Shown piece by piece: positions 1 through 33,839 of a DNA stretch of 33,839 nt. The DNA is from Klebsiella phage ST15-OXA48phi14.1. The DNA lies in the sequence record MK433578.1. One strand, given 5' to 3'. The position numbers were made by a program, and so were the translations under genes. Numbering within the stretch: position 1 is the first letter of the stretch; every line of letters begins with the position of its first letter. Under the pieces are notes generated by a model. The model did not search any database. It was not told the DNA's origin and was given only the letters and a program-made list of their open reading frames with translations.

Positions 1-277
1 ATATGAATTTTTCGATGGTTTTATCAAATTTCGTCTTTCCACTAGTAGATGTTATCTGTACACAACGTTTGCTTTTTATATCACCAAGATCTATTGCTGG
101 GTAGTTATATTTAAATTTATTAAGGTTGATGAGGTTAGCTTTATATACAACATTAAGGATAGGGAGTAAGTATTCTTCCATTTCCTTATTGATATCAGTG
201 AGCCCCCTGCTGTTTTGAGAAGTTATATAACTGGTTAAAACTGAAAAGTCATGCTCTAATTCGTTTATTAGCTGCAT
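1..277 (-). CDS. Partial ORF (N-terminal 92 codons; continues past the left edge), hypothetical protein, AT-rich
   Basis: Minus-strand ATG at 277..275 followed by an open frame with no stop down to position 2 (MQLINELEHDFSVLTSYITSQNSRGLTDINKEMEEYLLPILNVVYKANL...). It lies directly downstream of int on the same strand. Base composition is markedly more AT-rich than the phage core. Confidence 0.4.
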   Translation of the reverse strand, partial: MQLINELEHDFSVLTSYITSQNSRGLTDINKEMEEYLLPILNVVYKANLINLNKFKYNYPAIDLGDIKSKRCVQITSTSGKTKFDKTIEKFI

Positions 278-297
278 TTTTATTAACATAAATACCT

Positions 298-1311
298 TCA
301 GATGTTATTTAATGGATTTTTAGTTACAGCGTCTTCAAGATGTTCTGGTGCAAAGTGCGCATAAATCATCGTCATTTTTATATCGGCATGACCCAGAATA
401 TCGCGCAAAACCAGTATGTTTCCGCCGTTCATCATAAAGTGGCTGGCGAAGGTATGGCGAAGCACGTGGGTGCATTGCCCCTCTGGTAAGTCGATACCAG
501 CGCGTTTAACTGCGCGCTCAAAGGCTTTTCTGCATGGCGTGAACAGCTTCCCTCTGTTTTTGGGGAGTTCGTCATACAGATCCTGAGATATCGGTACTGT
601 TCGGTTTTTCTTGCCTTTGGTTTTGGTATAGGTGATCCGGAATTTTGATAACTGATGTCCCTGCAGGTTTTCGGCTTCACTCCACCGTGCACCGGTGGCG
701 AGGCATATTTTTGCAATCATCAGCAAGCTAGGGTTTTGAGAGTCAGCGCAGGCATCAAGTAAGCGTTTAATTTCGTCCGGGGCCAAGAACGCCAGTTCTC
801 CCTCTGCTATTTTGAATGTTGGTAACCCGGCGAGCGGGTTAGGCGCTGACCAGTGGCCCAGCTTTTTCAGAGTGCCAAAAACTGATGATAAGTTACGCTG
901 TTCCAGGTTTACCGTGCGGGGCTTTACTGGCGACATCAGCCCGCCGTCTTCGTTACGTAATTCACCTTTTAATCGTGCTTCGCGATATCTTGTAAAGTCT
1001 CCGGCGGTTAACTCAGAGGCGACGGGATCGCCCAGGCCATGGCAGATAATATTCAGTTTCGCCATTAGGCGCTTAGGGTCTGCCAGTGTCTGGCCGTAAA
1101 GGGAGTGCCACTGCTCAATCAATTCTGACAAACGCCGCCGATCTTCCTTTTCACCCAGCCATGGTTTTTTGTTCACTTCATCCATGGTGAAATTTTCGAA
1201 TGCTACAGCCTCGCCCTTTGTCGCAAATTGCTTGCGCACACGCTTCCCGTCACGTCCGTTCGGATAACATTCGCATAACCACTTTCCGTTCGGCTGCTTT
1301 CTGATCGTCAT
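298..1311 (-). CDS. int: Tyrosine integrase (P2 Int-like)
   Basis: 337-aa ORF. The N-terminus resembles P2 Int (MTIRKQPNGKW...GRDGKRVRKQFATKGEAVAFE). The C-terminus has the tyrosine-recombinase motifs (HVLRHTFASHF...LGHADIKMTMIYAHF). Confidence 0.9.
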   Translation of the reverse strand: MTIRKQPNGKWLCECYPNGRDGKRVRKQFATKGEAVAFENFTMDEVNKKPWLGEKEDRRRLSELIEQWHSLYGQTLADPKRLMAKLNIICHGLGDPVASELTAGDFTRYREARLKGELRNEDGGLMSPVKPRTVNLEQRNLSSVFGTLKKLGHWSAPNPLAGLPTFKIAEGELAFLAPDEIKRLLDACADSQNPSLLMIAKICLATGARWSEAENLQGHQLSKFRITYTKTKGKKNRTVPISQDLYDELPKNRGKLFTPCRKAFERAVKRAGIDLPEGQCTHVLRHTFASHFMMNGGNILVLRDILGHADIKMTMIYAHFAPEHLEDAVTKNPLNNI

Positions 1312-1313
1312 AA

Positions 1314-1994
1314 TTAAATGCTCTTAATGACTTTTACTGCGCGGCCAATTACCTCAACGTCGTCGACAGAGCATTCAAAAGAGGTATCATCTTGATGGAC
1401 AATAATTCTATTCCCTGGGATGCGGGCAATCTTCACGATACTTTTCATTCCATCAATATCGATAAGCCAGATTCCGTTACTGAGCTGTTTTGTAGAGGTA
1501 TCAATAACGTAATCCCCTTCAGTCGTTTTTACGTACAAACATTCTTCTGCTTTACCTGAAATCAGCCCCTGATCAAGATAAATATCCTCCAGTTCATCAA
1601 AAGTACCACCCTCTATCGTTACCTGTTTCACTGGCGGGACGACAATCTTAGAAAGGGGGCGTACTGTGTGATTGCTCTCGTTTTTGGACTTATTTTTTTC
1701 TTCTGCCTGAGGGTACATCTCGCCTTGCCCTGTTGTTAACCAGAGCAAAGAAATGCCTGTTTCAAGAGCGCATTGGATAACCCAGTCAGCAGGGAAGCTG
1801 TCGCGTAACATCCTGTTTGCCATAGTGCTTTTAGAAGCTTGAAGGTGCTCAACTAAAGCAATCTGAGTATTGAAACCGTAGGCAGTCATTAGTCTTTTGA
1901 TAGCTTCCCTTCCTCCCGTATTTGTACCGCTGTTAATCTTCAAGTTGAACTCTCCATTTGACAATCCAATATCGGGATCGTAATTTATGTCCAA
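1314..1994 (-). CDS. cI: CI-type immunity repressor (186 CI-like): N-terminal HTH, C-terminal beta-rich oligomerisation domain
   Basis: Read divergently from apl/cII. HTH-like segment QIALVEHLQASKSTMANRMLR. CALETGISLLWLTTGQGE and the C-terminal GIWLIDIDG...FECSVDDVEVIGRAVKV pattern match my recollection of 186 CI. The track start at 1994 is TTG; an in-frame ATG at 1889 would give a 191-aa product, so the start is uncertain. Confidence 0.7.
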   Translation of the reverse strand: MDINYDPDIGLSNGEFNLKINSGTNTGGREAIKRLMTAYGFNTQIALVEHLQASKSTMANRMLRDSFPADWVIQCALETGISLLWLTTGQGEMYPQAEEKNKSKNESNHTVRPLSKIVVPPVKQVTIEGGTFDELEDIYLDQGLISGKAEECLYVKTTEGDYVIDTSTKQLSNGIWLIDIDGMKSIVKIARIPGNRIIVHQDDTSFECSVDDVEVIGRAVKVIKSI

Positions 1995-2021
1995 CTTCTA
2001 AAGTGAGAGTTTGGAAGTTGG
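1991..2021. promoter_or_regulatory. 8-bp inverted repeat CCAACTTC-N15-GAAGTTGG in the cI/apl switch region; candidate operator
   Basis: Perfect inverted repeat seen directly, at 1991-1998 and 2014-2021, lying between the cI start and the apl start. Confidence 0.3.
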
Positions 2022-2065
2022 GGTTGAACATCATAAAACGCACTAAAACTAAGAGATACTGCACT

Positions 2066-2308
2066 ATGAGCACAGATATTTCAATTCGAGTACCAAAAGA
2101 GATGGCTACGCCTGCAGAGTTCGCGGAGTGGGAAGGTATTTCCCGTGGCTCTGTATATCAAAAAATTCATCATGGTCAGCTTGCTAAGTACATGGTTAAA
2201 AAAGAGAAAAATAAAGGTCGCGTAAGCCTGCGTTACTTAATGTACAAAACCGATCAGGTCCGTGAGTCTCTTGGTCATTCCAACTTCCGCGTCATTGTTG
2301 GTCAGTAA
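2066..2308 (+). CDS. apl: Apl/Cox-like excisionase and transcriptional regulator (small HTH protein)
   Basis: 80-aa product from the ATG at 2066 (MSTDISIRVPKEMATPAEFAEWEGISRGSVYQKIHHGQL...). RBS AAGAGA upstream. It is the first gene of the rightward early operon, divergent from cI. The track ORF start at 1958 is probably an artificial extension. Confidence 0.6.
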   Translation: MSTDISIRVPKEMATPAEFAEWEGISRGSVYQKIHHGQLAKYMVKKEKNKGRVSLRYLMYKTDQVRESLGHSNFRVIVGQ

Positions 2309-2340
2309 GTTCGATTATGAGAACTTTTTAAGGGGCTCAC

Positions 2341-2850
2341 ATGTTTGATTATAAGATTTCCAAACATCCTCACTTTGATGAAGCATGCCGCGCTTTCGCA
2401 CTGCGTCACAATATGGCGAAGCTAGCAGGGCGTGCCGGGATGAATGTTCAGACTCTGCGCAATAAGCTTAACCCGGACCAACCGCACCAACTTACCGCGC
2501 CGGAAATCTGGCTGCTTACTGATCTGACCGAGGATTCAGCGTTGGTTGATGGTTTCCTGGCGCAGATCCACTGCCTCCCGTGCGTGCCGCTAAACGAAGT
2601 CGCGCGCGAAAAGATGCCGGATTATGTTCTAAAAGCCACGGCAGAAATTGGCCGCGTGGCTGCCGGCGCTGTTTCCGGCGAAGCGCACACTACGGCAGGG
2701 CGCCGCCAGATTGTTGATAGCATCAATTCAGTTACTCGACTGATGGCATTAACCGCAGTGACGTTGCAGGCGCGCCTGCAGGCAAGCCCGGCGATGGCCA
2801 GCACCATTGATACAGTCACTGGCCTGGGTGCCTCGTTTGGTTTGATCTGA
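2341..2850 (+). CDS. cII: CII-like establishment-of-lysogeny regulator (186 CII family)
   Basis: 169 aa, MFDYKISKHPHFDEACRAFALRHNMAKLAGRAGMNVQTLRNKLNPDQPHQ... The length and the N-terminal HTH match phage 186 CII over the whole protein (from memory). Confidence 0.85.
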   Translation: MFDYKISKHPHFDEACRAFALRHNMAKLAGRAGMNVQTLRNKLNPDQPHQLTAPEIWLLTDLTEDSALVDGFLAQIHCLPCVPLNEVAREKMPDYVLKATAEIGRVAAGAVSGEAHTTAGRRQIVDSINSVTRLMALTAVTLQARLQASPAMASTIDTVTGLGASFGLI

Positions 2851-2857
2851 GGTGGCT

Positions 2858-3058
2858 ATGTTGAATAACCAACCATCAATCGCATCGCTGCTCGTTAAGC
2901 AAAGTCCATCACCGCATTTCGGGCATGGCTGGATCATGGGTAAAGATGGCAAGCGCTGGCACCCGTGCCGCTCGCAGGATGCGCTGCTGGCTGAACTGCG
3001 TACTAATAAACAGGGGAAACCATGGCTATTGAAGGCGATTCTGCGACTGTTCCACTAA
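2858..3058 (+). CDS. Small early-operon protein (position equivalent to 186 fil); hypothetical
   Basis: ATG at 2858 preceded by GAGGTGG. 66 aa. Positional inference only. Confidence 0.35.
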   Translation: MLNNQPSIASLLVKQSPSPHFGHGWIMGKDGKRWHPCRSQDALLAELRTNKQGKPWLLKAILRLFH

Positions 3059-3363
3059 GTCCGGGACATCGGCTGGATGGCCTGAATCATATTGCAGAGC
3101 TAAGGGCGAAAGTGTTCGGCTTGAATATAGAACCTGAACTGGAGCGTTTTATTAGCGATATGCGGGACCAGCGAGATATTAACCATAAACAAAATGAGCG
3201 TGCCTTAGCCGCCATATTCTTTATGGCTAAGATTCCGGCGGATCGTCATAACGTCAATATGAATGAGCTGACGACTGACGAAAAGCGGGAGCTGATAAAA
3301 GCAATGAACCATTTTCGTGCAGTGGTGAGCTTATTTCCAAAGCGGCTATCCATGCCGAATTAA
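3022..3363 (+). CDS. Hypothetical early-operon protein
   Basis: 113-aa ORF with the RBS AGGGGAAACC before the ATG. Overlaps the previous ORF, consistent with a coupled early operon. Confidence 0.45.
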   Translation: MAIEGDSATVPLSPGHRLDGLNHIAELRAKVFGLNIEPELERFISDMRDQRDINHKQNERALAAIFFMAKIPADRHNVNMNELTTDEKRELIKAMNHFRAVVSLFPKRLSMPN

Positions 3364-3430
3364 CCAGTAACAGAAATTAATGGCGTAAACCCGTCGGGCA
3401 TTCTTTTGCCAAAATTCAGGAGAAACAACA

Positions 3431-3664
3431 ATGCGAAATATCGAAACTCGTTCCAACAAAATCGGCCCGGATGATGCAGGTCTTAACCAGATACTGACAG
3501 AGGCCCGCATGGAAGAACGCCGCGCACGTGCTGCGGCAATGGCTGCCCGTCTTGATAGCCTGGCGTGTCACATTACATCGCGCCAGCTTAATTACGTTGA
3601 GGCGGCGGAGCTGCTGCGCGTTGCTGCGGAAAACATCCAGAACGAAGCGCAGGAGATCCACTGA
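3431..3664 (+). CDS. Hypothetical early-operon protein
   Basis: 77-aa ORF. AGGAGAAACAACAATG RBS context. Its stop overlaps the next start (TGATG). Confidence 0.5.
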   Translation: MRNIETRSNKIGPDDAGLNQILTEARMEERRARAAAMAARLDSLACHITSRQLNYVEAAELLRVAAENIQNEAQEIH

Positions 3665-3891
3665 TGGCTGATTCTATGGACCTCGTACAGCAGCGCGTTG
3701 AAGAAGAACTCCAGCGGCACATCCACACCGCCCGCAGTAAAGCGCCGGGCGTTTCCCGTGTCTTGTGCATTGACTGCGACGCACCAATACCGCCTGCCCG
3801 CCGCCGCGCTATTCCTGGCGTGCAGTGCTGCATCACCTGTCAGGAAATCGCAGAGCTGAAAGGCAAACATTACAATGGGGGGGCTGTATGA
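3664..3891 (+). CDS. TraR/DksA-family C4 zinc-finger protein
   Basis: 75 aa with CIDCDAPIPPARRRAIPGVQCCITCQ, the four-cysteine TraR/DksA signature. Translationally coupled on both sides. Confidence 0.7.
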   Translation: MADSMDLVQQRVEEELQRHIHTARSKAPGVSRVLCIDCDAPIPPARRRAIPGVQCCITCQEIAELKGKHYNGGAV

Positions 3892-4745
3892 GCACCATCC
3901 TAAAATGGGCGGGCAATAAAACCGCCGTCATGCATGAGCTGAAAAAGCACCTGCCTGCAGGCCCGCGACTGGTTGAACCTTTCGCGGGTTCCTGCGCTGT
4001 GATGATGGCGACAGAGTATCCTCATTATCTTGTTGCTGATGTGAATCCTGATTTAATTAATCTATACAGTGTCATTAAAGACGACGCTGACCATTTGATA
4101 TCTATAGCTAAAGACCTATTTGCTAAAAATAATTCAGCAGAATGCTATTACGATATTCGAAAAGAGTTTAATCATGGTCGTGATTGGCCCGCTGTTTGCC
4201 ACTCAGCTATGTTTATTTTTCTTAATCGTCATGGTTACCGTGGCTTATGTCGTTATAACCTTAAAGGTCATTTCAACGTCCCATACGGTAATTACAAAGC
4301 ACCTTATTTCCCGGAAAGCGAAATCAGAGCATTTGCCGAAAAGGCAAAGCGTGCCACCTTCATTTGCGCCAGCTATGAGGAAACATTGGCAATGCTGGAG
4401 TCGGGGGATGTTATCTACTGCGATCCTCCGTATGACGGTACATTTTCCACTTACCACACTGACGGATTTACCGAGGATGATCAGTATCATCTGGCGTCTA
4501 TCCTTGAGCGTCGGGCATCAGAAGGCCATTCGGTCATTGTTTCGAACAGCGACACTTCTCTGACTCGTTCCCTGTATCGAAATTTCACTCATGACCGCAT
4601 TAACGTAAAGCGCAGCATCGGCGTTGCTGCGGGCGAAGGAAAAAGTGCTGACGAACTTATTGCTGTACTGAAGCCGGGAGTATGGGCTGGCTTTGATCTA
4701 GCTGGCGGACCTGATTGCTCTGTCGTGCATGAGGTGCGCGCGTGA
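3888..4745 (+). CDS. dam: DNA adenine methyltransferase (Dam-like, orphan N6-adenine MTase)
   Basis: [18 protein letters not shown]...PFAGSCAV (SAM-binding motif I) and the catalytic DPPY motif ([15 protein letters not shown]). The start at 3888 overlaps the upstream stop. The track start at 3825 is an extension. Confidence 0.85.
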
Positions 4746-7156
4746 GTCATCACGAAGTTGAAAAGCACGGCGGAGCAGAAGATTCCGCCGCTGCTTTTGC
4801 CTGGAATATACCTAAAAAGGCGATTAACCCATATCTGGACCCGGCGGAAGTTGCGCCGGTGTCTGCGCTTTCAAACCTGCTCGCTCTCTACGCCAGCGAC
4901 AACGAGCAGGAGCAGCTGCGCCGTGAGGCGATGAGCGATGAGGTCTGGGAACGCTATTTCTACAATAAAGCCCGTGATCCTGTTCAGCGTGAAATGGAGC
5001 AGGACCGGCTGATTAGCCATGCCAAAATGGCACGCGAGCAGCAGCGTTTTAATCCCGATCTGGTCATTCTGGCTGACGTTAACGCCATGCCGTCCCATAT
5101 CAGCAAGCCTCTGCTGGAGCGGATTAGATATTTCCATAGTCTGGGCAGAGCAAAAGCCTATTCCCGCTACCTGCGTGAAACCATCAGGCCGTGCCTCGAA
5201 CGCCTGGAGCGCGTGCGTGCAAGCCAGGTTTCTGCGTCATTCCGCTTTATGGCGAGCCACGACGGGCTGGAGGGCCTGCTGGTTCTGCCGGAAATGAACC
5301 AGGATCAGGTTAAGCGGTTATCTACCTTGGTGGCGGCACACATGAGCATGTGTCTGGATGCTGCCTGCGGTGAGCTGTTTGCGGATGAAGACGTTACGCC
5401 GGAAGAGATCCGCCGGTCATGGGAAAGGGTGGCCGCTGAGGCCATGTGCCTTGATGTTATCCCGCCTGCTTTCGAGCAGCTGCGCCGTAAAAAGCACCGC
5501 CGTAACCCGGTCCCGTACGAACTTATTCCGGGTTCGCTTGCCCGTATGCTCTGTGCTGACTGGTGGTATCGCAAGCTGTGGCAGATGCGGTGTGAATGGC
5601 GAGAAGAACAGCTGCGCGCCGTCTGCCTGGTTAACAAAAAGGCGTCTCCGTATGTCAGCTATGAGGCCGTGATCCATAAACGCGAACAGCGCCGCAAATC
5701 GCTGGAGTTCTTCCGCTCGCATGAACTGACCAATGAGCAGGGCGATACGCTGGATATGGAAGACGTGGTAAACGCCAGCAGCAGCAATCCGGCACACCGG
5801 CGCAACGAAATGATGGCCTGCGTTAAAGGGCTGGAGCTGATCGCAGAAATGCGTGGTGAATGCGCCGTGTTCTATACCATCACCTGTCCGTCACGCTTTC
5901 ACGCAACGCTCAATAACGGCAGGCCAAACCCTAAATGGACCAGTGCCACGGTCCGGCAGAGCAGCGATTATCTGGTGAATATGTTCGCCGCCTTCCGTAA
6001 GGCGATGCACAAAGCCGGGCTGCGCTGGTATGGCGTCCGCGTTGCTGAGCCACACCATGACGGCACCGTGCACTGGCACCTGCTGTGCTTCATGCGCAAA
6101 AAAGACCGCAAGTCCATCACTGCGCTGCTGCGTAAATTTGCCATCCGTGAGGACCGCGAGGAGCTGGGAAATAATACCGGCCCGCGCTTTAAATCTGAGC
6201 TGATCAACCCGCTCAAGGGGACGCCTACCAGCTACATCGCGAAGTACATCAGTAAGAACATCGACGGGCGTGGCCTTGCTAACGAAATCAGCAAAGAAAC
6301 CGGCAGATCACTGCGGGACAATGCCGAACATGTCAATGCCTGGGCTTCGCTGCATCGCGTCCAGCAATTCCGCTTTTTCGGTATTCCGGGGCGTCAGGCA
6401 TACCGCGAGCTGCGTTTGCTGGCAGGCCAGGCCGCGCGACAGCAGGCCGATAAAAAAGCCGGTGCGCCGGTACTGGATAACCCGCGTCTGGATGCCGTGC
6501 TGGCGGCAGCCGATGCCGGGTGTTTTGCCACCTACATCATGAAACAGGGCGGCGTACTGGTTCCGCGTAAACATCACCTGGTCCGCACGGCTTATGAACT
6601 CAATGACGAGCCATCAGCCTATGGCGATCACGGCATCCGTATTTATGGCATCTGGTCCCCGATTATTGAGGGCCGGATTTGCACGCATGCGATGAAGTGG
6701 AAAATGGTTCGTAAGGCCGTTGACGTTCAGGAGGCGCCAGCCGACCAGGGCGCTTGCGCCCCTTGGACTCGTGGCAATAACTGTCCCCTTGCTGAAAATT
6801 TGAACCAACAAGGGAAAGACAAATCAGCTGATGGGGATACCAGAACGGAGATCACCCGCATGGATGACAAGGAGTTGCACGATTACCTGCACAGTATGAG
6901 CAAAAAAGAGCGCTGGGAACTGGCAGCAAGGTTACGCCTGGTGAAACCGAAACGGCGTAAAGACTACAAACAGCGAATTACAGAGCATCAGCGTCAGCAG
7001 CTCGTCTATGAACTGAAGTCCAGAGGATTTGATGGCAGCGAGAAAGAGGTCGATCTGCTCCTTCGCGGTGGCAGTATTCCGTCAGGAGCAGGCCTGCGTA
7101 TCTTCTATCGGAACCAGCGTTTGCAGGAAGATGATAAGTGGCGGAACCTGTATTAA
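4742..7156 (+). CDS. A: Rolling-circle replication initiator (P2 gpA family)
   Basis: 804 aa. HUH-type motif [10 protein letters not shown]. Same position and size as P2/186 A. GTG start overlapping the dam stop. Confidence 0.85.
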
Positions 7157-7250
7157 TTACGCGGGTTAACAATTCGTGCTCTTAATAATACCAGGCATAT
7201 CAGGCTGATGAACGTAAAAAAACGTTTTACATCAGTAAGATTATTATATA

Positions 7251-7266
7251 CTGTAAATATAAACAT
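7251..7266 (+). promoter_or_regulatory. Candidate LexA (SOS) box CTGT-N8-ACAT upstream of the small ORF and dinI-like gene
   Basis: CTGTAAATATAAACAT matches the CTGT-N8-ACAG consensus with one mismatch. It sits in an AT-rich promoter-like region after gene A, upstream of a DinI homolog. Confidence 0.45.
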
Positions 7267-7309
7267 TGGTTATGCATACAGTGTTGCGTGTGGTGTCATA
7301 GGAGGAAAG

Positions 7310-7498
7310 ATGCAGGACTATTTTTTGGAGTCTTTGAAGCTCCAGCGCATTGATTTTTTTCTTAGGCTTGTAGCGGCTAGTGAGTGTAGTGATGAAGAGA
7401 AGGGGCTGGCTTTGCAATGGGTTTCTGAACTGACAGATGAACTCATGGCAAAAATCAGAACCCACGAATACAACCGCTCAATGGATGTCATCAGCTGA
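7310..7498 (+). CDS. Small protein upstream of dinI-like gene; possible Tum-like SOS-induced antirepressor
   Basis: 62-aa product from the ATG at 7310 (RBS GGAGG). It lies between the candidate SOS box and the dinI-like gene, matching the tum/p95 operon position of 186. Inference by position only. Confidence 0.35.
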   Translation: MQDYFLESLKLQRIDFFLRLVAASECSDEEKGLALQWVSELTDELMAKIRTHEYNRSMDVIS

Positions 7499-7508
7499 GG
7501 TGACTTTT

Positions 7509-7742
7509 ATGCGCATTGAAATAATGATCGATAAAGAGCAGAAGATTAGCCAGTCAACCCTGGACGCCCTTGAATCCGAGCTTTACCGCAATCTGCGCCC
7601 CCTGTATCCCAAGACGGCGATCCGCATTCGCAAAGGCAGTGCCAACGGTATCGAGTTGACCGGCTTAAAACTTGATGAGGATAAGCAGCGGGTAATGGAA
7701 ATTATGCAGCAGGTCTGGGAAGACGACAGCTGGGTGCATTAG
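7509..7742 (+). CDS. dinI: DinI-family DNA-damage-inducible protein
   Basis: MRIEIMIDKEQKISQSTLDALESELYRNLRPLYPKTAIRIRKGSANGIELTGLKLDEDKQRVMEIMQQVWEDDSWV aligns along its length with E. coli DinI (MRIEVTIAKTSPLPAGAIDALAGELSRRIQ...KQRISEILQETWE), from memory. Confidence 0.8.
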   Translation: MRIEIMIDKEQKISQSTLDALESELYRNLRPLYPKTAIRIRKGSANGIELTGLKLDEDKQRVMEIMQQVWEDDSWVH

Positions 7743-8028
7743 CGAACGTTGCGGACGATAAAACTGGCTTTTACCGTCCGCAAGGTTGAACAACGAGCCG
7801 TGCGAGGCGTTAGAAATTGCCTTTGTTAGTGCCTGCTTCTCATAAGAGGCACTATATATGCTAAATGCAGTGGTTTAAGGCAGAAACATCTTGCGCGATT
7901 AGGGGCAATGAACTTAAGTTAAGTAACGCAACCAACAGTTAAAACGGTTGTCTTAGTTATAAGGAACTTGCTGTTGTGGTTGCTGGTGACGAAGTGTACA
8001 CTTCCGCGCCGTATAAGAAGGAGGGGTT

Positions 8029-8247
8029 ATGTCAAGTATCGCCGCATTGAAGCTGGGTAATCCAGTTGAACGTTTGGCACGGGTTCTGAAAGAGAACCAG
8101 GACAAGCTCAATCTGAGTAAAGATGGTTTTGTGTCCGTAGATTTGTCCAACGAAGAAGCTATAAAAGCCATCCGAGATCAGATGGATAAGCTTGAAGGCA
8201 TCAAAACGAGCACTGTTAAAGCAAAATATTATTACAGAACCCGATAA
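8029..8247 (+). CDS. Small soluble protein (72 aa), first gene of a two-gene cargo operon; unknown function
   Basis: Strong RBS AAGGAGGGG 6 nt before the ATG. No predicted TM segment. Its stop overlaps the next start (TAATG). Composition is more AT-rich than the flanking phage genes. Confidence 0.6.
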   Translation: MSSIAALKLGNPVERLARVLKENQDKLNLSKDGFVSVDLSNEEAIKAIRDQMDKLEGIKTSTVKAKYYYRTR

Positions 8248-9089
8248 TGGCAACATTACTTTTAGCAGTGATTTTGGTTAGTGGTTTTATATATGTAAAC
8301 CTATCACTTTCAACACGTTATAGATATAAGCGTTCCAATGGCTGGGACGCTTATTTTTTTGTGGCTGCATGGGGAATTGTCTTTTTCCTCGCTGGCGGCT
8401 TCCTTACCTTCGCTCTTAACATCAGCGGTGGGTTTCGCTGGTTTTCTAATGCACTGAATCTGACTCCAGACAGCTTTAACGGGATGTTATCCACCACAAC
8501 CGATAAACCGCAGCGCATCAATGAAATTAAGCAAATCGCGTGGGTTGTGATTTCAATAGTTCTCGCGGCGCTGTTCGGTTGGCTAAACAAACGCCGTACT
8601 TCAAAGGGGGATCGCCGTTGGGATGCACTGGCAAAGGCAGTGGGAAACAATGCTTTTGAATCGCTGCTCATGGAAGCATCAGCTCGCCAGTTTCCTATCA
8701 TTGCTACACTTTCATCACGCAAAATCTATGTAGGGCTGGTGACTTGCCCTGCGTTGGAAAATGGATTGTCGGAACACCTTGAAATTCTCCCCTTGCTGAG
8801 CGGATATCGTGATAAAGACGACCTAACGATAAATATCACGACAAACTATCATCAGCACTATCTTGATAGCGGTGTTATCAGTGGGATGTCGCGCCTGAAT
8901 ATCCAGGATTTCCGTGTGCTGCTCCCTAAAGACGAAGTTGAAACCATCTCGTTTTTTGATACTGAAACGTATAACAAATTTAAAGAAAACGAAGCGCGTG
9001 ACCGGAAAGACTGCCGCAAGTTGGGTGGTAAAAAGCCATCCGCACGCAGGAGAAAGACTGCTGGCGACGCAGAGCAGGGTAGTGCATGA
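8247..9089 (+). CDS. Membrane protein (about 3 N-terminal TM helices plus a cytoplasmic C-terminal domain of about 165 aa with a basic tail); unknown function
   Basis: 280 aa. Hydrophobic segments at roughly residues 3-22, 35-59 and 97-113. C-terminal KLGGKKPSARRRK tail. Translationally coupled to the 72-aa ORF. Confidence 0.6.
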   Translation: MATLLLAVILVSGFIYVNLSLSTRYRYKRSNGWDAYFFVAAWGIVFFLAGGFLTFALNISGGFRWFSNALNLTPDSFNGMLSTTTDKPQRINEIKQIAWVVISIVLAALFGWLNKRRTSKGDRRWDALAKAVGNNAFESLLMEASARQFPIIATLSSRKIYVGLVTCPALENGLSEHLEILPLLSGYRDKDDLTINITTNYHQHYLDSGVISGMSRLNIQDFRVLLPKDEVETISFFDTETYNKFKENEARDRKDCRKLGGKKPSARRRKTAGDAEQGSA

Positions 9090-9137
9090 CTATGCTGCAT
9101 GAATTTGCATGATCGTTTGAGGATCGTTTTAGCTCCG

Positions 9138-9162
9138 GCCCGCCAGTTCAGGCGGGCTTTTT
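9138..9162 (+). terminator. Rho-independent terminator after the two-gene cargo operon
   Basis: Stem GCCCGCC / GGCGGGC (9138-9144 and 9151-9157), loop AGTTCA, followed by TTTTT (9158-9162). Confidence 0.7.
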
Positions 9163-9206
9163 CATATCTCATGCAGGTGCATGAAAACCACTACACAAAG
9201 CGGGCA

Positions 9207-9225
9207 GGCGTGGCGGGGATACGAG
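9207..9225 (+). other. Candidate cos cohesive-end site (186-like GGCGTGGCGGGGA...)
   Basis: GGCGTGGCGGGGATACGAG shares its first 13 nt with the 186 cohesive end as I recall it (GGCGTGGCGGGGAAAGCAT; P2 is GGCGAGGCGGGGAAAGCAC). It is a GC-rich island in an AT-rich intergenic region. Orientation relative to Q (leftward, to its right) matches P2. The 3' six positions do not match. Confidence 0.4.
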
Positions 9226-9304
9226 CGCGCGCAACAGGTAAACCCCTAGACTTGTTAAAATATTTGTCATATAAATCAAACATCAAACCTAAGGGAGGCA
9301 GAGG

Positions 9305-10738
9305 ATGATCCAGCCAAAAGTTTTTATATCCTATAGTTGGTCAAGTAAAACTCATCAGCAACATATCAAAGATATGGCTGAACGATTGGCGGCAGATGGA
9401 GTTGAAACTGTCATAGATATTTATGACTTGAAAGAAGGGGATGATAAAAATTATTACATGGAAAGAATGGTTCAAGATGAAACGGTTACGCATGTTTTAG
9501 TCATTTGTGATAAAAAATACTCAGAAAAAGCCGATTTAAGAAAAGATGGTGTCGGTGTTGAGTCGATGATAATTTCCCAGGAAATATATTCATCCGTGTC
9601 GCAGTCCAAATTTATACCATTAATATTTGAGTACAAAGATAATGGAGAGCCGTATACTCCAATCTTTCTGAAGTCTAGAATCTATATTGATTTTTCAACA
9701 CCAGAAAAAGAAAATGATAATTGGGAACGTTTGATCAGGTTGCTTTATGGAAAACCAGAATTTACTAAGCCACCATTAGGTAAGCCTCCGGTTTATTTAG
9801 AGCAAGACACGTCAAAACCGACGTATGAAATTCATGCAAAATTTCAAACTTTAAAATCAGCTGTCTTAAATCAAAAGCAGACATTAAAGGATTGCAGAAG
9901 GCAATTTTTAGAGGTGTGCCGAAATTATTGTATCTCACTACAAGTCGTAACAAACCCAACTACTGAAGATTTTGCAGCGGAAGTTTTGCAAATTCATAAA
10001 GAGCTTATTGCCGTTAGGGATGCCATTACAGACTGGGTTTTACTTGAGGGTGATACGCAGGGCGAAGACTTTTCCAAAGCACTATTACAGTTTATGGAAG
10101 TAATGTTAGCGATTAGAAATCGTCCGAAAAATGTAAGTTCATATAATGAAATATGGTTTTTGCCCCATCAGATTTTTGCGTATGAAACGTTTTTATATAT
10201 TTTGGCGGCTTTAATAAAAATTGAAGCTTTCCAGCATGTACATACATTACTGCATACATCTTATTTGCTACCCGATCATATAACCAGTCCGGGAATGGAG
10301 TTTGCTAATTACAGTGAGTTATATTTAAGCTCTGATTACCTTCAAAGTAAATTGTCCCCTGAAAACTATCGACTGTATTCCCCTGTTGCTGAGTTAGTAA
10401 AGCAAAGTGCAACTAGAGATGATGTGTCTTTCGATGATCTGAAACAAGCTGATCTTGTTGCTCTTATGATATCCTTCATTAATCCCGGTATTTTTTGGTA
10501 CCCGCAAATGTTGTTGTATTCCGGTCACTATGAGAAATATCCTCTATTTACAAGAGCAATACAGCATAGAGGATTCAAGAGTATTGCAGTTATTACCGGA
10601 ATCGATGACAGTAAACTTTTGGCTCAAAAGCTGACAGAGGGTGAGGCCCAGCGAAATACTAGCAACTGGTATCATTTCGGTTTTAATAGAGACTTTCTCA
10701 ATCAAATGAATGTTAGTCGTCTAGATAGTATTGAATGA
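9305..10738 (+). CDS. TIR/SEFIR-like domain protein (N-terminal about 150 aa) with a roughly 320-aa C-terminal domain of unknown function; candidate single-gene anti-phage effector
   Basis: N-terminus KVFISYSWSSKTHQQHIKDMAERLAADGVETVIDIYDLKEGDD...VLVICDKKYSEKA matches the FISYS...D / V-ID--DL--GD / VLV-CS--Y TIR-2/SEFIR pattern (compare IL-17R SEFIR KVFITYSADH). Strong RBS AAGGGAGG. Very AT-rich gene, clearly lower GC than the phage. Lies in the A-to-Q hotspot. Confidence 0.65.
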   Translation: MIQPKVFISYSWSSKTHQQHIKDMAERLAADGVETVIDIYDLKEGDDKNYYMERMVQDETVTHVLVICDKKYSEKADLRKDGVGVESMIISQEIYSSVSQSKFIPLIFEYKDNGEPYTPIFLKSRIYIDFSTPEKENDNWERLIRLLYGKPEFTKPPLGKPPVYLEQDTSKPTYEIHAKFQTLKSAVLNQKQTLKDCRRQFLEVCRNYCISLQVVTNPTTEDFAAEVLQIHKELIAVRDAITDWVLLEGDTQGEDFSKALLQFMEVMLAIRNRPKNVSSYNEIWFLPHQIFAYETFLYILAALIKIEAFQHVHTLLHTSYLLPDHITSPGMEFANYSELYLSSDYLQSKLSPENYRLYSPVAELVKQSATRDDVSFDDLKQADLVALMISFINPGIFWYPQMLLYSGHYEKYPLFTRAIQHRGFKSIAVITGIDDSKLLAQKLTEGEAQRNTSNWYHFGFNRDFLNQMNVSRLDSIE

Positions 10739-10743
10739 AAATT

Positions 10744-10769
10744 AGAGAGCGCTTTGCAAAGCGCTCTCT
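10744..10769. terminator. Perfect 26-bp palindrome (AGAGAGCGCTTTG/CAAAGCGCTCTCT) between the convergent TIR-like gene and portal gene; likely bidirectional terminator
   Basis: Seen directly. 13-bp arms with no loop mismatch, T-rich flanks on both strands. Located in the 35-bp gap between two convergent stop codons. Confidence 0.6.
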
Positions 10770-10772
10770 GTA

Positions 10773-11807
10773 TTAGTTTTCAATATCTAAGGTGTAGGGC
10801 TCAAAGCGGATCACTTCTTCGCCCAGCCAGTCGTTAAGCTCCTGCAGTCGCTTCTGCAGCGGCATCAGCTCGTTGCGGACAAAGACGCGGCTGGCCTTTT
10901 CCACGTCACCGAACCCGCCGGTATTGTTGGGAATGATGCCCATCATCTGCGGGGGGACGCGGTGCGCAGCCATCATGTCATCACGGCTCACGTTTTTGAT
11001 ATTCAGAAACTCATCCTTTGCCGCTACTTCTGACAGTGGGATGATCTGGATGCCGTCCTTTTTACCGTTGGGCGAATACATAAACAGGTTGCGGAAGTTG
11101 CCCGGCCCTTTGGCGCTTTTCATGGCCTGACGGATGTTGTTCACGTCCTCCTGATTCTGTGCCGCATCAGTCATGTACATGATGAATCCGGCGTGACTGC
11201 CGTTGATGTAATACTTACGGCGAAACAGCGTAGCTGACTCGTTGAGCAGTGTTGAAGGGATCGCGGAGAGGTAGCCGGGAAGCCCGTAGATTTCCTGGTT
11301 AATGTCCGGTTCCATCAGGTGAAAGATGCTCCCTTTGGTGAACTCATAAGGCTGGGTGGTCATGCCGTACTGCACGAACCAGTAAGTATCAAGGTCAATC
11401 CCGCGCCGGGTGTACTTCGCCAGTGATGGCTCCAGTGACAGGACGCCACCCAGCCTGTTCGTCCGTTTTTCCAGATAGGCGTTACCGAACACCAGATAGT
11501 CCTGGACGAAACGGGCAAAAGCCTGCTGGCTGAGCAGGCGGTGGGGGATGTAGGTACTACTGAGAATGTCACGCTTAACCGCAATCGGTGAGCTGTGATG
11601 CACGGCTGCGCGATAGGTCCGCGCCAGCCCGTCAAAGCTCACCGGCGGCTCATACCAGCGGTCCATTTGCACACATTCTACGTAGTCCAGAAGTTCGCGG
11701 CGATCCAGTACCGGAATGGGATCGCCAAAGCTGAACGCCTGGGTAGTCGCTGCATCATTGGGTTGTACGTCAGGTGGCATCACATCCTGTGCGGTATTCT
11801 CAGTCAT
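10773..11807 (-). CDS. Q: Portal protein (P2 gpQ family)
   Basis: 344 aa. The position next to terminase P with overlapping start/stop and the size match P2 Q. Confidence 0.85.
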   Translation of the reverse strand: MTENTAQDVMPPDVQPNDAATTQAFSFGDPIPVLDRRELLDYVECVQMDRWYEPPVSFDGLARTYRAAVHHSSPIAVKRDILSSTYIPHRLLSQQAFARFVQDYLVFGNAYLEKRTNRLGGVLSLEPSLAKYTRRGIDLDTYWFVQYGMTTQPYEFTKGSIFHLMEPDINQEIYGLPGYLSAIPSTLLNESATLFRRKYYINGSHAGFIMYMTDAAQNQEDVNNIRQAMKSAKGPGNFRNLFMYSPNGKKDGIQIIPLSEVAAKDEFLNIKNVSRDDMMAAHRVPPQMMGIIPNNTGGFGDVEKASRVFVRNELMPLQKRLQELNDWLGEEVIRFEPYTLDIEN

Positions 11808-13570
11808 TAAAAAATCTCCACAATGTTGCTGGTATTGGCGGCTTCGCCCTGCAGCGGTTCGTTAAACAGTGCGTGCATCGTTGCCCAGGCCAGATCGGCG
11901 TGGCTGGCTTCTTCGCTGCGGCTGGCTTCGTAGGTAGGGCGGTTTCCGCTGGCGGTGGTGGCGCGGCGGATAGCCATAAATGACTGCGCAATGTCGGTGT
12001 GTCCGGCGTCAAACTCCAGACGGCGGTGGCTGATAATGTCGTATGCCTTGAGCACCAGGGCGTTTTTGACGTTGGGGTTATAGACAAACTCCCGCACGGC
12101 AGGGAAAAAGCCTTTTACGTTTTCATAAACACCGTGACCGACGCCGGTGGAGTCAATGCCGATGTAGGTCACGTTATACTGCTGCGTCAGTTTGCGGATG
12201 GCCTCTGCCTGGGCGCGGAAGTCCATTCCGCGCCACTGGTGACGCTCAAGGATGCGGAACTTACCGCCGGGAACCGTCGGTGGAGCAATGACTACGCAGC
12301 CAGCGCTGTCACCGTTCTGGGTACCTTTCGCCGGGTCATAGCCGATCCAGACTTCGCGCCAGCCGAACGGACGCAGGGCCAGCGCCTGAAAGTCTTCCCA
12401 GACTTCCCAGCTGTCCACCATGCAGGCCTGCAGGTCAGCCAGGGGGAAAACGGAGGCGAGATCGTCGATGAATTCACACATCAGCAGGTTCTGGTACTCG
12501 TCGGGGCTGTACTCCAGGCGCAGCTGGTCGAGGTCGAACAGGTTGCAGCCACCTCGCACGGCGTCCTCCACCGTCACGATCTGTCTGAACTGACCGTCAG
12601 CGCAAAGCAGACCGGCAGCAAGGGCTGAGTGGGTCAGGTCGATATCAACGCGATCAGCTTTTGCCCGCCCGCGATTGAACAGGGCGCCGGACCAGAACGG
12701 GTAAGCGCTGTGCGTCAGGCTGGAAGGCGTGGAGAAATAGGTCTGGCGCCATTTCTTGTGCAGCGCCATGCCGGAGGCGACTTTACGTAGCTCCTGAAAT
12801 TTCGGGATCCAGAAATACTCATCAAGATACAGGTTGCCGTGGTAGCTCTGTGCGGTGCGGGCGTTGGTCCCGAGAAAATACAGCGTGGCGCCGTTTGGCA
12901 GCACCATGGGATCGCCTTTTAATTCCACGTCGACTTCTTTGGCAAACTCGATGATGTACTGCTTAAAAACATGCGCCTGGGCTTTACTGGCTGACAGGAA
13001 AATCTGGTTTCGCCCTGTCATCAGGGCGTCCATCAGCGCTTCACGCGCGAAATAATACGTAGCGCCGATCTGGCGCGATTTAAGCACGTTGCGGATGCGG
13101 TGCTTAATTCCTGCTTCCCACCAGTGGCGCTGATATTCAAACATTCCGTTGCGGAAAATTTCTTCCAGCTTTTCGATCTGTTCGTCAGTAAACAGGTTCT
13201 TTTCTGGTGTCTTGCGGGGGCCGCGGTTGCGGTTTTGCACGTTGGGGTTAAGGTCCGCCTCATTACCGCCGTTGTTAAATTTACCGATGCGGGCGTGGCG
13301 CTCGGACTGGCGCGCCAGCAGGTCTATTTCTTTAAAGTCTTTCCCTTCCTTGTGCTCCTTCATGATGAGCTGGCAATAGCGGGCGGCAGTGGTGAGCTGC
13401 ATCTGATCGAGTGGGCCATATTCGCCCCACTTGTCGCGCTTTTTCCAGCTGTGAACGGTTGCAACTTTTTCGCCCAGCATTTCAGCAATGCGGGCTACGC
13501 GGTATCCCTGAAAATACAGCAGTAATGCCTGCCTGCGGGGATCGAGGTCTGCGGGGGTCATCGTTTCCAT
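11807..13570 (-). CDS. P: Terminase large (ATPase) subunit (P2 gpP family)
   Basis: 587 aa, matching the P2 gpP size. Leftward operon with Q. Confidence 0.85.
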   Translation of the reverse strand: METMTPADLDPRRQALLLYFQGYRVARIAEMLGEKVATVHSWKKRDKWGEYGPLDQMQLTTAARYCQLIMKEHKEGKDFKEIDLLARQSERHARIGKFNNGGNEADLNPNVQNRNRGPRKTPEKNLFTDEQIEKLEEIFRNGMFEYQRHWWEAGIKHRIRNVLKSRQIGATYYFAREALMDALMTGRNQIFLSASKAQAHVFKQYIIEFAKEVDVELKGDPMVLPNGATLYFLGTNARTAQSYHGNLYLDEYFWIPKFQELRKVASGMALHKKWRQTYFSTPSSLTHSAYPFWSGALFNRGRAKADRVDIDLTHSALAAGLLCADGQFRQIVTVEDAVRGGCNLFDLDQLRLEYSPDEYQNLLMCEFIDDLASVFPLADLQACMVDSWEVWEDFQALALRPFGWREVWIGYDPAKGTQNGDSAGCVVIAPPTVPGGKFRILERHQWRGMDFRAQAEAIRKLTQQYNVTYIGIDSTGVGHGVYENVKGFFPAVREFVYNPNVKNALVLKAYDIISHRRLEFDAGHTDIAQSFMAIRRATTASGNRPTYEASRSEEASHADLAWATMHALFNEPLQGEAANTSNIVEIF

Positions 13571-13616
13571 GGCACAAACATACGGCCTTGCCTGGCGCCT
13601 TTCCCCGGCTGGCCTT

Positions 13617-13634
13617 TGTATGGTTTACCGCACA
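13617..13634. promoter_or_regulatory. TGT-N12-ACA Ogr/Delta activator site in the divergent P/O late promoter region
   Basis: TGTATGGTTTACCGCACA is an exact match to the TGT-N12-ACA late-promoter dyad of the P2 family. It sits between the P start (13570) and the O start (13711). Confidence 0.6.
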
Positions 13635-13710
13635 AGGTCCGCGCGTTGTTTCACCCCCTCCATCGCAGCAACCATAAGGCCTCACAGAGTTATTTGATGG
13701 AGTCGGTCAC

Positions 13711-14544
13711 ATGGCTGTAAAAGCAAAGCGCTTCCGCATCGGTGTGGAAGGGGCAACGACAGACGGGCGCAATATTGAGCGTGCCTGGCTGGAACAGATG
13801 GCGGCGAGCTATGACCCGCAGGTGTATACCGCGTTGATTAATCTGGAGCACATCAAGGGTTACACCCCTGATAGCCCATTCCGCCGTTTCGGGACCGTGG
13901 ATAAGCTGGAGGCAGAGGAGATTGCAGACGGCCCGCTGAAAGGGAAAATGGCCCTGTATGCGTGGATCACCCCGTCAGAGGACCTGGTGGCGTATACCCG
14001 TAATCTGCAAAAGCTGTTTACCTCGATGGAAGTCAATACCAGTTTTGCCGATACCGGCAAAGCCTACCTGGTTGGCCTGGCGGCGACGGATGATCCCGCA
14101 AGCCTCGGTACTGAAATGCTGCAGTTTAGCGCCAGCGCCAGAAGTAACCCCCTGGCAGGCCGCAAGCAAAACCCTGAAAACCTATTTTCCGCCGCAGAAG
14201 AAACGCTGATCGAGTGGGAAGAAGTCCAGGACGAAAAGCCCTCCCTGTTTTCCCGCGTTGCCGCGATGTTCACCAAAAAAGAACAGAACGATGAAGCGCG
14301 TTTTTCTGACGTGCATCGCGCGGTGGAGCTGATTGCTACTGAACAGCAAAACCTGAGCGAACGCACTGATCACTCCCTGTCTGCGCAGGATGCGCGCATT
14401 GCTGAGCTGGAAGTCTCCCTGCAGGAACAGCAGACCGCTTTTGCTGAACTGGAGCAGCGGCTGAGCCAGGAAGACAGCCGCAAAGATTATCGCCAGCGCG
14501 CGCCGGGCGGAAACGCACCGGCAGGCACACTGACCAATTGCTGA
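13711..14544 (+). CDS. O: Capsid scaffolding protein (P2 gpO family)
   Basis: 277 aa. MAVKAKRFRIGVEGATTDGRNIE...LINLEHIKG and the C-terminus ...TLTNC closely parallel P2 gpO (which ends ...MTNC). Confidence 0.9.
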   Translation: MAVKAKRFRIGVEGATTDGRNIERAWLEQMAASYDPQVYTALINLEHIKGYTPDSPFRRFGTVDKLEAEEIADGPLKGKMALYAWITPSEDLVAYTRNLQKLFTSMEVNTSFADTGKAYLVGLAATDDPASLGTEMLQFSASARSNPLAGRKQNPENLFSAAEETLIEWEEVQDEKPSLFSRVAAMFTKKEQNDEARFSDVHRAVELIATEQQNLSERTDHSLSAQDARIAELEVSLQEQQTAFAELEQRLSQEDSRKDYRQRAPGGNAPAGTLTNC

Positions 14545-14560
14545 TGGAGCATAAGAACCA

Positions 14561-15625
14561 ATGAAAAAGAAAACCCGTTTTGCCTTTAACGCCTACCTGC
14601 AGCAGCTGGCACGCCTGAACAACGTGGAAGTGGAAGAACTTTCCAGCAAATTCACCGTTGAGCCGTCGGTACAGCAGACGCTGGAAGACCAGATCCAGCA
14701 GTCCGCTGCCTTTCTGACACTGATTAACATCACCCCGGTGGATGAGCAGTCAGGCCAGCTGCTGGGTCTGGGTGTCGGTAGCACGATTGCCGGTACCACG
14801 GATACCACCACCAAAGAGCGCGAACCAACTGACCCGACAGTGATGGCGGACGTGGAATACAAATGCGAACAGACCAACTTTGATACGGTGCTGACCTACG
14901 CAAAGCTGGACCTGTGGGCAAAATTCCAGGACTTCCAGGTGCGGATCCGTAACGCCATCGTGAAGCGCCAGGCTCTGGACCGCATCATGATCGGGTTCAA
15001 CGGCGTGAAGCGTGCCAAAACCTCTGACCGCGACGCCAACCCGATGCTGCAGGACGTAAATAAGGGCTGGCTGCAAAAAATCCGCGAAGATGCGCCGGAT
15101 CATGTCATGGGCAGCGAAACCAAAGACGGCGTGACCACCAAAGGCGCTGTGAAGGTTGGTAAGGGTGGCGATTATGCCAACCTGGACGCCGTGGTGATGG
15201 ATGCGGTCAACGAGCTGATCGACCCGGTATATCAGGATGATGATGATCTGGTGGTGGTCTGTGGCCGTGAGCTGCTGTCTGACAAGTATTTCCCGCTGGT
15301 TAACAAAGACCAGGAGAACACGGAGAAGCTGGCCGCTGATCTGATCATCAGCCAGAAACGCATGGGTGGCCTGCAGGCTGTACGCGCGCCGTATTTCCCT
15401 GCGAATGCACTGCTGATCACCCGCCTGGATAACCTGTCCATTTACTGGCAGGAAGATACCCGCCGTCGTTCTGTTATCGATAACCCGAAACGTGACCGGA
15501 TCGAGAATTTCGAGTCCGTCAATGAAGCGTATGTGGTTGAGGATTACCGCTGTGCGGCGCTGGTCGAAAACATCCAGATGGGGGATTTCAGCGCGCCAGC
15601 TGTACCGGAAGGCGAGGGGGCGTAA
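14561..15625 (+). CDS. N: Major capsid protein (P2 gpN family)
   Basis: 354 aa. TRFAFNAYL...FTVEPSVQQTL...DLWAKFQDFQVRIRNAIVKRQALD collinear with P2 gpN. Confidence 0.9.
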   Translation: MKKKTRFAFNAYLQQLARLNNVEVEELSSKFTVEPSVQQTLEDQIQQSAAFLTLINITPVDEQSGQLLGLGVGSTIAGTTDTTTKEREPTDPTVMADVEYKCEQTNFDTVLTYAKLDLWAKFQDFQVRIRNAIVKRQALDRIMIGFNGVKRAKTSDRDANPMLQDVNKGWLQKIREDAPDHVMGSETKDGVTTKGAVKVGKGGDYANLDAVVMDAVNELIDPVYQDDDDLVVVCGRELLSDKYFPLVNKDQENTEKLAADLIISQKRMGGLQAVRAPYFPANALLITRLDNLSIYWQEDTRRRSVIDNPKRDRIENFESVNEAYVVEDYRCAALVENIQMGDFSAPAVPEGEGA

Positions 15626-15628
15626 CGC

Positions 15629-16279
15629 ATGAGCCTGAGTCCCGCACGGCAGCACCGCCTGCGCGTCCAGGCTGAACAGGCCGCCCGACAGGGCGGCAAT
15701 GTTCGCCACGCGACGGGGTATGACCTGATGCTGATGCAGCTGGCGGAGGACCGCCGCCGCCTGAAAGGTATCCAGTCCACCGTGAAGAAAGCCCAAATCA
15801 AAGTGGAACTGCTGCCCCGTTATTCCGCCTGGGTGGAGGGGGTGCTGGTTGCTGATGGTGCCCGGCAGGATGACGTGGTGATGTTTGTGATGCTCTGGCG
15901 TATCGATGCCGGTGATTATGCCGGTGCGCTGGATGCAGGGCGTCATGCGCTGCGGCACGGATGGGTGATGCCCATCGGAAACCGTAACGTCCAGACGGTG
16001 CTGGCAGAGGAAATGGCAGACGCTGCGCAGGCCGCTCTGCTGGCAGGTGAATCTTTCGATGCCGGGTTGTTACTGCAGACACTGGAGCTGACAGACGGCC
16101 AGGATATGCCAGACCAGTCACGGGCACGCCTGCATAAAGCGATTGGCGCTGTACTGACCGAAACCAGCCCGGCCTCCGCCCTGAATCACATCAATCATGC
16201 GCTGCAGCTTGATCCACGCTGTGGCGTCAAAAAAGAAAAACAGCAGCTGGAGCGCAGATTGCGCAATGACAGCCGTTAA
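15629..16279 (+). CDS. M: Terminase small/endonuclease subunit (P2 gpM family)
   Basis: 216 aa, following N as in P2. Confidence 0.8.
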   Translation: MSLSPARQHRLRVQAEQAARQGGNVRHATGYDLMLMQLAEDRRRLKGIQSTVKKAQIKVELLPRYSAWVEGVLVADGARQDDVVMFVMLWRIDAGDYAGALDAGRHALRHGWVMPIGNRNVQTVLAEEMADAAQAALLAGESFDAGLLLQTLELTDGQDMPDQSRARLHKAIGAVLTETSPASALNHINHALQLDPRCGVKKEKQQLERRLRNDSR

Positions 16280-16375
16280 CGGAACGTGCCCCGCGCACGG
16301 GCGGCACGGGGTGGCGAAAGGCTTTTGCCACATCAAAACCCCGTCCACCGCCCACTATTTCAGGAGAAAGCCCGC

Positions 16376-16840
16376 ATGAAGTTTGTTGCGCCTGAGCAGG
16401 CGCCGGAACAGGCGGAAATTATCAAAAATACGCCGTTCTGGCCCGATGTTGATTTATCAGAGTTTCGCAGCGTGATGCGGACGGATGGCACGGTGACGTC
16501 CCCCCGTCTCGGACAACTCATCCGGTCTGCGATGTCAGAGGTCAATGCGGAGCTGTACGACTTCCGCAAACGCCAGCAGGCGCTGGGATTTATGACGCTG
16601 GCCGATGTACCGGCGGACTTGCTGGACGGTAAAAGCGAACGTATTCACCACTACCACAACGCCGTTTATTGCTGGGCACGTGCGCAGGTGAATGAGCGTT
16701 ACCAGGACTACGACGCCACGGCCTCCGGTGCGAAAAGGGGGGATGAGCTGGCGGAGGCCAGCGGCGACCTGTGGCGTGATGCTCGCTGGGCAATCAGCCG
16801 GGTCCAGGATGCGCCTCACTGTACGGTGGAGCTGATCTGA
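16376..16840 (+). CDS. L: Head completion/stabilisation protein (P2 gpL family)
   Basis: ATG at 16376 with RBS CAGGAGAAAG. 154 aa. The track start at 16286 is an extension lacking an RBS. Confidence 0.75.
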   Translation: MKFVAPEQAPEQAEIIKNTPFWPDVDLSEFRSVMRTDGTVTSPRLGQLIRSAMSEVNAELYDFRKRQQALGFMTLADVPADLLDGKSERIHHYHNAVYCWARAQVNERYQDYDATASGAKRGDELAEASGDLWRDARWAISRVQDAPHCTVELI

Positions 16841-17043
16841 TGAAAGTGCGTGCGTACCAGGGTGACACGGTGGACGCGCTTTGCTGGCGTCATTACGGAC
16901 GCACGCAGGGCGTCACGGAGCAGGTACTGCAGGCAAATCCGGGGCTGGCTGAGCACGGCCCGTTCTTACCACACGGGCTGCAGGTGGAGCTGCCGGATAT
17001 TGCCACCACTTCCACGGTGCAGACCGTCCAGTTATGGGACTGA
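16840..17043 (+). CDS. X: Tail protein X (P2 gpX family)
   Basis: 67 aa, MKVRAYQGDTVDALCWRHYGRTQGVTEQVLQANPGLAEHGPFLPHGLQVELPD; same length and motif pattern as P2 X. Confidence 0.85.
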   Translation: MKVRAYQGDTVDALCWRHYGRTQGVTEQVLQANPGLAEHGPFLPHGLQVELPDIATTSTVQTVQLWD

Positions 17044-17046
17044 AAT

Positions 17047-17262
17047 ATGACGCTTGAACGGATCAGCGCCTTCATCACGTACTGCATCGCTGTACTGCTG
17101 GCATGGATGGGGGATTTATCGCTTAAGGATGTGTCGACAGTGGGCGGTGTGTTGATTGGCGTGCTGATGCTGGCCATCAACTGGTACTACAAACACAAAA
17201 CCTACCAGCTGCTGCGCGGCGGAAAAATTACACAGGGGGAATATGAATCCTTCAACCGTTAA
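17047..17262 (+). CDS. Holin (small, two hydrophobic segments; possible pinholin)
   Basis: 71 aa with two TM-like stretches and a charged C-terminus. Immediately upstream of and overlapping the endolysin gene. Confidence 0.6.
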   Translation: MTLERISAFITYCIAVLLAWMGDLSLKDVSTVGGVLIGVLMLAINWYYKHKTYQLLRGGKITQGEYESFNR

Positions 17263-17752
17263 GCGCTGCCTGGTAGGGGCGGTGCTGGCGATTGCCGCCA
17301 CCCTGCCGGGCTTTCAGCAACTTCATACCTCAGTGGAAGGGTTGAAGCTGATAGCCGATTACGAGGGTTGCCGCCTGCAGCCGTATCAGTGTGATGCGGG
17401 GGTGTGGACCGATGGCATTGGCAATACGTCCGGCGTGGTGCCGGGGAAGACCATCACGGAACGGCAGGCCGCCGGAAGTTTCATCACCAACGTTTTAAGG
17501 GTGGAGAAGGCGCTAGATCGCTGTGTCCTGGTGAGCGTACCGCAGAACGTCTATGACGCGCTGGTATCGCTGGCCTTCAACGTGGGAACCGGCAATGCCT
17601 GTGGTTCAACCATGGTGAAGTTTATCAATCAGAAGCGCTGGCGCGAGGCCTGCTATCAGTTGCCGCGCTGGGTATACGTCAAAGGCGTATTTAATACGGG
17701 GCTGGACAACCGCCGCGCGCGTGAGCTGTCCTGGTGCTTAAAAGGAGCGTAA
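17243..17752 (+). CDS. K: Endolysin, T4-lysozyme-like muramidase with N-terminal SAR (signal-arrest-release) segment
   Basis: Glu-Asp-Thr catalytic region YEGCRLQPYQCDAGVWTDGIGNT. The N-terminus RCLVGAVLAIAATLPG is a Gly/Ala-rich weakly hydrophobic helix typical of SAR endolysins. Confidence 0.75.
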   Translation: MNPSTVKRCLVGAVLAIAATLPGFQQLHTSVEGLKLIADYEGCRLQPYQCDAGVWTDGIGNTSGVVPGKTITERQAAGSFITNVLRVEKALDRCVLVSVPQNVYDALVSLAFNVGTGNACGSTMVKFINQKRWREACYQLPRWVYVKGVFNTGLDNRRARELSWCLKGA

Positions 17753-17756
17753 CGAA

Positions 17757-18140
17757 ATGAAAAAGAAACTGATCGGTGGGTTATTTTCGGTGCTGTACAC
17801 GGCGCTGATAATTTTTAGTCTCTTTGTTCCAAACAGTATTGTTCCGGCACTGGTTACAGCCTTGACCTGGGTAGCCTGCCTGCTGAGCTGGGGAGCGGTG
17901 CTACTTTGCCTGGCTGGATGGTATGCGGGCGGCAGTCATCGGGGAGAGGCAAAGCAGGCGCTGACGCGCTTTTTCAGTACGCCAGGAAACCAGGTGATCA
18001 GATGGGCAAGGTGTTCACTGCTTGTGATTTTTCTCACCTTTACGGGCCACGTTGTCACCCTGGTATTTTATCTGCTGACGCTGGTCGCGCTTAAGGTTCT
18101 GCGTGCGCAGATTATTGATGCGGAGCCGGTGACGGTATGA
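17757..18140 (+). CDS. lysA: LysA-like membrane protein (lysis timing/antiholin-like)
   Basis: 127 aa with four hydrophobic helices. Same position as P2 lysA after the endolysin. Confidence 0.55.
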   Translation: MKKKLIGGLFSVLYTALIIFSLFVPNSIVPALVTALTWVACLLSWGAVLLCLAGWYAGGSHRGEAKQALTRFFSTPGNQVIRWARCSLLVIFLTFTGHVVTLVFYLLTLVALKVLRAQIIDAEPVTV

Positions 18141-18565
18141 CGAAGGCGCTGGCGGTAATTCTGGCGCTGGTAGTGCTGGCGCTTGGCTGGCAGTCATGGC
18201 GGATGAAGGAGGCCAGCCAGACCATCGAGCAGCAAGGGCGGGATCTGAAAACGACAGGCGAAAAACTGGCAAAAACGAACAGCCAGCTGATCGCCTTGTC
18301 CATCCTGTCCGAAACCAATAACCGGGAACAGGCAAGGCTTTACGCGGCGGCAGAAAGTACAAACGCGCTGCTGCGAAGCCGTCAGCGCAGAATTGAGGAG
18401 TTAAAACGTGAAAATGAGGATTTACGCCGCTGGGCTGACACTCTTCTGCCTGCTGACATTATCAGGATGCGCGAACGTCCAGCCCTCGCCGGAGGTGCTG
18501 CTTACCGTGAATGGTTGTCCCAGGGTGACGCAGTGCCGCCTGGAAAAGTCGGCGGCACGCACTAA
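18137..18565 (+). CDS. lysB: i-spanin (Rz-like, P2 LysB family)
   Basis: N-terminal TM (ALAVILALVVLALGW), then a coiled-coil-like region and a proline-rich C-terminus. Confidence 0.7.
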   Translation: MTKALAVILALVVLALGWQSWRMKEASQTIEQQGRDLKTTGEKLAKTNSQLIALSILSETNNREQARLYAAAESTNALLRSRQRRIEELKRENEDLRRWADTLLPADIIRMRERPALAGGAAYREWLSQGDAVPPGKVGGTH

Positions 18566-18698
18566 CGGTGATCTGCTGACCGCGCTGGATGAAGTAGAGG
18601 CGGCCTGGGCGGTCTGCGCTGACAAAGTGGACACGATAATTTCCTGTCAGGAGCTAAACAGTGAACAAGCCTCAATCCTTACGCCGCGCCCTGAATAA
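18408..18698 (+). CDS. lysC: o-spanin lipoprotein (Rz1-like, P2 LysC family), out-of-frame overlap with lysB
   Basis: Signal peptide with lipobox LLTLSGC. Starts inside lysB in the +1 frame and extends beyond it (overlapped spanin architecture). Confidence 0.7.
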   Translation: MKMRIYAAGLTLFCLLTLSGCANVQPSPEVLLTVNGCPRVTQCRLEKSAARTNGDLLTALDEVEAAWAVCADKVDTIISCQELNSEQASILTPRPE

Positions 18699-19092
18699 CG
18701 CGGTGCCATATGTCCGTGATAACCCGGATAAGCTGCATTTGTTCGTTGATAACGGATCGGTGGTGGCAACCGGGGCAGCGTCACTTTCATGGGAATATCG
18801 TTACACCCTGAATGTGGTGATTGTGGATTTCAGCGGCGATCAGGGGTTATTGATGGCGCCGGTGGTGGCCTGGCTCATGGAGAATCAGCCGGATGCCATT
18901 CATAACCCGGAACTGCGGGAAAAGTTGCTTTCCTTTGAAGTCGATATTTTGCGCAATGATATCTGTGATATCAGCCTGAACCTGCAACTGACAGAGCGTG
19001 TGATAGTCAGCGCTGACGGTGACGTGTCCAGCGTCGAAGCGGTGCCGGAACCGGACGAACCGGACGAAATGTGGGCGGTGAGCCGTGGCTGA
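18661..19092 (+). CDS. R: Tail completion protein R
   Basis: 143 aa. LRRALNNAV...FVDNGSVVATGAASLSWEYRYTLNVVIVDF matches the P2 gpR pattern. Confidence 0.8.
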   Translation: MNKPQSLRRALNNAVPYVRDNPDKLHLFVDNGSVVATGAASLSWEYRYTLNVVIVDFSGDQGLLMAPVVAWLMENQPDAIHNPELREKLLSFEVDILRNDICDISLNLQLTERVIVSADGDVSSVEAVPEPDEPDEMWAVSRG

Positions 19093-19531
19093 ACTGCAGG
19101 AAGTTGACGCCTGGTTAGATGCGTTGCTGGCGGAACTGGAGCCTGCCGAACGTAAGCGCATGATGCGGGATCTGGCGCAGCAGCTGCGCCGCAGCCAGCA
19201 GAAAAATATCAGGATGCAGCGCAACCCGGACGGGACGGCTTACGAGCCGCGTCGCGTGACGGCCAGAGCGAAACAGGGCCGCATCCGTCGGCAGATGTTT
19301 GCAAAACTCCGCACAACAAAATACCTGAAAGCCGTCGCCAGCCAGGACTCGGCAAGCGTCGAGTTTGAGAGCCGTGTGCAGCGCATAGCCCGCGTGCATC
19401 ACTATGGCTTGCGTGATCGGGTCAGCCGTAAAGGGCCGGAAGTCAAATATGCAGAGCGCCGGTTGCTCGGCATCAATGATGAATCAGAAGACATTACGCG
19501 AGACGTCTTACTGCGTTGGTTGTCACAGTGA
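19085..19531 (+). CDS. S: Tail completion protein S
   Basis: 148 aa. GTG start overlapping the R stop. ...QKNIRMQRNPDGTAYEPRR resembles P2 gpS. Confidence 0.75.
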   Translation: MAELQEVDAWLDALLAELEPAERKRMMRDLAQQLRRSQQKNIRMQRNPDGTAYEPRRVTARAKQGRIRRQMFAKLRTTKYLKAVASQDSASVEFESRVQRIARVHHYGLRDRVSRKGPEVKYAERRLLGINDESEDITRDVLLRWLSQ

Positions 19532-19534
19532 TTT

Positions 19535-19552
19535 TGTGTCAGGGATGACACA
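19535..19552. promoter_or_regulatory. TGT-N12-ACA Ogr/Delta activator site of the V-operon late promoter (embedded in the palindrome TTGTGTCA-GGGA-TGACACAA)
   Basis: TGTGTCAGGGATGACACA seen directly, just upstream of V. Confidence 0.6.
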
Positions 19553-19599
19553 ACCCGCCACGCTGCCGCACTCCCTCCGCGCGTGGCAATCTTGCCTTC

Positions 19600-20172
19600 A
19601 TGAATACGCAATTAACCGAAATCATGCGCCTTATCACCAATCTGATCCGCACCGGCATTGTGACCGAAGTGGACCGGGACGGCTGGCTGTGCCGGGTAAA
19701 AACGGGCGACCTCGAAACCAACTGGATTAACTGGCTGACCTACCGTGCAGGTAAATCCCGCACCTGGTGGTGCCCGTCTCCAGGAGAGCAGGTGGTGCTG
19801 TTCAGCCTGGGCGGCAATCTGGAGACAGCCTTTGCGCTTCCGGCCATCTACTCCAACGCCTGCCCGCCGCCGTCAGACTCTGAAAGTGCAGACGTGACCG
19901 CATACGAGGATGGCGGCTGGTTCGAATACGACCCCGCCACTGGGCGCTGGATTATTCGCGGCGTGAAAACCGTGCTGATTGAGTCTTCGCAGGTTATCTC
20001 CTGCAAAACCGGTGAGTTTGTGATCGAGGCTGACACCACCCGTATTAACAGCAATGTGATCCTGAACGGCGATGTAACCCACGGCGGCGGTGCGATGACG
20101 TCAAACGGCGTCGTTGCTGATAAGCATAAACACCCTGGCGACAGTGGCGGAACGACGGGAGGTCCATTTTGA
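19600..20172 (+). CDS. V: Baseplate spike protein V
   Basis: 190 aa. MNTQLTEIMRLITNLIRTGIVTEV...WLTYRAGKSRTWWCPSPGEQV...HKHPGDSGGTTGGPF is collinear with P2 gpV, including the C-terminal HKHPGDSGGTTG. Confidence 0.9.
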   Translation: MNTQLTEIMRLITNLIRTGIVTEVDRDGWLCRVKTGDLETNWINWLTYRAGKSRTWWCPSPGEQVVLFSLGGNLETAFALPAIYSNACPPPSDSESADVTAYEDGGWFEYDPATGRWIIRGVKTVLIESSQVISCKTGEFVIEADTTRINSNVILNGDVTHGGGAMTSNGVVADKHKHPGDSGGTTGGPF

Positions 20173-20531
20173 CGCTCTATATCGGGATGAGCCGCGATAC
20201 CGGCAGAGTCATAACGGAAACTGACCACCTGCGTCAGTCGGTGCGTGACATTTTGCTGACCCCGCAAGGGAGCCGGCTTGCGCGCCGGGAGTATGGTTCC
20301 CTGCTTTCAGCGCTCATTGACCAGCCGCAAAACCCGGCGCTGCGCCTGCAGATCATGGCTGCGGTGTATGTGGCGCTGCGGCGCTGGGAGCCGCGGTTGC
20401 AGCTGGACACCATCACGGTTAACAGCAGCAGCATGGATGGCGCAATGGTTATTGAGCTGGCAGGCCAGCGTAATGACGGCGTGCCCGTGTCCCTTTCCGT
20501 ATCGACAGGAGCAGACAATGGCCGTTATTGA
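20169..20531 (+). CDS. W: Baseplate wedge protein W (gp25/lysozyme-like fold family)
   Basis: 120 aa. GMSRDTGRVITETDHLRQSVRDILLTPQGSRLARREYGSLL is similar to P2 gpW. Confidence 0.85.
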   Translation: MTLYIGMSRDTGRVITETDHLRQSVRDILLTPQGSRLARREYGSLLSALIDQPQNPALRLQIMAAVYVALRRWEPRLQLDTITVNSSSMDGAMVIELAGQRNDGVPVSLSVSTGADNGRY

Positions 20532-21426
20532 CCTTTCCCAGCTGCCGCCGCCGCAAATTGTGGATGTGCCGGATTTTGAAACCCTGCTGACTGAGCGCAA
20601 GGCTGAATTTGTCGCGTTATTTCCGGCAGAAGAACAGGAGGCCGTGGCCCGCACCTTAACGCTTGAGTCTGAGCCGGTGGTGAAAATGCTGCAGGAAAAT
20701 GTGTACCGGGAGCTGCTGCTGCGCCAGCGGATTAACGAGGCGGCGAAAGCCGTGATGGTGGCCTATTCCGGCGGGGATGACCTGGACAATTTAGGCGCGA
20801 ATAACAACGTACAGCGCCGGGTGATTACAGCTGCAGATGACACCACAACGCCGCCCACGGAGGCTGTTATGGAATCTGACGCGGATTACCGCCAGCGTAT
20901 CCCGGCAGCCTTTGAGGGGATGAGCGTTGCCGGACCGGTCGGAGCCTATGAATATCACGCGCTTAGCTCGGATGGTCGGGTGGCCGATGCCTCGGCGTTC
21001 AGTCCGGCACCGGCGGAAGTGGTGGTGACGGTTCTGGCCCGCGACGGTGATGGCACCGCGCCGGATGATTTGCTGCAGGTGGTCGGGGCTGCCCTGAATG
21101 ATGAAGCTGTGCGCCCTGTGGCGGATCGGGTGAGCGTGCGATCTGCTGAGATTATCCGCTATGAAATTGATGCGGTTTTGTATGTTTACCCCGGCCCGGC
21201 GAAGGAGCCGATTCTGGCGGCGGCGAAAGCGCAGGGCGCGGCATACATCAACGAGCAGCGCCGCCTGGGACGTGACGTGCGGTTATCGGCGATTTATGCC
21301 GCCCTGCATGTCCAGGGCGTGCAGCGGGTGGAGCTGATGAAGCCCCTGGCTGACATGGTGTTAGATAAAACGCAGGCTTCCTTCTGTACTGACTTTAAAG
21401 CAGAGATTGGTGGCTCTGATGAATAG
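20518..21426 (+). CDS. J: Baseplate protein J
   Basis: ATG at 20518 (MAVIDLSQLPPP...) gives 302 aa, the same length as P2 J. The track ORF from 20278 is an extension. Confidence 0.85.
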   Translation: MAVIDLSQLPPPQIVDVPDFETLLTERKAEFVALFPAEEQEAVARTLTLESEPVVKMLQENVYRELLLRQRINEAAKAVMVAYSGGDDLDNLGANNNVQRRVITAADDTTTPPTEAVMESDADYRQRIPAAFEGMSVAGPVGAYEYHALSSDGRVADASAFSPAPAEVVVTVLARDGDGTAPDDLLQVVGAALNDEAVRPVADRVSVRSAEIIRYEIDAVLYVYPGPAKEPILAAAKAQGAAYINEQRRLGRDVRLSAIYAALHVQGVQRVELMKPLADMVLDKTQASFCTDFKAEIGGSDE

Positions 21427-22012
21427 CCTGTTACCGCCGGGATCGTCCGCGCTGGAGCGCAGGCTGGCGCAGGCCTGTTCTGGAATCAGCGATTTAAACG
21501 TGCCGCTGCGTGACCTTTGGAACCCGTGGAAGTGCCCGGCAAAGTTCCTGCCTTATCTGGCCTGGGCTTTTTCAGTGGACCGCTGGGATGACGTCTGGAC
21601 AGAAGCCGAGAGACGTCAGGTTATCGCTGATGCGTTCTGGGTGCATCAACGCAAGGGCACCATAGCCGCAGTCAGGCGCGTCATTGAGGACATGGGTTTT
21701 TCAATGACGCTGGCGGAATGGTGGCAGGTGAATGACCCTGCGGGGACATTCCGGCTTGAAATTAATGTGAATGACGTCGGGCTGAGCAGCAAATATCTGG
21801 ATGAGCTGAACAGGCTGATTAGCGTGACAAAACCCGTGAGCCGTCATATATCACAAATGACTATTGCAACGCATGTTACAGGGCTTATTCACGCCGGAGC
21901 GGCACTTTATGGCGGCGACATAATCAGTATTTACCCGGAAGAATACGAGCCGGATGACAGTCTTTTTTATAACGGCATGGTTTTCCATGATGGAAATAAC
22001 AGCTACAGGTGA
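21419..22012 (+). CDS. I: Baseplate protein I
   Basis: MNSLLPPGSSALE...LWNPWKCPAKFLPYLAWAFSVDRWDD matches P2 gpI. The ATG at 21419 overlaps the J stop; the track start at 21407 is TTG. Confidence 0.8.
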   Translation: MNSLLPPGSSALERRLAQACSGISDLNVPLRDLWNPWKCPAKFLPYLAWAFSVDRWDDVWTEAERRQVIADAFWVHQRKGTIAAVRRVIEDMGFSMTLAEWWQVNDPAGTFRLEINVNDVGLSSKYLDELNRLISVTKPVSRHISQMTIATHVTGLIHAGAALYGGDIISIYPEEYEPDDSLFYNGMVFHDGNNSYR

Positions 22013-22017
22013 CAAAT

Positions 22018-24126
22018 ATGGCCGATATTAACGAATCTCCATTATGGGAAGACGTCATTGAACTGATTGGCAGAACTGAGCGCGTATCGGGCGGTCAGGA
22101 TGGCGTGGCTAACCGCCCGTTAAAGAAACTGGCAAACCGCACGCGTTATCTGAAAGAGCGATTTGATGAAACCGATGCCGATATTTCATCAAAGGTGGAA
22201 GCGGTTAAAACCTTTGATGAGGGGGCGACGCTTAATTCTCCACGCGATGAAATTCTGTACGGAAATTACCGACTTGTCTGGACAGGGTGGTTTCCTAAAG
22301 ACGTTCCGGCGGCGTCGACGCCCTTCAATACCGGCGGTATCGGTGCCGGGGCCTGGGCATATACTTCTGATGCCGCAATCCGTGACAACCTCAATGCCGT
22401 TGACGGTCTGGCGATGGTGGGTCAGTGCCCGGATATTAACCGGCTGAGGATGATTAAATTTGACGCGGTCGGAAAACAGATTTTCCTTAAAGAACATACG
22501 TCGGGGCAGGGAATGGGCGGCGGCACCTGGTATTGTCATTCCCTGACCAATGATAATAGTTATGTGGACGATAACGGGTGCCAGATTATTAATAATCACG
22601 GTCAGGTCATCCGCCGGAAAGATTTGAAAGAAATAACTTCTAGTTACTTCGGTCTTCAAGCTGGCGATTTGATTGATCCAGTTGTTGATAATATGTACAA
22701 GGCATCGCGCACATTTAATATTTATGAAGCCAGGATAGAAAATCCAGGATTTGATAAAGGTTACGTGCTTACTGGGGGTAAAAGATACTACTGTGGTGAC
22801 AAGCCGTTTTACATCCTGTCATACTCGGTTGGAACCTTGAGAGGGCCAAATATATGGCATACAGGGGATAATGTCGGTATCACTTTTTCCAGATTTAAGG
22901 AGGACGGCACGTCTGAGCAGGCCTGGTCATGTGGTGGTATTCGTGGGTTTCGCTTTTGGGGCGCTGCATCTTACCTTGTTCAAGGAAATACCGGTGTGGA
23001 TGCTACACCAGTACGCCTGTCTGATATGTGGCAAGGAGAGGCTTGCGACTTGTGGATTACCGGGTATACGGGGAATACTAATGGTGCATCGGTTTCTCTA
23101 TATAACGAATTTGCGTGGACGGAAGGATCTCTTGTTAAAAATGTAATGGTTCGCCAATCACTGCGTGGTTTAACATTTCTTCGCAAGCATGGGACTACAG
23201 CTACTGATTCATTTTTCCGACCAGAAGTTGATTTTTCATTTAACGCTGGTGTTCCTGGGAAATCAACACAAGTCATGGTTGTTGGCGATGGAACTGCCGC
23301 TGGTAAATGTCTTGTATACGGCCATGATATTAAGCTTACTCAGTGGATGAGTGCCGGGTCATGGCACGATATCGTCAGGCTTGAGGACTACAGTATTATC
23401 GCTGAGACCGGTATTATTAAAATCGTGGCTGATGGGTACGGAATATCCAAAAATACTGTTCCATCGACTGAAGTTGTCCACTCTATAAACGTCCGCGGAC
23501 TTAATGCCAGGTTCAGGAGTAGAGTGGAAAACTGGTCAAACCAGGCCGGTGGTTGGGGGCTGGACTTCCTGAACATCATCTTCCAGTCCAGCATGCACAC
23601 TAACGCCCAGGCTTTTTATGAGTCTGATTTTGACGCGCTGCCAACCATTAACCCTGTTGGGATGAAAATACGATTTAACGGGGTATTCACTGTTGCTGAG
23701 CGGAAGGCAGGACGGATTTACACCCTTAATGGGTTAATTCCAGGAATGACGCTTAAAGTAAAACTTACATCCCGTGAAGGCGATGATATCTATGCGGTAT
23801 CAGTCCAGGAATGGAAGGTTTTCGTTAGATCAACCGATCTCCCATGTATTGTTGTGCCGATGTCAGGAGGTGCAAATATCACAACCACTGATGGACTTGC
23901 GCTGGTTACTGCTGGCGGTCAGCAGGCAACATTCCTGAAAACAGTGACACCAACGCAAGCAAGGAATTTCATCGGTCAGAATTATGGCCTTACTTTGAAA
24001 AACATTAATGACGATAACAGTACATCATATTCCATAAACTCTGGCCGAAAAATTAGATTTGTTCTTCCGGCTAACCCGGATGCAACTACAACTACTCCTT
24101 ATTCCGTTGAGATGGAGGTGCTTTAA
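22018..24126 (+). CDS. Extra receptor-binding protein: tailspike/tail-fiber-like with probable beta-helix (depolymerase-like) body; AT-rich insert
   Basis: About 702 aa. N-terminal anchor-like region (ADINESPLWEDVIELIGRTERVSGGQDGVANRPLKKLANRTRYLKERF). Long Gly/Asn/Thr/Ser/Val-rich middle typical of beta-helix tailspikes. Inserted between I and the H homolog. Central part visibly AT-rich. GGTGA RBS before the ATG at 22018; a GTG at 22009 is also possible. Confidence 0.5.
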   Translation: MADINESPLWEDVIELIGRTERVSGGQDGVANRPLKKLANRTRYLKERFDETDADISSKVEAVKTFDEGATLNSPRDEILYGNYRLVWTGWFPKDVPAASTPFNTGGIGAGAWAYTSDAAIRDNLNAVDGLAMVGQCPDINRLRMIKFDAVGKQIFLKEHTSGQGMGGGTWYCHSLTNDNSYVDDNGCQIINNHGQVIRRKDLKEITSSYFGLQAGDLIDPVVDNMYKASRTFNIYEARIENPGFDKGYVLTGGKRYYCGDKPFYILSYSVGTLRGPNIWHTGDNVGITFSRFKEDGTSEQAWSCGGIRGFRFWGAASYLVQGNTGVDATPVRLSDMWQGEACDLWITGYTGNTNGASVSLYNEFAWTEGSLVKNVMVRQSLRGLTFLRKHGTTATDSFFRPEVDFSFNAGVPGKSTQVMVVGDGTAAGKCLVYGHDIKLTQWMSAGSWHDIVRLEDYSIIAETGIIKIVADGYGISKNTVPSTEVVHSINVRGLNARFRSRVENWSNQAGGWGLDFLNIIFQSSMHTNAQAFYESDFDALPTINPVGMKIRFNGVFTVAERKAGRIYTLNGLIPGMTLKVKLTSREGDDIYAVSVQEWKVFVRSTDLPCIVVPMSGGANITTTDGLALVTAGGQQATFLKTVTPTQARNFIGQNYGLTLKNINDDNSTSYSINSGRKIRFVLPANPDATTTTPYSVEMEVL

Positions 24127-24345
24127 ATGGCGAAAGTAGATCTGGAAAAAATCATTCCGGTATTTGCGTTGCGAATTGCAAATGTTGGTGATGTCACAGA
24201 TGGACAATGCACCTTAACGATAGAGGGTGGCCAGGACGTATCTGACCCGGTAGTCGTGACCGAAGAGTATATACAGAAGTACAACCCTCAGCCTGGTGGT
24301 TATTACATCATGTGCTCAAATGGGGTCGGGTTGTATTCCAATTAG
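24127..24345 (+). CDS. Small ORF (72 aa) between the two fibre genes; hypothetical
   Basis: ATG immediately after the upstream stop. No recognisable motif. Confidence 0.35.
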   Translation: MAKVDLEKIIPVFALRIANVGDVTDGQCTLTIEGGQDVSDPVVVTEEYIQKYNPQPGGYYIMCSNGVGLYSN

Positions 24346-24372
24346 TGATCACTCGCCAGAGAAGGAATAATT

Positions 24373-25536
24373 GTGGCCGGTAAAAAGTTTTACTCATTGA
24401 TTACCACTGCCGGGCTGGAGCGACTGGCAGGCGCTGCCGTCTCAGGTGAGCCGGTCGGTTTTGCACTGATGGCCGTAGGGGACGGTAACGGACAACTCCC
24501 CGTGCCTTACCGGGAGCAATCCGGTCTTGTCAGCGAGGTGTATCGCTCGGCGCTTAACGGGCTGAAAATTACCGATGCCGCCGCGAATGTGATAGAGGCG
24601 GAAATGCTGATTCCCCCGCAGGTCGGCGGATTTACCATGCGTGAGGCGGCATTGTACGACAAAGACGGTGTTTGTCTCGCGGTGGCAAATATGCCGGAAA
24701 CCTATAAACCGTTGCTTGCTGAGGGTTCCGGGCGATTCAGCGTTATCCGTATTCAGCTTGCTGTTGCCAGTACGGCAGATGTTCAGTTACTGAATGACCC
24801 CGGCGTCGTCGTGGCGACCGTTGAAGATGTGATTAAGGTCGGCAGTGAGACTCGTGATTACACCGACAATCAGTTGAGTGAGCACGCGAAGTCACGAAAT
24901 CACCCGGATGCCACGCTGAAAGAAAAAGGATTTACCCGGCTGAGTAACGCCATTAACAGTGACAGCGAAGAACTGGCAGCTACGCCAAAAGCCATCAAAG
25001 CGGCTATCGCTTCGGCGGTGCGCAGTGCCTGGGAGCTGGATAACCCGGTCGGCACCACCCGATTTTTCAGTCAGAATCTGGATCCGAATGAGCGATGGCC
25101 CTGGTCGCAATGGGTGTACACCGGCGAAAATAAATCAATTCGCGTCGGCAAGGCTGATGGCTCGGATGTAGGGCAGACCGGCGGCAGCGATACCGTCACG
25201 CTCCAGAAGGCCAACCTGCCCGCCGTTCAGATTGATGTGAGCGGCGAAACCAGTGAGCAGCAAGAGCAGAAGCTGAAAACCACGCGCGGCGGTGTTCACA
25301 ATCATGGTGGTGTAGCCGGTAAAGATGACCCGTGGGAAATCGGCGGTGATGTGCGTCAGCTCTTTAACCCAAAAGAACTGGGTGTGACAGATGATGCCGG
25401 AGAGCACGACCACGAAGTCACGGTACCGCCGCACAAACACTCGACCAGCGGCAAAACGGCAAATCTCGGCGAGGGTAAATCGTTCAGCGTGGTGGAAGCC
25501 CACACCCTGCTGATGTGCTGGAGCCGCGTCGCCTGA
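24373..25536 (+). CDS. H: Tail fibre protein (P2 gpH N-terminal homolog, shortened; His-rich C-terminal tip)
   Basis: The N-terminal 200 aa are collinear with P2 gpH (ITTAG...MAVGDGNG.LPVP...IPPQVGGF.MRE..LYD..G...AVANM.E.YKP.LAEGSGR...HPDATL..KGFT.LS.A.NS.SE.LAATPKA.K). GTG start. Only 387 aa against about 669 in P2. C-terminal HNHGG...EHDHEV...HKHS His-rich motifs. Confidence 0.8.
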   Translation: MAGKKFYSLITTAGLERLAGAAVSGEPVGFALMAVGDGNGQLPVPYREQSGLVSEVYRSALNGLKITDAAANVIEAEMLIPPQVGGFTMREAALYDKDGVCLAVANMPETYKPLLAEGSGRFSVIRIQLAVASTADVQLLNDPGVVVATVEDVIKVGSETRDYTDNQLSEHAKSRNHPDATLKEKGFTRLSNAINSDSEELAATPKAIKAAIASAVRSAWELDNPVGTTRFFSQNLDPNERWPWSQWVYTGENKSIRVGKADGSDVGQTGGSDTVTLQKANLPAVQIDVSGETSEQQEQKLKTTRGGVHNHGGVAGKDDPWEIGGDVRQLFNPKELGVTDDAGEHDHEVTVPPHKHSTSGKTANLGEGKSFSVVEAHTLLMCWSRVA

Positions 25537-25563
25537 ATCGCCAGAAAAATCCCTGACCAAATC

Positions 25564-25585
25564 AGCCCCGGAATGGGGCTTTTTT
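25564..25585 (+). terminator. Rho-independent terminator after the tail fibre gene
   Basis: AGCCCC-GGAAT-GGGGCT hairpin followed by TTTTT. Confidence 0.7.
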
Positions 25586-25596
25586 CTGTCTGCGGT

Positions 25597-25614
25597 TGTG
25601 CCATTGACGGTACA
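25597..25614. promoter_or_regulatory. TGT-N12-ACA Ogr/Delta activator site of the FI-operon late promoter
   Basis: TGTGCCATTGACGGTACA is an exact dyad, about 70-90 bp upstream of the FI start. Confidence 0.6.
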
Positions 25615-25683
25615 ACGGCCATCAACGGCTTGCGGTGAATGATTTCCCTACCATGGGTGAACCCCTAAACAGGAGATTCATTC

Positions 25684-26856
25684 ATGGCGCAAGACTATCA
25701 CCACGGTGTGCGTGTCGTTGAAGTTAACGACGGCACCCGCTCTATCACGACGGTGAGCACGGCGATTGTGGGCATGGTATGCACCGGCGATGATGCCGAT
25801 GCCTCTGTGTTCCCGCTCAATAAGCCGGTTCTGCTTACCGATGTACTGACCGCCAGCGGCAAAGCAGGCGAGTCCGGCACGCTGGCCCGCTCACTGGACG
25901 CCATCGCCGACCAGGCAAAACCCGTCACCGTTGTGGTGCGTGTTGCCCAGGGCGAAACGGAAGCGGAAACCACCTCCAATATTATCGGAGGTGTAACCGC
26001 TGACGGTAAGAAAACGGGCATCAAAGCGCTGCTTTCGGCGCAGTCGCAGCTGGGCGTGAAGCCGCGCATTCTTGGCGTGCCGGGCCATGACACGCAGGCT
26101 GTTTCCTCTGAACTGTTAAGCGTGGCGCAGAGCCTGCGCGGCTTTGCGTACCTGTCTGCCTACGGTTGTAAAACCGTGGAAGAAGCGATTGCCTACCGCG
26201 AAAATTTCAGTCAGCGAGAAGGGATGTTGATCTGGCCTGATTTCATCAACTTTGACACGGTGCTGCAGGCGGATGCGACCGCTTACGCCACTGCCCGCGC
26301 GCTGGGTCTGCGTGCAAAAATCGACGAGCAGACCGGCTGGCACAAAAACCTGTCTAACGTGGGCGTCAACGGCGTAACCGGCTTGTCTGCGGATGTGTTC
26401 TGGGATCTGCAGGACCCGGCAACCGATGCCGGACTGCTGAACCAGAACGACGTCACCACCTTGATCCGCAAGGATGGTTTCCGCTTCTGGGGTTCCCGCT
26501 GCCTCAGCGATGACCCGTTATTCCAGTTTGAAAACTACACCCGTACCGCGCAGGTACTGGCAGACACCATGGCGGAGGCGCATATGTGGGCGGTGGACAT
26601 GCCGCTTAACCCTTCGCTGGCTCGAGATATTATCGAAGGTATCCGCGCCAAAATGCGCAGCCTGGTAAATCAGGGCTACCTCATCGGCGGTGATTGCTGG
26701 ATTGATGACAGTGTGAACGACAAAGACACGCTGAAAGCCGGGAAACTCTGGATCGACTACGACTATACGCCAGTGCCGCCACTGGAAAACCTGATGCTGC
26801 GCCAGCGCATCACTGACCGTTACCTGGTGGATTTCACCACCCGCGTAAGTGCATAA
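25684..26856 (+). CDS. FI: Contractile tail sheath protein FI
   Basis: 390 aa. Follows the late promoter in the position and at the size of P2 FI. Confidence 0.85.
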
Positions 26857-26865
26857 GGGGGACCC

Positions 26866-27381
26866 ATGGCCTTACCACGCAAGTTAAAACACCTGAATAT
26901 TTTTAACGCCGGTAACAACTGGATGGGCATTGCAGAATCCGTCACCCTCCCGAAATTCACCCGCAAGTTAGAAAACTACCGCGGCGGCGGGATGCCTGGT
27001 TCAGTCGGTATTGATCTGGGGCTGGATGATGGCGCGCTGGATACGGAAATGACCATCGGCGGTACTGAGGCGCTTCTGTTTAAACAGATGGGTAAAGCCA
27101 CGGTGGACGGCGTGCAGCTGCGCTTTACCGGGTCTATTCAGCGCGACGACACCGGCGAAGTGCAGGCCGTTGAGCTGGTCGTCCGTGGGCGCCACAAAGA
27201 GGTGGATTCCGGCGAGTGGAAAACCGGCGAGAGCAATTCCACCAAAGTCAGCAGCGTTAACTGTTACGCGAAGCTGACCATTAACGGTGAAGTGCTCTAT
27301 GAGGTCGATGCGATCAACATGATTGAAGTTGTTGATGGTGTTGACCTGATGGAAGAACACCGTAACGCCATTGGTCTGTAA
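26866..27381 (+). CDS. FII: Tail tube protein FII
   Basis: 171 aa immediately after FI, as in P2. Confidence 0.8.
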   Translation: MALPRKLKHLNIFNAGNNWMGIAESVTLPKFTRKLENYRGGGMPGSVGIDLGLDDGALDTEMTIGGTEALLFKQMGKATVDGVQLRFTGSIQRDDTGEVQAVELVVRGRHKEVDSGEWKTGESNSTKVSSVNCYAKLTINGEVLYEVDAINMIEVVDGVDLMEEHRNAIGL

Positions 27382-27433
27382 TTTTTTTCTGGCGCGCGAG
27401 GTCGCGCCAGCCAACCCATAACAGGAAAAGAGC

Positions 27434-27733
27434 ATGAGTGAGAAAACAGAAGCAACGGTGAAACTGGATAGCCCGATTAAGCGCGGTGATACCACGATTA
27501 CGGAAATTGTGCTGCGTAAGCCGCAATCCGGCGCGCTGCGCGGTACGCGACTGCAGGCGGTGATGGAGATGGACGTGGCCTCTATGATGACCGTGATCCC
27601 CCGCATCTCCACACCAACGCTGACCCCGCAGGAAATGGCGGACCTCGACCCGGCAGACCTGGCCGCGATGTCTGTCGAGGTGGTCCTTTTTTTGTTGCCG
27701 AAGTCGGCACTTTCCGATTTGCCGACAGCCTGA
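27434..27733 (+). CDS. E: Tail assembly chaperone E
   Basis: 99 aa. Similar to P2 gpE (MSEKTEATVKLDSPIKRGDTTITEIVLRKPQSGALRGTRL). Confidence 0.8.
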   Translation: MSEKTEATVKLDSPIKRGDTTITEIVLRKPQSGALRGTRLQAVMEMDVASMMTVIPRISTPTLTPQEMADLDPADLAAMSVEVVLFLLPKSALSDLPTA

Positions 27734-27867
27734 CGGTAGATGACCTGGTGGCGGATATCGCCACGATCTTTCACTGGCCGCCGTCCGTCACTGACGTTAT
27801 GCCGCTGACGGAAGTGCTGGAGTGGCGGCACAGAGCGATAATGCGTAGCGGGGCCAGCGATGAGTGA
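27434..27867 (+). CDS. E+E': E+E' tail assembly chaperone produced by programmed -1 ribosomal frameshift at the T TTT TTG slippery heptamer (27688..27694)
   Basis: A T7G run sits at 27687-27694 inside E. The -1 frame stays open from 27694 to a TGA at 27865-27867, giving a fusion of about 142 aa, the same size as P2 E+E'. It overlaps the T start as in P2. Confidence 0.75.
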
Positions 27868-30487
27868 TAAAAACCTGCGCCTGCAGGTGGTTCTGAATGC
27901 GGTTGATAAACTCACCCGCCCTTTAAAAAATGCGCTGGCTGGCTCGAAGGAGCTGGCCTCCGGCATCCGGCAGACCCGTGATCAGCTTAAACGGCTTAAC
28001 GACGCGGGGAGCCAGTTAAAATCTTTTGATCAACTCTCACAGAGTCTGAACCGGACCAGCAACGAGCTGGACCAGGCGCGGCTGCGTGCGCAGATGATGA
28101 CGCGCGAGCTGGCAGCGCTCGAATCCCCCACGAAAAAACAGACGCAGGCGCTTGAGGCGCAATGGCGCGCCGTATCACGCCTGGAACAAAAGCAGGGGCA
28201 GGAAACGCGGCAGATGGCTGCAGCCAGGGCGGAGCTGTACCGCCTTGGCATCTCTGCGGGCGGTGGCGCCCGTGAAACGGCCCGAATTACCCGCGAAACG
28301 GATCGCTATAACCAGCAGCTGGCAGAGCAGGAGCGGCGCTTGCGGGACGTGGGCGAGCGCCAGCGTAAGCTGAATGCGATCAGGGCCAAAGCTGACAAGA
28401 TGCGCGACGTGCGTAACAGCCTGGCGGGGAACGGTGCCGGGATGATGGCGGCCGGGGTGACAACGGGCGCAACTCTGCTGGCGCCTATTCGCGCCTACTC
28501 GGAATCAGAGAACGCCGCTAACCAGCTGGCAGGCTCAATGATGGGACCGGGCGGAAAGGTGGCGCCTGAGTTCCTGAAGCTGAACAAGCTGGCGATTGCC
28601 CTGGGGGACCGGTTGCCCGGTACCACGGCAGATTTTCAGAACATGATGACCATGTTACGCCGTCAGGGGATGTCAGCGCAGGTTATCCTGGGCGGGCTGG
28701 GTGAGTCGGCGGCTTACCTTGGCGTGCAGCTGCAAATGGCGCCGACGGAGGCGGCAGAGTTTGCCGCAAAATTGCAGGACGCCACGCAGACCACCGAAAA
28801 AGACATGATGAGCCTGATGGATCTTATCCAGCGTGGTTTTTATGCGGGCGTAGACCCCGGGAATATGCTGCAGGGTTTTTCAAAAATTAGTAGCGCGATG
28901 AGTATCCTAAATAAAAAAGGGATAGATGCAGCTAAAACCTTTGCCCCACTGCTGGTTATGGCCGACCAGGCAAGTATGGCCGGGGAGTCTGCTGGGAATG
29001 CGTATCGGAAAATATTCCAGGCTGCCCTGGATGCAAAGAAAATTAAAGCTGTTAATGATGATCTAAAAGGGACCGGCATTAAGTTTAATTTTTCTGATGG
29101 TAAGGGAGGATTTGGTGGGCTGGAAAATATGTATGTCCAGCTAAGTAAGCTGAGCAAACTTACTCCCGAGAGGCAGATGGCAACAAAAAAAGACCTGTTT
29201 GGCAATGATTCAGAAACGCTGCAGGCGTTGGATATCATGATCCAAAAAGGTATTGATGGTTATCGTGAAACAGTAGCGAAGCTGGAGAACCAGGCTACCC
29301 TGCGCGAGCGCGTCGATGCATCGCTTAATACCCTGGGCAACAAATGGGAAGCCGCTGGCGGCTCCTTTACCAACGCCATGGCGAGCATCGGTGAAACCGT
29401 CGCGCCGGTGCTGAAAAATATTGCGGACTGGCTGGGTAATCTGGCGTCCGCGCTGGATGGTTTTGTGAAGCGTCATCCGCAACTGACGGCGGCGCTATTT
29501 AAAATTGCGGCCGTGTTTGCCGTGGTAGCTACCGCAGCGGGTGTGGTGTCACTGGCCCTTGCATCCATTTTGGGACCTATGGCAATAGTGCGGGTAAGCG
29601 CTGGCATTCTCCAGCTTAAATTTGCTTCTGCGTTTGGTCTGGTCACAAGAGTAATTGGCGGCGCAGGCCAGGCGGTCATCTGGTTAGGCCGGTTGATGAT
29701 GGCTAACCCCATTCTGGCGATAGTTGGCCTGATTGCGATGGGAGCCATCTATATCTGGCAGAACTGGGAAACGCTGGGGCCGAAGTTTAAAGCACTGTGG
29801 GATGCCATCACGTCAGGGGTTTCAGTAGCCTGGGCTGTGATTAAGCAGACCATAAGCAGCAAATGGGATGAAATTCTGAGTGATGTTGCCGCGCTGCCCG
29901 CAAAATTTAAAGCGGTGGGCGGGGCGATCATTGACGGCATCCTGAGCGGTATCAATGAGAAATGGGAAACGCTTAAGAGCAAGCTGGCATCGGTCAAAAG
30001 CTACCTGCCGGACTGGATGACCGGCGGCGATAATTCGCAGGGCGCCTCACCGCAGAAAAAGACCCCAGGATTTTTCGCGGGGATGTATGACAGCGGTGGT
30101 TATATTCCACGTGGGCAGGTGGGTATTGCTGGCGAGAATGGCCCGGAGCTGATTAACGGTCCGGCCTATGTGACCAGCCGCAGGAGAACGGCCGCGCTGG
30201 CGTCCGTAGTCGCCGGAATGATGGGGGGAGCAATGCCAGCAGAGGCCGCCCCGCTTCATCCCATGAGTCTGCCGGCAGCTTCATACCGTCCTGTAACTGA
30301 TAAGCCAGCAGCCAGCCAGCCTGTATTCCAGTTTGAAACCCATGCGCAAATTATTATCCAGGCTCTGCCCGGTCAGAGTGCGCAGGATATTGCGCAGGAA
30401 GTTGCACGGCAGCTTGATGCGCGCGAGCGACGCATGAAGGCGAAGGCCCGCAGCAATTTCAGTGATCAAGGGGGGTACGATTCATGA
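27860..30487 (+). CDS. T: Tail tape measure protein T
   Basis: 875 aa. Coiled-coil-rich N-terminus and Gly/Ala-rich hydrophobic central segments. P2 gpT position. Confidence 0.85.
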   Translation: MSDKNLRLQVVLNAVDKLTRPLKNALAGSKELASGIRQTRDQLKRLNDAGSQLKSFDQLSQSLNRTSNELDQARLRAQMMTRELAALESPTKKQTQALEAQWRAVSRLEQKQGQETRQMAAARAELYRLGISAGGGARETARITRETDRYNQQLAEQERRLRDVGERQRKLNAIRAKADKMRDVRNSLAGNGAGMMAAGVTTGATLLAPIRAYSESENAANQLAGSMMGPGGKVAPEFLKLNKLAIALGDRLPGTTADFQNMMTMLRRQGMSAQVILGGLGESAAYLGVQLQMAPTEAAEFAAKLQDATQTTEKDMMSLMDLIQRGFYAGVDPGNMLQGFSKISSAMSILNKKGIDAAKTFAPLLVMADQASMAGESAGNAYRKIFQAALDAKKIKAVNDDLKGTGIKFNFSDGKGGFGGLENMYVQLSKLSKLTPERQMATKKDLFGNDSETLQALDIMIQKGIDGYRETVAKLENQATLRERVDASLNTLGNKWEAAGGSFTNAMASIGETVAPVLKNIADWLGNLASALDGFVKRHPQLTAALFKIAAVFAVVATAAGVVSLALASILGPMAIVRVSAGILQLKFASAFGLVTRVIGGAGQAVIWLGRLMMANPILAIVGLIAMGAIYIWQNWETLGPKFKALWDAITSGVSVAWAVIKQTISSKWDEILSDVAALPAKFKAVGGAIIDGILSGINEKWETLKSKLASVKSYLPDWMTGGDNSQGASPQKKTPGFFAGMYDSGGYIPRGQVGIAGENGPELINGPAYVTSRRRTAALASVVAGMMGGAMPAEAAPLHPMSLPAASYRPVTDKPAASQPVFQFETHAQIIIQALPGQSAQDIAQEVARQLDARERRMKAKARSNFSDQGGYDS

Positions 30488-30969
30488 TGATGGTCCTGGG
30501 CTTGTTTGTGTTTCAGTTACGCACGGTGCCTTATCAGCAACTGCAGTATCAGCGGAACTGGCGCCATGTGACCAACAACCGCGTTAATCGCCGTCCGACA
30601 ACGCAATTTTTGGGGCCAGATAACGATCAGCTGACGCTCTCCGGCGTCCTCATGCCGGAAGTGACCGGCGGCCGGTTGTCGGTGCTGGCGCTGGAGCTGA
30701 TGGCAGAGCAGGGGAAGGCGTGGCCGCTGATCGAGGGTGGTGGGACTATCTACGGCATGTATGTGATTGAGAGCCTTAACCAGACGAAAACGGAATTTTT
30801 CGCCAGTGGAGAAGCCAGGAAAATAGAGTTTTCGTTGGGGCTTAAACGGGTGGATGAGTCCCTGTCTGAAATGTTCGGCAGTCTGAGCGATCAGCTTAGC
30901 AGTCTGCAGGATTCTGCCGCCGCCGCAGTAGGGAACATCAGATCCACGGTAGGAGGGTTGCTGCAGTGA
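30484..30969 (+). CDS. U: Tail protein U
   Basis: 161 aa. Position and size of P2 gpU. Confidence 0.8.
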   Translation: MMMVLGLFVFQLRTVPYQQLQYQRNWRHVTNNRVNRRPTTQFLGPDNDQLTLSGVLMPEVTGGRLSVLALELMAEQGKAWPLIEGGGTIYGMYVIESLNQTKTEFFASGEARKIEFSLGLKRVDESLSEMFGSLSDQLSSLQDSAAAAVGNIRSTVGGLLQ

Positions 30970-32063
30970 GCGAGATGGCTGATTTACTCAACCTCGGAAG
31001 CAAGACCCCGGCCTTTCGGATCGTGATTGAAGGCAAAGATGTCACGCAGACGCTGGATAAACGTCTGCTGGGTATGACACTGACCGACAACCGCGGATTT
31101 GAAGCTGACCAGCTTGATCTGGAGCTGGACGACGCCGACGGCCTGGTAATTATGCCGCGTCGTGGCGCAGTGATTTCTTTGGCGCTGGGATGGAAAGGCG
31201 AGCCGCTGTACTCAAAAGGTAAGTTTACCGTTGACGAAATAGAGCATAGCGGCAGCCCGGACAGGCTGACAATCCGTGCCCGTAGTGCTGATTTCAGGGA
31301 AACGCTGAATGTCCGGCGTGAGAAGTCCTGGCACAAAACGACGGTGGGCGATGTGGTGAAAGACATTGCCGCACGGCACAACCTTAAAGTTGCTATAGGA
31401 AATGATGTTGCTGCGATGGCGCTGGATCACCTGGACCAGACCAACGAAAGCGACGCCAGCTTTTTAATGAAGCTGGCGCGGCAGTATGGCGCGATTGCCT
31501 CAGTCAAGGACGGTAATCTGCTATTTATCCGGCAGGGGCAGGGGAAAACAGCAAGTGGTAAACCGTTGCCGGTCATCACTATTACCCGTAAGGACGGAGA
31601 CAGTCACCGGTTTAGCCTGGCTGACAGGGGAGCATATACGGGTGTTATCGCTCACTGGCTGCATACCCGGGAACCGGAAAAGAAAGAAACTGCAAAGGTG
31701 AAGCGCCGCCGGAGGACGACAAAACCCAAAGAGCCGGAAGCAAAGCAGGGGGATTACCTGGTCGGAACGGATGAGAATGTGCTGGTTCTGAACCGTACCT
31801 ATGCGAACCGCAGTAATGCAGAACGGGCAGCCAAAATGAACTGGGAGCGGCTGCAGCGCGGCGTGGCGACATTTTCTCTCCAGCTGGCAGAAGGCCGCGC
31901 GGATCTGTATACAGAAATGCCCGTTAAGGTCAGCGGTTTTAAACAGCCCATTGATGATGCGGAATGGACCATCACAACGTTAACGCACACGGTCAACCCG
32001 GATAGCGGATTCACAACCAGCATCGAACTGGAAGTGAAAATAGATGATCTCAATATTGAATAA
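30966..32063 (+). CDS. D: Tail/late control protein D
   Basis: 365 aa. Position and size of P2 gpD. Confidence 0.8.
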   Translation: MSEMADLLNLGSKTPAFRIVIEGKDVTQTLDKRLLGMTLTDNRGFEADQLDLELDDADGLVIMPRRGAVISLALGWKGEPLYSKGKFTVDEIEHSGSPDRLTIRARSADFRETLNVRREKSWHKTTVGDVVKDIAARHNLKVAIGNDVAAMALDHLDQTNESDASFLMKLARQYGAIASVKDGNLLFIRQGQGKTASGKPLPVITITRKDGDSHRFSLADRGAYTGVIAHWLHTREPEKKETAKVKRRRRTTKPKEPEAKQGDYLVGTDENVLVLNRTYANRSNAERAAKMNWERLQRGVATFSLQLAEGRADLYTEMPVKVSGFKQPIDDAEWTITTLTHTVNPDSGFTTSIELEVKIDDLNIE

Positions 32064-32129
32064 TTGGTTCTCTATATTGATATTGTGTATTATTAACGCG
32101 ACTTCAGAGGCGGCGGCGGAGAAACGGAA

Positions 32130-32348
32130 ATGATGAATTGCCCAAAATGCGGACATGCGGCGCATACACGAAGTAGCTTTCGAGTAACAGACCAGACAAA
32201 AGAGCGGTATTGTCAGTGCCAGAACATCAATTGCGGTGCTACGTTTATTACTCACGAAACCGTGGTGAGGTTCATCATGACGCCAGGTGTAATTGATAAC
32301 GCCCCGCCGCATCCGGCAACAAGCGGGCAGGGGCATATGAATTTTTGA
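32130..32348 (+). CDS. ogr: Ogr/Delta-family late transcription activator (C4 zinc finger)
   Basis: MMNCPKCGHAAHTRSSFRVTDQTKERYCQCQNINCGATFITHETVVRFI parallels P2 Ogr (CPLCQHAAHARTSRYITDTTKERYHQCQNVNCSATFIT...). Confidence 0.9.
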   Translation: MMNCPKCGHAAHTRSSFRVTDQTKERYCQCQNINCGATFITHETVVRFIMTPGVIDNAPPHPATSGQGHMNF

Positions 32349-32375
32349 GCTTTTAACCTACAAATCGAAGAGGGT

Positions 32376-32753
32376 TTACGGAATAGGTTTGATAAAGCTT
32401 TGCCTGTAAGCCCGCGCTTCATCAAAAGTCATCTTGCCCGTGTTTTTACATTCAGCACCGCCAGCATCTATCTCAAAACCTTGATCAAGTGAGACGTTGA
32501 GTAACCTAATCTTCTTAAATGTTTCGGGTTTCCACTTATGCATTGATAGGTCAGTGCAAATGCCTTCAAACATTGCATCAGCTGCATCAGGGTGCAACTT
32601 CTGTTTGCTGTATTTGATCGAGAGTACTCCGCTTTCCAGGCTATGCGTCCTTGTGTCAAATACAGCAATTAAATTTTCTATCGAGTCCGGGATTTTGTCG
32701 GCGAAAACGTTACATGAAGCCAAGAGTAACAGCATCAAAAGAGATTTTTTCAT
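32376..32753 (-). CDS. Lipoprotein of unknown function (cargo gene between ogr and attR)
   Basis: Start at 32753 gives MKKSLLMLLLLASCNVFA: a signal peptide with lipobox LASC. AT-rich. The ORF-track start at 32771 lacks an RBS. Confidence 0.55.
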   Translation of the reverse strand: MKKSLLMLLLLASCNVFADKIPDSIENLIAVFDTRTHSLESGVLSIKYSKQKLHPDAADAMFEGICTDLSMHKWKPETFKKIRLLNVSLDQGFEIDAGGAECKNTGKMTFDEARAYRQSFIKPIP

Positions 32754-32807
32754 ATCAGTAGTCCTTTGCATGGTTAAATGTCTGCCGCCATTTTGCCGCC
32801 ACGATCC

Positions 32808-32839
32808 AAAAAAAAGGGGCTACGCTTTCACGTAACCCC
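32808..32839 (-). terminator. Intrinsic terminator of ssrA (phage-supplied side of attR)
   Basis: On the minus strand: GGGGTTACG...CGTAGCCCC hairpin (one mismatch) followed by eight U, immediately 3' of the tmRNA CCA end. Confidence 0.6.
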
Positions 32840-32849
32840 TTGTTTTATT

Positions 32850-33212
32850 TGGTGGAGCTGGCGGGAGTTGAACCCGCGTCCGAAATTCCTACATCCTCGG
32901 CACTACATGCTTAGTCAGTCTTTACATTCGCTTGCCAGCTGCGGACAGACACGCCACTAACAAACTAGCCTGATTAGATTTAACGCTTCAACCCCAGGCA
33001 GGGCATCCACGCGATCTCTTTTGGGTTTGACCTCTCTTTGATCCCCGTCTTAAGAGCGGAAGCTAGGGAGAGAGGGCTCAGAGCAGGTTATTAAGCTGCT
33101 AAAGCGTAGTTTTCGTCGTTTGCGACTATTTTTTGCGGCTTTTTACGAGGCCAACCGCCCCTCGGCATGCACCTTGGGTTTCGCAAATCCCGTCGAATCC
33201 AGAATCAGCCCC
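32850..33212 (-). ncRNA. ssrA: tmRNA (SsrA)
   Basis: The minus-strand sequence starts GGGGCTGATTCTGGATTCGACGGGATTTGCGAAACCCAAGGTGCATGCC and ends ...GGACGCGGGTTCAACTCCCGCCAGCTCCACCA, matching enterobacterial ssrA. The tag-reading-frame region is also recognisable. Confidence 0.9.
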
Positions 33213-33225
33213 AATGTGTAGGTCA

Positions 33226-33231
33226 AGTATA
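33226..33231 (-). promoter_or_regulatory. Candidate ssrA -10 hexamer TATACT (pre-tmRNA start about 7 nt upstream of the mature 5' end)
   Basis: TATACT on the minus strand, spaced to give a 7-nt leader ACACATT before the mature GGGG 5' end. Consistent with RNase P processing of pre-tmRNA. Confidence 0.35.
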
Positions 33232-33356
33232 ACAGATTTGTGAATGTCGTTACCAGCCCCATCACGCAGGATTATTTCAGCAGGGTGGACGAAAAAGCAG
33301 CATCAACAAGGATATAGCGTAAGGGCCAGCGAGAGCTGGCCCTCGGGGAGGGGAAA

Positions 33357-33839
33357 TTAACGTCCGGCGTGCTTCATAATACGCGCCTTATCCAGCGCCC
33401 ATTCACGATCTTTCAGGTCGGTACGCTTGTCGTGCTGTTTCTTACCTTTGGCGACGCCGATTTTCACTTTGCACCAGGCGTTCTTCCAGTACAGCGACAG
33501 GGCGACGACGGTGTAACCTTCGCGGTTAATGCGGCCGTACAGCGTGTCGAGTTCGCGCTGGTTGAGCAGCAGCTTACGGGTGCGCGTCGGGTCGCAGACA
33601 TAGTGGGTGGAAGCCACGGCCATGGGCGTAAAGTTGGCGCCGAACAGGAAGGCCTCGCCATCCTTCAGGATGACATAGCTATCGCCGATGTTGGCTTTGC
33701 CTGCACGCAGGGATTTGACCTCCCAGCCCTGCAGGGCGAGACCAGCCTCGTATTCATCTTCGATAAAGTATTCGTGACGGGCGCGTTTATTCAGCGCAAT
33801 GGTGGCTGATCCAGGTTTGTGGGCTTTTTTCTTAGTCAT
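33357..33839 (-). CDS. smpB: SsrA-binding protein SmpB
   Basis: 160-aa ORF ([47 protein letters not shown]...) typical of enterobacterial SmpB, immediately upstream of ssrA. Confidence 0.9.

What the first reader, a model, noticed from the sequence alone, without database searches (positions are those of the whole stretch)
8029..9089. Translationally coupled small soluble protein plus 3-TM membrane protein operon in the same hotspot: candidate two-gene abortive-infection module
Two genes are coupled by a TAATG overlap, share one strong Shine-Dalgarno site, and end at their own intrinsic terminator (9138..9162). They are more AT-rich than the neighbouring phage core and sit where P2 has tin/old. 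The second product has three N-terminal TM helices and a cytoplasmic C-terminal domain of about 165 aa with a basic tail. The first is a 72-aa soluble, probably helical protein. A small sensor or antitoxin paired with a membrane effector is a recurring defense and abortive-infection layout. I cannot match either protein to a known family by eye.
Basis: partly seen in the sequence, partly recalled or inferred. Interest (0 to 1): 0.75.

Follow-up and report, generated by a model that had tools for sequence, protein, structure and literature searches.

The report
Mobile small-protein plus membrane Sm-domain gene pair
Two tightly coupled genes in a P2-like prophage's cargo hotspot form a conserved cassette of unknown function: a small cytoplasmic protein plus an inner-membrane protein with an Sm/Hfq-like domain. 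Many unrelated prophages and plasmids carry the same pair, so it is a good but untested candidate for a new anti-phage system.

Summary
Gene A (8029..8247, 72 aa) and gene B (8247..9089, 280 aa) overlap by TAATG behind a strong Shine-Dalgarno site. They lie in the gpA–portal hotspot of a P2-like prophage.

The pair is a real module under purifying selection. A small A-like ORF abuts the B homologue in 34 of 35 genome loci, from Enterobacterales to Vibrio, Shewanella and Betaproteobacteria. B belongs to a family of more than 3,000 clusters (50% identity) with the same architecture.

The cassette sits in different cargo slots:
- the P2 hotspot
- the lambdoid nin region
- two tail-operon slots
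- between int and attP
- IncC plasmids
- chromosomal islets

It assorts independently of the neighbouring bSEFIR gene.

The "own terminator" is phage backbone next to cos: 1,243 E. coli genomes carry it, against 52 for the pair.

A defence role, abortive or exclusion, is plausible from context only. It is an uncharacterised candidate of moderate interest.

The parts
7850..8028 (+). Conserved upstream leader that travels with the cassette. It holds a TATATAT box (7853..7859, candidate -10) and a perfect 10-bp palindrome AACTTAAGTT (7911..7920, candidate operator).
   Evidence: Both are conserved in the window, in the 80%-identity E. coli variant and in Buttiauxella, Serratia and Symbiopectobacterium copies (alignment A7). 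The megablast match to the 80% variant starts at 7882. No sigma-70 consensus hit on the + strand here, so promoter function is inferred.
8018..8024 (+). Shine-Dalgarno site AAGGAGG for gene A
   Evidence: Read directly from the sequence.
8029..8247 (+). Gene A: a 72-aa soluble partner protein with core motif L..hLk.N...h.h..DG.hShNL....h..h...h.kL. Predicted as helix 12-22, β-hairpin 27-37 and helix 42-70.
   Evidence: ORF. PHROG 9843, E 2.4e-35, unknown function. An A-like ORF abuts B in 34 of 35 loci. AlphaFold pLDDT is only 60.6.
8244..8249 (+). Stop/start overlap within gaTAATGg (TAA stop of A at 8245..8247, ATG start of B at 8247..8249): translational coupling
   Evidence: Sequence. The A-stop to B-start distance stays between -4 and +35 nt in all loci examined.
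8247..9089 (+). Gene B: a 280-aa inner-membrane protein with three TM helices, two linker helices, an Sm-like β-barrel and a C-terminal helix
   Evidence: ORF. PHROG 3630, E 1.2e-98, unknown function. AlphaFold pLDDT 81.6. 3,154 clusters at 50% identity with the same full-length architecture.
8250..8306 (+). B TM1 (aa 2-20), running periplasm to cytoplasm
   Evidence: Hydropathy and positive-inside count. Model helix 2-19.
8349..8420 (+). B TM2 (aa 35-58). It is preceded by the conserved cytoplasmic loop RYxxKRSxGWDAYF.
8532..8588 (+). B TM3 (aa 96-114). It is followed by a basic cytoplasmic stretch KRRTSKGDRRWD.
8691..8957 (+). B cytoplasmic Sm/LSm/Hfq-like β-barrel (aa ~149-237). The family-invariant residues Y161, G163, P182, S185, G186, R188 and Y201 lie here, in the motifs SRKxYVG and PLLSGYRDKD.
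9137..9166 (+). Terminator-like hairpin plus T-run. It probably ends the operon's transcript, but it belongs to the phage backbone and not to the cassette.
   Evidence: Scan. The 142-bp block 9095..9236 is present in 1,243 E. coli genomes, whatever the cargo. The same block flanks the unrelated 3HP system cloned by Rousset et al..

Best explanation
The pair is a self-contained, horizontally mobile two-gene accessory cassette (a 'moron'). I think its most likely role is to protect the lysogen against other phages.

Shown:
- A small cytoplasmic protein (A) is always encoded immediately upstream of, and translationally coupled to, an N-out/C-in three-TM inner-membrane protein (B).
- B's cytoplasmic domain has an Sm-like fold.
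- Unrelated temperate phages and plasmids carry the pair in their cargo slots, independently of neighbouring genes.

Inferred:
- Like other Sm-fold domains, B's barrel assembles into a hexameric or heptameric ring under the membrane. That would gather 18-21 TM helices.
- The invariant aromatic and basic residues (K159, Y161, R188, Y201) form a ligand pocket for RNA, ssDNA or a nucleotide.
- A binds B, perhaps at the conserved cytoplasmic loop or the barrel, as its inhibitor or trigger-sensing partner.
- On infection the A–B balance or the ligand state changes. B then either opens or perturbs the membrane (abortive infection, in the manner of RexAB or SpoIISA) or blocks the incoming phage's passage through the inner membrane.
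For: - **Conserved pairing.** 34 of 35 genome loci have a 54-88-aa ORF abutting B. Seventeen are homologous to A by phmmer at E<=1e-3, and most of the rest share the hairpin-helix motif.
- **Always together.** 52 of 52 E. coli genomes that carry one gene carry both.
- **Purifying selection.** 114 synonymous against 40 non-synonymous codon changes in B.
- **Cargo slots in unrelated elements:**
  - the P2 gpA–Q hotspot
  - a lambda-like tail operon between K and I
  - a lambdoid nin region next to hok/gef
  - a Vibrio prophage
  - Aeromonas prophages, directly upstream of the tape-measure gene; this is the slot of the HK97 gp15 exclusion moron
  - phiES15, between int and attP
  - IncC conjugative plasmids
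- **Known defence hotspot.** The P2 slot is an experimentally established defence hotspot, and the pair is listed there as 'hypothetical + hypothetical' (PMC9122126).
- **Rare within the lineage.** Only about 4% of E. coli genomes with the P2-type cos backbone carry it (52 against 1,243). It is therefore accessory, not core.
- **Independent of bSEFIR.** Each cassette occurs alone elsewhere.
- **Fold of B.**
- **Operon layout.** Small gene first, overlapping stop and start, as in toxin-antitoxin and abortive-infection operons.
Against: - No experiment on this family was found.
- No hit in PADLOC, including its candidate systems.
- The two ORFs either side of 21 distant homologues are mostly housekeeping genes. 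Only scattered defence-model hits appear, so there is no defence-island signal outside mobile elements.
- Ring formation, ligand binding, A–B contact, toxicity and expression in the lysogen are all untested.
- The model of A has low confidence.
- No consensus promoter was found upstream.
- Known exclusion proteins are usually single genes, and known membrane effectors do not use an Sm fold. The mechanism is therefore argued by analogy only.
Confidence: 0.4

Rival explanations
1. Non-abortive superinfection exclusion. B sits in the inner membrane and blocks DNA delivery by incoming phages, as P22 SieA, HK97 gp15 and T4 Imm do. A acts as an assembly or stability cofactor. The cell survives.
For: - B is an inner-membrane protein encoded by morons of several temperate phage families.
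- In Aeromonas prophages it occupies the slot just upstream of the tape-measure gene. HK97 gene 15, an inner-membrane exclusion protein, lies there too (PMC3594210).
- P22 SieA is likewise a prophage-encoded inner-membrane protein that blocks injection (PMC10883804).
- The periplasmic loop (aa 59-95) is the most variable part of B. That would suit phage-specific recognition.
Against: - Known exclusion proteins act alone, whereas here a cytoplasmic partner is nearly always conserved.
- The most conserved parts of B are cytoplasmic (loop 1 and the Sm barrel), not periplasmic.
- No similarity to SieB, Imm or other Pfam exclusion families.
- Copies on IncC plasmids and in chromosomal islets are not tied to any one phage type.
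Confidence: 0.2
2. A plain addiction (toxin-antitoxin) module. It stabilises the prophage or plasmid that carries it and has no direct anti-phage role. B is a membrane toxin and A its labile antitoxin.
For: - The operon has a typical type II layout: small gene first, overlapping stop and start.
- It is carried on prophages and conjugative IncC plasmids.
- One copy lies next to hok/gef in a lambdoid prophage.
- It resembles SpoIISA/SpoIISB in architecture: a three-TM toxin with a cytoplasmic domain, neutralised by a small protein (from my own knowledge).
Against: - No toxin or antitoxin family hit in Pfam, NCBIfam or PADLOC.
- A shows no recognisable DNA-binding fold for autoregulation.
- Many copies sit as stable chromosomal islets between housekeeping genes.
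- Toxicity is untested.
Confidence: 0.12
3. The pair and the downstream SEFIR/TIR gene form one three-gene system. It would resemble the AC1 '2TM + 1TM + TIR' system of P2-like phages, with B as the membrane effector of a TIR-made signal.
For: - The three genes are adjacent on the same strand in this window.
- Rousset et al. validated a TIR plus TM-protein system in this same hotspot.
- Small β-barrel domains can bind nucleotide signals (from my own knowledge, e.g. Cap15).
Against: - The pair is the only cargo in L001 and L002, and it is in 52 E. coli genomes, none of which is among the seven that carry this bSEFIR cassette (accessions).
- The bSEFIR cassette occurs alone in 7 genomes.
- Backbone sequence, including a terminator and the cos-like site, separates the two cassettes.
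- Their GC contents differ: 0.42-0.48 against 0.34-0.38.
- There is no sequence similarity to the AC1 proteins.
- bSEFIR is described as a single-gene system, and it matches the PADLOC model over its whole length.
Confidence: 0.03
4. A lysogenic-conversion or housekeeping function unrelated to phages. One example is a membrane-tethered Sm/Hfq-like RNA-binding protein that localises or sequesters transcripts. Another is an envelope-stress or channel function, with A as a regulator.
For: - The Sm fold is foremost an RNA-binding fold.
- Many distant homologues are flanked by housekeeping genes.
- The family is large and reaches Cyanobacteria, Binatia and Acidobacteria.
Against: - Distribution is patchy: 52 of 5,426 E. 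coli genomes.
- The pair recurs in the cargo slots of mobile elements.
- Its composition is atypical for the surrounding genome.
Confidence: 0.2

Closest known systems
Sm / LSm / Hfq fold superfamily (including the WYL ligand-sensing domains found in defence regulators)
   Different: No Sm1/Sm2, Hfq or WYL sequence signature was detected. B's barrel carries a helical insertion (aa 201-222) and is fused to three TM helices. I know of no membrane-anchored Sm protein used as a phage or defence factor. Ring assembly and nucleic-acid binding are untested.
Lambda RexA/RexB and the mycobacteriophage pairs Sbash gp30/31 and Butters gp30/31 (the comparison rests on my own knowledge)
   Same: These are prophage-encoded two-gene modules expressed in the lysogen. 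Each pairs a soluble protein with a polytopic inner-membrane protein and excludes other phages, in the Rex case by membrane depolarisation.
   Different: No sequence or family similarity. RexB has four TM helices and no large cytoplasmic domain. RexA is about 280 aa, not about 70. The gene sizes are therefore inverted.
SpoIISA/SpoIISB toxin-antitoxin of Bacillus (from my own knowledge)
   Same: The toxin has three N-terminal TM helices and a cytoplasmic domain, and a small (56-aa) protein that binds that domain neutralises it. This is the nearest architectural analogue to A and B.
   Different: No Pfam SpoIISA_toxin hit. SpoIISA's cytoplasmic domain is GAF-like, not Sm-like. The gene order is toxin first.
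HK97 gp15 and P22 SieA superinfection-exclusion morons
   Same: They are inner-membrane proteins encoded by morons of temperate phages. In Aeromonas prophages the A/B pair lies directly upstream of the tape-measure gene, where HK97 gene 15 lies.
   Different: They are single small proteins with no partner and no conserved cytoplasmic domain. No sequence similarity was detected.
Rousset et al. P2/P4 hotspot systems with TM components (AC1 2TM+1TM+TIR, HAD-hydrolase+3TM, RT-nitrilase+TM)
   Same: They occupy the same hotspot in P2-like phages and have membrane proteins as presumed effectors.
   Different: The sequences are unrelated. Those systems pair the TM protein with an enzyme. Here the partner is a 72-aa protein with no enzymatic domain. 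The pair appears in their Table S5A as 'hypothetical + hypothetical' and was not tested.
Pfam DUF6338 (uncharacterised membrane-protein family)
   Same: Two of 43 diverse B relatives give weak hits over the TM/N-terminal half (P0270 residues 5-147, E 2e-4).
   Different: The scores are below Pfam's cut-off (21.4 against 26.5 bits), the window protein itself does not hit, and the function of DUF6338 is unknown.

Membership tests
PHROG 3630 (B) / PHROG 9843 (A), both of unknown function | Full-length match to the family profile | tested here: met
   B: E 1.2e-98 over residues 1-270 of the protein, profile positions 1-273 of 274. A: E 2.4e-35, positions 1-66 of 66. Neither family has an assigned function.
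Sm/LSm/Hfq fold | N-terminal helix followed by a strongly bent five-stranded β-barrel | tested here: met
Sm/LSm/Hfq fold | Sm1/Sm2 or Hfq sequence motifs (Pfam LSM, Hfq) | tested here: not met
   No LSM or Hfq Pfam hit at E<=1 for the window protein, or at E<=0.01 for 43 relatives.
Sm/LSm/Hfq fold | Hexameric or heptameric ring, and RNA binding | not testable with these tools
   No multimer prediction or binding assay was available.
Known anti-phage systems (PADLOC-DB v2.0.0, including RexAB, Kiwa, the Rousset systems and PDC candidates) | Match of either protein to any system-component HMM | tested here: not met
   No families at E<=1 for A or B. Among 43 B relatives there was only one chance-level hit.
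AC1-type 2TM+1TM+TIR system, or a TIR-dependent three-gene system with the neighbouring bSEFIR | Sequence similarity to the AC1 proteins | tested here: not met
   BLASTP finds nothing better than E 1.4.
AC1-type 2TM+1TM+TIR system, or a TIR-dependent three-gene system with the neighbouring bSEFIR | Obligate co-occurrence of the pair with the TIR gene | tested here: not met
   The pair occurs without bSEFIR in L001 and L002. bSEFIR occurs without the pair in L056 and in six more genomes. Backbone with the cos-like site lies between the two cassettes.
MscS-type mechanosensitive channels | MS_channel domains (TM3 plus β-domain plus αβ-domain) | tested here: not met
SpoIISA/SpoIISB toxin-antitoxin | SpoIISA_toxin domain (three TM helices plus a GAF-like domain), with the antitoxin gene downstream | tested here: not met
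   No Pfam hit. The cytoplasmic fold is Sm-like. The small gene is upstream.
Type II toxin-antitoxin / abortive-infection operon (generic) | Two-gene operon, small gene first, overlapping or abutting ORFs | tested here: met
   TAATG overlap in the window. The spacing is -4 to +35 nt in all loci.
Type II toxin-antitoxin / abortive-infection operon (generic) | Toxicity of one product, neutralised by the other; phage-triggered growth arrest | not testable with these tools
   This needs expression and infection experiments.
Superinfection-exclusion proteins (SieB, Imm and similar) | Match to a known exclusion family | tested here: not met
   No such Pfam or PHROG annotation. P22 SieA and HK97 gp15 were not compared directly.
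Pfam DUF6338 | Score above the gathering threshold (26.5 bits) | tested here: inconclusive
   Two of 43 relatives hit below threshold (best 21.4 bits, E 2e-4, N-terminal half). The window protein does not hit. A profile-profile test was not possible.
Pfam DUF2207 (the RefSeq name for B) | Score above the gathering threshold (33 bits) | tested here: not met
   DUF2207_C scores 16 bits, E 0.01, over the TM region only.

The most novel reading that the evidence does not exclude
The pair founds a new class of anti-phage system. B would be a membrane-anchored Sm-like ring that senses a phage-derived RNA, ssDNA or nucleotide through its invariant Y/R/K pocket. It would then gate an 18-21-helix pore. 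A, the 72-aa partner, would act as the lock or the trigger sensor. The system would be widespread (more than 3,000 clusters at 50% identity), and P2-like, lambdoid and other prophages and IncC plasmids would carry it.
Probability: 0.25. Interest if true: 0.8.

Novelty: new variant of a known kind. Interest (0 to 1): 0.55.

Why it matters
If the pair protects against phages, it would add a compact (about 1.2 kb) system to the list. That system is widespread and its effector chemistry has not been seen before in defence: an Sm/Hfq-type barrel tethered to the membrane. It would also account for one of the recurrent 'hypothetical + hypothetical' cargoes in the P2 hotspot, and for cargo in IncC resistance plasmids and lambdoid prophages of pathogenic E. 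coli.

Even if it is not a defence system, a family of more than 3,000 clusters with strict two-gene conservation and no Pfam model is a clear gap in annotation. Current database names for its members are wrong ('multidrug ABC transporter ATPase', 'DUF2207').

Tried and rejected
Searches that gave no informative hit:
- PADLOC, Pfam and NCBIfam scans of A and B gave nothing above any cut-off. The same was true for 43 diverse B relatives.
- Profile searches of both families against PDB sequences gave only chance-level hits.
- Literature searches found nothing on this family. I tried protein accessions, DUF6338, and Sm-like + transmembrane + anti-phage.
- A motif search in the supplements of Vassallo 2022 found nothing. 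The supplements of the 2025 metagenomic-selection paper are not held.
- Foldseek against BFVD returned only uncharacterised or Sm-like phage proteins.

Ideas considered and rejected:
- **AC1 2TM+1TM+TIR system.** The sequences are unrelated.
- **Three-gene system with bSEFIR.** The cassettes assort independently and are separated by backbone with a cos-like site.
- **MscS-like channel.** No family or structural match.
- **Tail-assembly-chaperone role.** The Aeromonas context suggested it. The pair also occurs in P2-like phages, where the tail genes lie far from this slot, on plasmids and in chromosomal islets. B is also a membrane protein.
- **Fragment of a larger gene.** Homologues keep the same two ORFs and the same lengths.

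Things that did not work or gave weak results:
- The AFDB50 fold library was unavailable.
- The model of A was too uncertain (pLDDT 60.6) to justify a fold search.
- The two-neighbour survey around 21 distant homologues showed no defence enrichment.
- The promoter scan found no consensus site upstream of A.
Full report
**What is there**

The window is a P2-like prophage. The replication gene A lies at 4742..7156. A small conserved ORF and a DinI-like gene (Pfam DinI, E 7.7e-24) follow it. The portal gene (10773..11807) and the terminase gene lie on the minus strand.

- A: 8029..8247, 72 aa.
- B: 8247..9089, 280 aa.
- The TAA stop of A shares its last base with the ATG of B (gaTAATGg).
- AAGGAGG (8018..8024) precedes A. 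B has no Shine-Dalgarno site of its own.

GC across the pair is 0.42-0.48. The phage core has 0.55-0.59, and the next gene downstream has 0.34-0.38.

That downstream gene (9305..10738) is a full-length bSEFIR protein (PADLOC PDLC03957, E 6.9e-103; Pfam SEFIR and TIR_2). bSEFIR is a known single-gene defence system.

**The terminator is not the pair's own**

The hairpin at 9137..9158 with its T-run is real. It lies inside a 142-bp block (9095..9236) that also holds a cos-like GGCGTGGCGGGGATACGAG.
- The block is present in 1,243 of 5,426 complete E. coli genomes. The pair is present in 52.
- The block is shared by copies of the hotspot that carry the pair alone (L001, L002). The window departs from those copies just after it, at about 9237, where the bSEFIR cassette begins.
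- The same block flanks an unrelated system cloned by Rousset et al..

The operon probably uses this terminator, but the terminator is phage backbone. The bSEFIR cassette lies on the other side of the cos-like site.

**The pair is a real, conserved module**

*In E. coli*
- All 52 genomes that carry either gene carry both. Two copies are about 99.6% identical to the window and 50 are about 80% identical.
- In L001 and L002 the pair is the only cargo between DinI and the portal.
- Between the window and the 78%-identical variant, B differs at 114 synonymous and 40 non-synonymous codons. The proteins are about 86% identical over the full length (91% over the 259 residues that BLASTP aligns). That is clear purifying selection.

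*Beyond E. coli*
- A word-indexed protein search found 73 clusters of B relatives in Enterobacterales, Aeromonas and Vibrio. All are named 'hypothetical'.
- A profile search of 1.84 billion representatives found 3,154 clusters at E<=1e-3 and 2,426 at E<=1e-10. The best 150 are mostly 230-336 aa long, and nearly all match over almost the whole profile.
- In 35 genome loci recovered with the PLLSGYRDK motif, 34 have a 54-88-aa ORF ending between -4 and +35 nt of the B start.
- Seventeen of these small ORFs match A by phmmer at E<=1e-3.
- Most of the rest share the same core: a hydrophobic strand, a Gly turn (DG or GRG), a second strand ending in N-L or D, then an amphipathic helix. This includes Shewanella, Paludibacterium, Nitrincola, Alkalimonas and Hafnia, and it holds more weakly for Pseudomonas, IncC plasmids and phage phiES15.

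The pair is therefore not a chance juxtaposition and not a broken larger gene.

**Where the cassette travels**

| Context |
|---|
| P2-like gpA–portal hotspot (window, L001, L002, Photorhabdus L007, Edwardsiella L010) |
| Lambda-like prophage of Enterobacter hormaechei, between tail genes K and I |
| Lambdoid E. coli prophage, nin region between hok/gef and rusA/Q |
| Vibrio parahaemolyticus prophage, between the replication genes and the integrase |
| Aeromonas prophages, between the major tail protein and the tape-measure gene |
| Cronobacter phage phiES15, between int and attP |
| Salmonella IncC conjugative plasmids, next to a RecD/Dda-like helicase and a mer transposon |
| Chromosomal islets between housekeeping genes (Pectobacterium DinI+A+B; Erwinia near pyrC) |

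The Aeromonas slot is where HK97 keeps its gp15 exclusion moron (PMC3594210).

This distribution is what one expects of a moron or accessory cassette. Only about 4% of the E. coli genomes that have the P2-type cos backbone carry the pair, so it is not a core phage function.

It is also independent of bSEFIR. That cassette occurs alone in seven E. coli genomes, for example L056.

**What the proteins look like**

*B*
- It has three hydrophobic segments. The charge distribution fits N-out/C-in: loop 1 has 4 K/R in 14 residues, the periplasmic loop 4 in 37, and the stretch after TM3 7 in 16.
- The AlphaFold model (26-sequence alignment, mean pLDDT 81.6) contains these elements:
  - long helices at 2-29, 33-60 and 87-118
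  - two linker helices (121-147)
  - a β-barrel (strands 151-155, 159-166, 177-188, 195-200, 224-227, 231-236)
  - a C-terminal helix (239-260)
- No full-length membrane protein matched, and MscS did not appear.
- The invariant residues of the family sit in the barrel: Y161, G163, P182, S185, G186, R188 and Y201, plus K159, F237 and D238. The motifs are SRKxYVG and PLLSGYRDKD. Other conserved residues sit in TM1, loop 1 and TM2 (G13, G32, Y36, G43). The periplasmic loop and the C-terminal tail vary.
- Soluble relatives consisting of the barrel alone exist (PHROG 23864; P0227, 150 aa).

*A*
- It is predicted as helix, β-hairpin, long helix, but with low confidence (pLDDT 60.6). That would fit a protein that folds on its partner, which is inference.

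**Comparison with known families**

No curated family covers either protein.
- PADLOC gave no hit for A or B at E<=1. Pfam and NCBIfam gave only weak hits (best E about 0.01), all far below their cut-offs. Forty-three diverse B relatives gave the same result.
- PHROGs places them in families 9843 and 3630, both of unknown function.
- Two distant B relatives touch Pfam DUF6338 below threshold, over the N-terminal half. That is a lead and not a membership.
- The RefSeq names 'DUF2207 domain-containing protein' and 'multidrug ABC transporter ATPase' are not supported.

In the literature:
- Rousset et al. (PMC9122126) list the 80% variant (WP_000094764 + WP_021556032) in their catalogue of P2 hotspot loci as 'hypothetical + hypothetical'. 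In some loci it sits beside SieB or other genes.
- It is not among the systems they cloned.
- Their AC1 '2TM+1TM+TIR' system is unrelated in sequence.
- I found no paper on this family.

**How it most likely works**

Shown:
- The pair is a coupled operon of a small soluble protein and a three-TM protein with a cytoplasmic Sm-like barrel.
- It is mobile among the cargo slots of temperate phages and plasmids.
- One of those slots is an experimentally established defence hotspot (PMC9122126; PMC13586616).

Inferred:
- B forms an Sm-type ring under the membrane.
- Its conserved aromatic and basic pocket binds a nucleic-acid or nucleotide ligand.
- A binds B as an inhibitor or sensor.
- Infection releases or activates B. 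B then either damages the membrane (abortive infection, by analogy with RexAB and SpoIISA/B) or blocks phage DNA passage.

I put about 0.6 on some anti-phage role:
- about 0.4 on the two-component sensor/effector version
- about 0.2 on non-abortive exclusion

The remainder is about 0.12 for a plain addiction module, about 0.2 for an unrelated membrane or RNA function, and about 0.03 for dependence on bSEFIR.

The main weaknesses:
- There is no functional data at all.
- There is no defence enrichment around chromosomal copies. Among the two ORFs either side of 21 distant homologues, most are housekeeping genes and only scattered helicase, methylase or MADS-model hits appear.
- The promoter is unverified. 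No consensus hit was found. A TATATAT box (7853..7859) and a perfect palindrome AACTTAAGTT (7911..7920) are conserved with the cassette.

**Verdict**

The abortive-infection reading is reasonable but unproven.

It is a good candidate for a new variant of a known kind, namely a prophage-borne two-gene module with a membrane effector. The distinctive feature is a membrane-tethered Sm-like domain.

Interest is moderate (0.55). Candidate systems of this sort are common. The points in this one's favour are the size of the family, the strict pairing, the unusual fold and its presence on IncC plasmids. It is also directly testable.

Noticed in passing
window 9237..10772 (gene 9305..10738): A separate low-GC (0.34-0.38) cassette encodes a full-length bSEFIR defence protein (PADLOC E 6.9e-103). 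It lies between the cos-like site and the portal gene, on the opposite side of cos from the usual old/tin slot. It occurs alone, without the A/B pair, in 7 complete E. coli genomes at the same position.
   Followed up: partly
window 9095..9236: This is a conserved P2-family backbone block. It holds a terminator-like hairpin (9137..9158) and a cos-like GGCGTGGCGGGGATACGAG (9208..9226). It is present in 1,243 of 5,426 E. coli genomes. The 69-aa ORF 9099..9308 that overlaps it is probably spurious.
   Followed up: partly
L049/L050 6785..7771 and L014 5728..6720 (Aeromonas prophages): The A/B pair lies directly between the major tail protein (phrog_807) and the tape-measure gene. Tail assembly chaperone genes are expected there, and no chaperone ORF is visible. 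HK97 keeps its gp15 exclusion moron in the same place. It is unexplained whether these prophages lack a chaperone.
   Followed up: partly
L054 3872..6789 (Salmonella IncC plasmid pSTY1-2010K-1587 and about 24 similar plasmids): A distant (25% identity) A/B pair sits on conjugative IncC resistance plasmids. It lies just downstream of a 547-aa RecD/Dda-like helicase ('AAA family ATPase') and beside a mer transposon.
   Followed up: no
L046-L048 6372..7819 (Pectobacterium); L052 6777..7777 (Erwinia): In Pectobacterium, DinI+A+B form a three-gene islet between housekeeping genes. The gene order matches the P2 hotspot, so the islet may be a prophage remnant. In Erwinia the pair is inserted near the chromosomal pyrC–dinI locus.
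   Followed up: no
window 7853..7859 and 7911..7920: A TATATAT box and a perfect 10-bp palindrome AACTTAAGTT lie in the 5' leader. Both are conserved with the cassette in variants down to 73% protein identity. They are a candidate promoter and operator, so the leader could be long (about 170 nt).
   Followed up: partly
database annotations of homologues (P0075, P0081 and others; WP_033802229): Homologues of the 72-aa protein are widely named 'multidrug ABC transporter ATPase', and one is named 'Preprotein translocase subunit SecA'. B is named 'DUF2207 domain-containing protein' in one RefSeq record. None of these names is supported by the profile searches.
   Followed up: yes
PHROG 23864; P0227; Pseudomonas phages vB_Pae_U5/U6 (H34, H35): Stand-alone soluble versions of B's Sm-like domain (about 143-150 aa, no TM helices) exist in phages.
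   Followed up: no
H128, NZ_CP066556.1 27248..28085 (35.4-kb 'plasmid' of Enterobacter hormaechei): A 97%-identical B gene aligns in three pieces, so it is possibly frameshifted. The record is the size of a P2-like phage genome and is deposited as a plasmid.
   Followed up: no
window 7750..7781: An inverted repeat (gcggacg…cgtccgc) lies directly after the DinI-like gene and is conserved in related prophages. It may be a terminator that lacks a T-run.
   Followed up: no

Follow-up and report, generated by a model that had tools for sequence, protein, structure and literature searches.

P2-like phages are known to keep defence systems in the gpA-gpQ hotspot beside their cos site (Rousset et al., 2022; PMC9122126). 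In Klebsiella phage ST15-OXA48phi14.1 (MK433578.1), of which we analysed one stretch of 33,839 nucleotides (the window), this hotspot holds an AT-rich gene that raises the question of what it does for the lysogen, and whether it represents a new defence system, as the initial annotation had proposed. We found that the gene is a full-length member of the already named single-gene system bSEFIR, ordinary rather than new. The gene is real and its role for the lysogen is almost certainly anti-phage; we put a probability of about 85% on the reading that it encodes an abortive-infection defence made of a single polypeptide and borne as a moron by a P2/186-like prophage integrated at ssrA.

Family membership and domain architecture

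The ORF begins with ATG, is intact and encodes 477 aa. The protein contains the motifs KVFISYSW, VIDIYDLKEGDD, VLVICDKKYSE and GVGVESMII, and the original reading of these as a TIR_2/SEFIR pattern agrees with the Pfam matches. Using hmmscan, SEFIR (PF08357) matched aa 4-143 across profile positions 1-150 of 150 (1.5e-14; 55.0 bits) and TIR_2 (PF13676) matched at 2.7e-13 (50.9 bits), with both scores exceeding the curated cut-offs. SEFIR outscores TIR_2, as in the SEFIR-above-TIR selection rule of Millman et al., which we applied with hmmscan and for which the original procedure was HHsearch.

The initial annotation had suggested a PADLOC scan, with a strong match to a named system counting against novelty, and such a match was obtained. 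The PADLOC bSEFIR model PDLC03957 aligned to the whole protein (6.9e-103; aa 3-475), to the N-terminal half alone (1.9e-81; 273 bits), and to the C-terminal half alone (313 residues; 2.9e-16; 58 bits; profile positions 195-384), with ~114 C-terminal residues falling in insert states of the alignment. PHROG 11745 likewise matched over the full length (8e-223), and full-length homologs measure 475-482 aa. Because the whole protein strongly matches a published model, the claim of a new system fails, and with it the description of the C-terminal domain as unassigned; the reading as a single-gene TIR/SEFIR anti-phage moron stands. PADLOC or DefenseFinder would label this gene automatically, and the hotspot was already described by Rousset et al., 2022.

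The TIR/SEFIR fold expected at the N-terminus is present in the structure prediction. The AlphaFold model matched the BcSEFIR crystals 5y8e and 5y8f of B. cereus with target-normalised TM scores of 0.85-0.87 (E ~1e-7), and 5y8e was also recovered by sequence (2.5e-29). The next-best fold matches were the human Act1 SEFIR and SPARTA TIR NADases. Invariant residues of the domain include D38, D47, K48 and E86, the last within a GVGxE motif. Among 30 homologs, D38, D47 and E86 never vary and D41 hardly does; D38, D47 and E86 are also carried by BcSEFIR, whereas Lys replaces E86 in the non-enzymatic adaptor Act1. Glu86 is likely the catalytic residue, in a G82-E86 region that the model predicts with low confidence (pLDDT <50 at residues 83-85).

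Residues ~165-477, which had been described as helix-rich and matching no nameable domain, are indeed helical in the model and without a Pfam domain. This C-terminal domain is modelled confidently (pLDDT 92), and a list of its invariant residues was compiled. It resembles protein-binding repeat scaffolds; we found no specific solved relative and no recognisable fold relative of the solenoid. It is purely helical, without a P-loop, and neither Pfam nor PADLOC detected an NTPase domain. The domain was fused to SEFIR in all 64 of 64 long representatives, and we rejected the idea that it is a swappable sensor used with other effectors, as the apparent exceptions were N-terminally truncated SEFIR proteins or fragments.

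Both domains are under purifying selection, with dN/dS of 0.02-0.04 in the N-terminal and 0.07-0.08 in the C-terminal domain, and these averaged values gave no sign of positive selection. Compared with distant homologs, the N-terminal domain is 65% identical and the C-terminal domain 40%. This faster evolution of the C-terminal domain fits a sensor role, and we regard the domain as a probable sensor or regulatory module. Its much weaker profile match and its insert states suggest that the sensor may recognise a different trigger.

Position, expression signals and distribution

In P2 the A-to-Q interval is the site of tin and old, as the initial annotation had stated and as the P2 annotation bears out. 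The cos core GGCGTGGCGGGGA (9207-9219) differs from that of P2 cosL/cosR at the W position alone, and the cos region is invariant across the bSEFIR loci compared. The bSEFIR gene occupies the left end of the packaged genome, where it is flanked by cos and Q and is the first gene to follow cosL (Table 1). In other prophages this Q-side slot is taken up by a P-loop NTPase or by another bSEFIR clade, such that two clades, 43% identical, alternate in one slot of P2-like phages. The adjacent slot is empty, or holds an HNH endonuclease or a pair of genes, p72 and p280. The locus presents clean two-slot modular shuffling around cos. We rejected p72 and p280 as bSEFIR partners: the pair was also found with the P-loop NTPase and SEFIR was also found without the pair, and because each occurs without the other they are not linked.

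Table 1. Features of the bSEFIR locus, in window coordinates
Feature	Coordinates	Strand	Basis
Terminator-like hairpin (Rho-independent), closing the A-side operon	9137..9158	+	
cos cohesive-end sequence GGCGTGGCGGGGATACGAG	9207..9225	.	P2 cosL/cosR comparison; separates the hotspot's two cargo slots
Candidate sigma-70 promoter	9247..9275	+	-35 TAGACT (9247-9252), 17-nt spacer, -10 TATAAA (9270-9275)
Shine-Dalgarno AAGGGAGG	9291..9298	+	Sequence; GG-GAG core conserved across loci
bSEFIR gene	9305..10738	+	ORF; PADLOC 6.9e-103; PHROG 11745; full-length homologs; dN/dS 0.02-0.08
N-terminal SEFIR domain, putative NADase effector (aa ~4-150)	9314..9754	+	Pfam SEFIR; PDB 5y8e; invariant residues
Low-confidence linker (aa 151-169)	9755..9811	+	pLDDT <50 in full-length model
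C-terminal all-alpha solenoid (aa ~170-477), putative sensor/regulatory domain	9812..10735	+	
Bidirectional palindromic terminator, common to the SEFIR gene and Q	10743..10770	.	Position of P2's tQ

The gene is more AT-rich than the phage (GC of 36.2% versus 54.1% in the window outside the hotspot), and its GC3 is 31% versus 69% for Q. The strong ribosome binding site ascribed to it was recovered 6 nt ahead of the ATG. A candidate promoter was read by eye and then backed by conservation, as both hexamers are conserved, with a variable spacer, in loci whose proteins share as little as 73% identity. An automatic promoter scan upstream of the gene found nothing, because the final base of the -10 hexamer is A. 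The proposed terminator/cos region upstream corresponds to a terminator-like hairpin together with the cos core, and the perfect palindromic terminator downstream to a 12-bp palindrome that scores as a terminator on both strands and sits between the stop of SEFIR (10738) and that of Q (10773). These signals support the earlier view of an independently acquired and expressed moron, with horizontal acquisition into the cos-proximal hotspot.

Copies with 99% identity were present in 7 of 5,426 complete E. coli genomes, where RefSeq labels them "SEFIR domain-containing protein". Full-length relatives are encoded in 481 species-representative genomes, and the family spans more than 20 phyla and is horizontally mobile. 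The 80 top-ranked loci in the genome scan included full-length relatives with 42-50% identity in Verrucomicrobiota, Chloroflexota, Nitrospira, Planctomycetota and Methanosarcinales, and none in Bacillus. With the BcSEFIR domain as query, all the SEFIR proteins recovered were short (87-264 aa), and a full-length bSEFIR from Bacillus was not among them. Our literature search found no experimental study of the enterobacterial P2-borne bSEFIR clade.

The earlier statement that the window lacks a companion module holds, since none of the 35 other window ORFs matched ThsA, STING, SAVED, Argonaute or NLR models in PADLOC, and the neighbouring ORFs gave no PADLOC match to a defence partner. At 49 diverse loci from many phyla, the largest neighbour family in common reached 5 of 49. 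bSEFIR thus appears, from gene neighbourhoods, to work without an obligatory partner gene. Elsewhere in the window, strong PADLOC matches were to orphan/type II methyltransferase models, consistent with a phage Dam-type methylase found by Pfam, and three further matches were PD-Lambda-5_B (4.6e-9), LmuB and PbeC (both near 1e-4).

Proposed mechanism and rival explanations

The bSEFIR system was described and tested by Millman et al., 2022, with a prototype from Bacillus sp. NIO-1130 that defends against phi29; defence is abolished by D40A, a substitution aimed at SEFIR-SEFIR interaction and the sole mutation described in the preprint (bioRxiv 10.1101/2022.05.11.491447). Mutations that escape the prototype map to the major capsid protein, and co-expression of the capsid protein alone was not toxic (bioRxiv 10.1101/2022.08.27.505566). 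The escape mutants make the capsid the likely determinant, and since the capsid alone is non-toxic, direct sensing is only putative. According to later papers that cite this work, the SEFIR domain of the single protein depletes NAD+ and causes abortive infection, which the phage NARP1 pathway counters.

By analogy with the Bacillus sp. NIO-1130 system, we infer NADase activity, a trigger and protection for the phage-borne protein. The lysogen would transcribe the gene from its own promoter between cos and the start codon, and the protein would presumably rest in an inactive state, with the C-terminal alpha-solenoid as sensor or autoinhibitor. By the same analogy, a late structural component of a superinfecting phage would be recognised by the C-terminal domain. 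The SEFIR domains may then self-associate in a TIR-like manner and would convert NAD+ to ADP-ribose and nicotinamide; NAD+ depletion is published for the prototype. As published generally for NAD+-depleting systems, replication of the invader would be impeded and the energy supply of the infected cell would suffer; NAD+ depletion in that cell would protect the clonal lysogen population.

A TIR-superfamily protein could instead act as a signal maker of the Thoeris ThsB type, whose nucleotide second messenger activates a chromosomal effector of the host while the protein itself leaves NAD+ intact. The TIR_2 match (2.7e-13) would suit such a role, as would P2-like phage AC1, whose copy of the hotspot encodes a TIR protein accompanied by membrane effectors (PMC9122126). 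However, none of the 41 window ORFs matched ThsA or ThsB in PADLOC, no neighbour is conserved across the 49 loci from many phyla, and the literature has SEFIR deplete NAD+ as a single protein. The horizontal mobility of the gene across more than 20 phyla rules out reliance on an effector encoded elsewhere. We consider a ThsB-type signal maker very unlikely, and the original comparison with Thoeris ThsB holds at the superfamily level only.

Uropathogenic E. coli has TIR-containing virulence proteins, and prophage morons often encode virulence factors. Such a factor, delivered to host cells, would disrupt Toll/IL-17 receptor signalling through SEFIR-SEFIR mimicry, with which the similarity to the human Act1 SEFIR is compatible (profile E=3e-4; Foldseek 9.8e-4), and ~2% of P2-like phages carry cytolethal distending toxin in the same hotspot (PMC9122126). 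Full-length relatives in free-living taxa without an animal host count against a virulence factor, as does the invariance in bSEFIR homologs of a catalytic-type Glu that Act1 lacks. Moreover, neither a secretion signal nor a secretion-system context was seen, and the PADLOC defence model matches the full length; a virulence role strikes us as exceedingly improbable. The protein might also be a non-enzymatic scaffold that protects or acts solely by binding other proteins, for example through sequestration of a phage structural protein or through some other function of benefit to the phage, such as exclusion of superinfecting P2 relatives. A general protein-interaction role was the original idea for bacterial SEFIR domains (Yang et al., 2018, in the form cited by Millman), D40A as the only mutation of the preprint targets SEFIR-SEFIR interaction (bioRxiv 10.1101/2022.05.11.491447), and the C-terminal solenoid is itself scaffold-like. 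We give this idea little credence, as later work describes NAD+ depletion by SEFIR that is reversed by the NARP1 NAD+-reconstitution pathway, and the GVGxE Glu with the many invariant polar N-terminal residues looks more like an active site than a surface patch.

Under the favoured reading of an NAD+-depleting bSEFIR defence, we tentatively raise the possibility, itself rather doubtful, that the P2-borne clades are functionally distinct sensors with a coliphage trigger other than the determinant implicated for the Bacillus prototype. The fixed place directly after cosL, with a conserved promoter in front, might permit expression right after DNA entry besides expression from the prophage, and the alternation of clades may stem from selection for distinct target ranges as P2-like phages compete. 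If true, a known system would gain sensor specificities and a rule of position, and no new kind of system would be involved. The locus also offers an E. coli-native bSEFIR with its native promoter in a tractable host; the published experiments used the Bacillus protein.

Comparison with known systems

The phage protein shares with the bSEFIR prototype an N-terminal SEFIR domain followed by a ~300-aa helical C-terminal region, a single-gene organisation with no conserved partner, and residence in defence islands or hotspots. It differs in its location on the Q side of cos in a P2-like prophage of Enterobacteriaceae, and in a C-terminal domain whose match to the family profile is only moderate (58 bits). 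BcSEFIR of Bacillus cereus F65185 (PDB 5y8e, 5y8f) shares ~40-50% identity and a GVGTE motif over the crystallised SEFIR-domain construct (144-154 aa).

DSR2 and DSR1 have a SIR2 NADase at the N-terminus, joined to a large helical-repeat sensor at the C-terminus. They also combine in one polypeptide an N-terminal NAD+-depleting effector with a C-terminal alpha-repeat sensor for a phage structural protein, and their abortive infection is likewise countered by NARP1. Unlike bSEFIR, they use a SIR2 effector fold, are much larger and have no sequence relationship to it.

Thoeris ThsB, SPARTA TIR-APAZ, TIR-NLR/AVAST and CBASS-TIR have the flavodoxin-like fold of the TIR superfamily and NAD+ as substrate in common with the phage protein; the TIR part of the PADLOC Aga_TIR models matched it weakly (2e-5; aa 20-131), and Foldseek matched SPARTA TIR at E ~5e-3 to 3e-2. 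In contrast to these modules, the phage gene comes without ThsA, Argonaute, STAND NTPase or cyclase, and SEFIR scores above TIR. As specific assignments we rejected Thoeris, neither of whose models (ThsB, ThsA) matched among the 41 window ORFs, and TIR-NLR/AVAST-type STAND defence, which would bring an NTPase domain that Pfam and PADLOC did not find; for short pAgo/SPARTA, neither APAZ nor Argonaute turned up in the window by PADLOC. The eukaryotic SEFIR domains of IL-17 receptors and Act1/TRAF3IP2 are homologous (profile E=3e-4 to 9ot1_E; Foldseek 9.8e-4), but they are signalling adaptors, with Lys at the Glu86 position in Act1.

Lastly, P2 old/tin and other gpA-gpQ cargo resemble the phage gene as AT-rich morons of the cos-proximal hotspot with their own transcription signals and a role in lysogen defence. 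The P2 old/tin proteins are unrelated to it and are encoded leftward on the A side of cos, whereas the phage bSEFIR gene runs rightward on the Q side.

Identity and expression signals of the gene

By every feature for which the analysis gave a clear result, the 477-residue protein is a member of bSEFIR, a named single-gene defense system with a prototype in Bacillus sp. NIO-1130. The decisive result was a match to the PADLOC 'bSEFIR' model PDLC03957 over residues 3-475 (E = 6.9e-103), which was also matched by the N-terminal 164 residues (1.9e-81) and the C-terminal 313 residues (2.9e-16; profile positions 195-384) when each was searched alone. PHROG 11745 spans the whole protein (8e-223), and the family is therefore already catalogued among phage proteins, where it is listed as function unknown. 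The initial annotation, which had proposed a candidate single-gene anti-phage system with an unassigned C-terminal domain, was thus right in kind, but its novelty is removed by the match to a named system, and the C-terminal domain belongs to the same model. Since standard defense-annotation models label the gene automatically, RefSeq names it and its hotspot has been published, the gene is already known.

The proposed TIR/SEFIR fold of the N-terminus held at the level of both sequence and predicted structure. Pfam SEFIR (1.5e-14; residues 4-143, the whole profile) and TIR_2 (2.7e-13) both exceeded their curated thresholds, and the domain matched the Bacillus cereus SEFIR crystal structures 5y8e and 5y8f by sequence (2.5e-29). 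An AlphaFold model built with 30 homologs (mean pLDDT 82.9) reached target-normalised TM-scores of 0.85-0.87 against these structures, followed by matches to the human Act1 SEFIR domain and to TIR domains from SPARTA NADases. Glu86, within a GVGxE motif, is invariant in 30 homologs and also found in BcSEFIR, and the position is Lys in the non-enzymatic adaptor Act1. Judged by this conservation, Glu86 is the best candidate for a catalytic residue.

The reading frame starts with ATG and contains all of the motifs originally quoted, and the reported AT-richness, ribosome-binding site and bounding elements were likewise borne out. Its GC content is 36.2% (GC3 31%) versus 54.1% for the window minus the hotspot, and GC3 in Q is 69%. 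The Shine-Dalgarno sequence AAGGGAGG lies 6 nt 5' of the ATG. A terminator-like hairpin and the cos site, GGCGTGGCGGGGATACGAG, which has its core in common with the annotated P2 cosL/cosR ends, precede the gene, and a palindrome separates its stop codon from the convergent stop of Q. Between cos and the start codon, TAGACT (-35-like) and TATAAA (-10-like) elements 17 nt apart stay conserved against a diverging spacer and flanking sequence, in loci with proteins only 73-90% identical. Such conservation supports a dedicated promoter and suggests independent, moron-like expression. The 69-codon ORF that overlaps the hairpin and cos is probably not a gene but a recurring gene-calling artefact of the conserved cos region.

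Coordinates of features in the window
Feature	Position	Strand	Remarks
Integrase	298-1311	-	window end opposite tmRNA/smpB
Adenine methyltransferase	3825-4745	+	Dam-type (D12 class), upstream of gene A
phrog_698 ORF and DinI-like gene	7208-7742	+	first genes past A
72-aa and 280-aa gene pair	8029-9089	+	A-side slot
72-aa gene	8029-8247	+	phrog_9843
280-aa gene	8247-9089	+	phrog_3630
69-codon ORF	9099-9308	+	phrog_28685
Terminator-like hairpin	9137-9158		upstream of bSEFIR gene
cos site	9207-9225		
bSEFIR gene	9305-10738	+	477 codons
Palindrome	10743-10770		12 bp, perfect; terminator score on both strands
tmRNA gene	32850-33212	-	tag ANDENYALAA; right edge
smpB	33357-33839	-	right edge

The prophage and the two slots of its hotspot

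The window holds a complete P2/186-like prophage, arranged as integrase, CI, CII, Dam methylase, gene A, hotspot, and Q, P, O, N through to D. The tmRNA gene and smpB at its right edge indicate integration at ssrA. The phage-borne methyltransferase gene contains an AT-rich dip, matches the PADLOC orphan methyltransferase model (5e-106) and probably encodes an anti-restriction or regulatory methylase. Past gene A come a small ORF assigned to phrog_698 and a DinI-like gene (Pfam DinI 7.7e-24), called as mutually overlapping frames of 96 and 101 aa (62 and 77 aa in the RefSeq versions); because this pair is retained in all E. coli prophage loci compared and in many IMG/VR P2-like contigs, it behaves like backbone rather than variable cargo.

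The cos-proximal gpA-gpQ interval of P2-like phages is a hotspot that occurs in 1,650 gene arrangements and harbors many defense systems (Rousset et al., 2022; PMC9122126). The earlier placement of the gene in this interval stands, with the refinement that it lies between cos and Q, on the opposite side of cos from P2 old and tin; by this position it is the leftmost gene of the packaged chromosome. Comparing the window with E. coli LS4, JS316 and MB06173 shows that cos divides the hotspot into two independently assorting and recombining cargo slots. The A-side slot is empty in LS4, carries an HNH endonuclease in JS316 and holds the 72-aa and 280-aa gene pair in the window and MB06173; MB06173 has a P-loop NTPase in the Q-side slot, which is occupied by the bSEFIR gene in the other three. 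The exact combination in the window was absent from every complete E. coli genome in our collection and present in two IMG/VR contigs (L088 and L108). Eight further P2-like IMG/VR contigs (L102-L109; gene at ~6001-7437 in most, 1-1437 in L106) carry a second bSEFIR clade, only 43-44% identical, which adjoins Q with the orientation unchanged; in the seven contigs where cos was found, it lies ~230 nt upstream of the ATG, versus 98 nt for the clade in the window.

The gene pair filling the A-side slot has 45% GC and is translationally coupled. The 280-aa protein is hydrophobic in its N-terminal half and matches DUF2207_C weakly; neither gene matched anything in PADLOC or anything significantly in Pfam. 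In MB06173 the pair neighbors the P-loop NTPase, and other E. coli carry divergent forms at ~82% DNA identity. This uncharacterised cassette of cargo genes could be a separate defense or exclusion candidate.

Distribution and domain evolution

Full-length relatives (475-482 residues, 42-50% identity) were found in 481 of 185,579 species-representative genomes, from Verrucomicrobiota, Chloroflexota, Nitrospirota, Planctomycetota, Bacteroidota, Pseudomonadota and Methanosarcinales. This range agrees with the published breadth of bSEFIR, more than 20 phyla including Methanosarcina (bioRxiv 10.1101/2022.05.11.491447). No neighbor family was common to more than five of the 49 loci with adequate flanks in this set, which supports a single-gene system; the commonest starts like a restriction-enzyme subunit, as read from N-terminal sequence only. 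The gene is rare in complete E. coli genomes (7/5,426; 99.2-99.4% identity), all seven copies bearing the RefSeq label 'SEFIR domain-containing protein', and relatives occur in 4 of 50,697 GenBank phage records: two of Escherichia phage 500465-1, both with a fragmented gene, one of Clostridium phage D-1873 and one of a metagenomic phage. Escherichia phage 500465-1 is the only coliphage with the gene among deposited records. In its record NC_049342 the gene lies in five tblastn pieces at 5215-6644, annotated as a 143-aa 'TIR domain-containing protein' and a 103-aa hypothetical protein. The portal, terminase and gpA genes are also split there and IS21/IS100 fragments are present; a genuine pseudogene looks less likely than errors in sequencing or assembly.

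Modelling both domains, as originally suggested, recovered the SEFIR fold at the N-terminus and nothing specific at the C-terminus. Residues 165-477 alone gave a confident all-alpha structure (pLDDT 91.8, pTM 0.92), predicted to be a solenoid-like helical array; because Foldseek returned no specific match in the PDB or BFVD, and a profile search of PDB sequences found only the SEFIR domain, the modelled fold has no identifiable solved relative in these databases. Searched exhaustively with HMMER, 1.84 billion cluster representatives yielded 531 relatives of the C-terminal domain (E ≤ 0.001). Among the best 150 of these 531, 64 representatives are 400 residues or longer, and every one of them has the N-terminal SEFIR domain; the shorter relatives are fragments or N-terminal truncations. 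Among the representatives examined, the C-terminal domain thus appears dedicated to bSEFIR, with none joined to another effector domain. Mean identity to distant homologs is 65% for the SEFIR domain and 40% for the C-terminal domain, and dN/dS within the P2-borne clade is 0.02-0.04 and 0.07-0.08, respectively. Purifying selection acts on both, and the C-terminal domain evolves 3-4 times faster, as expected of a conserved effector joined to a sensor that changes more quickly.

Proposed mode of action and known systems

SEFIR is reported to deplete NAD+, and a phage NAD+-reconstitution pathway, NARP1, overcomes SEFIR defense (bioRxiv 10.1101/2024.02.11.579819). Mutations that let phages escape lie in the major capsid protein, and co-expressing that protein alone does not elicit toxicity, which points to sensing of a higher-order capsid structure or of a complex (bioRxiv 10.1101/2022.08.27.505566). 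By homology, the protein would be inactive at rest in the lysogen, with the C-terminal solenoid as the detector of some late component of a superinfecting phage; on detection, SEFIR domains may associate and hydrolyse NAD+, aborting infection. A corollary is that the P2-type capsid of the resident prophage should not act as a trigger. The present analysis itself shows which family the protein belongs to, along with its predicted fold, architecture, constraint and context; activity, trigger and phenotype are inferred from what is published on the Bacillus prototype.

Other roles fit these data less well. Signalling in the manner of Thoeris is unlikely because, as first noted, the gene has no accompanying ThsA, nor any conserved partner. 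Virulence directed at eukaryotes is also unlikely, given relatives in free-living and archaeal lineages and an enzyme-type Glu, and a role as a scaffold alone is at odds with the NAD+ depletion reported for SEFIR.

Of the known systems, Thoeris, SPARTA and TIR-NLR each have defining features that the protein lacks. DSR1 and DSR2 combine an NADase at the N-terminus with a helical sensor at the C-terminus; the likeness of the bSEFIR protein to them is functional, although the sequences are unrelated.
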